A stretch of 64,000 nt of DNA from contig CAVOVB010000005.1 in the NCBI GenBank assembly GCA_963699755.1, positions 32,001 through 96,000 on the forward strand, given 5' to 3'. The notes beneath the pieces were generated by a model that worked only from the letters and a program-made list of their open reading frames with translations, ran no database searches and was not told the origin of the DNA. How positions within the stretch are numbered: position 1 is the stretch's first letter; each line of letters starts with the position of its first letter. Shown piece by piece: positions 1 through 64,000 of this stretch. This DNA is from an uncultured delta proteobacterium (GTDB lineage: Bacteria; Myxococcota_A; Polyangia; Polyangiales; Houyiibacteriaceae). A program made the position numbers and the translations under genes.

Positions 1-201
1 GCCGATCAAGGCGTTGCGCGATCGTAGCGATGTGCGCTGGAGCTCCTGGAGCTTGTACTCCTGGTAGCTGAGCTCGTGCTTGAGCAGGGTGTCTGGGTTG
101 AGGTCTAGAACGAGCTCATCATCGGCCCGCGCAACGCCGAACGAAAGGCTCGGGCAGAGAGCAAGGACGAAGACGAGACTTAGGGAACCGAGATGTCGCA
201 T
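1..201 (-). CDS. 5' part of a secreted hypothetical protein (runs off window edge)
   Basis: GGAGGAG RBS, ATG at 201, signal-peptide-like MRHLGSLSLVFVLALCPSLSFGVARA-DDELV; open to position 1. Confidence 0.65.
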   Translation of the reverse strand, partial: MRHLGSLSLVFVLALCPSLSFGVARADDELVLDLNPDTLLKHELSYQEYKLQELQRTSLRSRNALIG

Positions 202-295
202 GGCTTTCTCCTCCGGGATCTGGGGACCGAAGGATCATAGGCCTTCATGGCCGAATGGAAGGTCGATCAGCCATGAATCTCCTTCATATGCCCCA

Positions 296-1261
296 TCAAC
301 GTGGGCTCCCTACGAGTCGAAGGAGCTCGTCACGGAACCAGCGGTGTCCCGGGTCGTGGTGCATTCGGTCGTGCCAGAAGAGGAAGATCTTGGTTGTCGG
401 GAGCTCAATCGGCGGTTTGAAAACCTGTAGGTCCAAGGGTGCGCTCGTCGCCATGGCAAGGCTGGTCGGGCAGGTCAGCAAATAGTCGGTGCCGGCTACG
501 AGGAAAGGCGCGCTCAGGAAGCTTGCGACCTGGGCTGCAATGTGGCGCCGCGCGCCGTTCCGCGCGAGCACAGCGTCGACGAGGCCTCCCGGTGCACCCT
601 GCGGGGCGACCAGCACATGGCTCTCGGCGAGATAGCGCTTGATGGTGAGCCGCCCCCGAAGCCTCGGGTGGCCGCGCCGCGCCATGACCGAGAACCCATC
701 CGCGACCAGCATTCGCTGGCGAATTCCACGGGTCTCCTGAAGGCTCACACCGGGGACGCTGCCCTCGCCCGGGGCGACGGCGAAGTCGGCCTTGCCGCCA
801 GAGAGCGCCTCGCCATCGACGAAGCCGCGTCCTTTCATTCGGATGCTCACGCGCGGGGCGAGGCGGCTCAGGTGCTCCAACAGGGGCGGAACGAGACTGA
901 CCTCGGCGAGGTCGGCGGAGGCGATCACGAAGATGCGTTCGGCCTGCGCCGGGTCGAACTCGGCAACTGGGAGGACCGCGTCGCGGAGCTCTCGGAGCGC
1001 AAGCCGAAGCGGCGTCTGCAGCGCCTCGGCCTTCGGCGTGAGCACGAGCTCCTCGCCGGCGCTCACGAGCAACGGGTCGTCGAAGAAATCGCGGAGGCGC
1101 GCGAGGCGATGGCTCACCGCCGACTGCGTGACCCCCACGCACTCTGCGGTGGCGGTCACGTTTCGGATCTCGAGCAGTACGTCGAGGGTCAGCAGCAGAT
1201 TGAGATCGAGCCCGGTCAGTGACGCTTGAAGCTCGACCGGCGAGAGGGGGGAGGCTTCCAT
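296..1261 (-). CDS. LysR-family transcriptional regulator
   Basis: LDLNLLLTLDVLLEIRNVTATAECVGVTQSAVSHRLARLRDFFDDPLL HTH; C-terminal WHDRMHHDPGHRWFR. Confidence 0.95.
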   Translation of the reverse strand: MEASPLSPVELQASLTGLDLNLLLTLDVLLEIRNVTATAECVGVTQSAVSHRLARLRDFFDDPLLVSAGEELVLTPKAEALQTPLRLALRELRDAVLPVAEFDPAQAERIFVIASADLAEVSLVPPLLEHLSRLAPRVSIRMKGRGFVDGEALSGGKADFAVAPGEGSVPGVSLQETRGIRQRMLVADGFSVMARRGHPRLRGRLTIKRYLAESHVLVAPQGAPGGLVDAVLARNGARRHIAAQVASFLSAPFLVAGTDYLLTCPTSLAMATSAPLDLQVFKPPIELPTTKIFLFWHDRMHHDPGHRWFRDELLRLVGSPR

Positions 1262-1290
1262 GAATGAAACTGATACTACCGTTCGAGAGT

Positions 1291-1305
1291 ATGCGCCTCA
1301 AGCAT
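1291..1305. promoter_or_regulatory. possible LysR box (ATGC-N7-GCAT)
   Basis: T-N11-A dyad just upstream of the LysR gene in a divergent intergenic region. Confidence 0.35.
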
Positions 1306-1427
1306 GCAGATCCCAAGCCCGCTTCCCACCATCGAAAGCGTTGCCTGGCTGCGATCGATGGAGGCGCGGCCCTGACTCGAACCGCGACGTCATACCCTCC
1401 TCGACCGGGCGAACGAAGGAGACACCA

Positions 1428-1529
1428 ATGGCAGAGAAGATCGCATGGCTAGAGCGGCGGAGGGAAGGTTTCCAGATCCTGAGCGGCGAGGACGAAATCC
1501 TGTATCGGCCCAACAGAGCCTTGGCGTAG
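1428..1529 (+). pseudogene. collapsed remnant of the LysR-divergent gene, possibly GFA/CENP-V family
   Basis: Strong AAGGAG RBS and ATG but only 33 codons; EGFQILSGEDEI resembles the mid-section of GFA proteins. Confidence 0.3.
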
Positions 1530-1538
1530 AGTACCGCG

Positions 1539-2270
1539 GTGGCCGCGCCCGGGGAGCTCAACGTTTCACGACATCGCCTTGCCTGGGCCCTCGGCGCCCT
1601 GCTCATCGTGTTGCTCGCGGTCGAGGGCCACCGCGTCGCGAGCTTTCTTCCCAAGATCGAGCACGCCGTCGAAGAGCTCGGACCTTGGGGGCCCGTTCTC
1701 TACGTCGCTGCGATCCTCGTGTTGGAGCCCTTCTTCTTTCCCAATTTCATCTTCGGAATGATTGCGGGGGTAGTGTTCGGTTTGTGGAAGGGCTACCTCT
1801 ACTACTTTGGAGCCGTCTACTGCGCGAACATGCTCGTATACCTCATCGGTAGGCGCCTCTTGACGAAGCCTGTGCTCCGGCAGCTCGAGCGAAAGCCCAA
1901 GGTCCGCGAAGCGGCCGTTGCCGCAAGCACGGAGGGAACGGGTCTCGTGTTTTGGCTACGCCTGATCCCGGCCAATCCAGCGATTCTGAGTTATGCGCTA
2001 GGCGCGCTCCGAGTCCTTCCTCGTTCGGTGGCGATCGGAACCTTGGGCATGGCTCCGCACATGTTTGTCGACGTCTACCTCGGCACCGCGGCGTCGCACG
2101 TGACGCGAATGGCCGGACAAGGTCATACGAGCTGGGAGAACAAGGGCCTGGGCCTGCTCCTCGGGCTAGTGGCCGTGGCCGTCGTTTCCTGGCGTATCGC
2201 ACGCATCGCGCGCGCCCAAATCCGCGCCGCCGGAGTCGCGCAACAACCAGTCGATGCCGGGACCCCGTGA
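1539..2270 (+). CDS. TVP38/TMEM64 (VTT/DedA-like) membrane protein
   Basis: LGPWGPVLYV...AGVVFGLWKG...LRLIPANP...YALG...GTLGMAP pattern. Confidence 0.85.
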   Translation: MAAPGELNVSRHRLAWALGALLIVLLAVEGHRVASFLPKIEHAVEELGPWGPVLYVAAILVLEPFFFPNFIFGMIAGVVFGLWKGYLYYFGAVYCANMLVYLIGRRLLTKPVLRQLERKPKVREAAVAASTEGTGLVFWLRLIPANPAILSYALGALRVLPRSVAIGTLGMAPHMFVDVYLGTAASHVTRMAGQGHTSWENKGLGLLLGLVAVAVVSWRIARIARAQIRAAGVAQQPVDAGTP

Positions 2271-3373
2271 AAGGAGCTCTGCCCTTTGCGCTCCTTTGCT
2301 GCCTTTGGCTTCCCGGACGGGCTGCTGCGCAGGACCAGGCCGAGACTGATGAGACCACGGGCAGCTCATTTCTGGACGACCTCCACTGGTAGGTGATGGC
2401 TAGCGGCTTCTATCTGTTCGATGCCCACCGCGTCGCCGGGCCCTACGACGAGCTCGGATACCCGTTCACGAACTACATGGGATTCGGGCTCAACTTCGCC
2501 GGTGGGGATCTCAGCTACACCAGCGAGAAATTTGCGCTCACGATCGGCCTGTCTTTCAGAACCGCAGCGCTGCAGTTGAGCTCGTTGGCCCCTCTGAAGC
2601 AGGGTTTCGTCAGCTGGCTTCCACACCGAAAGCTGACGCTCGACTTCGGTTGGTTCGACACGGTACTCGGCGCTGAGGTCGCAGATGAATGGCAGAACCC
2701 GACCTTTACACGCGGGGCGCTTTGCTTTCTGCAGCAGCCGTTCAAGCACATGGGCGTTCGGATCGGAGCAACGCTTACGGAGAAGGTGACGCTCAAGTTC
2801 ATGCTCGTGAACAATAGCGTTCGCGTCGGAGAGCTCGGTGGCTCCCCAAGGAGCAACAACGGCACGCCGGCCATCGCCGGACAGCTCAATCTCTTGCCCG
2901 TCGGCGAGTTGACGCTCCAAATCGGTTACATGGCCGGCGCCACCGGGCAAAGGGGAAACCGTGCCTGGGGCCAGTTCTTCGATCTGATCTTGAGCGCGAA
3001 AATCCAACGTTTCACCCTGATCTTCAATGGCAGCGCGACTCTCGACTCCCCAGCCGGTGGCGGGCAGTACTCGTATGGGATGGAGCTCCAAGGCGACATG
3101 CTGGTCCACGGTCACTGGAGGGTCGGCGCGCGCGTCGAGGACCTCGGTGAAACGGTCGATGTCGTTACCGGCTTGGATCCGGACCTGCTCACCGTGACGG
3201 CGAACGTGCGCTACCTTCCGGTCCAATACCTCATCATCTCGCTCGAGCCGCGGTTCGAGCTCTCGCAGCAAGACCTCTTCTTCACACGCGGCTCGCCCAC
3301 CGACACGACTACGGGCGGCCGAATCGCCAATTCCAAGATCTACTTCGGCGTCATTCCGGGTGTCAGCGCCTAG
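2267..3373 (+). pseudogene. outer-membrane beta-barrel porin (BBP2-like) with one in-frame TAG at 2390-2392
   Basis: GTG overlapping upstream TGA; signal peptide MKGALPFALLCCLWLPGRAAAQ; frame continues past TAG into LTLDFGWFDTVLGAEV...QQPFKHMGVR beta-strand protein. Confidence 0.7.
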
Positions 3374-3402
3374 ATCGGCAACTAGGGGTGCTTCGAGGCG
3401 GA

Positions 3403-5253
3403 TCAAAGCACCAAGCGAACGCCGCCCAGCTCTTCGATTCGGTGCGGAAAGTGGTCGCCGGGAGTGCCGATGAACATGTAGTTCTTCGGAATCTGGAAGC
3501 GGCGGGAAATCGCCTCGATGGTTTCCGGGGTAAAACGGCCCTTCACCGCGACGAAATCGATTCGAAGCTGTGGATAAAGATGGTCGATCGTTTTCAAGTG
3601 ATCGGCCAGGCCGTGAGGGATGTCCGATTCATTCTCGTAGACGTGGATCACCTTGAGACTCGAGGTTTGCTCGTTTGCCAACACGTAGAGAACGGCCGTA
3701 TTGAGGGTGACCATGCTGTCCCCGCGCGTGAAGTACACCACCCCGGACTCGCTGATCCGGTTGATTTCTCCCATGATCGCTTTGTGAATCTTGGTGCTGG
3801 CCGAGCCGAGCTTCTCGACGATTGCCCGCGAGACATAGAGCGCGACCTTCAGAATCTCGCGACGCAAGAACATGACTGCGACCAGCGCCGCAGTAGCCAG
3901 GAAGTAGGTCTCGAAGATCTCGACGTTGATGGGATCCAAAATGATGTTTCCGATGAGCCCCAAGAGCACTGCGATGAGTCCCATGGTCACGGTGGGCCAG
4001 CCCGCACGGACCGCACGAGGAAGCCTCGATCGCTTGACTTTGAGGAGCATGTTTCCAACGGCAAAGAGAGCCATCACGCTCAAGAATGCGAGGGTATAGA
4101 CGCCAGCAAGCGATGAGATTTCTCCGCGTGTGATCAAGAGAATCGAGACGCACAGAACGAAGAAACCAATGAGGATCCAATGGTTGGTCCCTCTCGTCTT
4201 GTTCTCGCGGAGCAGGAACTGCGGGAGCACTCGATCGAGCGCCATTCGGCGCACGAGCCCTGTGACTCCTACGAAGCTAGTGAGGACGGCGCCCGATAGC
4301 ACCAGCACCGCATCCAGGCTGACGAGAAGTCCGAGCTCTCTTCCCATGGCTACCTCTCCCATCTGGGCGAGCAGGTCCGGCGGGACCTCTTGAATGTCCG
4401 CCAAGGGAAGCAGTCCCAGTGATAGGAGGCTCATCAAGGGATTGAAAATCGAAACGGCGATCCACATGTTGCGCAGCGTCTTTGGAAAAACGCCCGGCTT
4501 TTGCTCCTCGATGAAATTGGCAGAGCTCTCGAACCCACTGATCCCCAACATCGCTGCGGCGAATCCGAAAAAGAGCGCATGAGGAATGCTGGTGGCCGAT
4601 GGGAGACGCCAATTGTCGATCAAGAGTGACGGATCCTGCGCCACCACCGTGGCGCCGGCCACCGCCAAGATGGTGAGCACAGTGATATGGAAAACGAAAA
4701 TCACGACGGCCACGACCGCCGATTCTCCGATGCCGACGATGCCAAGAAGAGCAAAGGTCCCGAGCACGCCGACCGTCGCCCCGAAGACATCCAAACCGCC
4801 CCAGAGGTTGTGGGCGTAGTGCATCCCCTCACTTGCGCTGATGACCGCCGTTGCGATGTAGGAGAGCAGCGTGAGGCAGGCTGCCCCTGCTGCGACGCGC
4901 TTGTTCGTGGTGTTCAGAAGGACTGTGTAGGTTCCGCCATTGAGGGGCAGCGCACTGCCGACCTCTGCATAGACCTTTCGATACAGGTACAAGACCACTG
5001 CGACGATCAACAGCACGATTGGTGCGAGCGCACCCGCTTGAGCAGCGCACAAAGCAGACACGTAGAGAACGCTGGAGGTGATGTCGTTGCCGCAAATCGC
5101 CGTGGCTCTCCAGGCTCCGAGCGAATGTTTCTCTGCTTGATCGAGGTGCTTGAGCTCGATGTCTGTGGTATCGAGACTCGTAATTCGCTCGGCACGCCCC
5201 CAGCCTGCGAACTCCCAAGGCCTATCTGCATTTCCTGACGATTTGTCGTTCAT
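3403..5253 (-). CDS. APC-family amino acid permease with C-terminal cytoplasmic domain
   Basis: ATAICGNDITSSVLY, LPLNGGTY, GISGFESSANFIEEQ motifs; many TM helices; start taken at MNDKSSG. Confidence 0.9.
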   Translation of the reverse strand: MNDKSSGNADRPWEFAGWGRAERITSLDTTDIELKHLDQAEKHSLGAWRATAICGNDITSSVLYVSALCAAQAGALAPIVLLIVAVVLYLYRKVYAEVGSALPLNGGTYTVLLNTTNKRVAAGAACLTLLSYIATAVISASEGMHYAHNLWGGLDVFGATVGVLGTFALLGIVGIGESAVVAVVIFVFHITVLTILAVAGATVVAQDPSLLIDNWRLPSATSIPHALFFGFAAAMLGISGFESSANFIEEQKPGVFPKTLRNMWIAVSIFNPLMSLLSLGLLPLADIQEVPPDLLAQMGEVAMGRELGLLVSLDAVLVLSGAVLTSFVGVTGLVRRMALDRVLPQFLLRENKTRGTNHWILIGFFVLCVSILLITRGEISSLAGVYTLAFLSVMALFAVGNMLLKVKRSRLPRAVRAGWPTVTMGLIAVLLGLIGNIILDPINVEIFETYFLATAALVAVMFLRREILKVALYVSRAIVEKLGSASTKIHKAIMGEINRISESGVVYFTRGDSMVTLNTAVLYVLANEQTSSLKVIHVYENESDIPHGLADHLKTIDHLYPQLRIDFVAVKGRFTPETIEAISRRFQIPKNYMFIGTPGDHFPHRIEELGGVRLVL

Positions 5254-5441
5254 GTTTGAGCTGGCCCAAAATCTGAGTTGCAGGAGCCCGACAACGATCG
5301 GTGGGAGTCGCGGTCGACCGGCACGATAGCCTGAGAGCTCCACCGATGGTCGAATTTCTGCTTTGGAGGCTGGTCGTCCCCTCATGCTATCGTCATCTTG
5401 GTCGCGAGCCCCGGTGTCGCTTGGATCGTGAGGAGTGAAGG

Positions 5442-6803
5442 ATGACTGTCGCACCAAGTAACGGTGCCCGCGGCGTGTTCGCACGGTTCGTCCAGTCCGA
5501 GGCCACCGCCAGCATCGTCCTCTTGGCGTGCACCATCGCCGCCCTGGTCTGGGCCAACTCGCCCTGGGCGGACAGCTACTTCCGCCTCGGCCACACCGAG
5601 CTCGGCTTCAAGATAGGTCCGACGGAACGGACGCTATCGCTTCACGATTGGATCAACGACTTCTTGATGGCGATTTTCTTCTTCGTCGTGGGGCTCGAAA
5701 TCAAGCGAGAGATGGTCGTCGGCGCGCTGTCGACCTTCAAGACGGCCGTCTTGCCGGTCGCAGCCGCCCTGGGCGGCATGGTCGCGCCCGCCATCCTGTA
5801 CGTCATGTTCAATCCACGCGGGGAGGCGAGCCAGGGCTGGGGCGTCCCGATGGCCACCGACATCGCTTTCGCCCTCGGGGTGCTGGCGCTTTTCGGGAAA
5901 CGGGTGCCGGTGGGGCTCAAGGTATTCCTCACGGCCCTAGCGATTGCCGACGACCTCGGAGCGGTCCTCGTGATCGCCCTGTTCTACACGAGCCAGCTCG
6001 ACTTCACGGAGCTCATCGCCGCTGGCTCTTTCCTCGTCCTGATCATCCTTGCCTCGCGCTTCGGCATCCGCAGCCCAGTCATCTACGTCGTCCTCGCACT
6101 GGGGGTCTGGGTCGACGTCTTCGCCTCCGGGATCCACGCCACCGTGGCCGGCGTCATTCTGGCCATGCTGATGCCGGTGCGAGCCGGCCGCGATCCAGAG
6201 CGTTTTTTTTCCGAGGTGAAGGAACGCTTCGAGGCCTTGCGCGCAAGTCGGCTCACGCGCGACAGTATGATTCACGACCGCACCCAGCTGGACGCCATCT
6301 CCAACTTACGTCGAGCCGCGCAGGACATGCAGCCGCCGGGGCTGATCCTCGAGGAGCTCCTGCATCCCTTCGTCGTCTTTTTCATTTTGCCCCTTTTCGC
6401 GTTCTTCAACGCAGGGGTTCGAATCGATGGTGGTGTCGCCCAGACGCTCCTCCAGCCCGTCGGCTTAGGTGTGATGCTCGGTCTCGTCTTTGGTAAGCAG
6501 ATCGGCATCATGTTCTTCAGCTGGCTCGCGGTTAAGAGCGGAAAGGCGGAGCTGCCCGAAGGCGTCGGCTGGGGCGAGCTCTACGGCGCAGCCTGCCTCG
6601 GCGGCATCGGCTTTACGATGTCACTGTTCATCTCAGACCTCGCCTTCGCGACCCCAGCCCTCGTGGCGGAGGCCAAGATCGGCATTCTGAGCGCTTCGCT
6701 GCTCGCCGCGGTCTGGGGATCAGTGGCGTTGTCGCTTAGCCTGCGTCGGAAGACGAGCGCGAGTGCGGGGCCTAGTGGCGCTGCTCGAGATTCTGTACGA
6801 TAG
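5442..6803 (+). CDS. nhaA: Na+/H+ antiporter NhaA
   Basis: WINDFLMAIFFFVVGLEIKRE, GWGVPMATDIAFALG, LAIADDLGAV, GIGFTMSLFI. Confidence 0.97.
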   Translation: MTVAPSNGARGVFARFVQSEATASIVLLACTIAALVWANSPWADSYFRLGHTELGFKIGPTERTLSLHDWINDFLMAIFFFVVGLEIKREMVVGALSTFKTAVLPVAAALGGMVAPAILYVMFNPRGEASQGWGVPMATDIAFALGVLALFGKRVPVGLKVFLTALAIADDLGAVLVIALFYTSQLDFTELIAAGSFLVLIILASRFGIRSPVIYVVLALGVWVDVFASGIHATVAGVILAMLMPVRAGRDPERFFSEVKERFEALRASRLTRDSMIHDRTQLDAISNLRRAAQDMQPPGLILEELLHPFVVFFILPLFAFFNAGVRIDGGVAQTLLQPVGLGVMLGLVFGKQIGIMFFSWLAVKSGKAELPEGVGWGELYGAACLGGIGFTMSLFISDLAFATPALVAEAKIGILSASLLAAVWGSVALSLSLRRKTSASAGPSGAARDSVR

Positions 6804-6924
6804 AGCCCGACGAGGGCGCTGTATGTCATGGTCATGGGTAGACGAGCAGGCGTGGAGACGGCATCGTTGCCGATTACGGCCTTTGCGACCACCTGGCTGG
6901 CCGCTACGTTGATGCGCGGGGTAC

Positions 6925-7218
6925 GTGCGGAGCAACCGGCCCGCGCCCGCGGGCATCCTGCTATTTTCCCCGGAGGTGGGCCTTGCCCTGGGCGAGGGCG
7001 AGATTTTTCGAGATGCGATACGCGAGCTCAGCGATCGCCTCGCGGAGAGCGGCATCGAAACCGTTGCCGTCGAGGAGCTGCATATGTTCCACGTGTTTCT
7101 GATTCTGATGCCGTGCGCTCAGGCTCGCCAAAGAGTGTACAAGACGCTGAAGCAGTTCGTCAGCGGGGAATTGTCGCGAGCGGCGAGCGATGCGACCCGT
7201 AGCGTCCTTCCGGCCTGA
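6925..7218 (+). pseudogene. C-terminal remnant of an alpha/beta-hydrolase (HSL-like)
   Basis: GEGEIFRD...LAESGIETVAVEELHMFHVF matches catalytic acid/His region; no nucleophile elbow or credible start. Confidence 0.5.
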
Positions 7219-7250
7219 TCTGGAAGCCGATGCACATGTAGAAGACCACC

Positions 7251-7628
7251 GTGCTCAATCCTCATGCGCCTTTCGCCAACCCGAAAATCCGCGACCTGGT
7301 CGCAGAGCGGGTCTCCGAGGAAGCCCAAGACGGCTCGTTGTTTGATCATAGACTGAGCCAGGAGGACCGCTACATTGCGGGCGGTGTTCTCGAACAGTCA
7401 CCCGCGATGGTGTGGAGCCGCCAGGCCGCGCGCATGTTGGGAATCATCATCCTCGGCGCGGCCGCAGTCGTTGCACTGGGGTGGCTCCTCGGGATGCTCA
7501 CGCCGGACACCGTCCCCAACGAACAAATCCTGGCGCGCACATCTTGCGTAGGATGCTCGGTCCCGATACTACGGTGGCGCTCGAAGAGTAAGACTGAACT
7601 ATGCTCGACCAGTCCAATCAGTCGCTGA
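7251..7628 (+). CDS. hypothetical single-TM protein (possibly a fragment)
   Basis: ORF with one hydrophobic segment MLGIIILGAAAVVALGWLLGML. Confidence 0.3.
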   Translation: MLNPHAPFANPKIRDLVAERVSEEAQDGSLFDHRLSQEDRYIAGGVLEQSPAMVWSRQAARMLGIIILGAAAVVALGWLLGMLTPDTVPNEQILARTSCVGCSVPILRWRSKSKTELCSTSPISR

Positions 7629-9058
7629 TCGCCATCATCCTGGTTGTGCTTCTCGAGCTCGCGGTCCTCGTGCGCATCCTGCTGCGGCCACATCGCGACC
7701 CCGCTTCTCGAATCGCCTGGGTGGTCGTCGTCTCCGTGCTGCCTCTGTTCGGCATGCTCGCCTACCTGCTACTCGGCGAAACCAACATTGGTCGGAGTCG
7801 GATCGCGCGCCTGCGTGCCGTGTTGGCGGAGATGCCGCCCACCTCGAGTACGGGCGATGGGTCCGGAACGGGCGCCGTGAGCGCCCTGCCCGAGCGTCAC
7901 CGCCATCTATTCGAGCTCGGACAGTCGATCAGCGGGTTTCATCCAGTGGACGGCAACACCGCGCGTTTGCTCCCCGACTCCAACGCCACGATCGATGCCA
8001 TGGTCGCCGACATCGATGCGGCTGAAGATCACGTGCACGTGCTCTTCTACATCTGGCTGGCCGACAACAACGGCTGCAAGGTCGTCGAGGCTTTGAAGCG
8101 CGCAGCGGCCCGCGGTGTCACTTGCCGAGCCATGGCGGACGACCTCGGATCCCGAGCAATGATCCGCTCCAAGCATTGGGCGTCGATGCGAGACGCGGGG
8201 GTGCACGTGGCCGCGAGCCTGCCGATCGGCAATCTGCTGCTCCGAGCGTTTAAAGGGCGCATCGATCTGCGAAACCATCGCAAGATCGTGGTCATCGACG
8301 ACCGCATCACCTACTGCGGCAGCCAGAACTGCGCCGACCCCGAGTTCCGCGTAAAGCCCAAGTACGCGCCCTGGGTCGACGCGGTGATGCGCTTCGAGGG
8401 CCCGATCGCGCGCCAGAACCAGTTCTTGTTCGCGAGCGACTGGATGACCTATGTCGACGAAAACCTCAACGACCTGCTGAGGAAGCCCCTTCCTATGCCA
8501 GCCACCGGTGGGCTGCCGGCCCAGGTCATCGGCACCGGCCCGACGGTGCGGTATTCGGCTATGCCTGAAGTGTTCGAGGCGCTCTTGTTTGCAGCGCGGC
8601 GAGAGATCATCATCTCCACCCCTTACTATGTGCCCGACGACTCCTTGCAGACGGCGCTCTGCACCACGGCCTATCGGGGCGTAGACACCACAATCATCTT
8701 CCCCGCCAGGAACGACTCCTGGGTCGTCGGGGCGGCCAGCCGGAGCTACTACGCGGACCTGCTCGCGGCGGGAGTGAAGATCCACGAGTACGTGGGCGGC
8801 TTATTGCATACGAAATCGCTCACGCTGGACGGAGAAATCACCCTGATCGGCTCGGCGAACATGGACCGGCGAAGCTTCGAGCTCAACTACGAAAACAACA
8901 TCCTTTTCTACGATCCCGCGCTCACCAGCGAGATGCGGGAGCGCCAGCAGAGCTACATCGCGAAGTCGAATCCCGTCACCCAGCAAGCCGTCGACGCCTG
9001 GCACATCTCACGGCGACTCTTGAACAACAGCATCGCCACGCTTGGTCCCGTGCTTTGA
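7601..9058 (+). CDS. cls: cardiolipin synthase
   Basis: Two HKD motifs (RNHRKIVVID, LLHTKSLTLD...GSANMDRRSF) and N-terminal two-TM domain. Confidence 0.96.
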   Translation: MLDQSNQSLIAIILVVLLELAVLVRILLRPHRDPASRIAWVVVVSVLPLFGMLAYLLLGETNIGRSRIARLRAVLAEMPPTSSTGDGSGTGAVSALPERHRHLFELGQSISGFHPVDGNTARLLPDSNATIDAMVADIDAAEDHVHVLFYIWLADNNGCKVVEALKRAAARGVTCRAMADDLGSRAMIRSKHWASMRDAGVHVAASLPIGNLLLRAFKGRIDLRNHRKIVVIDDRITYCGSQNCADPEFRVKPKYAPWVDAVMRFEGPIARQNQFLFASDWMTYVDENLNDLLRKPLPMPATGGLPAQVIGTGPTVRYSAMPEVFEALLFAARREIIISTPYYVPDDSLQTALCTTAYRGVDTTIIFPARNDSWVVGAASRSYYADLLAAGVKIHEYVGGLLHTKSLTLDGEITLIGSANMDRRSFELNYENNILFYDPALTSEMRERQQSYIAKSNPVTQQAVDAWHISRRLLNNSIATLGPVL

Positions 9059-9890
9059 CCCCGTGTTCTCGGGCGCGGCCTTGCGAGACTCATCGCGCAA
9101 CACAGCGGGGCGGGGAAGCCGCTTTCGCGGCTTAGACTCGTTCGACTCGGCGCGATAGTAGACAGATACCATCCACGGTGCATAGCTCGCATCGAGCTGC
9201 TTGAGAGCATTCGCGATCCCTTCTTTGATCGGGCCTTCGATCAACTGGCTCTGACCGGGCCAGACGCGAAACTTGATGCGCACATATCCATAACCTGCAC
9301 TGGTCTCGCGGAAGTTCTCCACCGTCGGCGCAACCAGCAGAACGCCCGGATACTGTTCGTATGCAGCACGTGCCGCTCGGCCGAGGAGCTCCATCGCTTT
9401 GGCGCGTGTGTCCTTGTCGCTGGTCTGAACCCGTGCATCGACGTACGCCCGAATGTAGCCGTGTGGGTAGTTGATGACGTTGGCAATCGTGCGGTTGGGA
9501 ACGAACACACGCTCGCCCGAAAAACCGATCAGCGTCGTGAATCGCATGCCGATGCTCTCCACGATGCCGACCTGTCCCCCGACGTTGGCCATGTCGCCCA
9601 CGTCGAGAAGGTCGGAGAATACGACCGTGAGGCCCGTGATCACGTCCTGCACGACGCCTTGTGAACCGAAGCTCACCGCGAGACCGATTACCGAGGCGCC
9701 TGCGAGATACGTCGTGAGCGGAACCCCGAGCTCGTCGAGCCCAAATCCGAAAGCCCCAAAGTAGAGAACGAAGACCAGGATGCTCTGAGCAAACCCCGTC
9801 ACCGTCTGCGCCTTTGCCTCGGAGCCCAGGCGTGACGCCAAAACCCGACGAGTGAGCTGTCGAATGATGACAACTCCGAGGTGCGCGCCG
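9008..9890 (-). pseudogene. MscS mechanosensitive channel, 5'-truncated and fused in frame to a cydB fragment
   Basis: AGASVIGLAVSFGSQGVVQDVITG...VGD...GIVESIGMRFT...VPN; junction near 9890. Confidence 0.8.
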
Positions 9891-10595
9891 AGCGCGAGCG
9901 GCCATCGCCCACGGGACGCCCACCAGCGAACACCGACCAAACCGCCAATAGAGAGAGTCGGAGCGATCCAGCCAAGCGGATAGGCGCCGAGATTGTGACG
10001 CATCTGGGACTGAACCACGTACGTAGCCGCCGTAGTCAGCGCCGTGAGAAGCAGCACGATCGGCCACAATCGGACGAGTGTCGTTTGCGACCGATGCCGA
10101 ACCTTTCCGTCGATGCGCAGGATGAGCCACAGGGCGCCGTGCTGAGCCAAGGCGCCAACGGCGGTCAGTGCCGTGAGAACCGTGTACCAATCGAGGATGC
10201 CGGGATGGGGTCCCACGGCAAAGTCCGTCCACAATGGGGCGAAGAAGTGACCTTCTGCATTCATGTCGACGCCATGCACCACGTTTCCAAGGGCCGCTCC
10301 GAAGAAGATCGCCAGCAGGAGGCTCGATCCGGAGAACACAAGGTCCCAAAACTGCTCCCACAATCGGTGGTGGAGCTGATGCCGAAGCTCGATGCCAAGG
10401 GCGCGAAAGAGCAGCAACCAGAGCACGATCATCAATGGCAAATAGAAGCCGCTGAAGCTCCGCGCGTAAAGCACCGGGAAGGCGAGGACCAGCACGCCAC
10501 CCGTGGCGATCAGCCAGACTTCATTGCCATCCCAGACGGGGCCGATGCTTCGGATGACGGCCTCACGCTCGTCCCCGGTCTTCGATACGCGAAGA
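9891..10595 (-). pseudogene. cydB: internal fragment of cytochrome bd oxidase subunit II
   Basis: [25 protein letters not shown]...FSGFYLPL...RALGIELR...GAALGNVVHG; both termini missing. Confidence 0.85.
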
Positions 10596-10890
10596 TATCG
10601 AGCCGGCCGTCGACGACTCGGTCATGGATCGCATCCTTGAAATAACCAAGGGCCTGATCCGCGCCAAAGACTCGACGCAGATCGGTTTCGTTCTCGCAGA
10701 AGTAAACCCGGGCGCGGTAGGCTCGGCTTCGGGCGTGGTCGTGGGGAAAGTACTCCCATGCACTGCCGTCAGGACTGTAATCTTCGCGCACCGTTCCCCA
10801 CTGGCGTTCGCTCAGGTAGGGCCCCCGCCTCATCCACGACTGCCGGTCTTGGAGGCGTTTTCGCTCGAGGTTGGAATCGTCTTGGACCAT
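10596..10890 (-). pseudogene. internally deleted GH63/MGH1-like glucosidase
   Basis: [17 protein letters not shown]...[12 protein letters not shown] joined directly to YFCENET...[13 protein letters not shown], segments normally far apart. Confidence 0.8.
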
Positions 10891-10965
10891 GGCTTGTTTG
10901 CAGGGCCGAACGGAGCCGGAAGTCATGATGGCACAGGGAGCGGCGCCGAGTTAGCGTCAGCGGTC

Positions 10966-12042
10966 ATGAGACCAACCAGCAAACTCCATTCGCTCGGCCA
11001 GAGCCTCTGGCTCGACAACATCACCCGCGACCTGCTCAAGAGCGGGACCCTGAAGCGCTACATCGATCATTTCGCCGTCACAGGGCTGACCTCCAACCCG
11101 ACGATTTTCGACCAGGCCATCAAGAACAGCGCGAGCTACGACGATGAGATCCTTCGGAAAGAGTGCGCAGCACAGTCGGCAGAAGAGCTGTTTTTCGGCT
11201 TGGCTCTAGATGACGTGACCCGGGCCGCGGACCTGTTTGAGCCGACCTTCCGACGCACGGACGGTGTAGACGGTTGGGTTTCGCTCGAGGTGTCCCCGCT
11301 CTTGGCCTACGACACCGAGAGCACGCTGGCGGCCGCGAAAAGCCTTCATGACCGCGCGGGCAGGCCCAACCTCTTCATCAAGATCCCCGGCACACCCGAA
11401 GGCCTGCCTGCCATCGAGGAAGCGATCTTTGCGGGCGTTCCGATCAACGTCACCTTGCTCTTCTCGCGCGAGCAGTATGTGGCGGCAGCCGAGGCCTATT
11501 TGCGCGGAGTGGAGCGGCGCATCGCCGCTGGGCTCAATCCAGCAGTCGCATCGGTCGCCTCGCTCTTCGTCAGCCGCTGGGATGTCGCGGTGGCGGGCGA
11601 CGTGCCTGCGCCTCTAGTCAACCGTCTTGGCGTCGCGATTGCTCACCGGACCTACAAAGCGTACCGGGATTTGCTGGACTCGCCGCGCTTTCAGCGAGCT
11701 GCAAACGCCGGGGCACGCGCCCAGCGCCTGCTCATGGCCAGCACCGGCACCAAGGACCCGAAGGCCTCCGACATCCTTTACGTCCGAGCTCTGGCTGCCC
11801 CGTTCACGGTCAATACCATGCCGGAAAAGACCCTTCAGGCCTTTCACGATCACGGCGAGGTCGGCGAGATGCTCGCTGCCGATGGCGGCGATTGCGAAGC
11901 GGTGCTGGCGAGCTTCGGCAAGGCGGGAGTCGACATCGATGCGCTTGCGGCCCGGCTCCAGAACGAAGGCGCGTCGTCGTTTGCAAAGTCTTGGAACGAC
12001 CTGATGGCCCGTATCGAGTCCAAGCGAACCGAAATCCGATAG
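10966..12042 (+). CDS. tal: transaldolase
   Basis: GQSLWLDNITR, GLTSNPTIF, FIKIPGTPEG, NVTLLFS, ASTGTKDP. Confidence 0.96.
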   Translation: MRPTSKLHSLGQSLWLDNITRDLLKSGTLKRYIDHFAVTGLTSNPTIFDQAIKNSASYDDEILRKECAAQSAEELFFGLALDDVTRAADLFEPTFRRTDGVDGWVSLEVSPLLAYDTESTLAAAKSLHDRAGRPNLFIKIPGTPEGLPAIEEAIFAGVPINVTLLFSREQYVAAAEAYLRGVERRIAAGLNPAVASVASLFVSRWDVAVAGDVPAPLVNRLGVAIAHRTYKAYRDLLDSPRFQRAANAGARAQRLLMASTGTKDPKASDILYVRALAAPFTVNTMPEKTLQAFHDHGEVGEMLAADGGDCEAVLASFGKAGVDIDALAARLQNEGASSFAKSWNDLMARIESKRTEIR

Positions 12043-12054
12043 CAGGAGAAGTCC

Positions 12055-13692
12055 ATGAGCACACCCATCTTTCGCAAGCGCTCCGCTTGGAACGCGCTCC
12101 AAGTCCATCACCAAGAGACGAAGAGCCTTCATCTCCGGCATCTCTTCGCGGAAGACCCCAAGCGCGGCGAACGAATGACGGCGGAGGCGGCGGGGGTTTA
12201 TCTCGACTATTCGAAAAATCGAATCACCGAAGAAACCTTGAAGCTCTTGCTGCGTCTCGCCGAGGAGTCAGGCCTGCGTGAGCGCATCGATGCCATGTTT
12301 CGGGGCGACGAGATCAATGTTTCGGAAAAGCGCGCCGTGCTCCACGTGGCGCTTCGCGCGCCGCGCGGCGCCTCGATCCAAGTCCATGGTGAAAACGTGG
12401 TGCCCGCCGTTCACGGCGTCCTCGACAAGATGGCTGAGTTCGCCAACCGGCTGCGCGACGGGCGCTTCAGAGGGCACACCGGAAAACGCATCCACAACGT
12501 GATCAACATCGGCATCGGAGGCTCGGACCTCGGGCCGGTGATGGCCTACGAGGCGCTCAAGCACTACAGCGATCGGAATCTCAGATTCCGCTTCGTCTCG
12601 AACGTCGACGGCACCGATTTCGCCGAGGCGGTACACGGGCTCGATCCAGCCCAGACCCTCTTCATCGTCGCCTCCAAGACGTTTACGACGCTCGAGACGA
12701 TGACCAACGCGCATTCGGCGCGGAACTGGACGCTGACGGGCCTCAAGGGTCAAAAGGCCAGCATCGCAAAGCATTTCGTGGCGGTCTCGACCAACGCCAA
12801 AGAGGTAGAGGCGTTCGGCATCGACAGCGCCAACATGTTCGGCTTCTGGGACTGGGTCGGCGGTCGCTACTCGATGGACTCGGCGATCGGCCTTTCGACC
12901 ATGCTGTCCATCGGCCCGGACAACTTTCGCGCCATGCTCGACGGGTTCCACGAGATGGACGAGCATTTCCGCACCGCACCCTTCGAACGCAACCTGCCGG
13001 TGCTGCTAGGGCTGCTTTCCATCTGGTACAACAACTTCTTTGGAGCCGAGACGGTCGCCGTTCTTCCCTACGATCAATACCTGAAGCGCTTTCCGGCGTA
13101 TCTTCAGCAGCTCACCATGGAGAGCAACGGCAAGCGCGTGACCCTCGATGGCGTGCCCGTGGACTTCGACACGGGACCCATCTACTGGGGAGAGCCCGGG
13201 ACGAACGGCCAGCACTCCTTCTATCAACTACTCCACCAGGGCACGCGGCTCGTCCCCTGCGATTTCATCGCATTTGCCGAGAGCCTGAACCCGCTCGGCG
13301 GGCATCACGACATCCTGCTCGCCAACGTCTTCGCCCAGTCCGAAGCCCTCGCCTTCGGCAAGACCGCCGAACAGGTGAAGGCCGAGGGCACGCCGGATTG
13401 GCTCGTGCCGCACCGGGTCTTCGAGGGCAACCGCCCGTCGAACACGATCCTGCTCGACCGCATGACGCCAGCCGCGCTCGGCAAGTTGGTCGCGCTCTAC
13501 GAGCACAGCGTCTTTGCCCAGGGCGCGATCTGGGAGATCGATTCGTTCGACCAGTGGGGCGTGGAGCTAGGGAAGGTTCTCGCCCAGCGCATCATCCCCG
13601 AGGTGGAGGGCCAGACGGAAGCGATCCTCGAACATGACAGCTCGACCAACGCGCTGATCCGGCGGTACCTTCGGCACAAGAGGGAGCACTAG
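12055..13692 (+). CDS. pgi: glucose-6-phosphate isomerase
   Basis: [41 protein letters not shown]. Confidence 0.98.
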
Positions 13693-13695
13693 CAG

Positions 13696-14721
13696 ATGCA
13701 ACTAGGAATGATCGGCCTCGGCCGGATGGGGGCCAACATGGTGCGTCGCCTGTTGAAGGGCGGCCACGAATGCGTGGCGTACGACGTCTCGGCAGAGGCG
13801 GTTGCCGAGTTGGTCAGCGAGAAGGCCGTCGGCGCTGCCTCCCTGGCGGAGCTCACGAAGAAGCTCACGAAGCCGCGCGCGGTCTGGCTGATGGTCCCGG
13901 CCGGCGTGGTCGACGCGACGATCGCCGATCTGGTTCCTCATCTGGATCGAGGCGATATCATCATCGACGGTGGCAACAGCTACTACATCGATGATATCCG
14001 CCGGGCGAAAGAGCTCGGGTCGCAAGGCATTCACTACGTCGATGTCGGCACCAGCGGTGGCGTCTGGGGGCTCGAGCGGGGTTATTGCATGATGATCGGC
14101 GGCGAAGCGAAAACGGTGGAGCACTTGGATCCCATCTTCGTCACCCTGGCTCCGGGACGAGGTGACATCCCGCGTACCCCGGGACGAGAACAGGCAACGG
14201 GTACGAGCGAGAAAGGCTACTTGCACTGCGGTCCGAGCGGCGCCGGTCATTTCGTCAAGATGGTCCACAACGGGATCGAGTATGGCGTGATGGCTGCATA
14301 CGCCGAGGGGATGGCGGTCTTGAAAGCGGCCAACATCGGGAAGAAGACCGGCGCCGTCGACGCCGAGACCACTCCCCTCCGAGACCCGGAGCACTACCAA
14401 TACGACTTCGATCTGCCGGACATCGCCGAGCTCTGGCGGCGCGGCAGCGTCATCGCGTCATGGCTCCTCGACCTTTCCGCAGCCGCGCTGCTCGAGGATC
14501 CCGCGCTCTCGGCCTTCGAAGGACGCGTTTCGGACTCCGGCGAAGGACGTTGGACGATCAAAGCGGCTATCGACGAGGCGGTGCCTGCCCACGTGCTGTC
14601 CTCGGCCCTCTACGAGCGCTTCAGCTCCCGGGGCCAGGCGGACTTTGCCGACAAGCTGCTTTCGGCGATGCGCCACCAGTTCGGTGGGCATGTCGAAAAG
14701 CTCGCGAAACAACCAGGATGA
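13696..14721 (+). CDS. gnd: 6-phosphogluconate dehydrogenase, decarboxylating (short form)
   Basis: [45 protein letters not shown]. Confidence 0.96.
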
Positions 14722-15302
14722 CCAGGGACGAGCTCGATCAGCTTTCGATCAACACGATCCGAACGCTCTCGATCGATGCCGTCCAGCAGGCGCAGTCCGG
14801 ACATCCCGGCACGCCCATGGCGCTCGCGCCTCTGCTTTACGCGATCTGGAATCGAGTCCTGCGCTTCGATCCGCAGGACCCGATCTGGCCCGACCGGGAC
14901 CGCTTCGTGCTCTCGAACGGCCACGCCTCGATGCTGCTCTGGTCGGTGCTGTATCTATCGAAGACTCGAGCGGTGAACGCCGACTACGAGCGCCTCGGGC
15001 GGCCCTCGGTGACGCTGGATGACATTCGCCATTTCCGACAGCTCGGCAGCAAGTCGCCCGGACATCCCGAGTATCACTGGGTCTCCGGGGTGGAGACCAC
15101 GACCGGTCCGCTGGGTCAGGGGATCGCGACGAGCGTCGGCATGGCGATCGCGCGAACCTGGTTGGCCAGCCGCTACAATCGGCCGGGCTTCGAGATCTTC
15201 GACTACGACATCTATGCCGTCTGCGGCGACGGATGCCTGATGGAGGGCGTGGGCTCGGAGGCCGCCTCGCTTGCAGGTCACCTCGAGCTCGAGAGCCTGT
15301 GA
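14718..15302 (+). pseudogene. tkt: transketolase, 3'-truncated at about 194 aa
   Basis: [40 protein letters not shown] then abrupt stop. Confidence 0.9.
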
Positions 15303-15461
15303 CCGAACGATGTGCTCATGTTCGAGCGATCGGGCTTTCGCATCGCCATGGGCAATACCTCCGACGAGGTGAAATCGCGAGCCACCGCGACAACCGATTC
15401 CTACAACGACGAGGGCTTTGCAAAGGCGATGGAGCGCTTCATTCTGGGCGCAGAGAGTTGA
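15303..15461 (+). pseudogene. C-terminal remnant of a Cof-type HAD hydrolase
   Basis: PNDVLMFERSGFRIAMGN...TTDSYNDEGFAKAMERFIL* (translated by hand; not in ORF track). Confidence 0.8.
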
Positions 15462-15469
15462 GGCGATCC

Positions 15470-16189
15470 ATGGACGGAAAGGTCGAGATACTCGAAGATC
15501 CACTGGCGCTCGCGCGGCACGTCGCCGAATGGTTGACGGCCACAGCGCTCGCGTCGAAGGGCCCATTTCGGGTGGCGCTCTCGGGTGGCTCGACACCCAA
15601 GCTGCTGTACGAGGTTCTTGCGTCCGATGAGCTCCGGACGCGTTTCCCATGGCAGCGAGTCCTCTGGTACTGGGGCGATGAACGGTTCGTGCCGCACGAC
15701 CATCCTGACAGCAACTACAGGATGGCGCGCGAGTCGATGCTCGACAAGGCGCCGGTGCCGCCTGAAAACGTCTTCCCGGTTCGGGTCGATGGCAGCCCCG
15801 AGGAGGCCGCGATGCGCTACGAGCGAACCCTGCAACAAGCGTATGGAGGAGCGGCGCTAGAGCCCATGAGGCCCCTTCTCGACATCAATCTGCTCGGGCT
15901 CGGGCCCGACGGCCATACCGCGTCGCTCATACCGGGTGAGCCGGTGTTGCAGGAGCGCAAGCGCTGGGTCGTCGCCGTGCCTCACGGCCGGCCCGAGGTC
16001 CGCATCACGATGACCTATCCAGTGCTCGAGAGCTGCCGGCACGCAGCCTTCATCGTGTCTGGAGAGGCAAAGGCCGCCATCGCCGCCGCCATTCTAGCAG
16101 GCGGAAGCCACGTTCCTGCCGCACGCATCAAACCGATCGGCGAGCTCATCTGGTTCCTCGATCGGGCGGCCGCGGGTCGAATCAGATGA
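15470..16189 (+). CDS. pgl: 6-phosphogluconolactonase
   Basis: VALSGGSTP, WGDERFVP..HPDSN, LGLGPDGHTASL, RITMT. Confidence 0.95.
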   Translation: MDGKVEILEDPLALARHVAEWLTATALASKGPFRVALSGGSTPKLLYEVLASDELRTRFPWQRVLWYWGDERFVPHDHPDSNYRMARESMLDKAPVPPENVFPVRVDGSPEEAAMRYERTLQQAYGGAALEPMRPLLDINLLGLGPDGHTASLIPGEPVLQERKRWVVAVPHGRPEVRITMTYPVLESCRHAAFIVSGEAKAAIAAAILAGGSHVPAARIKPIGELIWFLDRAAAGRIR

Positions 16190-16279
16190 AACCCATGCAG
16201 CCGGTTTCTTTCGCACCGAGGATTACGAGACCGCCATCGCGGCGATCCGCCGAAGTGCCGCTGCCGCCACGGCTGAGTC

Positions 16280-17199
16280 ATGAGCGAAGGGACATCTCGA
16301 TCCAACTCGGAACGTGACTCTCTCAAGCGCGCGGCTGCAGAAGCTGCTGTGGCACTGGTCGAGGATGGCATGGTGGTCGGCCTCGGCAGCGGCTCGACGG
16401 CGGCCTTTGCGCTGGAGGCTCTCGCCCAACGCCAACGCCAGGGCCTCCGTGTCATCGGGATTCCCACCTCCGAAGAGACGGCGGCTCGCGCGACGACAGC
16501 AGGCATTCCGCTCAGCTCTTTCGCCGAGCACCGGCAGATCGACCTCACCATCGACGGCGCCGACGAGGTCGAACGCGGGACGCTGAATTTGATCAAGGGA
16601 CTAGGCGGCGCTCGAAGCACTTGGTGCCAACGCGCGTCTGCGCCTTGCGGCATCGGGCGAGCCTTTTGTGACGGACAGCGGCAACCGGATTCTCGACTGC
16701 AGCTTTGGCGCGATTGCCGATCCGACGAGGCTCGAGGAGCGCATTGGGCGCGTCGTCGGAGTAGTCGAGAGCGGCCTCTTCATCGGTCGGGCGGATTCGG
16801 TTTTCGCGGCCGATGCAGCGCGCGTTCATCGCCTCGAGAGAGAGCGCGCGCACCCGGACGGCTCGCCCATATTGGTCGTCATGGGGGTGTCGGGATCGGG
16901 CAAGACGACCATCGCGAAGCAGCTGGCGGCGCGACTCGGCTGGCCCTTTGAGGAAGGCGATGCGCTTCATCCCGAGTCGAATGTCGCCAAGATGCATGCT
17001 GGGTTTCCCTTGACCGATGCCGACCGCCAACCCTGGCCCGAGGCCGTGGCCGCCTGGATCGATGGCCAACGTGCCAAGCATCGACCCGGAATCATTGCCT
17101 GCTCGGCTCTCAAGCGATCGTATCGCCAAGTCATCATCGGAAACCGGCCCGAGGTCCGGCTCGTCTATCTCCGTGGCAGCAGCGCCCTGATCGCGGACT
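16280..17199 (+). pseudogene. rpiA: RpiA-gluconokinase fusion, broken by a frameshifting internal deletion (~16612) and 3' truncation
   Basis: GLGSGST, IDGADEV, IKGLGGA; then other frame TDSGN.ILD...GVVESGLF continuing in frame into VMGVSGSGKTT...EGDALHPESNVAKM...PLTDADR.PW...ACSALKRSYR. Confidence 0.85.
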
Positions 17200-17440
17200 T
17201 GAGCACGCTTGACCTCCAAATGAGAGAGGGATACTTGGCCTCCGATGGCGCGATTCTACAAGAAGCGCGAAGAGAGCCGACTTCGCCAAGACCCAGCCGG
17301 TCACTTGGATCAATGTCGACGGCCTACACGATACGAACCAAATCAGAGAGATCGGAAGGATCTTCGATCTGCATCCCCTTCTCATGGAAGACATCTCGAA
17401 CACGGGGCAACGCCCAAAGATGGAGGAGCTCGACAGCGAG
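17200..17440 (+). pseudogene. corA: internal fragment of magnesium transporter CorA
   Basis: VTWINVDGLHDTNQIREIGRIFDLHPLLMEDISNTGQRPKMEE (hand-translated from 17279); left boundary approximate. Confidence 0.8.
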
Positions 17441-17680
17441 CTCCGCCGCGAGAAGACTTGCGCGAACCTTTCTCGTGACCTCGATCATCCCTATTCCCCG
17501 GAGCGGTTGATTTGGCACAGATACGGAAGCAAGAACCTCTTCTCAGAAGTTTGGAGCGATCGAACCTGCAAGCAGGACCTTCGGCACTTGGCGCAGAAGC
17601 CGTACCGAGCGCTGTCCATCCGAGGCCTGTCCGCGGTAAGGTCCCGCTGAGCAGATGGCTTCGGCCTGGGAGGGGCAGCG

Positions 17681-18286
17681 ATGCGTACGCGACATAGGAT
17701 CGAAATGGCAGCCATGGCCCTTGCGATGGCATTGCTCTTCAGCCCCGAGGGCGCGACAGCGCAGGCCGCTTCAACGCGGGAAGCGCCGCGGCTCTTTGCG
17801 GACATCAGCTCTAGCACCCGCGTCTACCCAAACGCGGACGCCGCGCTCACAGGGTTTGCTTTGGGGTCGATCTGGAGGCCATCGGAGAAATGCGTGCACC
17901 TTGCCGGCGAGCTCTTTGCCCGCTTTGGGCGCAAGGACGCAACGCCCGCCGATCTAAAAATGCGCACTGCCGGAGGAGCCATCGGTGCCCTCTGGGGCAC
18001 CGGAGACTGGGACCGCTGGTTTGGAGCCGGCGCGATGTTTGATCTCGGATGGGGCCGGGTGGGCCCGCGAGATGAGTTTATCTCGAGCGCCTACCTCCGC
18101 GCGCTCCTCTACTGGCGGCTGCGCGGAGAGTTCTGGCTGGGCCTGGACCTACGCGCGGGGTACGTCATTGCCCCCGTTACGGTTGGCGGGATTGGGATGA
18201 AGGGGCCGGTGCTCGGTCTTGGAATCGGGCTGTCCTGGGGCAAGGACGAAGATGAGTACGTGACAGAACCGAGTGCCAGCCGCTAG
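17681..18286 (+). CDS. secreted hypothetical protein, probable small beta-barrel
   Basis: Signal-like MAAMALAMALLFSPEGATAQ; alternating Gly/aromatic strands ending LGLGIGLSW. Confidence 0.55.
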   Translation: MRTRHRIEMAAMALAMALLFSPEGATAQAASTREAPRLFADISSSTRVYPNADAALTGFALGSIWRPSEKCVHLAGELFARFGRKDATPADLKMRTAGGAIGALWGTGDWDRWFGAGAMFDLGWGRVGPRDEFISSAYLRALLYWRLRGEFWLGLDLRAGYVIAPVTVGGIGMKGPVLGLGIGLSWGKDEDEYVTEPSASR

Positions 18287-18362
18287 CCGGCAGCTGAAAT
18301 GGTGTCGCGGGTGACAAGCCTGATGGCGTCCGAGTAAGACCGACTCTAGAGTTCCAGGACGC

Positions 18363-19007
18363 ATGCTGCAGCGAACACGCCGCGCGGTCTTGGCCGCCTC
18401 GATCCTGGCTTCGATCATCCTGACGGTGTGGGTGGGCGTGAGCCTCGCTCGCTTGGTGACCGCGGGATGGTGGCTCGCCGTGCTGATCGCCCTCCCCCTC
18501 GGCGTCGCGGCGGTCGATTTACTGAGCGGAGTCGTTCACTGGGCCTGCGACCGCTTCGGAGACGCGTCCACACCGCTCGTCGGCTCGCTCCTCATCCGTG
18601 CATTCCGGGAGCACCACGTCGATCCAAGGCAGATGGTCGAGCACGACTGGATCGAGACGAACGGTGAGCCGTGCTTCTTCGCCGCCCTGTTCCTAGCAGC
18701 CTTGGCCTTCTTGGCGCCCAACGTTCAGTCCGAGCTCGGCGCGGCGGCAGTGACCCTCGTTTGGACGATGGCCGCCGTCGGGTCCTGGGCCAATCAGGTT
18801 CACAAATGGGCACACATGTCGGAGCCTCCCAGGCTCGCGCGGTTTCTTCAGCGCGTGGGCCTCGCTTTGCGCCCGGACGAGCATGCGTGCCATCATCAGG
18901 CAGCCCACGATTCGGGCTACTGCATCAGCACCGGTTGGATGAATCCGCTCTTGGACCGCACCGGACTTTGGTCTTGGCTCGAACGCTCGCTTAGGAGAAC
19001 GGCTTGA
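18363..19007 (+). CDS. carF: CarF/TMEM189(PEDS1)-family lipid desaturase
   Basis: DLLSGVVHWACD, FREHHVDP...HDWIETNG, NQVHKWAH, HACHH, YCISTGWMN: full His set of the family. Confidence 0.9.
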   Translation: MLQRTRRAVLAASILASIILTVWVGVSLARLVTAGWWLAVLIALPLGVAAVDLLSGVVHWACDRFGDASTPLVGSLLIRAFREHHVDPRQMVEHDWIETNGEPCFFAALFLAALAFLAPNVQSELGAAAVTLVWTMAAVGSWANQVHKWAHMSEPPRLARFLQRVGLALRPDEHACHHQAAHDSGYCISTGWMNPLLDRTGLWSWLERSLRRTA

Positions 19008-19525
19008 AACTGACAGATTGGCTGACCGAACACATCACCGACGACGCGCGGGCCTTGGGCTGGTTCGATAGCCCCGAGGCGGACGATCGCATCGCGCGTT
19101 GCTACAAAGAACTGCTGAACGGCTACGAGATCGACCCGTCGACGATTTTAAAAACGACGCGGATGGTCGGCCCGGACGAGCCGAGGGGCGCAGTGGAGGT
19201 CCGAGACATCGCGTTCTACTCGATTTGCGCCCACCACTTCCTCCCGTTCTTTGGGCACCTCAGCATTCGCTATGTCCCTGGGGATCGCATTCTTGGGCTC
19301 GGTAAGCTGCCCCGCCTGGTCGACGCGTACGCGCGCCGATTCCAGATTCAGGAAGACCTCGTCCGGGACATCGCTCGAGAGATGATGCAGTCGGGCCACG
19401 CGCGAGGTGTTCTCGTGCAATCGGAAGCACGGCACCTCTGCATGCTGAGTCGAGGCCCCCAAAGTGCTGCCTCGGTCACGCGCACCGAGATCGCACTTGG
19501 ATGTCTCAGCGACCAGGGTGGATGA
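19004..19525 (+). CDS. folE: GTP cyclohydrolase I (short, divergent FolE paralogue)
   Basis: SICAHHFLPFFG, GLGKLPRLVDAYARRFQIQE, HLCMLSRG; TTG start overlaps carF stop. Confidence 0.85.
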   Translation: MKLTDWLTEHITDDARALGWFDSPEADDRIARCYKELLNGYEIDPSTILKTTRMVGPDEPRGAVEVRDIAFYSICAHHFLPFFGHLSIRYVPGDRILGLGKLPRLVDAYARRFQIQEDLVRDIAREMMQSGHARGVLVQSEARHLCMLSRGPQSAASVTRTEIALGCLSDQGG

Positions 19526-20427
19526 GGCTCACCGCGATTGCGTTGGGAGCCTGGTGCCTCCTGGGTTGTAGCCGCGGCGACCTGGGTTCAGCGCCGGATA
19601 GCCAGTCCGCCAAGGTTGCAGCGGCTCCCGCCGAACACCCAAGCGCGCGCTCGCTTGATTTTCTGATCGAGTCGAAGCCGGGGAAGTCGCTGACGGTCGA
19701 AGAGATGTCGAAGAACATCGAGCCTGTTCGCGTCGAGGTATTCGAGCCCTACGAGCACACGAACGTGGTGTTCACTGCGCTCCCGCTCGAGCGAGTGCTC
19801 GACGAAGCGTACGGGCCGTCTTGGCGAACGCACGAAGCAATTCTGTTCAGCTGTCGCGACGGCTACGAGCCCACGATTCCCGTGCGACGCGTCTTGGATC
19901 ACCGGGCGTTTCTGGCGATCGACCGACCAGGCGACGCCGGTTTCACGATCCTGAAGTACGAAGAGGGCGCGAAACGGCGGATCGCGCTCAGCCCTTTCTA
20001 TGTCATCTGGGAAAACCTGGGCAATGCCCGAGTCCGCACCGAGGGCGACTACGGCTGGCCCTACCAGGTCGTTCGAATCGACCTCGTGTCATTCCGATCG
20101 CGGTTCCGAGAGATGGCGCCTCCAGAGAATTCGAATGCAACCGTTCTGGCGGGGTTCGACGCCTTCATCGCGCACTGCTCCAAGTGTCACATGATCAACG
20201 GCCACGGGGGCGCGATCGGACCGGAGCTCAACTATCCGGCCAATCCTACCGAATACATGACCGACGCGTGGCTGCGGAAGTGGATCGACGATCCGACGCT
20301 CATGCGCGTGGCTCCACGAATGCCCCCACTGAACCCGGATTTGCCCAGCCGGGCGCGAATCATCGACGAGATCGTCGCCTATCTCGCTGCGATGGCATCC
20401 CACAAAGTCGAGCGCGGCGCGCCGTGA
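19522..20427 (+). CDS. lipoprotein: sulfite-oxidase-fold-like N-terminal domain plus monoheme cytochrome c
   Basis: Lipobox LLGC; FSCRDGYEPTIP...PFYVIW...WPYQVVRI; CSKCH...GPELN...PRMP; ATGA overlap with folE. Confidence 0.8.
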   Translation: MRLTAIALGAWCLLGCSRGDLGSAPDSQSAKVAAAPAEHPSARSLDFLIESKPGKSLTVEEMSKNIEPVRVEVFEPYEHTNVVFTALPLERVLDEAYGPSWRTHEAILFSCRDGYEPTIPVRRVLDHRAFLAIDRPGDAGFTILKYEEGAKRRIALSPFYVIWENLGNARVRTEGDYGWPYQVVRIDLVSFRSRFREMAPPENSNATVLAGFDAFIAHCSKCHMINGHGGAIGPELNYPANPTEYMTDAWLRKWIDDPTLMRVAPRMPPLNPDLPSRARIIDEIVAYLAAMASHKVERGAP

Positions 20428-21095
20428 GCTACGCCGAGTTTTACGATTCGTTCATTCAGCACCCGCTGCTCCTCTGGGCGGCTGCGATCCTCGGGCTGTT
20501 GTTGGCGCTGTCCGGCCCCGTCCCGTCCGTCACGGTGCGTAGGTATTGCATCGCGCTCACGAGTCTTTCGCTTCTCGATGCCTGGCTGACCACCGACGAT
20601 GTTCCTGGTATCGGTCCGCTGACCGGCGCAGCAGCCTGGTTGATGCCGCTGGCCTTCGTTCTCATCGGTGACTTTCGGTTCTTCCTCTTCATCGAGAGCG
20701 CGAAACCAGACGGGACCCTTGCAGCGAGCGCGGGTGCGTGGATGCGAGCGTCTGCTTGGACGCTGCTCGTTCCATTGGCGTCACAGCTTGCCGTTTTCGA
20801 GTTGGGTTCGAACGAGCCTCGCATCCTCTTCTTCGTCTACGAGGCGCTCTTCGTCTTGCTGTCCATCGGCTTGACGCAGGTGTATCTGCCTCGCCGCAGC
20901 CGCGCACTCCTATGGACGCGGCGGGTGACTAGGTTCGTCATCGTCTACTATGCGCTCTGGGGCGCAGCCGACGCGATCATCCTCACGACTGGCGCCGATG
21001 CTGGCTTCCTCCTGCGCCTGCTCCCGAATGTTCTCTACTACGGAGGCCTCGTTCCCGCGATCGCTTGGGCTGCGCCCCGCGCACCTGACGTTTGA
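20424..21095 (+). CDS. polytopic membrane protein of unknown function
   Basis: GTGA overlap with upstream gene; about 7 hydrophobic segments; polar motifs LLDAWL, GDFR, YE, PNVLYYG. Confidence 0.75.
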   Translation: MSYAEFYDSFIQHPLLLWAAAILGLLLALSGPVPSVTVRRYCIALTSLSLLDAWLTTDDVPGIGPLTGAAAWLMPLAFVLIGDFRFFLFIESAKPDGTLAASAGAWMRASAWTLLVPLASQLAVFELGSNEPRILFFVYEALFVLLSIGLTQVYLPRRSRALLWTRRVTRFVIVYYALWGAADAIILTTGADAGFLLRLLPNVLYYGGLVPAIAWAAPRAPDV

Positions 21096-21221
21096 GGCCA
21101 GCTCTCTTTGTGTACCGCGCATAACCGAGCAGTTTCCATCGGGAACAATCGGCCAGCCTGAAGAAGGACCGGCCACCGGCGGCCCGCGATGTCTTCGATC
21201 GCGACCTACGAAAGATCTGCC

Positions 21222-22190
21222 TCAGCCGCTCTGGTCCGAGACGAGTGCGGAGGCTGCGATCTGGAAGTCCTCGATCGAGCTGATGAACGTGGCTCTGGGG
21301 ATGCGGGAGGTGAGTGGGTGGTCAGGTGGGCAACCGATCCAAACGGGAACCTTCGGCGACACCGTGTTTACCAGCCGTTCGACCTGCATCATCTCGTCCT
21401 CGCTCATGTGGCGAACCACCGACAAGACCAGGATGTCGGCGTTGCTGCGCGCAACGCTCCAGATGATTTCTTCGGTCGGAAGATCCGGCCCTAGGTAGAG
21501 CACGTCGAATCCGGCCTCCTTGGCAAGGACCGAGCCTGCAAGAATGCCAAACTCGTGGAGCTGGCCGGCTGGGGTCGTGAACAAGAGGCGTCGTGCCCCG
21601 GGGGTCGTAGGAATCTGCTCGAGACGGCTAGTCATCAGGCTCTTCAGCTGCGCCCTCACCAAATGCTCGGGCGCAGTGCCCAGCGTCCCTTCGCTCCAAC
21701 GGCGACCCACTTCCCACATGATCGGGATGGCCACAGCTATGATGAGTTGAAGATTGCCGAGATCTTCGCTCATTGCCTTGAGCTTCTGGAAGGCTTCTCC
21801 GATCTCCAGGTTTTCGATGGCGTCTAGATAGGCCTGCTGTTCCGCTGACAACGGCGGCTGAGTCGGTCGTGGGGGCCGAATCGGCGGCTTCTGGCTCTGG
21901 CGCATCGCAGTGAGCTCATTCGTCGATAGCCCGGCAAGCGTCTGCAGCGCATAGCCGCGCTCCCGCAGCTCCTTGAGACAGATCAGTCGAGTCACATCAT
22001 CCTCGCTGAACTGCCGGGTGCCCCCGTTGCTCCTGGCAGGCTCGATGGCTCGATATCGTCGCTCCCAGGCCCGGATGGTGTCCGGATTCAGGCCTGTCAG
22101 GGCGACGACCGCCCGGATGGGCAGCATTCCGGGTTTGGGGGGCTCGGTCACGTCAAACCTGAACATGTATAGAAAATCGTGAAGTCGCAA
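21222..22190 (-). CDS. MerR-family cobalamin-binding regulator (CarH/CarA/LitR type); start may be 22166 or 22151
   Basis: IRAWERRY HTH; W-x9-EH (WSEGTLGTAPEH); QLHEFG...YLGPDLP B12-binding domain. Confidence 0.9.
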   Translation of the reverse strand: MRLHDFLYMFRFDVTEPPKPGMLPIRAVVALTGLNPDTIRAWERRYRAIEPARSNGGTRQFSEDDVTRLICLKELRERGYALQTLAGLSTNELTAMRQSQKPPIRPPRPTQPPLSAEQQAYLDAIENLEIGEAFQKLKAMSEDLGNLQLIIAVAIPIMWEVGRRWSEGTLGTAPEHLVRAQLKSLMTSRLEQIPTTPGARRLLFTTPAGQLHEFGILAGSVLAKEAGFDVLYLGPDLPTEEIIWSVARSNADILVLSVVRHMSEDEMMQVERLVNTVSPKVPVWIGCPPDHPLTSRIPRATFISSIEDFQIAASALVSDQSG

Positions 22191-22278
22191 CCCTTGTCGA
22201 TTGCACCAGATCGGGTCAGTTGGCGGATTCAGCCTGCAAATTAGTCAGATCGCTTCCTTGATGGCCCGGGCCACGAAA

Positions 22279-22315
22279 GCATGAATCTGGACCGTATCCG
22301 GCCATGACTTGGACT
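22279..22315. promoter_or_regulatory. putative CarH-type operator upstream of the regulator gene
   Basis: TGGACC/CGGCCA/TGGACT at 22288, 22299, 22310 (11-bp period); 25/37 ungapped identity to 35087-35123. Confidence 0.55.
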
Positions 22316-22370
22316 TCTCGCAGAGAAATGGGAACGTCCCGCTCGCCCGGGGATTCGCCAGTCGCCTGCC

Positions 22371-22847
22371 TCAGCGCCGGACAGCATCCTTCATGCGTCG
22401 ACTGTAGTCCCAGGAGGCGATCCAGGTGGGCCGTAGTCGAACGACGAGCTCCTCGTCGGCGCGTGCGAGCAGAAAGCGGCCGAGGCCCGAGTCGATAGAG
22501 CCGAGGTACCGTTCGAGGAGATGCTCCAGCAGCGCAGAGGCACCTTCCGAATCGAGGCTGGCCAGCGCCTGTCCCCGCACCCCATGGTACGGAGGCTCGT
22601 TGGGGGCAACCTCGAAGGCGCAGCGTGGGTCTGCCTTCAAGCGTTTCGCGACGCGGGCGTCCCGGTGGACCACGGCCACAAGCTCGTCCTCTTGGCGCGC
22701 GAACCAGACAGAGAGGATGACCGGAAAACCGGAGTCGGTGTTCGCCGCGAGCCGCATGGGGATGCGCGCCTCAGTCAGGAACTCCCGGACACGGGACTCC
22801 GACCAGGGGCCGTAAAGGCGAATCGGTGATGACGGCGCTGCGCTCAT
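22371..22847 (-). CDS. pyridoxamine 5'-phosphate oxidase-like split-barrel protein
   Basis: RLAANTDSGFPVILSVWF...LKADPRCAFEV...YHGVRGQA...RPTWIASWDY. Confidence 0.85.
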   Translation of the reverse strand: MSAAPSSPIRLYGPWSESRVREFLTEARIPMRLAANTDSGFPVILSVWFARQEDELVAVVHRDARVAKRLKADPRCAFEVAPNEPPYHGVRGQALASLDSEGASALLEHLLERYLGSIDSGLGRFLLARADEELVVRLRPTWIASWDYSRRMKDAVRR

Positions 22848-22999
22848 AGTCCTCTGTGATCCGTTATGTCGGGCATGAGCGAAACGGGCAAACTGCCGCT
22901 GCGATCACCTCCCCATAGCACCTAGCATCCCGCATTTGTGCCCCTGGAGCCGAGCCGAATCGAGCAGCGCTAGTCCCTGGGCGGACCGAGCCAACGAGC

Positions 23000-23938
23000 T
23001 CATCCATTGCTCGGCGGCAGCTGTCGTATGTCGAGAGGCGTCTTTGGAAAGACTTCGATCGCGGCGGCCGCCAAGGACACGGCGCGTTCGGTCTGATCGA
23101 TGGCCTGGAGGACGCGCGCGCTCAAGAGGTGCTTCGTCGAGCGTCGCCTATCGAAACGCACGGAATAGCGAATCGTGAAAGTTACCCAGTTCTGATCGAA
23201 CACGAACGTTATCGAGGGAGCGGTGGCAGCGTCTTCGAGTGGATAGCGCTTTTGCATGCGCTCCCACACGCGGGCCGACTCTTTTGCGTACTCGCCGCAT
23301 ATCTCGTCCGCGACTTCTTGCAGGAGCGCACGCGCCGCTTCGAGATCACTTCCGAATCGAATAGGAATGTATATTTCGTCCCATAGAAAAGGAAAGTCGC
23401 CCGAATAGTTCACGACCGGCTCTTTGAAGACGAAGCTGTTGGCCACTCGCACCATCCGGCCGTTGTAGAGATCCCCGTTGACCCACTGTCCCAACTCCGC
23501 CAGTGTGGTTCGGAGCACTCCGATGTCGATGACGTCGCCTTTGATACCTCCGAGCTGGATCCGATCCCCCACCGAATAGAAACTGCCGAAAGAGACGGCC
23601 GCCCATCCGGCCACGCTCATGATGACCTCTTGCAGCGCAAACGCGATGCCCGCACCGGCGACGCCAAAGACGACGCTGAGCCGGCCCAGCCGGTCGCTGA
23701 AGACTGCAAGCAGGACCAGCGCTCCCAGAAAGTACCCTAGGAACCCAATCACTTTGCGTGCACGGTACCGAACGGCCTTGTCGCCGATGTAGCGGGTGGC
23801 GAGTCGCTTGACGCCCTGTACGATGGCGATGACGACCACGATCGCGATCACGGTGCTCACCAGCTTCCCCAGGACCGGATCGTCGAACAGCTTGAACATG
23901 TTTTTCAGAGTTTTGTCCACCGCAGAGTCCTCGGTCAT
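23000..23938 (-). CDS. MscS-family mechanosensitive channel
   Basis: GVAGAGIAFALQEVI...VGDRIQLGGIKGDVIDIG...VVNYS. Confidence 0.92.
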   Translation of the reverse strand: MTEDSAVDKTLKNMFKLFDDPVLGKLVSTVIAIVVVIAIVQGVKRLATRYIGDKAVRYRARKVIGFLGYFLGALVLLAVFSDRLGRLSVVFGVAGAGIAFALQEVIMSVAGWAAVSFGSFYSVGDRIQLGGIKGDVIDIGVLRTTLAELGQWVNGDLYNGRMVRVANSFVFKEPVVNYSGDFPFLWDEIYIPIRFGSDLEAARALLQEVADEICGEYAKESARVWERMQKRYPLEDAATAPSITFVFDQNWVTFTIRYSVRFDRRRSTKHLLSARVLQAIDQTERAVSLAAAAIEVFPKTPLDIRQLPPSNG

Positions 23939-24095
23939 CGTTGTTTTTCCAATCCGCGCTTGGGCTTGTCCGGGGGTGAACTCTACCCCAAACGGGTCGC
24001 ACGCGTCTCGATCCACCGCGCGCGATGGTGATGTCGATGCAAGTACGATGAACGGGGTCGCCTTGCCGCCTATTCGCTATCTCTGCACAATGGGA

Positions 24096-24308
24096 ATGAT
24101 GCATCGACTTCGCCTCGCCGGTATCGTGACTCTCGTAGTCGTGATCCTCGCCTTCATTCTTTCGAACTGGGGTACGGTTCGAGTAGGCATCCTCGGAATC
24201 GACATTCTTCAAGCGCCTGCGAGCGTGGTCATCCTGGTGTCGGTCGCTCTGGGAATGGCACTGGGGTTTCTCGTTCACACGATTCGCGGGGCTCGGCGCA
24301 AGCCGTAG
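24096..24308 (+). CDS. small two-TM LapA-like membrane protein
   Basis: LAFILSNWGTVRV...APASVVILVSVALGMALG, basic tail. Confidence 0.6.
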   Translation: MMHRLRLAGIVTLVVVILAFILSNWGTVRVGILGIDILQAPASVVILVSVALGMALGFLVHTIRGARRKP

Positions 24309-24459
24309 AGACCTCGACGGTGGCCTAGGATCACGCGATTCGCGAGGTTAAGTTGATCTGCTGGGCCGGAGGTCATCACGGTCGACTGCAATCTTCTCTG
24401 CTCTGCGCACGAAGCGCTGCATGCGCTGCGGGTGTCGCGCAGCGCCAGCTACCCGAACG

Positions 24460-24955
24460 CCCTGCCGGGGGCGGCTCTCGTGCTTCTCGCCCGCTTTCCT
24501 CTCACGCCGCTGCTCTACAGCCTGCTAGCGGCACACGGAGCCGTGTTGATCGTGGGAGGCACTACACCTACGCGGAGCTTCCCCTGGGCTTCTGGATTCA
24601 GGACGCCTTTGGCTTGGCGCGCAATCACTACGACCGCATCGGCCACTTCGCTCAGGGATTCGTTCCTGCGAGCCTAGCTCGCGAGCTTCTGCTGCGACTG
24701 ACTCCCCTGCGCCCCGGTAAGTCGCTCTTCTTCCTCGTCATCTGTGTATGCCTTGCATTTAGCGCCTTCTACGAGCTGGTTGAATGGTGGGTTGCTGCTG
24801 CCACGGGTTCGGCCGCCGAGGCTTTCCTTGGGACGCAGGGCGACCCGTGGGATACGCAGTGGGACATGTTCCTTGCGCTCATCGGCGCAGTGACCGCCCA
24901 GCTTCTCTTGTCCCGCGCTCACGACCGACAGCTGGCCGAGCTCGTCACGATGTAG
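24460..24955 (+). pseudogene. DUF2238/YjdF membrane protein, 5'-eroded and frameshifted near 24558
   Basis: RFPLTPLLY...LIVGG then frame change to HYTYAE...RNHYDRIGHFAQG...FLGTQGDPWDTQWDM. Confidence 0.8.
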
Positions 24956-24972
24956 GCGACCAGGGGGTGTCC

Positions 24973-25884
24973 CTAGTTCTCGGTCCCTAGAATGCCGATT
25001 CCGACGCGCGAAAGTTGTTCACCAAACAAGCTGGTGGCGTAGATCGAGCAAGGGTCGAATTCCCCTCGGCCGAAGGCGATGCTGGCGGCGGATGCGACGC
25101 CCTGAGCGATAATCGCCACGGTACCGTCCGGCTTCACCTGGGCGATCTCGCTCTTGAGGTTGAGAGCGACATAGACGTTTCCTTCACTGTCGATCGCTAC
25201 CCCGTCTGGTGTCGAGACCCCCCCCTCGAAGGTCACCCATTTCTCTGGAGCTCCGGCTTCGCCGTCCTCGCTCACCGGGACACGCCAAAGACCGGGGTCG
25301 TCGAATGTCGCTGCGACGTAGAGCGTCCGATTGTCGAGCGAGAAGACCATCCCGTTCGGGGTCGGTACGCCATCGGACCAGACCGATACATCACCCTCCA
25401 GCGTCACCTCTCGAATGATCGAGGTGCCGATCCTGTCGTCGGATACCAGGGTCGTGCCCCAGGGTGTCGTGACGACGAAGTTGGGCTCGCCAAGCTCGCT
25501 GGCAATGACCTCCGAGCTGCCCGTCTCCGGGTCGATCAGGAGAAGCTCGCCCGTCTCTATGCTCGCCGCCAGGATTCCATCGTCATGGCTGGCCAGACCG
25601 AGAAGTGACTCGGACTCGGCCGCGACCTCGCTCGACCCATCGGCTGCAAAGCGCAGCAACTGGTCGTCTGCGTCCGTGGGGCGCGCGGAAACGAACAGCG
25701 CCCCGTTGCCGTCAAAGGTGAGGCCTTCGCTGAACGTGCCGAGAGGATCCGCGAAAGGCTGCACCTCCCCAACGGCGATATCCGTCGCGCAGGTCCGGGC
25801 GGGCCCGGTGGTCGAGCTCGAGTCCGAGCCGCATCCCAGGAGCCCCAAGACCATCGTCGCGCCTAGCATGGGCCACTTGCTCAT
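24973..25884 (-). CDS. SMP-30/gluconolactonase-family beta-propeller lipoprotein
   Basis: LLGC lipobox; SEGLTFD, PNGMVFSLD, PDGVAIDSEGNVYVA. Confidence 0.88.
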   Translation of the reverse strand: MSKWPMLGATMVLGLLGCGSDSSSTTGPARTCATDIAVGEVQPFADPLGTFSEGLTFDGNGALFVSARPTDADDQLLRFAADGSSEVAAESESLLGLASHDDGILAASIETGELLLIDPETGSSEVIASELGEPNFVVTTPWGTTLVSDDRIGTSIIREVTLEGDVSVWSDGVPTPNGMVFSLDNRTLYVAATFDDPGLWRVPVSEDGEAGAPEKWVTFEGGVSTPDGVAIDSEGNVYVALNLKSEIAQVKPDGTVAIIAQGVASAASIAFGRGEFDPCSIYATSLFGEQLSRVGIGILGTEN

Positions 25885-25953
25885 CGAATGTCCTCCTCGG
25901 GCGCCTTGCGCGCCAAGTGCTGTATATCACGGCAAGCCTGGATGACGCAGCGC

Positions 25954-26418
25954 TCAGAGAAAATTCGATCCCGTAAGGTCGCAGGAATACATGGTGGCAG
26001 AGCCGAACCAATCCCAGACGATGATCATCGTGTCGCCACTCGGCCGCCACTCGACGGTGAGTCGGTCTCCTGGAATCCTGCTCCAGAGCTCAGCGAAGGA
26101 GTTTTCGCCGTTGATCGAGTAGGTGCGGTCGGGGAGACTCAAGGTGCCGGTCGTGTAGAAGGTGTAATCACCTGTCCCTATGACTCCGGTGATGCTTGGA
26201 TTGGGACCCGGACCCCAGGTGATGCCGGATTGCCCGATGGCCTCGACCTCGAGTGTGAGCGCTCCCGCGAATCCGGCGATGTTGCAATCGAACGTGAACC
26301 TAGCCTTGTTCGAGCCCACCCCGTCCGTCCCTCCCTCGGCGTCCCCGCAGCCCCCCGCGAGCACGGCAACCAAGGCCACGCAATGCGTGCGCCGTAGCGA
26401 GGAAGCCCGTGGAGCCAA
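25954..26418 (-). CDS. hypothetical lipoprotein
   Basis: VALVAVLAGGC lipobox and beta-rich body; start uncertain. Confidence 0.6.
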   Translation of the reverse strand: MAPRASSLRRTHCVALVAVLAGGCGDAEGGTDGVGSNKARFTFDCNIAGFAGALTLEVEAIGQSGITWGPGPNPSITGVIGTGDYTFYTTGTLSLPDRTYSINGENSFAELWSRIPGDRLTVEWRPSGDTMIIVWDWFGSATMYSCDLTGSNFL

Positions 26419-26642
26419 GCGCCCGCGCGATCATCGTGGCGAACATCTCGCGACGGACGAGGTTCTGAGGAACGACAGCCTTTCGGGTAACCGTGGTGCA
26501 ACGCCTGCGCGCTCCCAATGCAATCGGCATCGGCGACGGTTCCCAGATGGTGAATCAGCACCTAGTCTTATGAAAGAATGGTCGAACGCTCGGCACTGCT
26601 TGGCGGTTTGCTTGTGGTTTCCGCGGGTCGGGAGGCGTCCAG

Positions 26643-27671
26643 ATGACCGGTAAGATCCTTCATGCCTCGCTCTCGCGGATCACGGACCTCGACCGTGTGG
26701 GTTTTGATTGTCAGCCGCTTCCACGCGAGCAATGGGAGCTTGGGGACTACGTCATCGGAAGCGCCACCATTGCGCGCGGCGGTTTCTCGGCCGTCGAGCT
26801 GACGAGTGGTCGCGTGGCTCATGCCGTCAGCGGCGACTCGATCCTCGGGGCGCTTGCGGTTCGCCATGCAACCTTGGAAGTCGTGGGGTCGTGGGAAGCA
26901 GTGGGCGCTGATGGGCGCATGCACCTGCTCAGCGCCGGCGGGTTGCTGGGTCGAACCACGTCGGTCTCTGGCATGCTCGCGTCCCCGATGCGTATCACCT
27001 ATCGGGGCCATGCGGCGCGGGGCGGTGCAAAGCTGCGGATGCAGGACTTCGCAAAGGCGCCCTCGAGAACGCAGCAATACGAGGTTCCTACAATTCTCAT
27101 CATTGGAACCTCGATGTCGGCTGGGAAGACGACATGCGCCAGGATCATCGTGCGCGAGCTCAAGAAGGCCGGGCACCGTGTCGCGGGCGCGAAGCTCACA
27201 GGCGCGGGCCGCTATCGCGACATCCTCGCGATGCAAGACGCGGGAGCCGACACCATCTTCGACTTCGTCGACGTCGGCCTGCCCTCGTCGGTGGTGGATC
27301 ACGAGGAGTTCCGGCCTCGAATGCGCGATCTGCTCGGGCTCCTCGCCGAAGCGAAGCCTGACGTGGTCGTAGCGGAAGCGGGCGCATCGCCTCTCGAGCC
27401 CTACAATGGCGACACCGCACTCGAGGAGCTTCAGGGCGCCGTTGGGCTGACCGTCCTGTGTGCGTCGGACCCCTACTCCGTGATGGGTGTCATGCGCGGA
27501 TACGACATGATGCGGCCTGACGTCGTGGCCGGGGTTGCAACCAGCACCAGCGCCGGCGTCGAGCTCGTCGAGAAGCTGACTGGCACGAAGGCGCTCAACA
27601 TGCTCGACGCAGGGTCGCTCCCCGAGCTTCGCCGCCTTCTGGCCCAAGTAGTCCCACCAGAGCGCGGCTGA
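26643..27671 (+). CDS. DUF1611-like P-loop protein
   Basis: GTSMSAGKTT Walker A, KLTGAGRYRD, DFVDVGLPS. Confidence 0.75.
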   Translation: MTGKILHASLSRITDLDRVGFDCQPLPREQWELGDYVIGSATIARGGFSAVELTSGRVAHAVSGDSILGALAVRHATLEVVGSWEAVGADGRMHLLSAGGLLGRTTSVSGMLASPMRITYRGHAARGGAKLRMQDFAKAPSRTQQYEVPTILIIGTSMSAGKTTCARIIVRELKKAGHRVAGAKLTGAGRYRDILAMQDAGADTIFDFVDVGLPSSVVDHEEFRPRMRDLLGLLAEAKPDVVVAEAGASPLEPYNGDTALEELQGAVGLTVLCASDPYSVMGVMRGYDMMRPDVVAGVATSTSAGVELVEKLTGTKALNMLDAGSLPELRRLLAQVVPPERG

Positions 27672-27689
27672 GACGATCGAAATCTCCGC

Positions 27690-27890
27690 TCTGCAAACGT
27701 GATCATCGCAGAGTCGCTTTCCGCGCATGTGACCGAGGTCTTGACCGGCTTCGCGCAAGAAGGTGTCCCGGCCGAAGCCGTTGCAGGGCCTCTAGGAAGC
27801 GAAGTGAAAGAGCATCTGCGGGCGGACGTGCAGGCAGGTCCGCATCTGCGACAACTGCCTCCGCTAGGTTTCCTCGATGCCCCGGGCGGT
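27690..27890 (+). pseudogene. rtcA: degraded fragment of RNA 3'-terminal phosphate cyclase
   Basis: NVIIAESLSAHVTEVLTGFAQEGVPAEAVA...VKEHLRADVQAGPHL resembles the RtcA region around the catalytic His. Confidence 0.6.
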
Positions 27891-27904
27891 GCTAGCGTCA
27901 CGGC

Positions 27905-28894
27905 ATGCGGCAGATCTTGGGCCGGACGGCGCGTCTCGATCCTCGTTTCCTGATCGAGGACTGCGAGCCCGTGTACGTTCAGACTTGGCGGAACGGCCTG
28001 CTCGACAGCAAAGTCACCGAGGGACTCCAAGAGCTGGAGGAATGCCGCGTGTGCCCACGCAACTGTCGCATCAATCGCCTGAAGGACGAGCGTCGGGTCT
28101 GCAATACCGGGCGCCGTGCAATAGTGAGCTCGGCTTTTCCGCATTTCGGGGAAGAGGACTGCCTCAGAGGCCACCGCGGCAGCGGCACGATCTTCTTTGG
28201 CCTCTGCAATCTACGCTGTGTGTTCTGCCAGAACTGGGACATCAGTCAGCGGGAAACGGGCTTCGAGCTGCAAGCTGAGCAGATCGCCGACCTGGCGCTC
28301 GAGCTTCAGGGCCGAGGCTGCCACAACATCAACTTCGTGACCCCCGAGCACGTCGTTCCTCAAGTCATCGAAGCGCTCGCCGTTGCGATTCCCCGAGGCC
28401 TTCGCATCCCGATCGTCTACAACACCAGCGCCTACGATAGCCTTGCATCGCTTCGACTGTTGGAAGGGCTCGTCGACATCTACATGCCGGACTTCAAGTT
28501 CTGGCACAGGGAGAGCGCGCGCGTGCTGTGCAAAGCGAAAGACTATCCCGTCGTGGCGCGCGCGGCGATCCTGGAGATGCATCGCCAGGTCGGCGACTTG
28601 CGATTCGGACCGGATGGGACCGCGCGTCGCGGCTTGCTGGTGAGGCACCTGGTGATGCCTGGGCAGACCGATGAAGCCGAAGCGATCATGCGGTGGCTCG
28701 CGGACGAAGTCTCTCCGGACACCTACGTCAACGTGATGGGGCAATATCAGCCCCAATATCGAGTCGGTGAAATCGCCCGCGACGGCAAGCCACGCTACGA
28801 GTCGATCGATCGGCGGCCAACCGACCACGAAATAGCCGCAGCACGTGGCGCGGCCCGCGCCGCGGGCCTCTCGCGGCTCGACGCGAGGGCTTGA
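27905..28894 (+). CDS. radical SAM protein (PflX-like)
   Basis: CRVCPRNC, GSGTIFFGLCNLRCVFCQN, DIYMPDFK, LLVRHLVMPG. Confidence 0.92.
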   Translation: MRQILGRTARLDPRFLIEDCEPVYVQTWRNGLLDSKVTEGLQELEECRVCPRNCRINRLKDERRVCNTGRRAIVSSAFPHFGEEDCLRGHRGSGTIFFGLCNLRCVFCQNWDISQRETGFELQAEQIADLALELQGRGCHNINFVTPEHVVPQVIEALAVAIPRGLRIPIVYNTSAYDSLASLRLLEGLVDIYMPDFKFWHRESARVLCKAKDYPVVARAAILEMHRQVGDLRFGPDGTARRGLLVRHLVMPGQTDEAEAIMRWLADEVSPDTYVNVMGQYQPQYRVGEIARDGKPRYESIDRRPTDHEIAAARGAARAAGLSRLDARA

Positions 28895-28937
28895 CGATAC
28901 GCGCTGGTTTCCGAGCTAGGACGATAGATTCGAGTGG

Positions 28938-29393
28938 TCAACCGCCGCCGATGTCCACGTCGTAGCCCTCGTAGACGAGATCGGCACCACGTTGACGATG
29001 GCGAACGATGGCAACCAGTACCGCCAGAACCTGACTTCTCAGTTCTTCGGGGTCCGATGAACCCTTGGCGCTGGCGATGGCCTCGGCAACTTGCCGAGTG
29101 AGCTCAGGATGCTCGTCCCGAACGCGATCGATCTTGTTGACCAGCCTTGGTGCGTCGTCTGTCAGCTGGGCGAGGAGGCCTTCGGGACTTTCTACTTCCG
29201 CCACATGCTGTTCAAGAGCGATGCGCAGGTTCTCCAGCTCGGTTTGCAGGTTGGAGCGCCAGTTTGGCCCCCCAATCGGGGACGAAGCTGCGATTTCAAC
29301 GTTTGACACCGCTCCTTTCAACTCAACGCGGCGTTGCCGAGCCGCCTCGAGTGCGCGCCCCTGCTGCATCTCACTTTCGCTCACGTGTGTCAT
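28938..29393 (-). CDS. hemerythrin-like four-helix protein (start may be GTG 29384)
   Basis: LEQHVAEVE, RDEHPEL, RHRQRGADLVYE. Confidence 0.7.
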   Translation of the reverse strand: MTHVSESEMQQGRALEAARQRRVELKGAVSNVEIAASSPIGGPNWRSNLQTELENLRIALEQHVAEVESPEGLLAQLTDDAPRLVNKIDRVRDEHPELTRQVAEAIASAKGSSDPEELRSQVLAVLVAIVRHRQRGADLVYEGYDVDIGGG

Positions 29394-29662
29394 CTCCTCG
29401 AACAAGAACAATGGCCGCTGTGGGGCCGCGCGCAGAATCAGGGCAGCGCGTTGGCTCCCGGGAGCCAGAGCATTGCCGGGAAAGCCAGCAACAGCAAGGG
29501 TGTGCTCCCTCAGAACCCCGTCGAGTGCAGAATCGTCGATGTTTGGGCGTTCGGGTCAAGCTGACCGCCCCCCAACAGAGCAGGCTCGCCGAGGCTCTCG
29601 TACTGCTCGAGAGTCGGGACGAACCCGTCGCCGAGCGGGCGGGCTCACCTGGGAGGCAAGCG

Positions 29663-29810
29663 ATGGTTTGCAAAGGAATTGTGGTGTCGATCCTAGCCCT
29701 GGCGCTTGGCGCCTAGGGCTGGGGGGATGGCACCAACGCTTCGGGTGGCGCGGCCGGTACGGGCGGCTCGGCCGGCACGGGTGGCGGTAAACTAACGAAC
29801 GCGTGTAACG
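29663..29810 (+). pseudogene. decayed 5' end of a Gly-linker lipoprotein
   Basis: GGAGG RBS, MVCKGIVVSILALALGA* then GWGDGTNASGGAAGTGGSAGTGG. Confidence 0.45.
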
Positions 29811-29831
29811 ACCGAGGGGTCGAGCGACTGC

Positions 29832-30140
29832 TCAATCTCTGAACGATGGCGCTCGGGTAGGATGTCCCGCACAACGCTCCCCAGCATCTTCTGTCGAGGT
29901 GTGATGTCCCCTTTCCTCCAGCGGGTCGAATCCTCGTCGAGCCAGGCGTCTTGGTCGAACGGAAGCGCATCGGACCCAATTGGAAGCGGAGGCGAGCCAA
30001 TGGAGCGAAGTCCTACCGCGGCACCGAACACCAGAAGCCCGATCAACGGAATGCTGACGAGATGTGACGAGCGTGGACCGAGTGGCCTCGAAAGCGCGGA
30101 GACCACGACCCAACGAATCCCGCCACACAGGGCGACGCAC
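29832..30140 (-). pseudogene. fragment of a membrane-anchored hypothetical protein
   Basis: In the frame of ORF 29792-30382: TM segment then PFDQDAW...TPRQKMLGSVV...RSEIEQSL. Confidence 0.35.
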
Positions 30141-30242
30141 GCAAGGACCAGTAGCGCGACTGGTGCGGATCCCGCGACAGAGACACGCCGCTTCGCGAGA
30201 GCTGGTGCAGGTTCCCGAATTGGAGCACGATGGAGGCTAGCC

Positions 30243-30483
30243 ATTGTTGAGTAACAAGAGTTGATCGCCCGAATCACCGTCAATCCCGAGATCTCCGGCG
30301 GAAAGCCGATCATCGGCGGGAGATGTCTGGCGGTGGAGCATGTCGGCGCGCGAGCAAGGCTCGATATGCGTGGATATACCAAGTCGCTATCGGGAAGAGC
30401 TCGCCACCGGTGCGATTGTTACGGTCGAGCCCGGTCGCATTGGTATCCCCCCAGCAACAACCGGCGAAGAGCCCACGACCTGA
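30243..30483 (+). pseudogene. DUF433 antitoxin / DUF5615 PIN-like toxin pair collapsed by deletion
   Basis: LIARITVNPEISGGKPIIGGRCLAVEHV abuts AREQGSICVDI..RYREELATGAIVTVEPGRI; start codon and early codons mutated. Confidence 0.7.
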
Positions 30484-30749
30484 CGCTGTAAAGTTTCCGA
30501 CGCGATTCTTCTGAAGTTGCTCGCAGTCTTATACGTATGGCAAGAGCCAATCGACCTCTGCCGCCAATCTTTTCACGTCGGAGAGAATCCGTTCGATCAG
30601 CTCGGAGAGGTCGACCGAGCGACCCTCCTCGACCGCACCCGGGTTGGCGTCGAGCAAAGCGCTTGGGCCCTTTGTCTCCAAAACCGGACCTGGCGGCCGA
30701 CGACGGTATCTGGCGAGACGTCAACCCGGGTCGGGTCGTCAACCTTGAT

Positions 30750-31630
30750 GCTGTAGAGCGACCTCCTGCCCCGCATGGCACCGTTGTTGAGTCTGCAAAC
30801 CAACAACCACCAAGGAGGCGGAGGCCATGGAATACTGTGGATTGGATCTGGGTCGAAAGTCGAGCCGATACTGCGTCGTCGATGACCACAAGCACATCAT
30901 CTGGCAGGGCAACGTTCGGCAAACACAGGAGCACTTGCGTAGCGTCTTTCGCTCGGGCTTACCGATGCGCGTCATCGTGGAAGCGACGACACAGGCGTTC
31001 TTGACAGCGGATTTGCTGCGCGAGCTCGGGCACGATGTGCGTGTCGTCGACCGGAATCGCACCAAAGCGATCGGGGCGGCACTCATCCCGGCAACACGAC
31101 CAGACGCGGCGGGATCACCAAACACGGCAACCGCCAAGCTCGATGGGCGCTCACCATGGCCGCGAGCTCAGTTCTGCTCAGCAAAGGCGACAGTGCGCTC
31201 CAACAATGGGGGCGACAACCGGCCGCTCGCGTCAGGCGCAAGAAAGCCTGCTGTGCCATCGCACGCCGCCTGGCAGCGCTTCTGTGGGCCATGCGGACGA
31301 ACGAAACGGCGTTCGACACGCGTCTACCCGCCTGGGATTCCGCGCACTACCCGCTCTGTGACGGTCCCCTATTCGAACCCTTCAACGTGGTGCAGTGCGT
31401 ACCCCTCCCTGTCCCGGTCGACCGACCGAGGACGGAACCTTGATTGCACGCACTCTTCGTCCAGCATCCTGTGCCCGGGCAACATAGGCCCGACTAAGAG
31501 CACGTATCGATGGGTGAGTCGCGGTTCGAGCAAGGGCATTCATGGGGCCCCTATTCCCTTGTTCTCACCGACCAAACGGGTCTCGGTGCACGGTGGGTCT
31601 TGCTCGATTGACAACAGCCGCTCTATCCAG
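30750..31630 (+). mobile_element. IS110-family (IS1111-type) element with internally deleted transposase
   Basis: MEYCGLDLG...VIVEAT N-terminus joined near 31086 to RRGGITKHGN...KKACCAIARRLA..LWAM; subterminal IR TAGAGCG (30754-30760)/CGCTCTA (31619-31625); TTGACA at 31608. Confidence 0.85.
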
Positions 31631-31643
31631 GGTGAGGTTGTCC

Positions 31644-31692
31644 AGAAGAAGAAGAAGAAGAGGCAGGCAGCTTGGAGCTGCCTGCCTCTTCT
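31644..31692 (-). terminator. hairpin terminator downstream of the 889-aa gene
   Basis: 17-bp perfect stem AGAAGAGGCAGGCAGCT/AGCTGCCTGCCTCTTCT followed on minus strand by (TTC)n. Confidence 0.7.
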
Positions 31693-31750
31693 CACGTTGA
31701 TGGGGCCGGCGTCACAAGTCGACGGAAGGCCCGAGGCTCCTGTCTAGTTT

Positions 31751-34420
31751 CTAGTCCGGACAAGCGACGGTTCGACGTCGGCGCTTCGACCAGAGCAGAA
31801 GCGCCCCCACGAACAGCAGCAGTCCCAAGCGGTCTCCTTGGTGGAGGCGCGTTGCGCTGCATGCGAGACCCAGTCCCGAGGCTGCCGTGGCATCGCCATC
31901 ACGGGCCTTCGGAGCGGTCGCTTCACAACCCTCCGCAAAGGTCACGACGAGATCGAAGTCGCTCGGCACTGTGTTCTTGTCGTTCCCTTTGAACTCGACT
32001 TCGAGGGTACGGGTCTCCCCCAGGTCGAGCTGACGTTTCGTAATGTCGTCTTTGGTCCAGTCGTTCGGACCGATCGTCACGGACGGCCCCACCACGAGGT
32101 CGCTGTCGTCCGCCTTGTAGATGTCTCCGTCGAGCTTGACCTTCTTGATGAAGTCCAAAGACGACGGGAAGTCCAGCGTGAACGTCTCTAAGGTGGCAAT
32201 GCCGAAGGCGGAGTTGTTCGTGAGCTTCCACTTGATTTTGTCGTCCTCGAGCTTGTCGAGGACGATGCCCACGTCGCACGGCGGCGGCGGGAGCACGTCG
32301 ACGGTGACGGGGTTGCTCGTATCCAGACAGACCACGCCGGGAGCCCCGGTGCCGTCGACCGTGGCCACGTTGGTCGTCGTCTCGGAGATGAACGCCGACG
32401 CAATGAGGGTTTGGCTGTCGCCGGGCGCGAGCGAGTCGATGCCGCCGATGACGCCCAGCTGGTTGTCGTCAACGGTGATGTTGTCGACCGTTGCCGGCCC
32501 GTTGTTGGTGACCACGTAAGCATAGGTCACGTTGGATCCGAGTCCGAGACCATCGAGCAGGAGCAGCTCGTTGGCACCGTATCGGTCCCCTGCCTGGAGC
32601 GGCTGTGAGCACGAGGCGTGGAACTTGTTGAACTGGACGACGCCGTTCTGACCGAGCTCAATCTCGGGATCTCCCGACCGCGCCACATTGAAGGTCTCGC
32701 CCGGCTGGAGCTCGAACACGGGATCCCCGTTCACCGACACCAAGACCGGTAGGTCGGGATCGATGAATCCGCCTGTGCAGGTCACCTTGTCGGCCTTCTG
32801 GTCGTTGTCGCTGGCGCTGCAGTCACCACCGGCAACCCTGAACGTCAGGACGTCCGGCTTCTCGGGGAAGTCGCAGCTGGCGGGAATGGCGTTGAATGCG
32901 CAGAGCGTCTCGCCCCCTTCGTCGTCGACGGTGCAATCGAGCACGTCGCCGCTGTCGTCGACGAAGCCTTCGAGCAGCCACTGGTTGATGAAACCGGGGT
33001 CGCCCTTGCCATCGCCTTGGTCTTTGCCGCAGTCCCGTCCAACGGGAGAGACCTGCTCCTGGTCTTCGTTCGTCTCCGTCGCCCCGTCCATGTCTTTGTC
33101 GGAGCACGAGACGTGGAAGGTCGACTGACCGACACCCGCAATGTTGACGATGGTGTCGTTCGTCGAGCCGTCGGTAAAGAAGGTTACCGCGTCACCCGGG
33201 TTGGCGGACAACGCACTGCTATCGACGAGACCGTCGCCGATCGCGATGTCGATGGGACCGGCGCCATTCCAGATCACGGTGAACTCCTTGAGCTTCCCTT
33301 CGCACTTTGCATCCGCCGCAGATGGCGGAGGTGGCAGCGCACAGGTCTTGGCCACCTCGAGGCCGCAGGGCACCAGCATGCAGTCGTCGGTGCAGAGCGG
33401 ATCGTTGGGGTCGTCGCACTCTTCACCGTCGTTCACGATCCCATCGCCACAATAGGTGCAGTTGTCTCTGCAAGCGTTCTGGTTTCCGGGCGGTGTGTCG
33501 GGCACGCTCCCAGGCGGGTCACAGGTCTCGCCCAGGCCGGGATCAACCACGCCGTCGCCGCAGGACGGAACCAGCATGCAGTCGTCACTGCAGAGCGGAT
33601 CGTTGGGATCGTCGCACTCCTCGCCGTTGTTCACGATGCCATCGCCGCAGTAAGTGCAGTTGTCACGGCAGGCGTTCTGGTTTCCGGGCGGTGTGTCGGG
33701 CACGCTCCCGGGCGGGTCACAGGTCTCCCCAGGATCGACGATGCCGTCGCCGCAGAACGGCTCCTCCTCGCAGTTGAGGTACGCCACGTCCATCGACACC
33801 TCATCGCACTGTGCGACATTGGGGTCGCACGGCTCAATCGTGGTCGTCTCGGTCGCCTTGTTCCTCTTGATACCTGGCGTATCGCAGCGTTCGGGCTGAT
33901 CGAGGTTCTCGAAGCCGTCGTCGACCTGCGTCACGATCACGGTTTCCAGCGGCTGCAGAATCCCCGGTCCAGCGCTGCCTGGGATGAGTGCATCCGCTAT
34001 GCCGAGATCGGGATCGTCGATCTTGGTATCGACGCACAGCTTGTCGTCGAAGCAGTTCGTGACGATGAAACGGTATATCGCACCGCCCCCGACGGCCTGC
34101 GTGGGAGCGGAGGCCTCATCATCTGCGTCGAACCAGGTCGTGCCACCGTCGACGCTGACCTGCTTTCTGAAAGCCTCGCACACGCACCACAGCTCGTAAT
34201 CTTCGCAGCAATCATTGTACTGCAGACACAGGTCGTCGCAGAAGCAGCCCGCCGGGCTCTGCCCTCCGCAGAAACCCTCACAGGTCGGTTCCGTCGCTGA
34301 GGCCGTGAGCGGAGTTGCCAGCACGGTCGCGAGAATCGCGACCAGAGTAAATACGCGGCCGAGGGGATTCGTTCCGCTCGTGTGCCGCGCGTGTGTCTTG
34401 CTATCAATGTTGGAATACAT
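31751..34420 (-). CDS. large secreted Cys-rich surface protein
   Basis: Signal peptide; somatomedin-B-like CEGFCGG..CFCDDLC..YNDCCEDY; CGDG..GE.CD repeats; VTYAYVVTNNG domain; C-terminal Cys + TM + RRRR tail. Confidence 0.85.
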   Translation of the reverse strand: MYSNIDSKTHARHTSGTNPLGRVFTLVAILATVLATPLTASATEPTCEGFCGGQSPAGCFCDDLCLQYNDCCEDYELWCVCEAFRKQVSVDGGTTWFDADDEASAPTQAVGGGAIYRFIVTNCFDDKLCVDTKIDDPDLGIADALIPGSAGPGILQPLETVIVTQVDDGFENLDQPERCDTPGIKRNKATETTTIEPCDPNVAQCDEVSMDVAYLNCEEEPFCGDGIVDPGETCDPPGSVPDTPPGNQNACRDNCTYCGDGIVNNGEECDDPNDPLCSDDCMLVPSCGDGVVDPGLGETCDPPGSVPDTPPGNQNACRDNCTYCGDGIVNDGEECDDPNDPLCTDDCMLVPCGLEVAKTCALPPPPSAADAKCEGKLKEFTVIWNGAGPIDIAIGDGLVDSSALSANPGDAVTFFTDGSTNDTIVNIAGVGQSTFHVSCSDKDMDGATETNEDQEQVSPVGRDCGKDQGDGKGDPGFINQWLLEGFVDDSGDVLDCTVDDEGGETLCAFNAIPASCDFPEKPDVLTFRVAGGDCSASDNDQKADKVTCTGGFIDPDLPVLVSVNGDPVFELQPGETFNVARSGDPEIELGQNGVVQFNKFHASCSQPLQAGDRYGANELLLLDGLGLGSNVTYAYVVTNNGPATVDNITVDDNQLGVIGGIDSLAPGDSQTLIASAFISETTTNVATVDGTGAPGVVCLDTSNPVTVDVLPPPPCDVGIVLDKLEDDKIKWKLTNNSAFGIATLETFTLDFPSSLDFIKKVKLDGDIYKADDSDLVVGPSVTIGPNDWTKDDITKRQLDLGETRTLEVEFKGNDKNTVPSDFDLVVTFAEGCEATAPKARDGDATAASGLGLACSATRLHQGDRLGLLLFVGALLLWSKRRRRTVACPD
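33368..33755. repeat. intragenic tandem duplication, two copies of about 195 bp
   Basis: ETCDPPGSVPDTPPGNQNACRDNCTYCGDGIVN.GEECDDPNDPLC.DDCMLVP twice, near-identical DNA. Confidence 0.9.
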
Positions 34421-34800
34421 CGAGACTGTCTCCTTTCAGGGTATCAGTAACGAGCAAGCCGCGACGCTAACCGACCGCGCCTGATACGTGAAGTGACAAA
34501 TCAACCGGCAAGAACCAACTCTGCGAGATCACCATTTTCCGATTGCAGATCGGCAACGCCAAGCCCCAGACACGAGCTGTGAGATTCCAACGATCCAAAC
34601 AACTTAGGCCGCGAACCTGTTTCGAGTCTTGAATCTCGCACAGGGAGCACGTGCGAGCTCGACTGGATCTGAGCCAAGATCGAGATGACGGAGGACTCGC
34701 CGAATGGCGCTCGAGAGCACCCTTGCCCCGCATCGACATGTCAGTCGCTCAACCTGTACCGCTCACCCCAGGCGAGCACAAACATCTCGCCCGGCAGATG

Positions 34801-34904
34801 CTGATAGTCGATATAGACGCCCTCTCCGCTTCGCGTCTCCGGCGACTTAATATTCAGTACCGCGCAATTCGGCTCTCTGCTTGATCCCGATGGGCTAAGA
34901 GGCC
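34801..34904. repeat. 104-bp dispersed element, copy A
   Basis: 84/104 ungapped identity to 45415-45518; last 45 bp 43/45. Confidence 0.9.
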
Positions 34905-35050
34905 AGCCGACCGTTCAGCAACGATTTCGCTCCCATCGGCCGGCGGCTGCGCCGTGCGGTACGGCGGCGCGCCCATGTGTCTAGGCCAGGTCGAGACGGG
35001 GCGATTCTGGCCATTTGGCTAGAGCTTCAGAAAAAAGTGGCTCCTGGGCA

Positions 35051-35123
35051 TTGACGCACCGCCGCGCGTCTGTAAGAACCGTGCAGGCAAGAACTTGGAC
35101 AAGACCTAGACATGACTTAGACG
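35051..35123 (+). promoter_or_regulatory. sigma70-like promoter followed by a CarH-type tandem-repeat operator
   Basis: TTGACG (35051) ...TAAGAA (35073); TGGACA/TAGACA/TAGACG at 35096, 35107, 35118; then GGAGGA RBS. Confidence 0.7.
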
Positions 35124-35139
35124 GGTCGGAGGAGGAAAT

Positions 35140-35949
35140 ATGAAGGCTACTAATAAGTTTTGGTTCAGCATCGTAGCGGCGGCTGCCCTGGCGGTCAGCG
35201 GATGCTCGGATGACGATAACGGAGCTGGCAACGGCGGAACGGGTGGAATGCCTGTGATGACGGGCAACGTGACCGCCGTTCACCTTGCGCCTGAAGTGCC
35301 TACCGCTGAGAGCACCGAGGTTGCCCTTTTCGTGGACGGCGTAGAGGCGACCAACCTTGGGACTCTGGCGTACTCGCAGAGCACCGGCAAGATCCCGCTT
35401 CCAGTCGGCACCTACGACATCGGCATCGGAGTGCCGGGCGGCGACGCTCCGCTTCTCTCGCTGGACGGCGTCGAGGTGACTGAGACGACCGACCTCGTGG
35501 TCGTGGCGTACCGCACGAACGACGAGCTGCCGGTCAAGGTCTTTGTGTTCGACAACAGCACCGAGGGCCTCGAGGCTGGGAGCGGTCTCGTCTTCGTCGG
35601 TCACGGCGCAAACGACCCGGCGCTCGACCCGGTTGATATCTCGCTCGGCGAGGACCCGGAATGTTCGACGCTGATTCCCGGCTTCGTGTTCGGCACCACT
35701 GCGCCAGCAGACGGGCTTCCACTGCCGGAAGGTTCCTACCAGATCGGCTTCGACCTCACGCCGGATGACGAGAACGACTGCGCGGACTTCGGTCCCGTGC
35801 CGGTGCCGGTGAACCCGGACGTGGTTAGCATCCTCATCGCGGTCGACGAGAACACCTCCAACGACCCGGAGGAGTTGAACCCTGAGCTCTGGGCCATCAT
35901 CCCCGATGCAGACGATCCGCAACCGATTCGCACCATCCAGACGCAGTAG
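35140..35949 (+). CDS. DUF4397-domain lipoprotein
   Basis: VSGC lipobox; AVHLAPEVP...LFVDG...LAYSQSTG..PLPVGTYDI, and a second similar unit VGHGA..PALDPVDI. Confidence 0.8.
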   Translation: MKATNKFWFSIVAAAALAVSGCSDDDNGAGNGGTGGMPVMTGNVTAVHLAPEVPTAESTEVALFVDGVEATNLGTLAYSQSTGKIPLPVGTYDIGIGVPGGDAPLLSLDGVEVTETTDLVVVAYRTNDELPVKVFVFDNSTEGLEAGSGLVFVGHGANDPALDPVDISLGEDPECSTLIPGFVFGTTAPADGLPLPEGSYQIGFDLTPDDENDCADFGPVPVPVNPDVVSILIAVDENTSNDPEELNPELWAIIPDADDPQPIRTIQTQ

Positions 35950-35974
35950 CGCCGCGTCTGCGACTAACGCAGAG

Positions 35975-36011
35975 GGGCCGCTCCTTCCGGGGAGCGGCCC
36001 TTTTCTTTTTT
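35975..36011 (+). terminator. intrinsic terminator
   Basis: GGGCCGCTCC-loop-GGAGCGGCCC followed by TTTTCTTTTTT. Confidence 0.92.
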
Positions 36012-36226
36012 GGGAGTGGCACGCTGGCCGGTTTCCAGGTGACCGCCGGACTCAAGCCACCGATAGGGGCCGAGACTGGGTTGAAAAAGCGGGGCAGCCC
36101 CAACCGTGTGAGCAACTTCTGCCTCGCGCCGGTGATGGTCGATGGGGAGACGGACACCGTGTACGTTACGCTGCCATTGGCTTTGCGAGGCCAACCGGCA
36201 GCCCTGACATCGAGCTTCGCACCAAC

Positions 36227-37081
36227 TCAGGGCTGATACAGCTGGTCTATCTCCGAGTCTGACAAAGCGCGATTGTAGATGCGCACATCGTCTACGAGCC
36301 CGTCGAGGTAGGCTGGGTCGCCACTGATGATTTCCTCGAGGCCGATCCGCACGGGCTGGTCCGAGTCGACCTGAGCGGCCGCAAAGGTGTCGGATGCATC
36401 CTGCGTGCCGTTGATGAACAACTTCACGTCCGCACCGTCGTACACGACGCCAACGAATAGCCATTCCATCTCAGTCAGAGTGGTTTGCGAGTCCAATTCG
36501 TAGAGGCCTGGCCTGGGAAGGGTCAACCTGAGCTTGCCGCTCCTCACCGAAAGCACGAATGCGTCTCCACCGAAACCACCGGGTCCCCACTGACCGACAA
36601 TGCTCGCACTGGTGTTGTCATTCAGATAGATCCAGGCGGTTACCGTGAGCGGTTGATTGAAGTTGAAGTCTGCGCTGTCCGGGATCTCGATGTAGCCGCT
36701 TGTGCCGTCTAGTTGATAGGCGCTGTCGGCGCTCCCAAATCGATCCATAGCCAACGCGGCTCCGCCGACCGCGCTCCCATCATTGCCGTTTCCGCTTTCG
36801 TCCTGGGCATTGCCGCTGAAGGGATAGTAGGCCACGAGGCCGCTCGCGCCCGCTTGACCTCCTGCGCCGCCGATGCCGCCGATGCCACCCTGGCCCCCAG
36901 CGCCGCCGATGCCACCCTGGCCCCCAGCGCCGCCGATGCCACCCTGGCCGCCCGTGCCGCCGCTGCCAGCGCCACCCTCGCCGGCGGTGCCTCCATTACC
37001 GCCGTTTTCGGTGCTGGCGCAGCCTAGGCTCGCGAGCGCGAAGGAGAGTATGAACATTCGTGAAAGCCCTAGTCTCGTCAT
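36227..37081 (-). CDS. LamG/ConA-like jelly-roll lipoprotein with Gly-rich linker
   Basis: SLGC lipobox; GLVAYYPFSGNAQDESGNGNDG...DRFG...GLVDDVRIYNRALS; 27-bp tandem linker repeats. Confidence 0.88.
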   Translation of the reverse strand: MTRLGLSRMFILSFALASLGCASTENGGNGGTAGEGGAGSGGTGGQGGIGGAGGQGGIGGAGGQGGIGGIGGAGGQAGASGLVAYYPFSGNAQDESGNGNDGSAVGGAALAMDRFGSADSAYQLDGTSGYIEIPDSADFNFNQPLTVTAWIYLNDNTSASIVGQWGPGGFGGDAFVLSVRSGKLRLTLPRPGLYELDSQTTLTEMEWLFVGVVYDGADVKLFINGTQDASDTFAAAQVDSDQPVRIGLEEIISGDPAYLDGLVDDVRIYNRALSDSEIDQLYQP

Positions 37082-37141
37082 TTCTTCACTCCTTTGCTGC
37101 ACTCGCCGAGCAGCGAGTGCCGCTTGCGTTGTGTAGGTTGA

Positions 37142-37158
37142 AGCAAGTGACGTGCCAA
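37142..37158 (-). promoter_or_regulatory. sigma54 (-24/-12) promoter for the LamG gene
   Basis: Minus strand TTGGCACGTCACTTGCT, near-consensus, about 60 bp upstream of ATG. Confidence 0.8.
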
Positions 37159-37277
37159 GCGGAAGCGAGCGTTTCGCCGCCTCCTAGAGACTTGTGAGGC
37201 GCAAGTCCTGCGAATCTTCAACCACCGGCGCAGACCATGCGCAACGGGAAGCGAGACCTCGAGATCCGCGCTGACCG

Positions 37278-38005
37278 GTGCCGTCGATTTCGTGCCGAAT
37301 CGAGAGCCTGATTTCGCCCCAGCTCGTTGCGGAGATCAAAGAAGACCTGATTCCGCGCTTCGAATACGACTCCGGGCCCAACAATTTCGAGGGCTTCAGG
37401 ACGCAGCGGCTCTATGCGGCCTTCGAGAAATCGCTGGTGTGCAATCCACTGGTCGACCATCCGCTCATCCTCGGATGTCTCGACCGAATCTTCGAGCCCA
37501 ACTACCTGCTCTCGCAGCTTCAGGCGATCAACATCTTGCCCGGCGAAGTGCAGCAGCCCCTGCATCCCGACGATGCGTTCTACCGCGTGCCGCGCCCGCG
37601 GCCGCCGCTCGGAGCCGCGACGATTTGGGCCATCGACGACTTCACCAAGGAGAACGGCGCTACCGTGGTGATCCGAAGAGCCGCATCTGGGACGACCGCA
37701 TGCCGGGCGAGGCCGACCTCGCGGAGCTCAGGCCCGTCGTGATGCCCGCCGGGTCGGTGGTGCTTTTCGTCGGGACGCTTTGGCACGGCGGTGGCGCGAA
37801 CCGAAGCGACGCCGCGCGCCTTTGTGTATCGGCGCAGTGCTGCGCGCCATGGTGCCGCACGCAGGAAAACTACAGCCTGTCGCTCTCACGGGAAACCGTG
37901 AAGAAATGCAGCGAGCATATCCAACGGATGCTCGGCTACAGCATTCACGCGCCGTTCATGGGCTTCGTCGACGGGAAACACCCGCGCCGGCTGCGCGAGG
38001 ATTAG
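37278..38005 (+). pseudogene. phytanoyl-CoA dioxygenase (PhyH) family, 5'-eroded and frameshifted near 37673
   Basis: QPLHPDD, WAIDDFTKENGAT then frame change to MPAGSV...WHGGGANRS...RTQEN. Confidence 0.85.
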
Positions 38006-38091
38006 ACAGCCGTGAGAAACGCGCGTCGAGCGCTTCTGGCTTCATCACGGCCTAACGCTAGCATGTTGCCAACGTGGCTGGGGTCGCCAAG

Positions 38092-38685
38092 TCAGAGTCC
38101 TAGAAGCGAGTTGATGGAGTTGTTCGCCAAGGGCAGGGTGGCAAGGGTCGTACCCACCAAGAGCCCATAGAGGGCGATCCGGGTTCCGGTGGAGACAGGC
38201 TGTCCGCTCTTGGCGCGCCGATGGCAGAACCAGAACACGAGGGCAGCTGCCATGGCAGCCTCGATCAGGAACGCGAAGATCGGTGCTTGCACATACAAGG
38301 CCATGCCGATTGGCCCGACGCCTCGGATCACGTCATGTGGGTAGCCAACAACGAGGTCACAAACCTCGTGGAACAACACCAGACCCATGCACCAAAGGGC
38401 GATGACCGGTTTTCGCCAGATGAGCCAAGTGGCGACCCCGAAGACCGCCACCCAGCCTAGGACCGGGAGCACGTCATGACTGAGGAACATATTTGTCTTT
38501 ACGCTGCTGAATGCAACGCTGAAGGCGTCCTCGGGTTTCATCGTTTCGATGCCGAGCGTCACGAACGTCACCATGAGCACGTCCAGAAACTGCGCGGCCA
38601 GCAGAAAAAACCAAAACGGAACCGGGTGAGCCTTTCGAGTGAGCTCGTACGGCACGAGCGCCGTGGCGAAGTGTCCCGCGATCAT
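38092..38685 (-). CDS. membrane-bound metal-dependent hydrolase-like protein
   Basis: MIAGHFA...AQFLDV...SHD...FHEVCD spaced His/Asp between TM helices. Confidence 0.65.
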   Translation of the reverse strand: MIAGHFATALVPYELTRKAHPVPFWFFLLAAQFLDVLMVTFVTLGIETMKPEDAFSVAFSSVKTNMFLSHDVLPVLGWVAVFGVATWLIWRKPVIALWCMGLVLFHEVCDLVVGYPHDVIRGVGPIGMALYVQAPIFAFLIEAAMAAALVFWFCHRRAKSGQPVSTGTRIALYGLLVGTTLATLPLANNSINSLLGL

Positions 38686-38913
38686 GCCCGGTCTTCCCGG
38701 GCCATAACCCACGTCAGCGCCGCAAACATCGGAACGTAGATCGACCAGAGGAGTACTGTAGTGCTCACGAGTCGCCTCCCTGCCTCGGGGCCTTGTACCA
38801 TCAAACCCGGTCGAAACGGCCAATCAGAGGGAAATACGTGCCATCGACCCCTATTTTCTCAAAGCGCTGTCCGTCGCCAAATGGGAGCAGTGATGGTCAG
38901 GGCCGGACCGAAG

Positions 38914-39933
38914 TCACCGGCGAGAGAGCATGAAATAGTAGTGCTCGACGGGGTAGACTGCGGGTTTGCCTCGTGCGTCGAGGCAGGGGCGCGCGATCCC
39001 AGACGACAAACCCGAACGGCGGCGGGTTCTGCCTGCGACGGCCTTGAAGATGGGGCCGCTGTTCACTTCATCACAAGCGAGGCAGGCGTTCAAGCTCCCG
39101 TCGGGCAGCTTGTGCTTCGTGGGGAGCGTCGCAGTGCAAGTCCCCATGCACTTGTCGCGCGTGTTCTCGATGTTGAAGCTCCAGATCTGGGCGCAAGCAT
39201 CCGTGAAGCCGAGGTTCTTCAGGCAATTGAATTGCGTCTTGTCGCCGAACATCCCTTGCATGCCGCACCGGCGCCCGGCGCGGTTGAGGTTTCTTCGTTC
39301 GATGTAGGTGGCGAGGTCCTGAAACGAGGAGCAGGCCCCGCAACGGCCGCGATGGGTCACCTGAGCCCCCGCCGCGCGTGCCGCTCGTTCCGTTGGGAAC
39401 GTTTTGAGACGGTAGGTGCGTGCTGCTGGGCTCGCATCGACGGGGATGGCGGCGCAGTACGCCGGAGGGTCATCGCGCTCCTGGGGTGGTTCGACGAAGG
39501 GATCGGCCGGGAGCAGCGACGCCGGATTGAGGAGCCTCCAGCTGCGTAGCGCATGAGCGTCGTGTTCGTCGTACTCGGGCTCTGAAAACTCGAAGAAACC
39601 ACACTTGCACGAGGGAGCACAGCGCGGATCCGACTCCGATTGTGCCTCCGTGGAGCAGAAGAGGGTCGCGCAGGCTTGGTTCGCTTCACTCACGTGGCCG
39701 GGAGACCCAGGTGGGGCGCCGCCCCGCACTCCGCAGCCCGCCGACAACGGCACTACGGTTGTGGAGAGCACGCACAGCATCGCGTTTCGAGCCAAGGACC
39801 TGGGTTCTTGGCCCGCCATCTGTCCTAGAACCACGCTCGATTCTCCCGGTGCTTCGTCCTCGACGCAAGTGGACGACCCAGCGACCGACGGCTGCGCACA
39901 CTCGTTCAGGTCGGCTAGTCGACGCGTGCTCAT
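38914..39933 (-). CDS. Cys-rich secreted hypothetical protein (start uncertain, perhaps 39780)
   Basis: HRGRCGACSSFQDLATY...CAQIW...CLACDEVNSGPIF..VAGRTRRRSG; possible SAGC lipobox. Confidence 0.7.
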   Translation of the reverse strand: MSTRRLADLNECAQPSVAGSSTCVEDEAPGESSVVLGQMAGQEPRSLARNAMLCVLSTTVVPLSAGCGVRGGAPPGSPGHVSEANQACATLFCSTEAQSESDPRCAPSCKCGFFEFSEPEYDEHDAHALRSWRLLNPASLLPADPFVEPPQERDDPPAYCAAIPVDASPAARTYRLKTFPTERAARAAGAQVTHRGRCGACSSFQDLATYIERRNLNRAGRRCGMQGMFGDKTQFNCLKNLGFTDACAQIWSFNIENTRDKCMGTCTATLPTKHKLPDGSLNACLACDEVNSGPIFKAVAGRTRRRSGLSSGIARPCLDARGKPAVYPVEHYYFMLSRR

Positions 39934-40075
39934 GGGGTCAACTAGTGACCGACTTCGTTCGGCGCGCGTCCCACATACGTTCGAGCGATCGCGACACTAT
40001 TGCAGAGACGCGAAGCTCTGCGAGTTGTGAGAGCCATTCGGAATACCGTCCACGCTCACCCCCGAGATCACTTCA

Positions 40076-40125
40076 GTGTGAGGAACAGGGCTCAAACCTG
40101 CACGTCCAAAGGACACTGGAACCTA
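40076..40125 (-). pseudogene. degenerate 3' half of tRNA-Leu(TAG), probable att-site relic
   Basis: Minus strand TAGGTTCCAGT-GTCCTTTGGAC-GTGCAGGTTTGAGCCCTGT-TCCTCACAC: anticodon, variable arm, T-arm, acceptor strand; no 5' half or CCA. Confidence 0.7.
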
Positions 40126-40251
40126 TACGGACGCAAGGCGCCCTGCTTTCCTCGAATTCACTAAGGGAAAGATACCTCAGCAGACGTCCCGGGAAGCGGT
40201 TCAAAGACCCATTCGGGACAAGTTGTGGCAGGCGCAAGCGACGTCGTGACC

Positions 40252-40665
40252 ATGTCCGAGGTGCGTGCTTGCGCCAAGGCGCTCGTGCCGCGCGTTGCTG
40301 CGGGTGGCGAAATCCCGATCGCTTCGCTGCGTGAGCTCGGCAACCTGGTGCTGCGCTCCGAGCTGATTGCCCTCAGCCGGCAGTTGCTCGACAGGCCGCC
40401 CGAGTTTGCCGTGAGGCGCACACTTGAGCTGGCGAGCTTGGTGTTGAACGTCCGAGTCGTTGGAGATAGATTTCGAGGAGGCAAACGAAAGCGACGGGTG
40501 AAGCGCGCGCAGCCTCTGAAAATGTCTACTCGCTCGGTGTTGCTTGCCAGTTGCCCATGCAGGTGCCGCCAGAGACAACCCCGACTTCTGCCTCGCCAAA
40601 TGCTCAGCTCCCATCGATGGTCCCGCGAATCACCCAGTACCCCGCGAGGCCGCCCTGTTCATTAA
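40252..40665 (+). CDS. small hypothetical helical protein beside the att relic (3' part probably read-through)
   Basis: MSEVRACAKALV...LRELGNLVLRSELIALSRQLLD..PEFAVRRTLELASLVL. Confidence 0.4.
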   Translation: MSEVRACAKALVPRVAAGGEIPIASLRELGNLVLRSELIALSRQLLDRPPEFAVRRTLELASLVLNVRVVGDRFRGGKRKRRVKRAQPLKMSTRSVLLASCPCRCRQRQPRLLPRQMLSSHRWSRESPSTPRGRPVH

Positions 40666-40790
40666 CGAGCTCGAACATCCCGTCGACGATGGAGATCTCC
40701 TCGGTCGTCAGAAACCCGCCCTCGCACATGTCGGTGTCGAACTCGACCGCGAAAGAGTACGTCGGATCGGTGGAACACGTGCTGCCCGGA
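40526..40790 (-). pseudogene. C-terminal remnant of a beta-rich protein with an internal stop
   Basis: Hand translation PGSTCSTDPTYSFAVEF...ISIVDGMFEL...IRGTIDGS*AFGEAEV...TCMGNWQATP. Confidence 0.45.
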
Positions 40791-41078
40791 CTCGAGAGAG
40801 TCGGCCCGGGCGAGGTGCTGGGCTGGTCATGGCTGTTCCCACCGCACGAGTGGTACTACAGCGCACGCGCCGTCCGGGAGACGAAGGCCATCGCTCTCGA
40901 CGCTCGTCGCCTGCGGGAAAGAATCGAGCGCGACCCGGGTCTCGGATACGAGCTGATGAAACGCTTCTCGGCGATCATGCTCAATAGACTAGAAGCCACC
41001 CGCATGCAGCTGATGGACATCTACGACATGTTCAGCCCAAGCCAACGGCTGAGCAAGCCCGCCCCGACCCGCCTCTGA
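40791..41078 (+). pseudogene. 5'-truncated cyclic-nucleotide-binding domain protein
   Basis: GPGEVLGWSWLFPPHEW..SARAV...DPGLGYELMKRF...RLEATRMQLMDIY. Confidence 0.8.
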
Positions 41079-41385
41079 GAGAGCCCACGCGCAGGGCGTT
41101 CGTCGCTACCAACGCCTTCGGCTCAGTGCCGAGCCACCTCGGGAGAGTCGCTACTTCGGCTTGCCGGACTGCGTCCCATGACCAATACCAGCGCCTATGC
41201 GTCCCGCGCGGAGCCTCGGAGGCCCACTTTCGTGCGATCACGCGCGGAGCCTAGTCGCCCAGCCGAGTCGAATTGGTGCCGCGCCCGTTCGAAGCCGAGG
41301 CCTTGCCGTGAATAACTTCGTTCCCGCCCGTGAGCTCGACGCTCGCAAGGGGTCGTACTCGAACATACCGAACAGGGGGCTACGG

Positions 41386-41703
41386 ATGAGCAGGATGTCC
41401 ATTATCACCGGGCTGTTGCTGCTGAGCACCGCCGCATGCGGTCGTTCGACGACGTCCGAGCAGGCGGCCGCGGAGCCGACGTATCCCGTGGAACCGTCCG
41501 AGCCGACCGAGCCCGCACAGCCCAACGAGGATTCCGAGGAAGTGGTCGAGGGATCGAGCGACCCCTACTACATGGGCGAAAGACGCGCGCCGGTCATTCG
41601 GCACGAAGTCCGCGAAGAGGTCCGCAGGGAAGACGAGGTCCGCGAGGATGTGGAAGCTGAGCATCGAGGCGAAGCAGCGCCTGTGGAACGCGGTCGCCGG
41701 TAG
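41386..41703 (+). CDS. small acidic lipoprotein
   Basis: ITGLLLLSTAAC lipobox; Glu/Pro-rich. Confidence 0.6.
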   Translation: MSRMSIITGLLLLSTAACGRSTTSEQAAAEPTYPVEPSEPTEPAQPNEDSEEVVEGSSDPYYMGERRAPVIRHEVREEVRREDEVREDVEAEHRGEAAPVERGRR

Positions 41704-41805
41704 GCCGCCGCCGACATCGCCGGCTTGGATGGAAAGTGTTTCGGGTCTACCGTCGATGAGAAAAAAGGGGCGACGATTATGCCCCGGACAGCAAGGAGAT
41801 ACGAA

Positions 41806-42339
41806 ATGAAGCTGGTTACGGCAGTCGTGTTCGCGCTCGCCCTCATGGTCGGCGCATCGACATTCAACCTTTCGGTCGCGGATGCTCAAGGCGCGAAGCA
41901 GGCCGAACGCGCGGCCCAAAAGGCGGACAAGAAGGCAGCGGACACCGAGAAGCAAGCCAAGAAGGCGGAGAACAAGGTCGAAAAGGCCGAGGACAAGGCC
42001 AAAGAGGTGAAGGACAAAGGAAAGTCCGATGCGGTAGCCCGCAAGCAGGCCGACAGGGTGGAAGCCGAAGCGCGCGCTTCGGAGGACAATGCACAGAAAG
42101 CCAAAGCCGAGGCGGCCAAGGCCGGGAGTAAGGCCAAAGCGGAAGCGGACAAGGCCGCACGCAAAGAGCGCCTACAGGAGCAAGAAGACAAGCGCCACGA
42201 AGCGCAGATGAAGCAGATCGAGGCACGCCGGCAGCGGATGGTCGAGGCCCATCAAAAACAAATCAAGAACATCGAGGCGGCCAAGGAGCGCGAGAAGGAG
42301 CGCCACAGGAAGCGTCTCGAGCAAATCGACGCGCAGTAA
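41806..42339 (+). CDS. secreted Lys/Ala/Glu-rich coiled-coil protein
   Basis: AAGGAG RBS; signal peptide to VADA-Q; low-complexity helical body. Confidence 0.75.
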   Translation: MKLVTAVVFALALMVGASTFNLSVADAQGAKQAERAAQKADKKAADTEKQAKKAENKVEKAEDKAKEVKDKGKSDAVARKQADRVEAEARASEDNAQKAKAEAAKAGSKAKAEADKAARKERLQEQEDKRHEAQMKQIEARRQRMVEAHQKQIKNIEAAKEREKERHRKRLEQIDAQ

Positions 42340-42515
42340 CATCGAGGCGGCCAAGGAGCGCGGATAGGGAAGATCTGACCGAGGTCGGCGCCCGGAAAGG
42401 TATGTTTGCAGTCGTCCAAGCGGTCACGCGATGCATGACGGAGCGGGTCGAAGCGGCCAGCGGAAAAACCTGACACGATCGTGAATGCAAACCCGATGGC
42501 CGACGATGACTCGAG

Positions 42516-44243
42516 CTACTCGAGTCGCAGGAATGGGCGACTGCACTCGTCGCCGACGTGCTCTTTCGAGAAGAACGTGGAGGTATTGAGGTTTGCGTTG
42601 GTCGGGTTGTCGTGTGCGACGAGGATCGTGATCTTCCCATCCGCGTCGCTCGCGATTCGCTCCGTGACGTAGTCGGTCAGGTCGAAGGCGTATCGGGTCC
42701 CGTCGTCATCGATTCCATTGCTGTCCTGATCATAGGCCCCTCCCAGCATGAAGTCGTATCCGGCGATCAACAGAGGGACGCCAGCGCTCTGATCGAACGG
42801 GATCAGCGAGGCGTTCAAGTTCCGCGGCGCGTTGTTCCACGTGATTTCGTCCTCGGCAAGCGAGTCCGGATCCCAATCGTCGTCATCGGTGATGCCGTAG
42901 AAGTTGAAAGGCTGGGGTCCCGACTGCTCTGGTGTCGGCCCAAGAACATGCCGCTCTAGCGTGAGAACGAGGGTCGCGCTCTGCACGTTCGCCGGGCGAT
43001 CGCTGAGATCAAACACCATGTAGATTTTGCGAGTGAACCCGAGGTTGGATGTCGACCGGCACAGAAGATTTGATTGGTTTCCGAAGTTCGTATTGGCCAG
43101 CATTCGATCCGGCTCCGGACCGGTGCCGGTAACGTAGGTGTCGGCGATGGGAAGTCGATCCGTGCCTTGAAGATCACAGGTCTCCGGTCCGGCGACGGCC
43201 TCGGTGGTGGTGTCGCAGGTAGCGCCGCCCGGACTGAAGTCGGCATTGAGGAGCTTCGCCCACGTGGTCTCGTAGTCGATCGGGTTTCCGCTGCCGTCCT
43301 GGCCGGTCACCTTGACGCACGCCGCCCCCCTGAACTCATTCGAGATGAAGGAGTTGTCTCCGGCGGGTGTGTTGCCGAACGGAATGCAGTACGGGAGGTT
43401 GATAATCGTGAAGCCCACCGTTGCGTCCCCGCTCGACATGTCCGCGCCGCCGGAAGTGGCGACCCCGCCCGTGATCGTGACGCTTGGCGGCGCTGAAACG
43501 TAGTCATTCAACGTGAAAATCTGATTGCCGTTGATTCGCGCGACTCCGACTGGTTCGAAGGCGCCGTCGATGGTGCCCGTGAGAATGGAAATCACCTGGC
43601 GAATCTTGAAGCAAGCAAACTCGATCGTTTGGGGACCGTTCGCGGTGCTTCTCGTGATGGTCAGGGTGTCGGTGCTGAGCTGGTCGCCAAACGAAAGGTC
43701 GACCAGGATCCCGTTGATGGACGCGAGCACTTTGAACGACCCCGTGATCGTGATGTCGCTGCCGGCGGTCAGGTTTACCGTGGCGATGCCTTCACTTGGG
43801 AACGCACCGATGATCGAAGGGGTCACCGCTTCGATCTCGATGGCGATCGTGCCATCGATCGCTTGACCCGATAAGACCGATCCCAAACAACCGGTGAAGG
43901 TGACGGTGGCCTGCTGCCCAACCGCGACCGTGTTGTAGCTCAGCCTGGCTCCGCCTCCGCCAGGGCACGTCAGGCTTATGTCTGCCTTCCTCGTCACGCC
44001 CAGGTTTCCGGGCGGCGGCGTTTCCGCCAACGTGCCAATGGCACTTCCCACGAGCCCGCCGAGCTCTGCCGCCACCGCAATGGCGATCGCATTGCCGCTC
44101 GACGCGGCTAGCGCGTTGTCGGCGTCGAAGCTGATCGGAACGCTCCCGCCCGTTCCGCCCGCCCCAGTCCCAGCATCCCCACCGCATCCGGCCCACGCAA
44201 CTGCGGCCACCAATGCGAAAGCCGCGCGACCAACTGCTTTCAT
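42516..44243 (-). CDS. lipoprotein with C-terminal DNRLRE/CBM96-like domain
   Basis: WAGC lipobox; PIADTYV...NTNFG...YMVFDLS...SATLVL...ITWNNAP...FFSKE...RPFL. Confidence 0.8.
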   Translation of the reverse strand: MKAVGRAAFALVAAVAWAGCGGDAGTGAGGTGGSVPISFDADNALAASSGNAIAIAVAAELGGLVGSAIGTLAETPPPGNLGVTRKADISLTCPGGGGARLSYNTVAVGQQATVTFTGCLGSVLSGQAIDGTIAIEIEAVTPSIIGAFPSEGIATVNLTAGSDITITGSFKVLASINGILVDLSFGDQLSTDTLTITRSTANGPQTIEFACFKIRQVISILTGTIDGAFEPVGVARINGNQIFTLNDYVSAPPSVTITGGVATSGGADMSSGDATVGFTIINLPYCIPFGNTPAGDNSFISNEFRGAACVKVTGQDGSGNPIDYETTWAKLLNADFSPGGATCDTTTEAVAGPETCDLQGTDRLPIADTYVTGTGPEPDRMLANTNFGNQSNLLCRSTSNLGFTRKIYMVFDLSDRPANVQSATLVLTLERHVLGPTPEQSGPQPFNFYGITDDDDWDPDSLAEDEITWNNAPRNLNASLIPFDQSAGVPLLIAGYDFMLGGAYDQDSNGIDDDGTRYAFDLTDYVTERIASDADGKITILVAHDNPTNANLNTSTFFSKEHVGDECSRPFLRLE

Positions 44244-44804
44244 CGAATCCTCCTCTTCCGGACACCGATCTGGTTTTGGCCACCTGACCCGGATAGATTA
44301 CCCCAAAGCCCGGTCCTTGGAATAGCGATCGGAAGGCAAAAGGGATCCGGCCGACGTTGCGCTGAACGGGGCGAGGCCCGGGCGATTCCGCCCTCTTTTT
44401 TCGCGAGGAACGACTCACGCGGCCTGGTGCCCCGTCCGACTCGTACGAACCTTGCGACGATGAGCATCATCTGCTTGCCGCCACCACCTGAGCTCGGCCT
44501 GTAGTCGATGCCCCCTTCGACGGTGACGGCGAGCGCCGCGATGGCGATAGAGGAGTGACAACGGGACATCGGGCCTCCTTGGGCGAGGCCTTGGAAAATG
44601 CGTCACAAGAGCGACCCTTCACAACGCTGAAAGCGGCGGCCGTCGACGCCGTCTGCAACGTCGGGTTCCACGTCCATGCTGTCGGCATGGCGCTCCCGTG
44701 CTGTTGTTCCCTGTGCTTGGCTTCGCGTTCCTGCCGCTGTTCTTCGATGAGATTTCGTGGATCCCACCTGCGCTCTTCCGAGGTAGGGTGCGAGCGCCAC
44801 ACGC

Positions 44805-45224
44805 ATGACTGAACCCCGCAAGACCAGGAGCTATGCCCTGATCGGCGCTGCGGCGCTGCTGATTGGGCTTTGGCCGATCATGATCGCATTCGATATCGTG
44901 CATGCGCCGCCCGACAGCATTCATGCCCCTCGATGGGTGTTGGCGGCCGCCGGTGGCGTGTTCCTGTTGGGCGGCTGCATGGTCTTCCTGCAAGCGCACG
45001 AACGGCTCTTGGATCTGCTCGCTAGCGCGCTGCTATCGATATTCTGTGCGCTCGGTGTCTGGGCGTCCTTGTTCGCGCCGGCAGAGAGCTTCTCGGGCGG
45101 ACTGTTTTTCCTGTCGCATGAGATGAACGTGAAGATAGGTCGTGGCGTGTCTGGTTTCGGCGCCATGCTGACATTCGCCTGCGCACTCTATGCCTTCCGT
45201 CTGGCCGCCAGGGGTCGGCGCTGA
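44805..45224 (+). CDS. four-TM hypothetical membrane protein
   Basis: Four hydrophobic segments; SIHAPRWVLAAAGGVF. Confidence 0.65.
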   Translation: MTEPRKTRSYALIGAAALLIGLWPIMIAFDIVHAPPDSIHAPRWVLAAAGGVFLLGGCMVFLQAHERLLDLLASALLSIFCALGVWASLFAPAESFSGGLFFLSHEMNVKIGRGVSGFGAMLTFACALYAFRLAARGRR

Positions 45225-45263
45225 GCGGCGCCAACGCAGATGCCCCGAACGCCCGGAGCTCTG

Positions 45264-45414
45264 TCAACCCGCGGCCGGCACCCAGGCGCCTCCGGAATAT
45301 CGCAGGAAGGACTTGCCCTCGTCGACCCATGCGAACAGGTGAATCCATCGGTTTTCGACGAGCTCCGCGACACTCTGGTGTTTCGCGAGCACTCTGTCGA
45401 TTTGTTCCGTTGGA
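45264..45414 (-). pseudogene. C-terminal remnant of DUF2309/DabA inorganic-carbon pump subunit
   Basis: Hand translation PTEQIDRVLAKHQSVAELVENRWIHLFAW...*; cut at the end of repeat copy B. Confidence 0.65.
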
Positions 45415-45518
45415 CTGATAGTCGATGTAAGCGCCCTTTCAGCTTCGCGCTCTACGCGACATCACATCTAGCTCCGCGCGATTCGGCTCTCAGCTTGATC
45501 CCGATGGGCTAAGAGGCC
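45415..45518. repeat. 104-bp dispersed element, copy B
   Basis: 84/104 identity to 34801-34904, same orientation. Confidence 0.9.
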
Positions 45519-45538
45519 GCGACGAGGCTGCCCTCCGC

Positions 45539-45880
45539 CTAGTTCACCGAGATGCCGAGCCCCTGGAATGCGGTCTGCTGCGGCAGAGATTCGTCGGTGA
45601 CCTGGACCGTGAAGCTCGAGCTTCCCGACGTCGTAGGCGTGCCGGAAACGATCCCCGCCTCGTCGAGCGCAAGGCCGGCCGGGAGGTCGCCGGAGGCAAG
45701 GCTCCAGGTGTAGGGCCGGATGCCGTCAGAAGCCTCGAGCGTCGCGGAGTAAGGCACACCTTCCGTCCCGCCGGGGAGCGAAATCGTGGTAACCGTCAGT
45801 GCTGGGAGGCCATCGTCGTCTCCGCAAGCAGCGGCCATTCGGCCCGCCGCGATCACGAAAAAGAAGCGATGCGATCTCAT
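45539..45880 (-). CDS. small lipoprotein with one putative Ig (He_PIG-like) domain
   Basis: AAGGAG RBS; AAAC-GDDD; TTISLPGG..GVPYSATL...YTWSLASGDLPAGLAL...SGTPT...FTVQVTD. Confidence 0.75.
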   Translation of the reverse strand: MRSHRFFFVIAAGRMAAACGDDDGLPALTVTTISLPGGTEGVPYSATLEASDGIRPYTWSLASGDLPAGLALDEAGIVSGTPTTSGSSSFTVQVTDESLPQQTAFQGLGISVN

Positions 45881-45919
45881 ACGTCTCTCCTTTGGATGGG
45901 TACCGGCTGGTCATCCTGC

Positions 45920-47081
45920 CTAGCCGCACGCCCCGAAGGAACCCATTGTCGGGGCTACCTCTGAAGCGGAACCAGCAAGAAGCGGCCCAGTCCGAGGGGC
46001 GCGGCTTGCCTTGTCCGATCCGCGTCCTGCCCGAGCCGCGCACGAAAACCACGAGGTCAGCGCTGCATTTCCTGCGTCCCTCCGCGTCAGGTTTGCGTAC
46101 ACAGGGCGTCTCCTCCCAACATCGCCTCGCGGAGCTCGTTGCGGTGAATGCGTGCGGCGCCGAGTGCATCCTGGTACTCGCGCCAAAGCCGGTCATCGAG
46201 CAGTCGTTCAAGCGGCCGTTTCTCGTAGGTCTTCACTTGGTCTGGGCCCGGGACGAAATCGCCGTATCGCTCGCAGAGCCGCTCCTTGGACCATCGGGGC
46301 CCCAACGCCGATGCTTTGCACACCAGATTGGGCCTGGTCGCGTCCATAATCGCTAGCCCGTTCCCGCGCCGCGCCATGCGGACTCCGAAACGCTTCAGCT
46401 CCTCATGGAGAGCCTCCACGACCCGATGCGGTCAAGCGACTTGGCTTCGCCGATGTTCCTCCGTGCCCAACGGGCGAAACCCACATCAAGGAGCCGCTTA
46501 GCCTCGAGCACCGTGTTCCTCCGTGCCCAACGGGCGAAACTCTCGATGCCCCGGTGCGCCTGGAAGTCGCGGGGCTGGTGGCTCCGGGAACGACCTACCG
46601 TCCGGTCCACCCTGCGGAGGCCAAGCTCCTCTTCGAGCGCGGTCGCAAGGGCCTGAAACGCACGGATGGCCTGGTACGGGTGATGGATCTTCAGCGTGTC
46701 CAGATGGATCTTGTTCACCGCCACATGAAGATGCTCGTGCTCCTGCTCGCTATGACGCGCCACGGTGTATTGGTGCTCTCCGAGCCCTGCCGCCCCCACT
46801 GCCCGGGAAACGACATCCTCGAGCTCCGCCGGCGTCAGGCGCCGGTCCTCTGCGTGAAACGAGATGACCAGGTGATGGGTCTTGTTGCCCTTGGCCCTCA
46901 CATTGCCTTGTTGAAGCAGTTCGCCTACCTCGACCGCAAGCTCGGCGTCCTCCTGTCGATACAGGCCCTCGAGGTTCCCGGCCGTGTACCGGGCCTTGTG
47001 CTCGGTCAGGGCCTTCTTGAGCAAGCCCCTGCACCGGTAGATAGTGAGCCGCGCTCCACGCTTGTCGAGGGCCGATCTCAC
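45920..47081 (-). pseudogene. MOB_P/TraI-like relaxase, fragmented over three frames
   Basis: HHLVISFHAED, EHQY..ARHSEQEHEHLHVAVNKIH, LEEELGL; then EALHEELKRFG..RGNGL..KASAL. Confidence 0.85.
46454..46540. repeat. 27-bp direct repeat pair around a 33-bp unique insert
   Basis: TGTTCCTCCGTGCCCAACGGGCGAAAC at 46454-46480 and 46514-46540, identical. Confidence 0.95.
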
Positions 47082-47509
47082 TCCGCGCGCGCGAATAAGC
47101 CGAAGGCGTTGCGCGCGTCAACCAGGTGCGGCAGCGCGAACGTCGAAGACGTCGCGCCCAGCGCCCCCAGCCTTGTTAGACAAGACTCCACCTTGCCTGA
47201 AAAACATGAGGACACAAAGCGGCAACGAGTGTCCAACGCCGACCAATATGGGCACATCTCGTCACAATGCGGCGGCCGCGGGCGAAGACTGTCCAAACCT
47301 GTCCTACTCGAACAGCATGGAACGAAGTTCGCCGAGCTTCGCCGGCAATCGACCAAGTTAGACAGAGTGCGTCAAACTAGAACGACAGGCTGCGACAGCG
47401 CACGCCAGAACGTCTGACGTGTTGGTGCGAAGAAACCGACGCGCCCGATTGCACCAAGAAAAGTGTTCCGTCCGTGCAACTTTTCAGGGGGCAAAACCGA
47501 TAACAGGGA

Positions 47510-47734
47510 ATGGCAGGTACGAGTCACAGCACGCATGTCGCCACCTGGCTGACTTACACGCAGGCGGCCACCTACACCGGTTGGTCGATCCCGCATCTAC
47601 GAACCCTCGTCTCGGGAGGCCAAATTCCGGTCTGCGGCCGGCCGCGCTTGCGCAGATTCCGTCGGGATATGTTGGACCTCTTCCTGACGAATCCGGACAT
47701 GGCGATGCGGAAGCTCCTCTCAGAAGGGAACTGA
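47510..47734 (+). CDS. excisionase-like HTH protein
   Basis: WLTYTQAATYTGWSIPHLRTLVSGGQIP...RRFRRDMLD, directly upstream of integrase. Confidence 0.8.
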   Translation: MAGTSHSTHVATWLTYTQAATYTGWSIPHLRTLVSGGQIPVCGRPRLRRFRRDMLDLFLTNPDMAMRKLLSEGN

Positions 47735-48811
47735 ATGCATCGCCGTTAGAAGACTAGACAAGTCATGGCAATGCGACTTCACGATCGAAGGCCACGGACG
47801 CCGGCGCAAAGCTGGTTTGCAAACCAAGGCCGAAGCGCGGGAAGCCGAACGACGACAACGCGAAGAGCTCATCTCTGGGCAAAGCGCTTTCTCATGAAGG
47901 ACGCGTTCAGGATGTGCCTGTCCGCCACCACGATGAAGCCTGGCAGCCGAGACAACTGCACGCGCTTCTGGCGCGAGCTCGAGTCGCAGATCGGGCGCCT
48001 GTACATCGAGCAAGTCGACACCTCGGTGATCGACGAGCTCAAGGCAGGCTTGCCAACACACCTCGGACCGGAGTCGATCAACAACCGCCTCAAGATCGTG
48101 CGGGCGGTGCTCCGGTTCATGTGAAAACGAGGGCACTTGAAATCGGTGCCCTACGTGCCGATGGAGAGTGCACCGGAACCGGCCATCGACTGGTATGCGG
48201 AAGAGGAGCGAGACCGGCTGCTCCGAGGCATGTTCGACATGTTCCCCCAATGGTACGCGTTCTTCTACCTGACGACCCGGCTTGGTCTTCGCACGGGCGA
48301 AGTCTATGCGATCGCGCGAGATCGAATCCGGAACATTCCCCCGCAGCTCATCGTCTATCGGGCGGTGCAACGGGGCAACAAAGAACGGCCCGCCATGCTT
48401 GGGCCGCGCAAGAACAACAAGGTGCTGACCCTCGCCCTCACCGAGGACCTGGTCGACGCCATTCGTTGGCACATCCAGCAAGGGTACGCGGGCCCGGAGT
48501 TCCTGTTCAGCAAGGACGGGACCTTCCCCACGCGCATCTACTCCCACGCGAGGCCCTTGCGAATCGTGCAACGAGCCCTGGGCCTCCGGGAAATCGGCCA
48601 CCACCAGGTCGGCAGGCATTCGGTGGCCAGCCAAGCCGCGACCGGAGGTCACTCCATCAAGACGATTCAGGCGCAGCTCGGGCACAAGTCGGCCAAGAGC
48701 ACACATCAGTACGCCCACCTTGGGCAGCGGGCGCAGCTTCGAATCGTTAAGGCCCTGCGGCCTGCCTCACCGCCTCACGTCAACGTCAGGTCAACGAGCG
48801 AAAATCGGTAG
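47735..48811 (+). pseudogene. tyrosine recombinase/integrase with frameshift (~47878) and in-frame TGA (48122-48124)
   Basis: N-terminal WQCDF...TKAEAREAE; catalytic GLRTGE, K, HQVGRHS, LGHKS..ST..YAH. Confidence 0.9.
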
Positions 48812-48865
48812 CTGCCCCCGAATGCTGCAAGCACCGGGAATCACGCCCCAATCGCGGGCGCCCGA

Positions 48866-48902
48866 TTAAGAAAGGGGCGACCCGGCACGGATCGCCCCTT
48901 TT
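48866..48902 (-). terminator. intrinsic terminator (probably bidirectional)
   Basis: AAAGGGGCGA(C)CCG/CGG(A)TCGCCCCTTT stem; minus strand ends UUUCUUAA. Confidence 0.85.
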
Positions 48903-49930
48903 GGAAGCTCGCTAACCTCGCGACGAGAAACTCGTCGCTGGGCTTGGTGCATGCGTATACGTCGCACGCACCACGACCGACTTTGTCTGGACTTCGAGCG
49001 CGAGGCTCGATGGTGGGCCTATTAAGCCCTTCCTGCTTTGCGCGACACGTTTCGGCGCGATGCGTTCCCCGTCGGGAAGCCTGCTAACCCCCCGCATGAG
49101 CTGTTGGACTCACTGGAGGAGCTTTGACCGACACGTCCCGTGCGCTGACGTCGTACCTCTCGACACGAATGTTTCGAGATACCAAAGACTCGCATAGGTC
49201 GCCCTATGCTCTTCGTTTGGACAGAGTCCCAGCAACGGTTTGGGTTTAGCAAACCATCGTGATTGGACTCCGCGACGACTCTCGCCGTACCTGAACCCTT
49301 GGTTTTCGGCTATCCAAGGGCGCGTATGGGGAAGCGCTTCTGGCGGATCCGATGGCTCATGCCGCACTACGCCACCGCCGGAGCTTTCGCTCTCGGTGCG
49401 GGGCTGGTGCGCAGCATGTTCAGGCCGACGCGTGCAATCCAGAGTTTTGGTTTTCAAAGATGGGCACCCGAACCTCGTGAGATTACCGTCACCGGTTCCG
49501 AACCGGCTTGTAGACGGTGAGGCGACGGTGTCACCCCGTCGCGCTCGCTTTGGCGGGCCCTCGTTCCGCCGAAACGGACGAGCACCGAACCGCTGACGCG
49601 CCGTCACGACCATCGGTCAGCCCTAGTGCCAGGCACCTCCGACGGCTCGTCAAGAATCTTCGCGCCCACCCGATGGTGAAACCAAGCGGTGCCCCGATTC
49701 TAGCGCGCCTTCCACCGTTGCCCTTCGCGTCGCCAGCCATCGTCAAGCTCTCGCTCGACTCTAACCCACGCATCAGACCAACGGCTTTTGCAATACTCAC
49801 GACCCACGGACACGTTCGGCGTTCTCGACGCCTTCCGACTGCGCGACCTTTCGGCCTCGCCCCTCGCCCCGTGAGAGTGAGAAACAGCAACTTGCGTTGC
49901 TGTCGTCAGATGGGTTGATTCAAAGAACGT
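48866..49930 (-). ncRNA. candidate large structured non-coding RNA of about 1.05 kb (possibly two RNAs), family unrecognised
   Basis: No credible ORF; dense helices with G-U pairs and GNRA tetraloops on the minus strand; two boxA-like motifs; terminator. Confidence 0.7.
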
Positions 49931-50001
49931 CCGAGCTCGCTGTCGCGATCTTCCGATCCCTCTTGTCACCGATCCGCCGGTCCAGATCAACGAAATTCGC
50001 C

Positions 50002-50059
50002 TGTGGAAAAGATGTTTCTTTTTCCACAAGCAAAGCGCATTGCGCCCAAATCATCCACA
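50002..50059. promoter_or_regulatory. cluster of three DnaA-box-like 9-mers
   Basis: TGTGGAAAA 50002-50010, TTTTCCACA 50020-50028, TCATCCACA 50051-50059 versus TTWTNCACA. Confidence 0.55.
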
Positions 50060-50091
50060 GGAGGCCGCAGAATCAAAATAGCGTTTTGATT

Positions 50092-52368
50092 TCAGGGCGC
50101 GGAGGTGACGGGGACCGTTGCGGTGTTCATGGGGATCGCCGCTGGCGCGGTCGAGGGCATGCCCGCTTCGGAGCTTGCCGGAGCAAGGTCCGCAGTCGTC
50201 GCCGGCAACGGTCCCATGGGATCCATCGGGTCGTTGGAGTCAGGCAAGAGCGTCGGCGCTTCGAGAGGCGCGTCGAAATCGAATGGCTTCACTCGAGGAG
50301 TCAAGTTGCCGAAGCGGTCGACGCTCACCCATGCGCCGTCAGGCATCACGTACGCGCCGGCATCGCGATCGTAGCGCGGAAGGGCGACCTCAATCGGCTC
50401 TTTGACTTGGCCGCGAACTCGACCTGGAAGGACTTCGACATACAAGGGCTCATCGAGGACGAACTCGTAGCCGCCCTTGTCGAACTCCATGAGGTACGTT
50501 TCGTCTTCGAATTCGAATTCGCGTCGATAGTTCATCGGCTCCTGGCCCAAGCGCTGATGCGGGCGGTGCTCGAGGACGAACGACATCAAGCGAACAGCGA
50601 TGTGGTTGTGCATGCGGTGACAGCCGTGCGAGTGACGACGCATGATGCTCATGTAGTCGACCGAGCCGTGCGTTCGAATGCCCTCGTCCCCTCCGAGCTG
50701 GATCGTCCCGTCGGCGCCGCGATAGTACTTGCGGTGGTATGCGGCCACCAAGCCGTACGCGGACGCGTAGCTCGGGCCCGTCGTATGATAGTCGACCTCG
50801 AAATAATCTTCGCCCCGCTTGCGTCGCTTCGTGACCATCGTGCGCGGCGGCGTGCTTTCAGGCGGCACCCAAACCGGCGCGGCGGAGATGACGCTCCATG
50901 CGCGCTTGCCGACCGGCGAACCCTTGTACTTCAACATCACGACCCCATCGATGTAATCGCTGCGCCAACCGCCAACGGTGGTACCAAAACGCGCGAGCGG
51001 GATCTTCTGACCGTTGTAGTTGACCTGAATCGTGAGTCGCGGCCGGCGGTTGACCGGCTGGGAGCGTCCCTTGCCCTCCTCGTCGAAGGGGAATTCGTAC
51101 CAGACGTCACCCCGATCGATTGAAACGCTCAGGTCCATGGCATCGCTGTAGTACGGGGGCCGCTCGATGCCTTGGATCGCGACGATGTTTTCGGCAGGGA
51201 TTTCACCTAGCGACTGCAGCCAAGCATACGTCGACTCGGGCGTCTGGAGCCCGAACGCCTCGATGACGCGCTCGCGAAGCTCTGCTTCGAAGTTTGGAAT
51301 CTGCAGCTCACGGCCGTCCTCGGCCTCGTAGGTTCGCGGCTCACCGTTGCTCAGAAACGAGGTGCTGCCGTCTTCGATCACCTCGGCGGCATGCATCGCT
51401 CGTTCGGTCAACACACGGATCACGGCTTCCCGCTCCGTCTCCTGCGGGGTCTCTCGCAAGACAGCCAGGGTGTCTTTGCCGATGAAGCCCCAACCGTAGA
51501 CGCGATGCCGACGCTCGAACTCGGCGAGCGCCTCGTGGGTGCGCCAATCGAATAGACCGGGGGTGTGCTGGCCGCGACCTTCGAAAAAGCCTTCGCACTC
51601 GAGTCGAGCCTGGGCAGCGATGATCGCCTCAATCTGGGGAGCAAGCGTTCTGTACTCCTCGACCTTCTCCCATTCGTCCTGGTCCGCGGTTTGAGCGCGA
51701 GTGACCTGATCGAGGCTTTCGACCTGGGCACGCTCGACGAGCGCGGCCATCTTCGGCTTCAGCAGCTGGTAGCGAGCAAGGCGACGCGCGGGGCGGCGGC
51801 CCTTCTCATATGCCAAAAACCCCTGGAACTCCTGAAGCGGCACCAGGTCGAGCTGCTCCGCGCATTCGAGCGCGCGGACCTCGGCGAAGCGCTGCCTCAT
51901 CAAGGTCACGGTCGGCAAGATGCCGTAAAGCTCCAAGTACTCGTCCTTCTTGGCGCGATACCCGTGGCGGTCGTCTGGAAACTCGCCGCGCGCCAGGGCT
52001 AAGTAGGTCGCACGGTATTCGCTGGGCTTGGGCTCCTCGTCGGCGGAAGAAGCCTCCGTGAGAATGTAGGGTGTCCAGTCTTCGCCCAGGTTCAGCAGAA
52101 GCTGACCTTCTTCGTCCGCCTTGGCGGCATCGACCTCGCCCTCGGTCTTGCCGTCCTTCCAGAACGCCACAGGAGCCTCGAGCGCCGCAGGCTGAGGGTC
52201 CCCCCTGCGAGCCGAAGGCGACGCGGGTTTGGCATCGCTCCCCATGGGAGCTGTGACAGGATCCTGCTTCGGTGTGCAGCCGCAAAAGACTAGACAGCCG
52301 AGGACAGGCAATAACCCCAGGCGCAAATGTACCACGACTCGAACACCTTGGAGCGGAACGGGGCGCAA
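50092..52368 (-). CDS. L,D-transpeptidase-family lipoprotein with peptidoglycan-binding domain
   Basis: FCGC lipobox-like; GLFDWRTHEALAEFERRH...G..G..T; APVWVPP; IRTHGS...SHGCHRM. Confidence 0.85.
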   Translation of the reverse strand: MRPVPLQGVRVVVHLRLGLLPVLGCLVFCGCTPKQDPVTAPMGSDAKPASPSARRGDPQPAALEAPVAFWKDGKTEGEVDAAKADEEGQLLLNLGEDWTPYILTEASSADEEPKPSEYRATYLALARGEFPDDRHGYRAKKDEYLELYGILPTVTLMRQRFAEVRALECAEQLDLVPLQEFQGFLAYEKGRRPARRLARYQLLKPKMAALVERAQVESLDQVTRAQTADQDEWEKVEEYRTLAPQIEAIIAAQARLECEGFFEGRGQHTPGLFDWRTHEALAEFERRHRVYGWGFIGKDTLAVLRETPQETEREAVIRVLTERAMHAAEVIEDGSTSFLSNGEPRTYEAEDGRELQIPNFEAELRERVIEAFGLQTPESTYAWLQSLGEIPAENIVAIQGIERPPYYSDAMDLSVSIDRGDVWYEFPFDEEGKGRSQPVNRRPRLTIQVNYNGQKIPLARFGTTVGGWRSDYIDGVVMLKYKGSPVGKRAWSVISAAPVWVPPESTPPRTMVTKRRKRGEDYFEVDYHTTGPSYASAYGLVAAYHRKYYRGADGTIQLGGDEGIRTHGSVDYMSIMRRHSHGCHRMHNHIAVRLMSFVLEHRPHQRLGQEPMNYRREFEFEDETYLMEFDKGGYEFVLDEPLYVEVLPGRVRGQVKEPIEVALPRYDRDAGAYVMPDGAWVSVDRFGNLTPRVKPFDFDAPLEAPTLLPDSNDPMDPMGPLPATTADLAPASSEAGMPSTAPAAIPMNTATVPVTSAP

Positions 52369-52475
52369 CGCAAGTTTCGCACTGGCCCGGCGGAGGCTCG
52401 GCCTTGCCGTTTTGTTGAGGACCCCCGCATGGGTGACTCATCCTTACAGTTCCCCACTTCGTACAGAGGCAGGCA

Positions 52476-54764
52476 ATGGGTAACCCGGGCACCGTCCCTT
52501 TTCTTCTGAATCAACTGAGACCGGTCGGAAAAGGCGGCGCGGCGCTGACTCGAGCGGCCGCGTCGATTGCGCTTTCCAGCGGCGAACCGCAGACACTTGT
52601 CGACATTCTGCATGGTCGTGCCTTCCGCTACTACGCCGAAGGGCTGCGTCAGTACCTCGCCATTCGAACCGGGTCCACCGAACGGGCCGATCAGTACCTC
52701 ACCAAGCTTCGCGCCTACGTCGCCAAGACCGAGAGCGATGAGCTCCTCCAGGAGCCCGGTGTTCGTGCCCGACTGTACCGAGCCGCACGCGGATACGTGC
52801 ACGACCAGAGCCGCCCCCAAGACGCTCCTCGCAAAGAAGTCCTCGAAGGACTGCCTTGGCGCGCCCTTCCATCCGCGCATCACTCGGCCAGCCCACTCAA
52901 CGGCCTGCGCTTCGACCTCAGCGCCGAAGATTCGGAGCTTCTGGAGCTCCGCCATGCGCGTGAGCTCAGCATCGAAGAGCTGGCGTTCGTGTATGGCAAG
53001 ACGTCAAAAGAGATAGAAGCGAACCTCGATGCCGCGATGGCACAGGCACAGCTCATTCTCGACGAGCACGGCATCTGCGACGCCGGTCGCTTTGGCCGTA
53101 TCATCATCGAAGCATTCGCTCTCGAAGCGGCGCCCAGAACGCGGGGTGAAGAGAACGAAAGCGTCGAGCCTCTGCCCAACGGAACGATTGTCGGCGGTCG
53201 ATACTCCATCGAGGCGCGGGTAGGACTCGGCGCGTTTGGCGACGTGTATCGAGCCAAAGACACCGAAGTGCCGGGCCACGTCGTCGCACTGAAGCTGTTG
53301 CACCACCCGGCGCACTCGAAGTCGGCCAAGCAATCAGCGCTTCGGGAGCTCCGCCTCATCGCCTCGGTGTTCCACCCATCGATCGTGCAGTTCAAAGACC
53401 ACGGCTGGTTCGAGGAGCGGCTTTGGTTCGTCATGCCCTGGTACGACGGCGAGACCCTCGAGTCGCGCCTGCAACGCGAACCGCTGAGTCGCGCCGAGGC
53501 GCTCTCGATCTTTCGGCCGCTCGCCCGTGCGCTCGGCGCGATGCACGCTGCAGGTGTGCGTCACCAAGACGTGAAGCCGGAAAACATCTTCCTCGCACGG
53601 ATTCCCGGTTTCGGCCAAGAGGAAGTCACGCCCGTGCTTCTCGATCTCGGTGTCGCCGCGACCGAAGCGGAGATGGTAGTGGCTGGAACGCCGACCTACT
53701 TCGCGCCCGAGGTAGCCGCGCAGTTCGCGTCGGTCGAAAGCAAGCCGGCGGTCAGCAACAAAGCGGACGTCTTCGCGCTGGCTCTCTCGCTCCGAAACGC
53801 TCTCGAGCCCGAGACACAAGAGGATGTTGCTGCAGGTGCAGTCGAAACGTTCATCGAATACCGAGCGAAGGAGACCCCCTGTGCGCCGAGCCGCAAAGGG
53901 CTCAAGTACCTCGGACCTTTCTTCAATCGTTGGCTGAGCCCGGATGCGACCGAGCGGCCCACGGCCGAGGAGTTTGCCGAAGAGCTCTCCGCCCTATCGC
54001 TTCCCGAAGAGCGACGCGAGCGGGTCAAGACCATCTTGCGTTGGACGATTCCGATGGCGCTCGCCCTGCTCGGGGCGTCGGGCGCGGCCGTGACCGTTTT
54101 CTATCAGAAAGCGGAAACCCAGCGCGAAGTTGCGCAGCAGGCAAAGCTGACCGCCTCCGACCTTCGCCGGGATCTCGCAGACACGCGTGAGATCGCCGAA
54201 CAGCTGGAGCTCCGCTACGAGCAAAGCAGGCTGACGCGAACGGAGCTGGCCAAGCGCCTCGCGCGCACGGACGGCAAGGTCGCTGCCCTGAAGACGCAGC
54301 TCAAAGACCAGGAGCGACGTCTCGCGCGGACCCGCGAACAGCTCGCCCAGAACCGGCAAGAGAAGGCCACTATCGAGCAGCACCTCGCGGAAACCGAACG
54401 AGACCTCTCGGCGACCGAACGAACGCTTGCAGCATCGAACCAGAAGCTCGCCTCGATCAAGCAGGCGCTGGTCGCGGAGGAAGAAAGGGGTGAGCGTCTC
54501 GAGCGCAAGCTCGATCGCGAAGCTGAGCGGAGGTTGGAGCTGCAAGGTGAAATCGCTGCGCTCGACGCACGGCTGAGCGCCGAGGCGTCGAAGACCGAAG
54601 AGCTTCAAGACGCGGTCGCACGCGCCGTGTCCGCGCGTAGCCGCGCCGAGCTCGAGCTCGAGTTTGCCCAAGAAGAGCTCGAGGCCCTCCGCAATCGCTC
54701 GGTGCCGCACGCGCCCGAGTCAGAATCAGCCCCTTCGGGCGACGAGTCGACTCCAGGCAGCTGA
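52476..54764 (+). CDS. Ser/Thr protein kinase with N-terminal sigma-factor-like region, TM and coiled coil (start uncertain)
   Basis: GLGAFGDVY, VALK, HQDVKPEN, DLG, GTPTYFAPE, ADVFAL; N-terminal LSAEDSELLELRH..ELSIEELA. Confidence 0.9.
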   Translation: MGNPGTVPFLLNQLRPVGKGGAALTRAAASIALSSGEPQTLVDILHGRAFRYYAEGLRQYLAIRTGSTERADQYLTKLRAYVAKTESDELLQEPGVRARLYRAARGYVHDQSRPQDAPRKEVLEGLPWRALPSAHHSASPLNGLRFDLSAEDSELLELRHARELSIEELAFVYGKTSKEIEANLDAAMAQAQLILDEHGICDAGRFGRIIIEAFALEAAPRTRGEENESVEPLPNGTIVGGRYSIEARVGLGAFGDVYRAKDTEVPGHVVALKLLHHPAHSKSAKQSALRELRLIASVFHPSIVQFKDHGWFEERLWFVMPWYDGETLESRLQREPLSRAEALSIFRPLARALGAMHAAGVRHQDVKPENIFLARIPGFGQEEVTPVLLDLGVAATEAEMVVAGTPTYFAPEVAAQFASVESKPAVSNKADVFALALSLRNALEPETQEDVAAGAVETFIEYRAKETPCAPSRKGLKYLGPFFNRWLSPDATERPTAEEFAEELSALSLPEERRERVKTILRWTIPMALALLGASGAAVTVFYQKAETQREVAQQAKLTASDLRRDLADTREIAEQLELRYEQSRLTRTELAKRLARTDGKVAALKTQLKDQERRLARTREQLAQNRQEKATIEQHLAETERDLSATERTLAASNQKLASIKQALVAEEERGERLERKLDREAERRLELQGEIAALDARLSAEASKTEELQDAVARAVSARSRAELELEFAQEELEALRNRSVPHAPESESAPSGDESTPGS

Positions 54765-54770
54765 GCGCTG

Positions 54771-55304
54771 GTGGCTCATCCTCTCCAAACGATCGAGCCG
54801 CGTCTTCTTGGCTCTGTGACGATCCGGCTGGGCTTCCTGCTCGCGCTCGCAACGGGGCTGATGATGCTCGTGGACGTCCCGCTCCAGGGGGAGGCCTCGC
54901 CCCAAGGCATCGTTTCGTTCGAGCTTGCTGGCGCGCCACGGCAAGCGCTTCGTATCTTGCTCGACTGGAAGAGCCGGAACGCGCTGGGGTACGCAACACT
55001 CAGCCTAGTCGTCGACTTCGTGTACTTGGTGATCTACGGCTTGTTCTTCGCGTCGCTCGCGCTCTGGGTGGGCAGCCGCCTCGATGAACTGATATGGAGT
55101 GTGCGCGCCGCATGGGCAGCGTTTTTCGCAGCCGCATTCGACGCCCTCGAAAACGGCGTCCTCTTGTACCAGGTGAATCGCTTCACCTCCCCTACCCCGT
55201 TTCCGCAAGTCGCCGCTGCCTTGGCCGCAGTCAAGTTCGCGCTTCTGATCGTGTCCGCCTCGTACGCGGCGATTGGCGGAGTCGCTCTGCTACGGCGGCG
55301 CTAG
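54771..55304 (+). CDS. hypothetical membrane protein
   Basis: GIVSFELAG, VDFVYLVIYG, FDALEN, VKFALL; four TM. Confidence 0.75.
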   Translation: MAHPLQTIEPRLLGSVTIRLGFLLALATGLMMLVDVPLQGEASPQGIVSFELAGAPRQALRILLDWKSRNALGYATLSLVVDFVYLVIYGLFFASLALWVGSRLDELIWSVRAAWAAFFAAAFDALENGVLLYQVNRFTSPTPFPQVAAALAAVKFALLIVSASYAAIGGVALLRRR

Positions 55305-55477
55305 CGGCGGCCCTTGTAGCCCATCATGTCTTGGACCACGGTCTCGCTCAGCTCGGCGATCTCCGCGTCTTCGGCGATTCGCTCGGCGCAATCTTCACAG
55401 ACTTTGATGCGGCGTCCGTCTGCCTTGACGGAAACCAGCTCATCGACCTCGTCTTTGCACGATCGGCATGTTGGCAT
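55301..55477 (-). CDS. 58-aa CxxC...CxxC zinc-ribbon-like protein
   Basis: MPTCRSCKDEVDELVSVKADGRRIKVCEDCAERIAE...MMGYKGRR*; starts 6 bp after upstream stop; below ORF-track cutoff. Confidence 0.75.
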   Translation of the reverse strand: MPTCRSCKDEVDELVSVKADGRRIKVCEDCAERIAEDAEIAELSETVVQDMMGYKGRR

Positions 55478-55483
55478 GGCGCG

Positions 55484-56170
55484 CTACCTGGCCCGCGGAA
55501 GGAAGCGACTCATCCCGGGCAGCAAAACGTTCTGACGAACGGACCGAACGGCACCACCCAAGCCCGTTGGGAGCGCGCGGAAGGCGATGTCGAGGTGCTT
55601 CTTGTCGGTTTCGAGACCGTGCAGCGTCACGAAGGAAGTCAGCAAGGAGACGGCTCGCCGCACGAGCGGGTTTTTGCCAATCTTCGGATCGCGCATCAGA
55701 TCGAGAACGATCCGGTTGCCTTTGGCCTCGGACAATACCGGAGAACGGCCCGGCATGAAGTTCACCAGCGTGCCCGGATTCGAAAGGTCCAACGCGCCAG
55801 ATTTGATCAAGGCCGCAATCGGCGACTCGGACTCACCATTGAGCTTGAGCTCCACCTCTTCGAGGCGGAGCGCAACGGTGAGCTCCTCGTCGTTGAACAC
55901 CACGCGCTCCACGAAGATGATTGCACCGGCGCGAATAGGCGTGTTCATCAGGTCGAGATTGCCAGAGACTCGAAGGCCCGGCGGGACCGAGTCGATCTGA
56001 AAGTCCTCGACCTTCCCGCTGCGCTCCGCCTGTTGACCGAGCCAGCGAAGGGCCGCAAGGGGGACTCCAAAACGGAGGCCCAGTGCGCTGCGAACGGCGC
56101 GTCCGAGCTCCTCGGGGTGCGTGCGCAGATACGAACGAAGGGCGTCGACTGTTTCTTGGGGTGTAACCAT
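55484..56170 (-). CDS. hypothetical protein
   Basis: Normal composition; co-directional with neighbours. Confidence 0.75.
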   Translation of the reverse strand: MVTPQETVDALRSYLRTHPEELGRAVRSALGLRFGVPLAALRWLGQQAERSGKVEDFQIDSVPPGLRVSGNLDLMNTPIRAGAIIFVERVVFNDEELTVALRLEEVELKLNGESESPIAALIKSGALDLSNPGTLVNFMPGRSPVLSEAKGNRIVLDLMRDPKIGKNPLVRRAVSLLTSFVTLHGLETDKKHLDIAFRALPTGLGGAVRSVRQNVLLPGMSRFLPRAR

Positions 56171-56230
56171 GCTCGAGGGAGTCTAGTGTTCGGACCGCCC
56201 GGCGTAAACGGTCAATTCGCCGGCTCCGGG

Positions 56231-56974
56231 CTACTGGTCGAGCATGATGGTCGTTGGGTCGCAAAAACCGCGGCCGTCTCCCAAATCGGTGCACAAGGGC
56301 TTGATGTTGTTCACTTGCGGGCAGTCATTGAGCTCGGTCGGGTCGCAGAGCCGCTGGCAGGTCGGACCGTTCCTGCCCTCTCCTTTGCAGGTCGCTCCGG
56401 GGATACACACACACACGCCACCAAGGACGCAATCGAGGCTGACGTCGCAGAGGAATTGGAAATCCCGAGGGACGTAGTCCGGATTCTCGAGCTGTCCGGG
56501 AAGGCAAAGCCAGAGCTCCTCGCCGGCGCCGCCCGCACCTCCCTCACCGCCTTCGCCTCCTGCACCGCCAGCGCCTACCATGCCGCTGGCACCTGCCATG
56601 CCGCCCGCGCCACCCGCGCCTGCCGCGCCGCCCGCGCCTGCCGAGCCACCCGCGCCAGCCATGCCGCCCGCGCCTCCGCCGCCGCCAACGCCACCAGTTC
56701 CGCTTTCACCACCCATGCCGCCGCTCCCACCCATGCCGCCAACACCGTTGGGCAGCTCTTCGGACCGGAGGCAAGATGCACCGCTCGCGCAGAGAACCGT
56801 CTCGCGACTGCATGTCTTCATGCAGTACTTTCCGTAGACCGTTTCGGCGCAGATCGAGCCATCGCGACACGCGGACGACTCGAAGCACGCGTTGCCATCG
56901 TTGATCGGCTTCGCGCAGGCGAGCGCGAGCGTCGTCGACAAAGCAAAGGGCATGAGGAACGCTCGGGAGGTCAT
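56231..56974 (-). CDS. Cys-rich lipoprotein with Gly-rich linker
   Basis: ALAC lipobox; two Cys-rich modules around a GGxG linker. Confidence 0.8.
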   Translation of the reverse strand: MTSRAFLMPFALSTTLALACAKPINDGNACFESSACRDGSICAETVYGKYCMKTCSRETVLCASGASCLRSEELPNGVGGMGGSGGMGGESGTGGVGGGGGAGGMAGAGGSAGAGGAAGAGGAGGMAGASGMVGAGGAGGEGGEGGAGGAGEELWLCLPGQLENPDYVPRDFQFLCDVSLDCVLGGVCVCIPGATCKGEGRNGPTCQRLCDPTELNDCPQVNNIKPLCTDLGDGRGFCDPTTIMLDQ

Positions 56975-57034
56975 CGAGTCCGTATGTAGCAAGAGAGGGG
57001 CGAGCGGGCGATTTTTGTACAGTAGAGGGGGTTC

Positions 57035-60016
57035 TTAAGCGCCGCCGCCGGCCTCATCCCGGGACACGGCACGGTATTGCTGAGCCTCTTCGTCGTAGAC
57101 GAATAGCTCGGCGCCCTCTCCGAGGGAGTCCCTTTCGAGGGCCGATTTGTCGGGCCGAAATCCGTCCGTCATCGGAATACGCTCGATCCGCTTGACCCAG
57201 TGAGGGCGTTCGCTTGGATCCAAGCCTGCGGCAAAGGCGTTCCAGGCCGGCAGATCCAGGCACTGGTTGTCATCGGTCACGATGACCGCGACAGCCTGAT
57301 CGATCCCGTCGTGATCCATTCCGTAGACCACTGTGTGACGCAGTGCTTTGAAGCCGTAGAGGGAATCCTCGATCGAGCGGGTTGCGACGGTGCCCGACCC
57401 GGTTCGCAGCATGCGGCTGGCGCGGTCGACAAACCAGAAGTCACCGTCCTGGTCGCGACGCAAGACATCCCAGGTGATGAACCAGGTATCGTCCGCCTCG
57501 AAAACTCCTTCGAGCAAGCGCTGACCAGCCTCGTCGCCCGCCGTGAAGCTGGCGAGGGGGTGGTCCGCGTCCAGCCGCGCGAGGAGGATACCCGGGTCAC
57601 CCACTTTGGAGCGAAGCAGTAGGCCGTGTTCGTCGCGACGGAACTCATCGGCATCGAAGTCGTAGCTCACCAGCTCGACGTCGGCGCTGCCGGGCATCGG
57701 ACGACCGAGCGCGCCCACCTTCTCGCCCGACGCGTTTGCGAGGACCGCGTTGCCTTCGGTGGCTGCATAGAATTCGAGAACGCCCACCGGACCGAATCGA
57801 TCGACGATGCGCAGCCAGACGTCACGCCGCAGGCCGCTACCGGCAAAGAGCCGGACTGGATTGTCGCGGTCTGAAGCCGAGGGTTCAGCTCGCAATAGCT
57901 CGCGCAACATCTCGCCAGCGTAGAAGACGACCGTTGCGCCGTATCGACGCACGTCGTCCCAAAACACGTCGGGGTCGAACACGGTTGCGAGCGCGAGGCG
58001 GGAACCACCCACCAGGCTTCCGCCCACCGTCACCAACATGCCTGCCGGATGGTGTAAGGGCAGACAGCAATACACGGTGTCGCGTGGAGACAGGGTGCAA
58101 GCGGCCGCGGCGCCGTAGGCCGAGAATGCCCAACGCTGATTGGTGATCTTCGCCGCGCGTGGCTTCTTGCCGCGCCCGGCCGTAAGGATGATCATGCCCA
58201 GGTCGCGTGCACGGCCTGGATTGGGCTCGTACCAACCGGGAAGCTCCACCGCGTCGGGGTCGATGCGCTCCATGTCGGTCACGCCCGAAGGGAGCGAGCG
58301 TTCTTCGCCAACGCCGCCGAGGACGAGAACCTCATCGAAAAGCTCTTTGCCCAAGGCCGCGTTCTCCGGGTCCGTGACGAGGAAACGCGGTGCAGAGCCA
58401 TGGATCGCCTCTTCGAGGATGGCCCGCGAACGGCTCGGGCTCAGCAGAATCGCCACTGCGCCTAGGCGGCTCAACGCCGCGGTCATCGAAAGGTAGCTAG
58501 GACGCGGCCCCATCAAGACCGCAACCAACTCGCCACGGCGAACACCGCAACGAATCAAGCCTCGAACGACGTTGTCGACGCGACGGTCGGCTTGCGCGTA
58601 CGAAAGCGCGCGGCCCTCCCAGAGGAAGAAGGTGCCCTCGGGATTGGAGTGCGCTTGCTCCGAAAGCGCGAGGCCCAAGCTCACCCTGGTGTCTGGCTGC
58701 ATGTGTTGAAGGACGCTGAGGCGCGGGACTTGCCAACGTAGGCTGTCGAGTTGCTCGCCGAGGTCGGCGGCTGAGCGCCCAAGGCGTTGCCACCAAGCGC
58801 CGACCGTACCGAGGATGGTTCGATAGAAGAGCTCGATGTCGAAGTCGACCTCGTCGAAGCTCGCTTCTTCCGGCTCTTCGAGTGGTGCGGGCGCTTGCAG
58901 GACGGCTGGTTCGGGGCCGAGGCCCTCGCGCCAGCGCACCCAGCTCGAAACGGTCGGCCAGGTGAACGACATGGCCTGCCTTCCGACGACGAGGCCGAAA
59001 TGCCCTGCTCGCATCGACACTTCGAAGAGCTCGGCGTTGGGGGCCGCGCCGCGAATGGCTCGGATCGCAGACGCGTTTGCAATCGAATCGCGCTCGCCTA
59101 CGAAGAACAGAACGGGGCAGCGGATGTCCGCGAGGGTGACCGTGCGGCCGTCGACGACGAAACCACCCGAGAGCATCCGGTTGTGAACGACGAACTCGTC
59201 GATGAATTTCTTGAGCGCGGGACCGGGCCAAGCGACGAAGCCTTCACCACCGAGGAACCGTCTTCGAGCCTCGCGTTTCTCGAGAGCCTGCCGATCGTGC
59301 AGCTTCCGAACGAAGTCGATGAGCTGTCCAACTTCCTTGTGAACCGCGAGCAACTTGAAGCCGGTGCTCGTCAGAACGCCGGGCAGGCCTTCGAGCTTGT
59401 CCAAGGGCGCATCGAGGGCGCCTTGTGCGAGCTCGAACACGCGGCCTGCAATGCTGTCCCTGATCAGCGGAATGTTCCGATGAATGTCGACCGGGCTTCC
59501 GAAGGTCACGAGGGACGCGATTCCCTTGGACTCTCGATAGGCGGCCGTTTGATACGCAAACATCCCGCCCTGCGAGTACCCGACGAGGTGCACGTCGTGA
59601 CCGGTTGCCTCGTGCACCCAGTCGATCGAATCGCTGACCGCTTTGATGTGGTCGTCGAGAGTGCGTTTCATGCCCCCTGCTTCTTGCTCTGGGGATCCGA
59701 AGTCGATGACCCAAACGTCGAGCCCTCGCCCTGTCAGCGCATGGACCCCGCTGATGTCCGGCGCGACGTCGTAGATCTCGGCGGTGACCATGAGCGGTGG
59801 GATCAGCAGCAGCGGCGCGGCGACGGCTGGCCGATAGTCGTCGCCCCCGTATCGGCGCAGGCGAGCGATGGCCGTCTGATGGACCACCCTGTACGGTGCG
59901 TGCTCCGGATCGGTGAAATGCCCGAGCTTCGCGAGCTCCAGCGCGTTCTCGGTAGCCATTGCGATGCGGCGAAAAGGCCCTCGCCAGCCTGGTTTTCGGC
60001 CTGTCCCTGCCATCAT
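57035..60016 (-). CDS. alpha/beta-hydrolase (PHA-synthase-like fold) fused to FATP-type long-chain acyl-CoA synthetase
   Basis: GYSQGG, GERD, AGHFG; then YCCLPLHH, YAGEMLR, EFYAATEGN, DGDFWFVDR. Confidence 0.88.
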   Translation of the reverse strand: MMAGTGRKPGWRGPFRRIAMATENALELAKLGHFTDPEHAPYRVVHQTAIARLRRYGGDDYRPAVAAPLLLIPPLMVTAEIYDVAPDISGVHALTGRGLDVWVIDFGSPEQEAGGMKRTLDDHIKAVSDSIDWVHEATGHDVHLVGYSQGGMFAYQTAAYRESKGIASLVTFGSPVDIHRNIPLIRDSIAGRVFELAQGALDAPLDKLEGLPGVLTSTGFKLLAVHKEVGQLIDFVRKLHDRQALEKREARRRFLGGEGFVAWPGPALKKFIDEFVVHNRMLSGGFVVDGRTVTLADIRCPVLFFVGERDSIANASAIRAIRGAAPNAELFEVSMRAGHFGLVVGRQAMSFTWPTVSSWVRWREGLGPEPAVLQAPAPLEEPEEASFDEVDFDIELFYRTILGTVGAWWQRLGRSAADLGEQLDSLRWQVPRLSVLQHMQPDTRVSLGLALSEQAHSNPEGTFFLWEGRALSYAQADRRVDNVVRGLIRCGVRRGELVAVLMGPRPSYLSMTAALSRLGAVAILLSPSRSRAILEEAIHGSAPRFLVTDPENAALGKELFDEVLVLGGVGEERSLPSGVTDMERIDPDAVELPGWYEPNPGRARDLGMIILTAGRGKKPRAAKITNQRWAFSAYGAAAACTLSPRDTVYCCLPLHHPAGMLVTVGGSLVGGSRLALATVFDPDVFWDDVRRYGATVVFYAGEMLRELLRAEPSASDRDNPVRLFAGSGLRRDVWLRIVDRFGPVGVLEFYAATEGNAVLANASGEKVGALGRPMPGSADVELVSYDFDADEFRRDEHGLLLRSKVGDPGILLARLDADHPLASFTAGDEAGQRLLEGVFEADDTWFITWDVLRRDQDGDFWFVDRASRMLRTGSGTVATRSIEDSLYGFKALRHTVVYGMDHDGIDQAVAVIVTDDNQCLDLPAWNAFAAGLDPSERPHWVKRIERIPMTDGFRPDKSALERDSLGEGAELFVYDEEAQQYRAVSRDEAGGGA

Positions 60017-60092
60017 CCGAACCGTGACCCTAGCACCATGAGAGGGGGAATTGGAGCCGGTAGCCCAAGCGTGTCACAACCGCCCTCGCTCA

Positions 60093-61946
60093 ATGACCGT
60101 GCTTGCGTCCATCACCACGCCTCCCTTCGAAGGTCACGAACGACTCGTTCTTCGGCGCATCGAAGGCGTCCTTGGTCGGCACCCCTACATGCGCGCTGAC
60201 CTCGGCGAGGGCGGACCGCTCGCAACAGAGCTCGAGGGCGTCATGAGCACGAGGCTGGCGCTGCTGCACACCGAAGGCGCTTCGGATGCTGCCCCGCTCC
60301 TTGCCAAGCTTCGAGCTTGGGAAGCACAGCTTGCCGAGGCCGTGCTCGACGAAGAGGGCTCGGAAGACGCCCGACTTCACTATGAGACGATGCTCTTGCT
60401 CCATCCCGAGCCGCTGTCCCCGGAAGAGAGCCCCGCAACGGCCGCAAACGTCGCGAACATCACAGCCCAATGGGAGGAGCTGCGTGCACGCCGGTCGCTT
60501 CAGTCGATCGTCGCCGAGAAGGCGCGGCAAACCCGCGATTTCGTCCGCCACGGGGCGGTGCTTCCCATCTACTGGCTGAGGCGTCGCAGGATTCGCAAGC
60601 TCCTTCCCGCCGTAGTGATGGACATCCCGGGGCTTCGCGAAACTTTCTTTGCGATCGAGCAGATCGGTCCGCTCGTCGACAACTTCGCATTCAAAGGCGC
60701 GGCTGCCGCTCCGATCTCGACCACGGTTGCAATCGCCGACGTCGCCTTCCTCTACATGCAGCTCGCCGACGAGTTTCTCGACGAGCTCGCGGCTGCAGTT
60801 GGCGGACACGATGCTGCAGGGAGGCTCCTGCAATCGATCTACCGCGACGACACTTCGGAGCGACCACTTCACCATCTCTCGCTCACCCACCTTCGCAAGC
60901 TCGGCATCTGGCCGGACGCGCATACGACCAAGTTCGGGATCACATTGTCCGAGCTATTCGATGCACTCGAGCAAATTGCCGCGACGATCGACACCCTGCT
61001 AGCCGATTCGGATGGGGACCGCGTGCATGCAACGAATCTCTTCTTGCACCACTGCTTCCAGACGTACCTCGATGAAGCGGAGCTTTGCGAGAGTGCTCGC
61101 GGACGTCGCGCAGACCGGCTGCGACTGAAGGACACTGCCTGGCATTTCTATCGCAAGAACAACATGGTCATGATGCTTTGGCTCGACCTTCGGGCTCGCC
61201 TGCTCGGTCTCGAGCCTGCCAAATACACCGACGTGATTCGTCGCTGGGGCTATCTTCTGGCGTCGTTTCAGATCTTCGATGACCTCAAGGACATCGCGCT
61301 CGACCTCGGAAAGCAGCCGAGCTACCCCCTGCAGATCGCGGCCAACGACTTCCCTCTGGAGTTGGCATGGCTCGAGGAGCGGTTCGGCGAACGGCGCGTG
61401 CCAATCTCGCGCGACGAGGTCCCCGAAGTGACGCTCCGGGCGAGCGGAACGGTCCAGCAGTGCATGCGATGGAGTCGCCTCATCGCACTCGCGAACTTCG
61501 ATAACGCCCTGCTCTATGCTTGGGATCAGCGCTGGCGGAAGAGTTGGACGAGGCGCCGGAGCTCGTTCAACCCGACGGGCAGCGAGACCGGCAGGACGCG
61601 AGGGCACGCGGTCGATCGCCTGGTTCGTGCGCTCCTGGCCACCCGGGGTCCGGATCTGAGCACGGCGGTCGGAGACGAGCAGCTCGCGTTCGCCTTAGAT
61701 GCAAGCGCCTACGAAGGCTCCTGGCAAATCTACTTGGCGCTGTTCCCAGACATTCGTGCCATCTATCGCTTCGCAACGCTCAGAATGTGGATGAGCGCGG
61801 AAGAAAAAGCGCGCGCCGCCCGGAAGCTTCTCCGCCGCTATCCTCGCGCGCGCGCGAACGCGTTAGTCTGCCTGGCCGAGGCTGATGTCGACCATCAGGT
61901 CAGCAGCGATCGCCTCGAGGCTTTCTCGAAGCTGATCGAGGTCTAG
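60093..61946 (+). CDS. hypothetical all-helical protein with isoprenoid-synthase-like acidic motifs
   Basis: YMQLADEFLDE, FYRKNN, FQIFDDLKD. Confidence 0.7.
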   Translation: MTVLASITTPPFEGHERLVLRRIEGVLGRHPYMRADLGEGGPLATELEGVMSTRLALLHTEGASDAAPLLAKLRAWEAQLAEAVLDEEGSEDARLHYETMLLLHPEPLSPEESPATAANVANITAQWEELRARRSLQSIVAEKARQTRDFVRHGAVLPIYWLRRRRIRKLLPAVVMDIPGLRETFFAIEQIGPLVDNFAFKGAAAAPISTTVAIADVAFLYMQLADEFLDELAAAVGGHDAAGRLLQSIYRDDTSERPLHHLSLTHLRKLGIWPDAHTTKFGITLSELFDALEQIAATIDTLLADSDGDRVHATNLFLHHCFQTYLDEAELCESARGRRADRLRLKDTAWHFYRKNNMVMMLWLDLRARLLGLEPAKYTDVIRRWGYLLASFQIFDDLKDIALDLGKQPSYPLQIAANDFPLELAWLEERFGERRVPISRDEVPEVTLRASGTVQQCMRWSRLIALANFDNALLYAWDQRWRKSWTRRRSSFNPTGSETGRTRGHAVDRLVRALLATRGPDLSTAVGDEQLAFALDASAYEGSWQIYLALFPDIRAIYRFATLRMWMSAEEKARAARKLLRRYPRARANALVCLAEADVDHQVSSDRLEAFSKLIEV

Positions 61947-62381
61947 GCCCCTCGGAGCCCGAAGCCGGGCCGTCGCCTTGAACAAGGTGTCGCCCGACCA
62001 GGGAGCGCCTTCACATTCGGTGTTGAGCTCTTCGACGTTGACGCCGCGCACGGCCAGCGCCTCCGAGATCTTGTGAACGATGCCCGGTCGATCACTGCCG
62101 ACGAGCTCGAGGACGACTACATGCCCCTCCTCGACCGCGTCCTCGACGCCGCGCTCGACCACGACGCGAAGCCCATACGCACGGAGCGCCTCCAGCGCCT
62201 CCGACAAGGCGCCCGCCTCTGCCGCGGGCACGCTCACGCGCAGTATCCCGGCGAACTCGCCCGCCAAGCGGGACATCCGGCTCTCCACCCAGCTGCCGCC
62301 GTGGGCCTCGACCGCAGCGGACACCGACTCAACCAGCCCGGGCCGGTCCTTCCCGATCACGGTAACGACGAGCGACTCCAT
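61863..62381 (-). CDS. GcvR-like tandem ACT-domain protein
   Basis: IGKDRPGLV...SRMSRLAGEFA...VGSDRPGIV; 84-bp convergent overlap with neighbour. Confidence 0.88.
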   Translation of the reverse strand: MESLVVTVIGKDRPGLVESVSAAVEAHGGSWVESRMSRLAGEFAGILRVSVPAAEAGALSEALEALRAYGLRVVVERGVEDAVEEGHVVVLELVGSDRPGIVHKISEALAVRGVNVEELNTECEGAPWSGDTLFKATARLRAPRGLDLDQLRESLEAIAADLMVDISLGQAD

Positions 62382-62523
62382 AAGGGACAGGCTCCATACC
62401 CGTAATCACCCGACATTCCAAGACTTTTCAGCCGAAGATGGGAGCGGCTCCGCAACGAGGCTGCGATCTTTGCCTTAGAAGCGACTAGATCTCGGGCAGT
62501 TAGAAGCCTAGAGCCTATCCCCT

Positions 62524-63666
62524 ATGTTCGCAAAGCGTACTCAGGAGGTGGAGCCGTTCCTGGCGATGGAGGTCATGGAGCGGGGGATGGCGATGGCGCG
62601 GGCTGGGACCTCGATCGTTCAGCTCGGGGTTGGGGAGCCGAACTTCGACGCGCCACCGGCTGCGGTGCAGGCAGCCGTCGACTCACTAGTGTCGGGGGAG
62701 ACGCACTACACCGACAGCCGGGGCTTGTTCGTCCTGCGCGAGGCGATTGCCCAGGATTCCAAGAAGCGTCGCGGCGTTGCGGTCGACCCCGACCACGTCA
62801 TCGTAACCAGTGGAACTTCGCCTGCGATTCTCCTCTGTCTGAACCTCTTGGTCGACCCTGGCGACGAGGTGATTCTCGCGACGCCCCACTACCCTTGCTA
62901 CCCGAACATGATCTCGGTTTGCGGCGGCAAGCCGGTGCTCGTACCCACCGGTCCCGAAGACGGCTTCGTGATGGATGTTGCCAAAGTCCGCGCGGCGATC
63001 ACGCCGAGGACACGCGCAATCTTCCTCGCGTCGCCCGCCAATCCGACGGGCGCGGTGCAGCCCCGGGAGGTCGTCGAGGAGCTGAGCCAAGTCGGCATCC
63101 CGATTCTCTCGGACGAAATCTACGATGGGCTCACCTATGACGGCGCACAGGTGGCCTCCCCGCTGCGTTTCACCGAAAACTGCTACGTCCTCGATGGCTT
63201 CTCCAAGCGCTACGCGATGACCGGATTCCGCCTCGGCTATCTCATCGCCCCCGAAATCGCGATGCGACCCCTCCAAAGCTTGATGCAGAGCTTCTTCATC
63301 TCGACGTCCCAATTCGTGCAACAAGCGGGCATTGCGGCGCTGGCGCACGGCGCAGAGCACGTCGAGCACATGCGCCAGCAATACGCGATTCGACGGCGAA
63401 TCCTAGTCGACGGTCTCCGGGAGATGGGGCTTTCGATCCCCATCGATCCGCCAGGCGCGTTCTACGTTCTGGTCGACATGCGCCACTTCGAGCGCGATTC
63501 ACTGACCCTGGCGTTCGACATTCTCGAAAAGGCCCACGTTGCGCTCGGGCCGGGTCGCGACTTCGGAGAAGCCGCGGAGGGCTTCGTCCGGTTCAGCTTC
63601 GCGACGTCGCAGGAGCAAATCGAAGAAGGCTTGCGCCGACTGGCCCGCGCCATCCCCGAGCTCTGA
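62524..63666 (+). CDS. PLP-dependent aminotransferase class I/II
   Basis: GVGEPNF, SPANPTG, SDEIY, GFSKRYAMTGFRLG. Confidence 0.95.
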   Translation: MFAKRTQEVEPFLAMEVMERGMAMARAGTSIVQLGVGEPNFDAPPAAVQAAVDSLVSGETHYTDSRGLFVLREAIAQDSKKRRGVAVDPDHVIVTSGTSPAILLCLNLLVDPGDEVILATPHYPCYPNMISVCGGKPVLVPTGPEDGFVMDVAKVRAAITPRTRAIFLASPANPTGAVQPREVVEELSQVGIPILSDEIYDGLTYDGAQVASPLRFTENCYVLDGFSKRYAMTGFRLGYLIAPEIAMRPLQSLMQSFFISTSQFVQQAGIAALAHGAEHVEHMRQQYAIRRRILVDGLREMGLSIPIDPPGAFYVLVDMRHFERDSLTLAFDILEKAHVALGPGRDFGEAAEGFVRFSFATSQEQIEEGLRRLARAIPEL

Positions 63667-63669
63667 CAC

Positions 63670-64000
<331 letters not shown>

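What the first reader, a model, noticed from the sequence alone, without database searches (positions are those of the whole stretch)
48866..49930. Candidate undescribed giant structured RNA (~1.05 kb) with rRNA-operon-like signals
Seen: the 1.28 kb gap between the integrase and the L,D-transpeptidase has no convincing ORF. Read on the minus strand it folds almost continuously. GNRA-capped hairpins: ACAGCAAC-GCAA-GUUGCUGU (49884-49903), GGCC-GAAA-GGUC (49845-49856), GUCGAGC-GAGA-GCUUGAC (49742-49759), GAGC-GAAA-GCUC (49381-49392), GCAUAGG-GCGA-CCUAUGC (49192-49209). Long-range helices: UCUGGAUU (49436-49443) with AGUCCAGA (48986-48993) closing ~450 nt, CCUGAAC (49418-49424) with GUUCAGG (49290-49296), AACCCAU/GUGGGUU, GGGCACC/GGUGCCU. 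A loop GCUAAACCC could pseudoknot with GGGUUAGC. Stem irregularities are mostly G-U on the minus strand (A-C on plus), which points to RNA-level selection and gives the strand. Two boxA-like motifs (GUUCUUUGAA 49919-49928; AUCUUUGAAAAC 49450-49461) each precede a folded block, and an intrinsic terminator ends the locus. Known: boxA/Nus antitermination marks untranslated stable-RNA transcripts. I see no hallmark of rRNA, tmRNA, RNase P, SRP or group I/II introns. Inference: a large ornate ncRNA (size class of GOLLD/ROOL/OLE) or two tandem RNAs in Myxococcota.
Basis: partly seen in the sequence, partly recalled or inferred. Interest (0 to 1): 0.9.

Follow-up and report, generated by a model that had tools for sequence, protein, structure and literature searches.

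The report
Giant modular RNA of Polyangiales myxobacteria
This is a real, stand-alone gene for a very large folded RNA (about 1 kb here, up to about 2.7 kb in relatives), found across one order of myxobacteria, built from repeated structural modules and matching no catalogued RNA family; what it does is still a hypothesis.

Summary
Confirmed and extended. Window 49954-48866 (minus strand) is a single-copy non-coding RNA gene. It is found in 49 of 54 genomes of the genus and, by profile searches, across the order Polyangiales (52 of 151 genomes; 66 of 151 Polyangiaceae), with lengths of 0.8-2.3 kb in genomes and contigs up to 2.7 kb. It folds far better than shuffles (z -6), shows tree-aware compensatory change (165 events versus 23 expected) and is non-coding. 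It lies in sediment RNA-seq runs, and many environmental contigs contain only this RNA and start 8-11 nt after the predicted start. No Rfam family matches; my paper searches found no description. Only the middle boxA is widely conserved; one long RNA fits better than two. Most likely role (inferred, about 0.45): an abundant architectural or scaffold RNA, working like ROOL/GOLLD/OLE but not a member of them, with growth- or replication-linked expression.

The parts
50002..50059 (.). Three DnaA-box-like 9-mers (50002-50010, 50020-50028, 50051-50059) upstream of the promoter
   Evidence: Only cluster of 3 or more boxes (1 mismatch or fewer to the recalled consensus) within 300 bp in the 5.35 Mb genome; a similar pair lies upstream of this genome's dnaA; boxes within 200 nt upstream in 32 of 34 full-length homologues, 0 of 34 downstream controls
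49962..49990 (-). Predicted sigma70-type promoter: -35 TTGATC (49990-49985), 17-nt spacer, -10 GACAAG (49967-49962), A/T tracts upstream
   Evidence: Aligned across 24 homologues and the genus; not called by the consensus scan; inferred
48866..49954 (-). The RNA gene, about 1,050 nt plus terminator
49945..49954 (-). 5' strand of the closing helix (GGAAGAUCGC); order-wide (G/C)GAAG(G/U)UCGC start motif
   Evidence: Pairs with 48912-48903 in the consensus fold; motif
49919..49928 (-). First boxA-like motif; conserved in the genus, degenerate in most other families
49547..49713 (-). Module copy 1: GGAA-GGCGCGC (49713-49703) ... GCGCGUC-AGCGG (49601-49590) ... CCGCC-AAAGC (49556-49547)
   Evidence: Consensus of 27 large homologues; helix and profile matches; covariation in relatives
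49531..49680 (-). Kissing loop UUCACC (49680-49675) with GGUGA (49535-49531)
   Evidence: Four pairs hold in 38 of 38 genus sequences, one with a compensatory change; partners change together across families
49425..49469 (-). Most conserved segment: GGGUGCCC, second boxA (49461-49450), GGAUUGCA..CGUCGG; opens domain 2
   Evidence: resembles the boxA motifs before this genome's 16S, tRNA and 23S genes
48986..49443 (-). Domain 2, closed by UCUGGAUU/AGUCCAGA; contains the CUAAACC loop (49250-49242) and a degenerate second module copy (about 49283-49121)
   Evidence: the second copy is seen here by motif only and was not detected by the profile in this genus
48946..48972 (-). 3' hairpin with ACGUA loop (palindromic ACGU; possible self-kissing loop)
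   Evidence: Covarying stem; loop shared with several other genera; role inferred
48903..48912 (-). 3' strand of the closing helix (GCGAGCUUCC)
48866..48900 (-). Terminator-like hairpin with U-rich tail; integration site of mobile elements in relatives
   Evidence: short duplicates of this end 2-17 kb away in 4 relatives
50092..52368 (-). Upstream L,D-transpeptidase-like gene (neighbour, not a partner)
   Evidence: Weak YkuD match; adjacent in 42 of 43 genus loci but in only 3 of 29 orthologue loci of other genera
47765..48811 (+). Integrase in two ORFs of an integrated element (relaxase pieces at 46087-47081) abutting the terminator
   Evidence: integrase-like sequence next to the RNA in 18 of 43 genus loci

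Best explanation
A stand-alone chromosomal gene for a stable, giant structured RNA specific to Polyangiales. Shown: conserved gene, non-coding, RNA-level covariation on the minus strand, presence in RNA-seq, repeated internal module. Inferred, stepwise: (1) it is transcribed from a stable-RNA-type promoter whose upstream DnaA boxes tie output to growth or the replication cycle; (2) the mid-transcript boxA recruits Nus factors so that 1-2.7 kb of untranslated RNA escapes Rho and folds, as in rRNA operons; (3) the product is one RNA, closed end to end by a short helix and built from two or three paralogous modules (GAA-helix...helix-AGA-GG...CC-GAAG) separated by freely variable insertions; (4) the modules pack through kissing loops and A-rich junction contacts into a compact particle, possibly a multimer; (5) it acts as an architectural scaffold that holds or sequesters protein partners, as proposed for OLE, ROOL and GOLLD. 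Steps 1, 2, 4 and 5 are untested. The confidence given is for the scaffold mechanism; that it is a functional large RNA class I put at about 0.95.
For: Single copy, in 49 of 54 genus genomes at 67-90% identity; 52 of 151 order genomes and 66 of 151 Polyangiaceae genomes. 165 same-branch double changes keep a pair in the single-sequence fold versus 23 +/- 5 (maximum 36 in 200 re-pairings). 7 and 2 pairs at E <= 0.05 in alignments of 102 and 64 divergent module copies, including the equivalent helix in both domains. Profile of the domain-1 module hits domain 2 15 times in 30 sequences, all on the sense strand, best E 4e-7, versus 1 in reversed sequences; a third copy in large members. Kissing-loop partners change together. 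z -4.3 to -10.7 for 8 divergent homologues. Held by 20 RNA runs from 16 studies; contigs of 4 of 4 runs laid cover it, with exact pieces of 291-444 nt. 58 of 60 family contigs from the metagenome collection are short whole contigs with little or nothing beyond the RNA, 28 start 8-11 nt after the predicted start, 16 end in the closing strand or terminator, 9 have both ends (1.72-2.40 kb). No conserved neighbour gene. nusB present. Conserved core with unconstrained linkers, kissing loops and palindromic loops is what the ROOL/GOLLD/OLE structures show (PMC12286853, passages).
Against: No direct evidence for any function, partner or multimer. The all-pairs covariation test on the 43 genus sequences alone gave 0 pairs at E <= 0.05. 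The second module copy is not detected by profile in this genus, and two short homologues (795 and 1,108 nt) lack a detectable core. RNA-seq data are unstranded contigs, and the nucleic-acid type of the metagenome-collection contigs was not given. DnaA-box and boxA identities rest on recalled consensus; 11 of the 34 homologues counted were found with a model that contains the box. Patchy detection (0 of 23 in one family) argues against a universal essential role, or reflects low sensitivity.
Confidence: 0.45

Rival explanations
1. A multivalent sponge: each repeated module binds one copy of a specific protein (regulator, RNA polymerase, ribosomal factor) and the RNA titrates it, as CsrB or 6S do.
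For: Two or three paralogous modules with conserved unpaired purines; module number varies between lineages; a 6S RNA was not found in this genome (0 of 1; the same search found 5 of 14 controls).
Against: GGA is not enriched (observed/expected 0.96 over 34 homologues); conserved long-range pairs and kissing loops exceed what CsrB-type sponges need (established knowledge); no 6S-like long hairpin in the fold.
Confidence: 0.2
2. A ribozyme or multi-aptamer RNA: the repeated junction is a catalytic or ligand-binding pocket.
For: The conserved junction (AGA-GG / CC-GAAG) recalls glycine-aptamer and kink-turn strands (recalled; a lead only); very high conservation of unpaired purines.
Against: No Rfam ribozyme or riboswitch match at E <= 10, E <= 1 or E <= 2; own promoter and terminator and unrelated downstream genes exclude a cis riboswitch.
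Confidence: 0.15
3. A pre-rRNA-like precursor cut at the boxA stem and the closing helix into two separate stable RNAs.
For: boxA2 sits in a stem closing domain 2, as boxA does around this genome's unlinked 16S gene; RNase III is present; 3 of 58 contigs begin or end within about 30 nt of boxA2 and many start or stop inside the closing helix.
Against: 9 of 58 contigs run from the 5' end to the 3' end through boxA2; the stem is interrupted by a long A-rich bulge and boxA2 is degenerate in several homologues. Assemblies cannot separate precursor from product.
Confidence: 0.12
4. A domesticated or selfish remnant of an intron or mobile element.
For: Integrase-like sequence beside the RNA in 18 of 43 genus loci; two copies in G036 and G217.
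Against: The integrases lie outside the terminator and vary; a related one sits at a tRNA-Glu gene. No group I or II match, no ORF, no family member among phage, plasmid or viral-contig hits.
Confidence: 0.04
5. The locus acts as DNA (replication origin or DnaA titration site) and the RNA is incidental.
For: Only DnaA-box cluster of its kind in the genome.
Against: dnaA lies on another contig here and 0.12-4.8 Mb away in three relatives; parS-like repeats lie near dnaA; G-U-tolerant covariation over 1 kb is selection on RNA.
Confidence: 0.03

Closest known systems
GOLLD RNA
   Same: Large (many over 800 nt), unknown function, conserved and variable halves, kissing loops (PMC12286853, passages)
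   Different: GOLLD lies in phages and prophages near tRNA islands (same passages); this RNA is chromosomal, single copy, without tRNAs nearby, up to about 2.7 kb, and has no Rfam match
ROOL RNA
   Same: Ornate, pseudoknotted, no known partner, can be very abundant, variable linker
   Different: About 660 nt and prophage-borne; no match; internal tandem modules, DnaA boxes and boxA were not in the passages I read
OLE RNA
   Same: Chromosomal ornate RNA proposed to sequester protein
   Different: OLE has a partner gene beside it (recalled); no conserved neighbour here; no match
raiA motif RNA
   Same: Abundant chromosomal structured RNA of unknown biochemical role (abstract starts)
   Different: Much shorter (recalled), other phyla, no match
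rRNA operon leader and spacer
   Same: Promoter with A/T tracts, boxA within a stem, terminator
   Different: No rRNA or tRNA inside or nearby; the genome's 16S and 23S genes have their own promoters without DnaA boxes

Membership tests
GOLLD / ROOL / OLE / raiA and all other Rfam 15 families | Match to the family covariance model | tested here: not met
   0 at gathering score in the window; best E 0.35 in the region; 0 at E <= 1 in 8 loci; 4 weak unrelated hits in 16 divergent loci
GOLLD / ROOL | Phage or prophage location near tRNA islands | tested here: not met
   No tRNA in 40 fetched loci; no member in phages, plasmids or viral contigs searched
GOLLD / ROOL / OLE | Homo-multimer formation | not testable with these tools
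   Needs mass photometry or cryo-EM
OLE | Adjacent conserved partner gene | tested here: not met
   Neighbours differ across 27 divergent loci and 29 orthologue loci
RNase P RNA | P4 core and model match; genome's RNase P role | tested here: not met
   No match; a full RNase P RNA lies on C3; a P4-like pairing is contradicted by local covariation in the alignment
tmRNA | tRNA-like domain and tag frame | tested here: not met
   ARAGORN none; tmRNA lies on C8
rRNA operon | Contains 16S, 23S, 5S or tRNA | tested here: not met
rRNA operon | boxA used by NusB/NusE | tested here: inconclusive
   Motif resembles the genome's own boxA sites and nusB is present; binding not tested
Group I intron | P4/P6/P7 core, insertion in a host gene | tested here: not met
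   No Rfam match; the P-like UGCUGG lies in a local covarying helix; free-standing gene
Group II intron | Domain V, 5' GUGYG, reverse transcriptase frame | tested here: not met
   No Rfam match; starts GGAAG; no coding signal
CsrB/RsmZ sponge | Many GGA hairpin loops | tested here: not met
   GGA observed/expected 0.96
Riboswitch (tandem aptamer) | Cis position before related genes, expression platform | tested here: not met
   Own terminator; unrelated downstream genes
Protein-coding gene | Conserved frame, codon bias | tested here: not met
   14 of 507 indels in frame; G+C frame spread 0.08 versus 0.33 in flanks
oriC | DnaA boxes beside dnaA/parS, skew switch | tested here: inconclusive
   Boxes present but far from dnaA; skew too noisy

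The most novel reading that the evidence does not exclude
A new kind of bacterial RNA machine: a transcript up to 16S-23S size, assembled from tandemly duplicated RNA domains that act as fused subunits of a particle, made under DnaA control and so linked to the replication cycle of Polyangiales; it would be the largest non-ribosomal, non-intron structured RNA class I know of in bacteria (recalled).
Probability: 0.35. Interest if true: 0.96.

Novelty: categorically new. Interest (0 to 1): 0.9.

Why it matters
Large ornate bacterial RNAs are few and their functions are an open question. This class is two to three times the size of GOLLD, chromosomal, spread over an order that includes closed 12-16 Mb genomes (handles G251, G663, G359, G381, G676), and shows internal domain duplication with natural one-, two- and three-module variants, which gives built-in controls for structure and function work. 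Its DnaA-boxed promoter gives a first testable link to physiology. It may also be a sizeable unannotated part of soil and sediment metatranscriptomes, and a genus-level activity marker.

Tried and rejected
All-pairs covariation test on the 43 genus sequences: 0 pairs at E <= 0.05, 1 at E <= 1; underpowered, repeated on divergent modules. Flanks in the laid RNA runs are nearly uncovered (depth 2 or less outside 48706-50112), but these runs were chosen for holding the RNA and contig depth cannot rank genes, so this is not used as support. Contigs of two studies stop at 49942 followed by adapter letters: at most a weak hint of the 5' end. Pattern scan of all GTDB genomes: 23 matches, 3 with Polyangiales/Myxococcales titles, the other 20 without the flanking features and mostly inside long frames. 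G176 match lies in a coding region. Class and phylum searches: strong hits only within the order; outside, partial weak hits, and the module pattern matched at about the level of its reversed control. Viral contigs: 0 matches to the core pattern, 117 to a loose pattern, none confirmed by profiles. Complementarity to rRNA: nothing beyond 10-11 nt chance matches. A 21-nt match near the 16S gene and a 17-nt match near dnaA fall in coding regions. Group I P/Q/R/S and RNase P P4 look-alikes rejected by covariation. No duplicate of the terminator found in this genome. L,D-transpeptidase linkage is lineage-specific. Earlier scan findings: none returned.

Full report
Observation. The gap between the L,D-transpeptidase-like gene (52368-50092) and the integrase (48137-48811) holds no credible protein gene: the four short ORFs tested have no Pfam match, and among 43 genus homologues only 14 of 507 pairwise indels are multiples of three. 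The minus strand folds at -492 kcal/mol against -435 +/- 9 for 30 shuffles; the plus strand equals the shuffle mean. Two of the four long helices named are conserved, two are not, and the proposed pseudoknot is compatible but nearly invariant. Rfam gives nothing, and the genome has its own RNase P RNA and tmRNA elsewhere.

Distribution. The element is single copy and found by BLAST in 49 of 54 genomes of the genus at 67-90% identity and in 0 of 33 genomes of other genera of the family. Of the 5 genus genomes without a match, 3 have the neighbouring gene partial or at a contig end and 2 lack it. Behind the same gene, 3 of 29 loci from other genera held a diverged version. A motif from these matched 52 of 401 order genomes, adding two other families. 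Sequence-only models then gave 46 of 151 order genomes; of 20 hits fetched from outside the genus, 19 had the same promoter and 5' motif about 0.8-1.3 kb upstream. The 5' model found 52 of 151 order genomes and 66 of 151 Polyangiaceae genomes; only 21 of several thousand candidates per genome were scored, so these are lower bounds. None of 40 fetched loci holds rRNA or tRNA. Strong hits were confined to the order in class and phylum draws. The order name comes from record titles. Lengths run from 795 to 2,318 nt in 34 full-length genome copies, with no codon-like periodicity (0.08 versus 0.33 in flanks) and folding z of -4.3 to -10.7 in the 8 tested.

Anatomy. Upstream lie three DnaA-box-like 9-mers, the only cluster of three within 300 bp in the genome; a similar pair precedes this genome's dnaA, and boxes occur within 200 nt upstream in 32 of 34 homologues against 0 of 34 downstream (11 of the 34 were found with a model that includes the box). 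The consensus box is recalled. A -35/-10 pair with A/T tracts aligns across 24 homologues and puts the start near G49954; the simple scan did not call it. The first ten bases pair with 48912-48903 just before a terminator-like hairpin. The best-conserved segment is the middle boxA with GGRUUGCA..YGUC, similar to boxA motifs before this genome's unlinked 16S and tRNA-23S units. The first boxA is conserved in the genus but degenerate in most other families.

Structure. The consensus fold of 38 genus sequences has 267 pairs, 119 with a double change, but this is partly circular, and an all-pairs test on the genus alone found 0 pairs at E <= 0.05. Using the single-sequence fold as the hypothesis, same-branch double changes that keep pairing number 165 against 23 +/- 5 for re-paired columns. 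On divergent alignments my R-scape-like test gave 7 pairs (102 sequences) and 2 pairs (64 sequences) at E <= 0.05; one of the 7 is only 61% Watson-Crick or G-U. The kissing loop UUCACC/GGUGA holds in the genus and changes in step across families: of 27 large homologues, read by eye, 18 have UCACG/CGUG(A/G), 2 UCAUG/CAUGA, 2 GCAUG/CGUGC, 1 CGCG/CGCG, 3 partial and 1 misaligned.

Repeated module. The consensus of 27 large homologues shows GAA-GGYRY...GAC..RYRUC-AGA-GG...CC-GAAGC in both domains. A profile of the domain-1 copy hits the domain-2 halves 15 times in 30 sequences, all sense strand, versus once in reversed sequences; the reciprocal search gives 19 versus 0. A third, upstream copy appears in large members. 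The same helix positions covary in both copies. In the window's genus the first copy is detected weakly (E 0.003-0.06) and the second only by motif. I infer that the RNA grew by tandem duplication of a domain.

Expression. 20 RNA runs from 16 studies, mostly sediment, hold the stretch. Contigs of the 4 runs laid cover pieces between 48894 and 49942, some exact over 291-444 nt; they are unstranded and cannot give a level. A module pattern on the metagenome collection stopped at 120 matches; of the 80 with flanks, 60 are family members and 58 of these are whole contigs of 1.06-2.70 kb. 28 of 58 begin 8-11 nt after the predicted start, 2 extend upstream of it, 16 end in the closing strand or terminator by a strict test and 9 have both ends. 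The tool does not say whether these are RNA assemblies; the shared ends make that my inference. They support the predicted boundaries and one continuous transcript, but cannot exclude later cleavage; 3 of 58 begin or end near boxA2.

Context. Neighbouring genes differ across 27 divergent loci, so there is no partner gene and no cis target. Integrase-like sequence abuts the terminator in 18 of 43 genus loci, a related integrase sits at tRNA-Glu in this genome, and short duplicates of the 3' end occur downstream in 4 relatives: the 3' end behaves as an integration site, as tRNA and tmRNA genes do (established knowledge). No member was found in phages, plasmids or viral contigs.

Mechanism. Most likely an abundant architectural RNA: stable-RNA promoter under DnaA influence, boxA-assisted transcription and folding, modules docking by kissing loops and A-rich junctions into a particle or multimer that holds protein partners (0.45). 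Rivals: per-module sponge (0.2), ribozyme or multi-aptamer (0.15), precursor of two RNAs (0.12), mobile remnant (0.04), DNA site (0.03). Gene, fold, module and presence in RNA-seq are shown; regulation, antitermination, assembly and partners are inferred.

Comparison and novelty. It works most plausibly like ROOL, GOLLD or OLE but fails membership by model, location and size (PMC12286853, passages). Nine paper searches (listings and abstract starts only) showed no description. Term look-ups found no Myxococcota, Polyangiales or Sorangium in the main text of PMC11109978, PMC8632094 or preprint 10.64898/2026.10.21.760802; I did not read their supplements, and the preprint's cluster database could hold this region. 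Subscription journals are not in the library. I rate it categorically new as a class and architecture, with function unproven. Interest 0.9.

Noticed in passing
G000:C1:812749 and C1:654087 (loci L059, L060): 16S and 23S rRNA genes are unlinked by about 157 kb, each with its own promoter and boxA; the 23S unit starts with tRNA-Ile and tRNA-Ala; RNase III is still present.
   Followed up: partly
G000:C1:805600-805970: A second copy of the 16S 3' tip and trailer about 5 kb downstream of the gene, suggesting an element integrated at the 16S 3' end.
   Followed up: no
window 46087-48811: Integrated element with relaxase pieces and an integrase in two ORFs; its far-end duplicate was not found; related integrases at C3:463970 (tRNA-Glu), C3:17979 and C3:4760.
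   Followed up: partly
L075-L103, directly after the L,D-transpeptidase gene: In most other genera a small conserved ORF ending in a W-P-R-R-x-x-R-W-R-like motif follows the gene.
   Followed up: no
L054 (alignment A1 columns 819-834 and 1156-1194): One genus copy carries a 16-nt duplication and lacks the 3' strand that closes domain 2; assembly error or decayed copy.
   Followed up: no
L221 (G663) and L224 (G676): Short, diverged homologues (795 and 1,108 nt) keep the promoter, ends and terminator but little detectable core; L221 has DnaA-box-like motifs inside the RNA.
   Followed up: partly
G036 and G217: Two copies per genome.
   Followed up: no
G000:C1:999348-999410: Two parS-like palindromes 46 bp apart, about 13 kb from dnaA.
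   Followed up: no
G000 whole genome: No 6S RNA match; duplicated rnc and tRNA clusters on C1 and C7 fit the 9% contamination figure.
   Followed up: no
window 49949-49958: The sequence around the start reads like the beginning of the Illumina adapter, which could bias trimming of reads at the 5' end in this genus.
   Followed up: no
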